A stretch of DNA of 6,676 bases, taken from Octopus sinensis (lineage: Eukaryota). The notes under the pieces are model-generated. The model made no database searches. It was not told where the DNA came from and worked only from the letters and a program-made list of their open reading frames with translations. Shown one piece after another: positions 1-6,676 of this stretch (position 1 is the stretch's first letter; each line of letters starts with the position of its first letter). The DNA lies in the NCBI RefSeq assembly GCF_006345805.1, contig NW_021829262.1:1-6676 (forward strand), read 5' to 3'. The translations under genes and the position numbers were made by a program.

Positions 1-40
1 GGCTCTTCCTTTCGTTTATCCACACACCTACGTGTGTGTG

Positions 41-83
41 TATATGAATATATATAGAATATATATATATATATATATATATA
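41..83. repeat. (TA)n microsatellite, imperfect at its 5' end
   Basis: Direct reading: tatatgaatatatatagaatatatatatatatatatatatata. Confidence 0.9.
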
Positions 84-276
84 ATGAGTAGCACCTGTAT
101 TTCAAAAGGACAGCCTTGTCACATTCTGTGTCACCACGCTGAATCTCCCTGAGAACTTACGTTAAGGGTACGCATCTCTATGGCGTGCTCAGCCACTTGC
201 ACGTTAATTTCACGAGCAGGCTGTTCCGTTGGTCGGTTCAACTGGAACCCTCGTCGTCGCAACCGACGGAGTGCCA
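83..276 (+). mobile_element. 5'-truncated SINE (3' part of an octopus-type tRNA-derived SINE)
   Basis: GC/CpG-richer block aatgagtagcacctgtatttcaaaaggacagccttgtcac...ggaaccctcgtcgtcgcaaccgacggagtgcca. It matches my recollection of the 3' half of an abundant octopus SINE. No Pol III head is present and the block abuts (TA)n. The family assignment is from memory only. Confidence 0.55.
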
Positions 277-471
277 GTTAAGTATATTGTTGGCGTCATA
301 GGAATTTAGAAACTTGGAGAGCGTGAAATGATTTTATATAGGAACGGCGGGAATGTACAGGTACATAGATGTATATATGAACGTTCGTACATATTCACAA
401 CATATTTTCTAACTGGTTTCTGTATGCCGTTTCATATTGTATTCATATATAGGCGTTATTTGTCATGAAAA

Positions 472-689
472 GGCGGCGAGCTGGCAGAAACGTTAGCACG
501 CCGGGCGAAATGCTTAGCAGTATTTCGTCTGAGTTCAAATTCCGCCGAGGTCGACTTTGCCTTTCATCCTTTCGGGGCCGATAAATTAAGTACCAGTTAC
601 GCACTGGGGTCGATATAGTCGACTTAATCCGTTTGTCTGTCCTTGTTTGTCCTCTCTGTGTTTAGCCCCTTGTGGGTAGTAAAGAAATA
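472..689 (+). mobile_element. Full-length tRNA-derived SINE with target-site duplication
   Basis: A-box-like TGGCAGAAACG (482-492) and B-box-like GAGTTCAAATTCC (531-543). Central block GTCGACTTTGCCTTTCATCCTTTCGGGGCCGATAAATTAAGTACC (550-594) resembles the Meta-SINE central domain as I recall it. Flanking direct repeats gttatttgtcatgaaaa (455-471) and gttatttgtgatgaaca (690-706) match at 15/17. A homologous copy lies at 1392-1597 on the minus strand. Confidence 0.9.
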
Positions 690-1370
690 GTTATTTGTGA
701 TGAACAGACCTTCGTAACAGTTCAGAAGAAGAATTAGCTTTAACTACGTGTTACCCCATAAAATTTGTGTCATTTTATGTTGCTTTTTATTTTGTCAACT
801 AAGGACTTTAACATATTTGAGTGTCCACCTCATTACCTTAGAGTGGAAAAAATAAGGATTGTTTTAACATATTTAATAGATTTTGCAAACATTGTTTAGT
901 CGTAATGTAATATGGCTTCCTCTGGGAAGAGTGAAGAAACGTTAGCCGCAAACGTTGTAGTAATGGATATGATCCCCACTTCGCTACGTCAACCTTACTT
1001 GAGATTTAGAAACCAATGCACGGATTTTGAAAAGATAAATAAATTAAAAAATAAAAGGTAGGAAAAAAATCATGACAGTTGAACAAGCAGACACAGTTGT
1101 GAACAGAGTCATTTACACACTTTAACATATGGAAATTTTAAATATGTATATATATATATTAAAACGTAGTGTTAGCCTTAATAACAAAACCACCGACAAC
1201 AGCCATTGCCAGCAATGCGAATCAGAGGGAAGCACTCGACATGGGTCAGATAAAGGAAAGGAAAGAGAAAAGAAAATGTGAATGTGTCACAAAAGACAGC
1301 AAAACTTCTGGGAAGATGAATTCATCAGGGAGAGCGTAAGGAGAAAAATCGGCGTATCTCTGCTTCTCAA

Positions 1371-1391
1371 ACAACAACAACAACAATCATC
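1371..1391. repeat. (CAA)n/(TCA)n short tract at the SINE 3' end
   Basis: acaacaacaacaacaatcatc directly abuts the tail of the minus-strand SINE. Confidence 0.75.
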
Positions 1392-1597
1392 ATTTCTACT
1401 AAAGGCACAAGGCCTGAAATTTTGTAGGAGGGAACTAAGTCGATCACATCGAGCCCAGTTTTTGATTAGTACTTAATTTATCGACCCCGAAAGGTTGAAA
1501 GGCAAAATTCAACCTTGGCGGAATTTGAACTCAGAATGTATACGATGGGTGACATACCGCTAAGCATTTCGCCTGGCATGCCATAACGATTTTGCCA
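1392..1597 (-). mobile_element. tRNA-derived SINE, same head and central domain as 472-689 but a different 3' tail
   Basis: The reverse complement reads ggcaaaatcgttatggcatgccaggcgaaatgcttagcggtat...ctgagttcaaattccgccaaggttgaattttgcctttcaacctttcggggtcgataaattaagtact. This aligns clearly to 483-594. The extreme 5' nucleotides are missing. Confidence 0.88.
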
Positions 1598-1662
1598 TAA
1601 TCCGGAGAAGTAAATAACCCAATACCAGTTGTCAAACGGGGAAAGGGGGGGCGGTAAACACA
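1590..1662 (-). mobile_element. Fragment of the CORE-type SINE family seen at 3651-4040
   Basis: 1610-1637 matches 3792-3819 at 20/28 ungapped by manual count, with 6 of the 8 mismatches being transitions. Both are preceded by TTTTGCC and followed by a G-run and then CA-rich sequence. Confidence 0.5.
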
Positions 1663-1676
1663 ATAACAAAAACGCG

Positions 1677-1778
1677 TACACACGCTTACACACATACACA
1701 TACACGCACACACAACACACACATACACACATATGTGCACACGCACACACACGCATATGCACATACACACACGTATGC
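1677..1778. repeat. Imperfect (CA)n/(CACG)/(CATA) compound microsatellite
   Basis: Direct reading. Confidence 0.9.
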
Positions 1779-1979
1779 AAAATTATCTATATTATTCTAC
1801 TCTTCATGACATCCGTGTTTTCGAGTGTTACGCTTTTAAGAACCTAAACCACTGAATAGGATCGTAGATGTGCGACATTATCGATATCTTTAGTATATGG
1901 AACCGATATTATAAAGATTTTCAAATTTATGCAACAAAATAGAAATAGAATATGAAATTTCCAAGTGTTCAGTCACTAA

Positions 1980-2017
1980 AAGAAGAAAGAAAGAAAGAAA
2001 AAAAAAGAAAAGAGAAA
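1980..2017. repeat. (GAAA)n / A-rich purine tract
   Basis: aagaagaaagaaagaaagaaaaaaaaagaaaagagaaa. Confidence 0.8.
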
Positions 2018-2045
2018 GGTAGTTTAGCAATGATTACGGAGGTTT

Positions 2046-2308
2046 ACTTGCCAGGCAAGTGATTTGATCTGAGATCGTCTGTTAAAAGTAAAACGATTGT
2101 AGCACTGGAGACACATGTTAATCATTCCAAAACTCACAAAACGCTGGTACTGTAGTCTCACAACATCAGAACGTTGTCAGTGACCAGGTCGCAGTTCGTG
2201 CGACGAAAATGTTGACACCATATTACAAACAATAACAAATGTTTAATGGAAGTTAACGGACTCTGTGTGCTTCCGAATGATTAACACGTGTCTTCCATGT
2301 TGCAATCG
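2046..2308. mobile_element. Fold-back repeat relic (possible Penelope-like pseudo-LTR or MITE) with internal hairpin
   Basis: 34-nt inverted arms 2094-2127 and 2275-2308 match at 28/34. Internal perfect hairpin gtcgca-gttcg-tgcgac (2188-2204) is followed by GAAA. Palindromes lie at 2046-2060 and 2066-2076. The structure is seen directly; the class is inferred. Confidence 0.45.
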
Positions 2309-2466
2309 ATAGACTGGAGTTTCCCCATTAATCTATTCAAGTCTAAAAAGCAGACATCACTGGAACTGCACCGGAGTGCTTCACAAAAGCATTTTGTATT
2401 AGAAGTTATTTATGTTATAAAGGCACCAAACTAGAGTACTTTTATTATTTCTTTCTATGCTGCAAG

Positions 2467-2588
2467 TTAAAGATATCTTCACTACAAATGGTTTCTGGGG
2501 TTCTGTAGAGAAGTTTCAGTCATGGAGGACAGCTGAGCCTATCGACTATACCTTGTTCATGGATCACACGGATGGGGTTCGTTCCACT
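2467..2588 (+). CDS. Candidate internal host exon (122 nt), unverified
   Basis: Pyrimidine tract and AG at 2465-2466, donor ACT|GTAAGA at 2589. Only one frame is open (KDIFTTNGFWGSVEKFQSWRTAEPIDYTLFMDHTDGVRST), and GC is higher than in the flanks. No homology was confirmed. Confidence 0.3.
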
Positions 2589-2636
2589 GTAAGAAACTAG
2601 GATTATCGTGATGTTTCGTACATAAGACTTCATTTA

Positions 2637-2677
2637 AAAACTTTAAAAACAAAACAAAAAAAAAAACTAAAAAAAAA
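2637..2677. repeat. A-rich tract
   Basis: aaaactttaaaaacaaaacaaaaaaaaaaactaaaaaaaaa. Confidence 0.75.
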
Positions 2678-2713
2678 CATCAGCAGTATTTTATATCTGT
2701 CTAAAAAGATTGT

Positions 2714-2820
2714 TGGATTAGCCGAATCGTTAGAGAATCTGACAAAATATATTTTAGCTACGACTGTTGACGTCCGGAGTTCGAATCCCACTGAAGTCAA
2801 CGTTACCGTTCAACATTCCG
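2714..2820 (+). mobile_element. Old, degenerate copy of the tRNA-derived SINE (head plus start of central domain)
   Basis: A-box-like TAGCCGAATCG (2719-2729) followed by TTAG, then B box GGAGTTCGAATCCC (2776-2789), then gaagtcaacgttaccgttcaacattccg. The last segment is colinear with gaggtcgactttgcctttcatcctttcg of the 472-689 copy. Confidence 0.6.
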
Positions 2821-2962
2821 TAATAAAGAACCATTCGTTCTATTGCCGTTAAAATAATTCACTATACTCACTCAACCCTTAAATTTGAAGCTTTTCTAAT
2901 CTTCGATTTTCTTATTCACAAGTGACATATTTTACGTATGAACAGCACAACTCAAAATTCAC

Positions 2963-3107
2963 CTTTTGCCTTGTCACTGAATCTGTTAGAAATACTAGCC
3001 AATTCTTCCTCAAATCACACATCGCTGTCTTAAGATAATAATATAGATCCTGAGTTTGTCGTAGGTTAGCCTCCACGTAGAAATGAGACTTCCTTTTGAA
3101 ATTCTCC
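2963..3107 (-). CDS. Candidate internal host exon (145 nt), unverified
   Basis: On the minus strand: acceptor TATTTCTTCAG|G, donor AAG|GTGAAT, and an open frame ENFKRKSHFYVEANLRQTQDLYYYLKTAMCDLRKNWLVFLTDSVTRQK. No recognised homology. Confidence 0.3.
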
Positions 3108-3414
3108 CTGAAGAAATACCCAATTGAATGGTTTCGAATATGAGGAATATGAATTGAATTTTATTTCTATAGTTGAATTCATTGGGTATGTAAACAGCTG
3201 TGGGCAGGAATTTCTCCATTTGAATTTGAATGACTTTAGAATAAATAACATCTGTAGGTCAATTTTATCCATTTTCTACATTTTCTGATTCATAATGTTT
3301 TAAAAATTGCTATGTGTTTCGGCGATAAACTAATACGCTTGGTTTTCATTGAACGCTAGTAAAAACAGGAGAACTAGGATGCTTGCATCCCTTAAGGGAA
3401 TTTAGTTCCTTGTC

Positions 3415-3416
<2 letters not shown>

Positions 3417-3474
<58 letters not shown>

Positions 3475-3497
3475 TATGTATGTATGTATGTATGTAT
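3417..3497. repeat. (AAT)19 directly followed by (TATG)5
   Basis: Direct reading: AAT 3417-3473, TATG 3475-3497. Confidence 0.95.
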
Positions 3498-3576
3498 TAT
3501 ATTATATTATATTGATAGGGTGGAAGGAGGGATTTCCGCATGTGTGTTCGTTCTGTCCTACCTTTGATATAGTATT

Positions 3577-3584
<8 letters not shown>

Positions 3585-3625
<41 letters not shown>
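3585..3625. repeat. (TA)n microsatellite
   Basis: Direct reading. Confidence 0.95.
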
Positions 3626-3626
<1 letters not shown>

Positions 3627-3650
3627 GTATGTATTATGTTATATGTCTAG

Positions 3651-4040
3651 CTTGTTTTAGTCATTGGACTGCAGCCATGCCGGACCACCATCTTAAGGAG
3701 CTTAGTCGGTTAAATCGATCCTAGGACTCTTAATTAAAGCGTACTACTTATTCTTTTGGTCTATTTTGCCGAATCGCTACGTTAATGGGACGTGAACAAA
3801 CCGACTCCGGTTGTCAAGCAATTGTGGGGGACAAGCAAGCACCAAGTCAAATAAACGGACACGCACACATACAAACATAGAGGCTGCTTTTATTTTCCAT
3901 CTACCCAATCCACTCACTAGTATTTCGTCGGCTCGGGGCTATAATAGAGGACATTTCTCCAAGGTGCCACACAGTGGGACTGAACCCTAAAGCACGTAGA
4001 CGCAAAGAAAGTTTCATAACCACATAGCCATGCCTGCTCC
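3651..4040 (-). mobile_element. Full-length degenerate tRNA-derived CORE-type SINE (octopus OR2-like, from memory)
   Basis: The minus strand begins ggagcaggcatggctatgtgg. It has an A-box-like motif (plus 4020-4030), a B-box-like GGGTTCAGTCCC (plus 3976-3987), then TGTGTGGCACCTTGGAGAAATG (plus 3952-3973), similar to the MIR CORE segment TGTGTGACCTTGGGCAAGT. The body and tail match a recalled octopus SINE. Confidence 0.8.
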
Positions 4041-4047
4041 TATGTGT

Positions 4048-4061
4048 ACACACACACACAT

Positions 4062-4096
<35 letters not shown>

Positions 4097-4127
4097 ATAT
4101 ATATGTATGTATATGTGTGTGTCTGTG
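4048..4127. repeat. Compound (CA)n-(TA)n-(TG)n microsatellite
   Basis: Direct reading. Confidence 0.9.
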
Positions 4128-4285
4128 TGCAAAAGCTCGACTATCTTAGGAATACATATCTGTTGAATTAGGACTAGATATCAAAGAACTACAGCAAGAA
4201 CTCAAACAAAGCTTCACCAGACAAGAGACACAACACTAAGTCACGAAATAACGATCAAATCCACTTTGGTGCTATGTTCAAATTC

Positions 4286-4347
4286 AATAATAATAATAAT
4301 AATAATATAATAATAATAATAATAATAAAAATAATAATAATAATAAT
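4286..4347. repeat. (AAT)n, 5' flank of the Dong-like insertion
   Basis: Direct reading; about 20 units with two interruptions. Confidence 0.95.
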
Positions 4348-4350
4348 TAT

Positions 4351-4650
4351 CTAGGAAGATCAAGAAGGGAACCGAAATTATCTGAGAATGATCCCTGGCT
4401 TACCATCCCTGCAAGAAGTGCAAAAGATTGTCTTAACTGGTACATCACACGTCATTGAGAGAGAGCATTGTCGATGTGAGAATTATTACTACCCATGTAT
4501 TTTAATTACTTAAAAAAAAAAATTGAACGAACTATTGAGTTTAGTTTAATGGCCTACCAATGTATACTATGAGTTTCTTTGCCCTAGGAGTCGGGAAGAC
4601 ATTCGGCAAGAAATGGAAGCAAATTTGAAAGAAGAAAAAAAAAAAGTAAA
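4351..4650 (+). mobile_element. 5'-truncated R4/Dong-like RLE non-LTR retrotransposon 3' end inserted in (TAA)n
   Basis: 4379-4453 translates to YLRMIPGLPSLQEVQKIVLTGTSHV. It is preceded by frameshifted LG..IKKGTE and followed by frameshifted ALSM* (stop 4477-4479). This fits the C-terminal LG..K.....IPG.PSL.E.QK..L.GT.H.LR motif of R4-clade RLE proteins. About 170 nt of UTR follows, with (AAT)n on both sides. Confidence 0.8.
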
Positions 4651-4695
4651 AATAATAATAATAATTATTATTATTATTGCTATTATTATTATTAC

Positions 4696-4764
<69 letters not shown>
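4651..4764. repeat. (AAT)5 switching directly to (ATT)~33
   Basis: Direct reading; the polarity switch is at about 4665. Confidence 0.95.
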
Positions 4765-5008
4765 CTTTTCTTTCTTCACCACTGAGGGTTTATATAAAAA
4801 GATTGGAGACCGCACAGGACAAAACAACACAAACAAAAAATGAGAGATTTAACCATGTAAAAAAGTAATAACAATGAAATATATTATAACTTGGGTGTTA
4901 CGTTATCATGGAAAGGGACCCTGTGAGACCCTTGACAACAGTTTGTTGCCCACTCTTACAGAATTAACCGGAGCAAGTGAAATCGAGAGTTCTCAGGAGT
5001 GAAATGAA

Positions 5009-5067
5009 AACAACAGCAACAAGAACAACAACGACGATGACGACGACAACGACAACAACAATAATAA
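5009..5067. repeat. Degenerate (ACA/ACG/ATG/ATA)n trinucleotide tract
   Basis: aacaacagcaacaagaacaacaacgacgatgacgacgacaacgacaacaacaataataa. Confidence 0.85.
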
Positions 5068-5440
5068 ATTCAACGACGATCATCGAGAAAAATCGATGAA
5101 AGCATCGCGTGAATGTAAAATATCTTAAAACAAAACAAACAGACGGAAGAAAAAAAAAAACTATTTCTATCAATAAATCTGAAGACCAATAAATCCCCAC
5201 AAAACGTTATAATCTTGTTTACAAAATCACATATTTAAATATTGAATCCTTACAGTCATTCAACGTAGTTAATGTACTTATGGAGGTCTCGTATTTATTT
5301 CATAGCTCTTTTTTTTTGTGTCGAACCGCTAAGTTACATGATATAGAAAAACAAAACAAGAATGTTATTTAGGGTGCTTTCGTAGCATATTCTTAAGAAA
5401 CCTTACGAGTTAATCCAATTATGTATACTTATTCACATGT

Positions 5441-5473
5441 ATACATACATACATACATACATACATACATACA
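5441..5473. repeat. (ATAC)8, 5' flank of RLE copy 1
   Basis: Direct reading. Confidence 0.95.
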
Positions 5474-5743
5474 ACGGATGTTAACATAATGAAGATCAGT
5501 GAAAAAGAGAACACCTATGCTGAACTATTGAGAAATCTGCAGTTATTCTATCCAGATCACAAGTTCTGGTTTATACCTGTAATTATTGGAACCTTAGGAT
5601 ATGTAACACACTGCCTAAATACCAATCTTGAGAAACTGGGCTTCTCAGGATCAGAAAGGAGAAAGCTAATTCGAAGACTGCAGATCCAATACATCACTAG
5701 AACTGTAAAATTCTGTAAAACTTTCCAGAAGTTTATCATTTAG
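5474..5743 (+). pseudogene. Truncated C-terminal RLE endonuclease coding segment (includes the 84-aa ORF 5489-5743)
   Basis: TDVNIMKISEKENTYAELLRNLQLFYPDHKFWFIPVIIGTLGYVTHCLNTNLEKLGFS...CKTFQKFII*. It lacks the RPD catalytic motif, the zinc knuckle and the RT. Confidence 0.8.
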
Positions 5744-5816
5744 ATATATATATGAGCATGTTAGATATGCAACTATATATATGCATGAGAATATATACAT
5801 AAACATACACATCTGC

Positions 5817-5910
5817 ACATACATACATAAACATACATACATACATACATACATACATAATACATACATACATACATACATACATGCATGCATGCGTACA
5901 TACATACATA
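5817..5910. repeat. (TACA)n tract internal to the copy 1 3' UTR
   Basis: Direct reading; the homologous tract in copy 2 is at 6476-6557. Confidence 0.9.
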
Positions 5911-6014
5911 TACTGTTGTTGATGTTGAAATTCCAAAGAAAGGGACCTTGGATCTAGGTTAGAAACTGGTTCTTTTTCTATTGGCAAGAAATCTTGAAAT
6001 AAACTGAATAATAA

Positions 6015-6052
6015 CATGCCTACATACATAATACATACATACGTACGTACAT
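6015..6052. repeat. Degenerate (CATA)n spacer between RLE copies 1 and 2
   Basis: catgcctacatacataatacatacatacgtacgtacat. Confidence 0.85.
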
Positions 6053-6055
6053 TAT

Positions 6056-6392
6056 AGACCTGACATAATGTTTTGGAATGGAGAAGCGAAACTGTGTACA
6101 GTTGCAGAAATCAGCTGCCCAACGGATGTTAAGATAAAGCTAAAGATCAGCGAAAAAGAAAATCCCTACGCTGATCGAAGGAGAAATTTGTAGCTACTCT
6201 ATCCAGATTACAAGTTCAGGTTTCTACCTGTAATTATTGAGGTAGTTGTGATACGTAGCACATTGCCTAAGTACCAATCTTGTGAAATTAGGTTTCTCAA
6301 AATCAGAAAGAAGGTTGTTTTGAAAATTACAGATTGAATCCTTCACAGGAATTGTACAAATCTGTAAAACTTTCCAGAAGTTTATCATATAA
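6056..6392 (+). pseudogene. Disrupted RLE (PD-(D/E)xK-type) endonuclease domain
   Basis: RPDIMFWNGEAKLCTVAEISCPTDVKIKLKISEKENPYADRRRNL*LLYPDYKFRFLPVII...CKTFQKFII*. It has the RPD..E..P..EK...Y pattern of RLE retrotransposons. Stops at 6191-6193 and 6321-6323 and a +1 frameshift near 6250. Confidence 0.85.
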
Positions 6393-6471
6393 GCATACAT
6401 GAGCATGTCTAGACATGCAACTATATGCATGAGAATACATACATAAAACAAAACATACAAATCTGCACATA

Positions 6472-6475
<4 letters not shown>

Positions 6476-6505
<30 letters not shown>

Positions 6506-6557
6506 CATACACGCACACATACATACATACATACATACATACATACATACATACATA
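6476..6557. repeat. (TACA)n tract internal to the copy 2 3' UTR
   Basis: Direct reading. Confidence 0.92.
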
Positions 6558-6676
6558 AATGCCCTGTTGAATCTCTTTCTCTATTGGCAAGAAATCTTGA
6601 GATAAAACTGAATAACAACATACATTCATCTACACACACATGTCCATTTGTCTCCAAACTATAAGATTGGATGGAT

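Follow-up and report, generated by a model that had tools for sequence, protein, structure and literature searches.

The last 1.2 kb of a 6,676-nt stretch of the Octopus sinensis genome (contig NW_021829262.1; the whole stretch is hereafter called the window) hold two related sequences lying one after the other among tetranucleotide repeats of the type (TACA)n. An initial annotation, made from the letters alone, read them as the 3' ends of a retrotransposon with a restriction-like endonuclease that inserts specifically into this microsatellite. The locus thus raises the question of whether the repeat is the target of the element, a tail that the element carries with it, or simply the kind of DNA in which its copies accumulate. 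The anatomy of the two copies, the protein that the family encodes, its distribution in the octopus genome and, above all, the junctions at both ends of many copies bear on this question.

Structure of the two copies in the window

Copy A occupies window positions 5472–6014, with its start at 5472–5475 and its end (...GAATAATAA) at 6014, and copy B occupies approximately 6050–6618, starting at about 6050–6053 at the RPDI...EISCP endonuclease motif and ending (...GAATAACAA) at 6618. As the initial annotation had described, with limits that proved correct throughout, these are two homologous 3' ends in the same orientation (about 80% identity in a pairwise alignment, A1), both 5'-truncated, at different points, and both finishing in the same 3' register, with CAT... 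directly after the 3' end and no poly(A) at either. The TACA repeats that had been reported on both sides of each copy were likewise recovered with Tandem Repeats Finder, the one after 6618 in degenerate form; two more arrays (5817–5910 and 6476–6557) belong to the interior of the copies and had not been separated from the flanks. All the parts of the two copies described below lie on the + strand.

Each copy consists of four parts: the end of the ORF, a 3'UTR of about 75 nt, an internal (ACAT)n, and a terminal segment ending ...CTGAATAAYAA, which measures 60–105 nt in the two copies (alignment A1). Copy A is preceded by an (ATAC)8 microsatellite (5441–5473; Tandem Repeats Finder), the remnant of the target on its 5' side, before which the sequence is unrelated. 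Its ORF remnant (5474–5743) is open and comprises the last 89 codons, corresponding to the end of the restriction-like endonuclease domain, with a TAG stop at 5741–5743; according to translation and blastx, this peptide is 48% identical to residues 1010–1097 (the last 88) of P0160, an intact 1098-aa protein from Argonauta hians (E 8e-28). It is followed by the proximal 3'UTR (5744–5816; ...AATCTGCACAT), conserved at 87–92% in the 40 best-scoring genomic copies, and by the internal (ACAT)n (5817–5910), which is part of the element's 3'UTR and appears at the same position, with variable length, in copy B and in most genomic copies. The terminal 3' segment (5911–6014; ...CTGAATAATAA) is the true 3' end of the element, and its 40 best-scoring genomic matches show 93–95% identity.

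Between both copies, a degenerate (CATA)n at 6015–6052, detected by Tandem Repeats Finder as (TACA)n at 6021–6052, is at once the 3' flank of copy A and the 5' flank of copy B, and represents the leftover of a microsatellite that was struck twice. The ORF remnant of copy B (6053–6392) is decayed: it runs from RPDI...EISCP to a TAA stop at 6390–6392, is interrupted by stops and frameshifts, and is aligned by blastx, in two frames, to the relative P0066. The proximal 3'UTR (6393–6475), the internal (TACA)n of the element (6476–6557; also called by Tandem Repeats Finder) and a terminal 3' segment with a 42-nt internal deletion and the end ...CTGAATAACAA (6558–6618) follow in the same order as in copy A (alignment A1). 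The 3' flank of copy B (6619–6640) is degenerate, beginning CATACATTCAT.. and passing into (CA)n, with a 75% match to (ACAT)n over 20 nt. The peptides of both copies, too short for this kind of search, gave no Pfam match, and the terminal 3' segment folds no better than shuffled sequence (z −0.25).

Compared with the family majority, taken as the column majority of 29 copies, copy A has diverged by 5.9% and copy B by 13.5%. In view of this unequal divergence, the copies are separate insertions, that of copy B being the older, and not a local duplication.

Other repeats are found elsewhere in the window. The 3' fragment of a different Dong-like LINE lies at approximately 4348–4646 (within 4286–4665), and the translation of 4376–4510 (..IPGLPSLQEVQKIVLTGTSHVIER..) is 41% identical to the C-terminus of a young TAA-type family described below (pairwise E 3e-8). 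As this fragment sits between (AAT)21 and a (TAA)n run, it can be regarded as a TAA-type copy in the same window. SINE-like repeats are present at 470–690 (+), 1390–1610 (−), about 2700–2830 and about 3640–4045, the first two forming an inverted pair whose arms (556–626 and 1436–1506) are 83% complementary; ARAGORN called no tRNA gene in the whole window.

Protein and class of the element

The element was classified from the natural open pieces of the family and from intact relatives in other assemblies. One long copy, when read through, displays reverse-transcriptase motifs, a CRLC..H..C knuckle and the motif RPDI..EISCP.D.N, and the knuckle can be seen in octopus copies. The natural open pieces match the Pfam family RVT_1 and show a weak similarity to R2 proteins of the Protein Data Bank. 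With a natural ORF of 423 aa as query, a full HMMER search retrieved 1496 relatives, many of them of 1050–1230 aa, and RVT_1 was identified in five intact relatives with E values from 1e-27 to 1e-30. Downstream of the reverse transcriptase, a CCHC knuckle (C-x2-C-x8-H-x4-C) that aligns with the R2 knuckle is invariant in 54 relatives, the same 54 in which the PD motif is conserved.

The argonaut protein P0160 has R2 proteins as its best solved-structure matches (E 1e-23). The model of its residues 850–1098 (pLDDT 95) fits the knuckle and endonuclease module of R2 with TM scores of 0.65–0.76 and E 1e-10, and the next structure matches of this C-terminal model are PD-(D/E)xK nucleases. The CCHC knuckle and a PD-(D/E)xK fold matching that of R2 bear out the restriction-like endonuclease that had been proposed from the window. 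The element is a non-LTR retrotransposon (LINE) of the group with restriction-like endonucleases (CRE/R2/R4/NeSL/HERO), and its single ORF encodes a reverse transcriptase followed by a CCHC knuckle and then by a restriction-type endonuclease resembling that of R2.

At the other end of the protein, the five intact relatives gave no Pfam match to an N-terminal zinc-finger, Myb or APE domain at E values up to 0.1, and neither a zinc finger nor a Myb domain is visible in the first 200 residues of intact relatives, an absent match being weak evidence. The Dong/R4 clade is defined by the absence of an N-terminal zinc-finger or Myb DNA-binding domain, and the five intact relatives agree with this definition as far as an absent Pfam match can tell.

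The family across the octopus genome

The 2.72-Gb assembly (13,516 contigs) holds at least 3795 first-look candidates for the ORF/UTR part and at least 2640 for the terminal 3' segment, the scored samples being the best-scoring 40 matches of each search out of these thousands. Throughout the genome, the 3' end of the family is ...CTGAATAATGA followed by CATA. Coverage drops stepwise toward the 5' end among 30 loci, which is the signature of variable 5' truncation; the 3' end is fixed, and terminal repeats are absent. A full-length copy measures about 4 kb plus the internal repeats. Its 5' terminus (...CGAAGCGACAAGTCGCG), located by comparing three long copies, was found with a 199-nt probe in at least 334 candidates, and nearly all of the 40 that were scored start at probe position 1–3. 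No intact copy was found among 150 scored reverse-transcriptase matches, where the longest open frame reaches 478 aa. There is no reverse transcriptase upstream of the copy at locus L003, which is therefore truncated.

A search with L062:1500–3600 was dominated by young SINE-like repeats of 94–99% identity. Besides the array in the 3'UTR, the family has one more internal microsatellite, (TAG)n(CAG)n, which is translated as poly-Ser in the N-terminal portion of the ORF (L062:1310–1430 (−); nucleotides 3132–3374 of the L064/L067 copy); this tract is skipped or variable in many copies.

The internal repeat of the 3'UTR

An internal (ACAT)n between the 3'UTR of about 75 nt and the terminal segment is the layout of most genomic copies of the family. 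The Argonauta and P0157 relatives have short 3'UTRs that hold no internal array, and in these the ACCTTG..CCGGT core and the A-rich end of the octopus terminal segment recur. Given this homology with the ends of array-less 3'UTRs, the terminal segment is the genuine 3' end, and the (ACAT)n together with its 75-nt leader is an addition within the UTR. The idea that the terminal 105 nt constitute a separate short element lodged in the tail of the LINE was rejected for the same reason, and also because the two parts occur together in most copies.

A second, decayed octopus family of the same (ACAT)n clade was observed at L103 (G000:C1:11071200–11071900) and at L026, downstream of the internal repeat. 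This family has a short 3'UTR devoid of internal repeat and ends ...GATGAGA followed by CACACAGACATACATACATACACA. At L026, its copy is inserted inside the internal (ACAT)n of the first family, and insertion into the internal array helps to explain nested or tandem arrays such as that of the window.

Sister lineages and their repeats

A tree built from the octopus ORF and 56 full-length relatives places the octopus family with P0160, P0003 and P0152/P0157 in a five-row clade with a support of 100, whose members come from the octopus, the argonaut and three further contigs. A 3' end could be read in four members, each of which terminates in (CATA)n, the contigs of P0160 (with two adjacent copies), P0003 and P0157 ending ...A followed by CATACATA.... 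Outside this clade, five of six contigs (P0029, P0019, P0164, P0094, and P0065) have (TAA)n flanks, several of them on both sides, and the sixth, that of P0118 (L077), has an 8-mer repeat, (CTCTTACT)n, at its end and not a microsatellite with units of 3–4 nt. An ORF encoding an OTU protease domain lies upstream in the P0118 contig.

The same octopus genome hosts a young Dong-type family with dozens of copies and stop-free frames of 700–1226 aa, exemplified by the loci G000:C7:627800–633000 (L079 and L080) and G000:C3:148116500–148117600 (L081). In both copies examined, its 3' end is ...ACTACTGAA (...CTGAA) followed by (TAA)n, and the C7 copy, the one checked on the 5' side, has a long (TAA)n there as well. 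Since this co-resident sister family sits in (TAA)n while the clade of the octopus family finishes in (CATA)n, the type of repeat tracks the lineage and not the genome; the tree implies a minimum of two target changes among ten labelled rows. The lineage forms a distinct clade beside the (TAA)n-flanked Dong-type lineages, and from the architecture of the protein and these sisters we infer that it is Dong-like.

The ACAT-type end (..GAAATAAACTGAATAATGA followed by CATA) and the TAA-type end (..AAAATAAAACTACTGAA followed by TAATAA) share AAATAAA..CTGAATAAT (positions ~1580–1601 of L032–L060, compared with L079/L081). This may be a chance resemblance in A-rich sequence, or the fossil of a (TAA) tail that persisted after a change of target.

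Insertion junctions

Junctions were counted at 60 loci and compared with 1180 control positions, a flank being scored as repeat when it matched (ACAT)n at 80% or more over 20 nt. Nearly all of 59 3' ends begin with CATA, and 33 of the 59 run into (CATA)n, compared with 1.2% of the controls, none of them (0/59) being in the antisense direction; the median length of these short runs is 3 units. On the other side, 35 of 51 truncated copies have (ACAT)n at their 5' junction (4% of controls scored alike; 2/51 antisense), spread over many truncation points and with a median upstream run of 7 units. Of these 35 upstream repeats, only 6 can be assigned to a further family copy, as its 3' flank or its internal array, while the other 29 are preceded by non-family DNA, often the tail of a SINE. 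Moreover, the full-length 5' terminus adjoins (ACAT)n in 15 of 20 sampled copies (0/20 antisense), often with 2–6 extra bases at the junction. Fisher tests against the 1180 controls yielded p values from 1e-16 to 1e-37. The 5' junctions that fall below the threshold (16/51 in truncated and 5/20 in full-length copies) include several that retain short ACATA-like stretches; the others may be the outcome of later rearrangements, as we assume.

A repeat located before the precise 5' terminus cannot have been placed there by an element-encoded tail, and therefore indicates insertion within (ACAT)n. Judging from its junctions, the family inserts into simple repeats of the type (ACAT)n, which is equivalent to (TACA)n, and it does so in one orientation, with the sense strand of the element on the ACAT strand. 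This agrees with the microsatellite-specific family envisaged in the initial annotation, which had named diverse 3' flanks and 5' junctions outside repeats as the pattern that would speak against targeting; instead, the 3' flanks are not diverse genome-wide, and (ACAT)n in one orientation precedes truncated as well as full-length 5' ends. Some of the CATA at the 3' junctions could still be carried by the RNA, because the 3' run is short (a median of 3 units versus 7 at the 5' side).

The length difference between the flanks, with the repeat longer upstream than downstream of the insertions across the 60 loci, has several possible causes: a nick near the downstream edge of the repeat, target repeats that are lost on insertion, or binding that has to take place upstream. 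In the 5' flanks of L008, L013, L049, L052, and L084, a SINE tail (..GGCCGCAGTCAAATGACTGAAACAAGTAAAAG..) is often followed by the (TA)n or (TACA)n that hosts the LINE. The tails of these SINEs may seed landing pads, or the SINE may share the machinery of the LINE.

Proposed mechanism of insertion and alternative explanations

The window copies are very probably two independent, dead, 5'-truncated insertions of a high-copy LINE of a Dong-like lineage that targets (ACAT)n. Copy B inserted first, and copy A landed afterwards in the repeat remaining upstream of it. By analogy with R2, the protein would recognise the repeat and nick the (TATG)n strand after G, and the 3'-OH at the nick would serve as the primer for reverse transcription, which would begin at the conserved RNA 3' end. 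A nick after G would produce the constant junction ...GA followed by CATA, although a (CAUA)n tail of the RNA annealing in register would produce the same junction. Reverse transcription would often stop early, leading to the variable 5' truncation, and the 5' end would then be joined back to the repeat, with some additional or microhomologous bases at the junction.

The two origins of the constant junction lead to a variant of this model in which the element does target the repeat, but selects it chiefly through the pairing of a (CAUA)n-ended RNA with the nicked (TATG)n strand, and not through sequence-specific cleavage by the protein. We consider this variant unlikely, although several observations are in line with it: the constant register and the presence, at almost all 3' junctions, of about two or more CATA units; the lack of a detectable N-terminal DNA-binding domain in intact relatives; the close similarity in layout between ACAT-type and TAA-type proteins; and the resemblance of the 3' end ...CTGAATAATGA to the TAA-type end ...CTGAA followed by TAATAA. 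On the other hand, R2 structures reveal that the protein itself positions and cuts the target, a parallel that on the octopus side consists of fold similarity only, and the sequence data do not separate RNA pairing from cleavage by the protein as the mechanism. In the same vein, it can be suggested, with considerable doubt, that ACAT-type and TAA-type sisters of the same layout in one genome represent a natural retargeting of a LINE through an altered RNA end and not an altered DNA-binding domain.

A passive association without any targeting, in which the element itself seeds (ACAT)n from its internal repeat and its tail or survives better in repeat-rich DNA of low recombination, is very improbable. 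The expandable (ACAT)n inside the element would provide such seeding, and passive accumulation near CA repeats has been proposed for Drosophila Waldo-A/B (PMC3812793). However, the repeat adjoins the exact full-length 5' terminus and many different truncation points, where no seeding sequence of the element is present, and its orientation is one-sided (antisense 0/59, 2/51, and 0/20). The co-resident sister family in (TAA)n also runs counter to it, as the type of repeat tracks the lineage.

Slightly less credible still is that the CATA repeat is nothing but a tail carried by the element, with near-random integration and with the 5' repeats deriving from the tails of older copies upstream. Such tails have parallels in the TAA tail of the I factor and the repeats of UnaL2, and every 3' end of the octopus family does show at least 1–2 CATA units in a fixed register, in runs with a median of 3 units. 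Tandem arrays, found in the window and at L008, L038/L039, L046, and L054, also fit this reading. Nevertheless, (ACAT)n is found at 35 of 51 truncated and 15 of 20 full-length 5' junctions, and the 5' runs exceed the 3' runs in length. With only 6 of the 35 repeat-type flanks coming from another copy of the family, and 29 following non-family sequence, for example unique DNA or SINE tails, the repeat cannot be only an element-encoded tail.

Finally, a local tandem duplication of one insertion together with its repeat, which would account for the shared orientation and internal layout of copies A and B, deserves hardly any credence in view of their different 5' truncation points (5472 versus 6050), their unequal divergence from the family majority (5.9% versus 13.5%), and their mutual identity of about 80%, compared with 88–92% between copy A and copies elsewhere.

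Comparison with known systems

Target specificity is the rule among restriction-type LINEs, some of which are known to use microsatellites, so that insertion of the octopus family into (ACAT)n is unsurprising in kind. Its interest lies in the pair of sister lineages that share one genome and the same protein layout, one of them old and (ACAT)n-specific and the other (TAA)n-specific with long open frames. R2 and other restriction-type LINEs are under study as tools for inserting genes at specific sites, and to our knowledge R2 is the only one for which the reading of the target has been worked out; the ACAT/TAA pair offers a clean natural contrast for mapping target determinants. For cephalopod genomics, the family accounts for many (ACAT)n arrays interrupted by nested or tandem 'Dong-R4' fragments. 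In Octopus vulgaris, 'Dong-R4' LINEs have been reported to be abundant, with recent activity (PMC13282606, PMC8967140).

The closest known system is Dong, a member of the R4 clade characterized in Bombyx mori, Anopheles gambiae, and the snail Biomphalaria glabrata, which has a single ORF with a reverse transcriptase, a CCHC knuckle and a C-terminal restriction-like endonuclease, lacks poly(A) and inserts into a microsatellite, as the octopus family does. The target of Dong is (TAA)n, including that of the snail element, and both the relatives of the octopus family at 26–33% protein identity and the young co-resident family flanked by (TAA)n conform to this type (PMC3812793). Unlike Dong, the octopus family and its clade sit in (ACAT)n instead of (TAA)n and form a clade of their own (support 100), and the octopus family carries an additional internal (ACAT)n in its 3'UTR. 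Microsatellite-specific restriction-type LINEs that use a different repeat from the octopus family include Togen, which is placed near NeSL/HERO and targets (TG)n, and some HERO families (PMC4640811).

R2 provides the best solved-structure matches for both the reverse transcriptase and the knuckle–endonuclease module, and target-primed reverse transcription is presumably common to both elements. Contrary to the octopus lineage, in which neither feature is seen, R2 has N-terminal zinc-finger and Myb domains and a single site in 28S rDNA; the flanks of the octopus family are microsatellites.

Regarding the target itself, the initial annotation knew of no element with (TACA)n specificity. Full-text searches of the literature likewise found no restriction-type element specific for (ACAT)n; for LINEs as a whole the statement does not hold, as the APE-type Waldo elements of the R1 clade (WaldoAg1/2 and WaldoFs1) target (ACAY)n, which includes ACAT (PMC3812793). 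The (ACAT)n of the octopus family falls within this (ACAY)n definition. However, Waldo bears an N-terminal APE endonuclease, whereas the octopus lineage shows no APE match and has a restriction-type endonuclease at its C-terminus, and the target common to both is convergent. Because (ACAY)n targeting had already been described for Waldo, the novelty of the octopus family is confined to the restriction-type, Dong-like elements, among which it represents a new target in a known kind of element.
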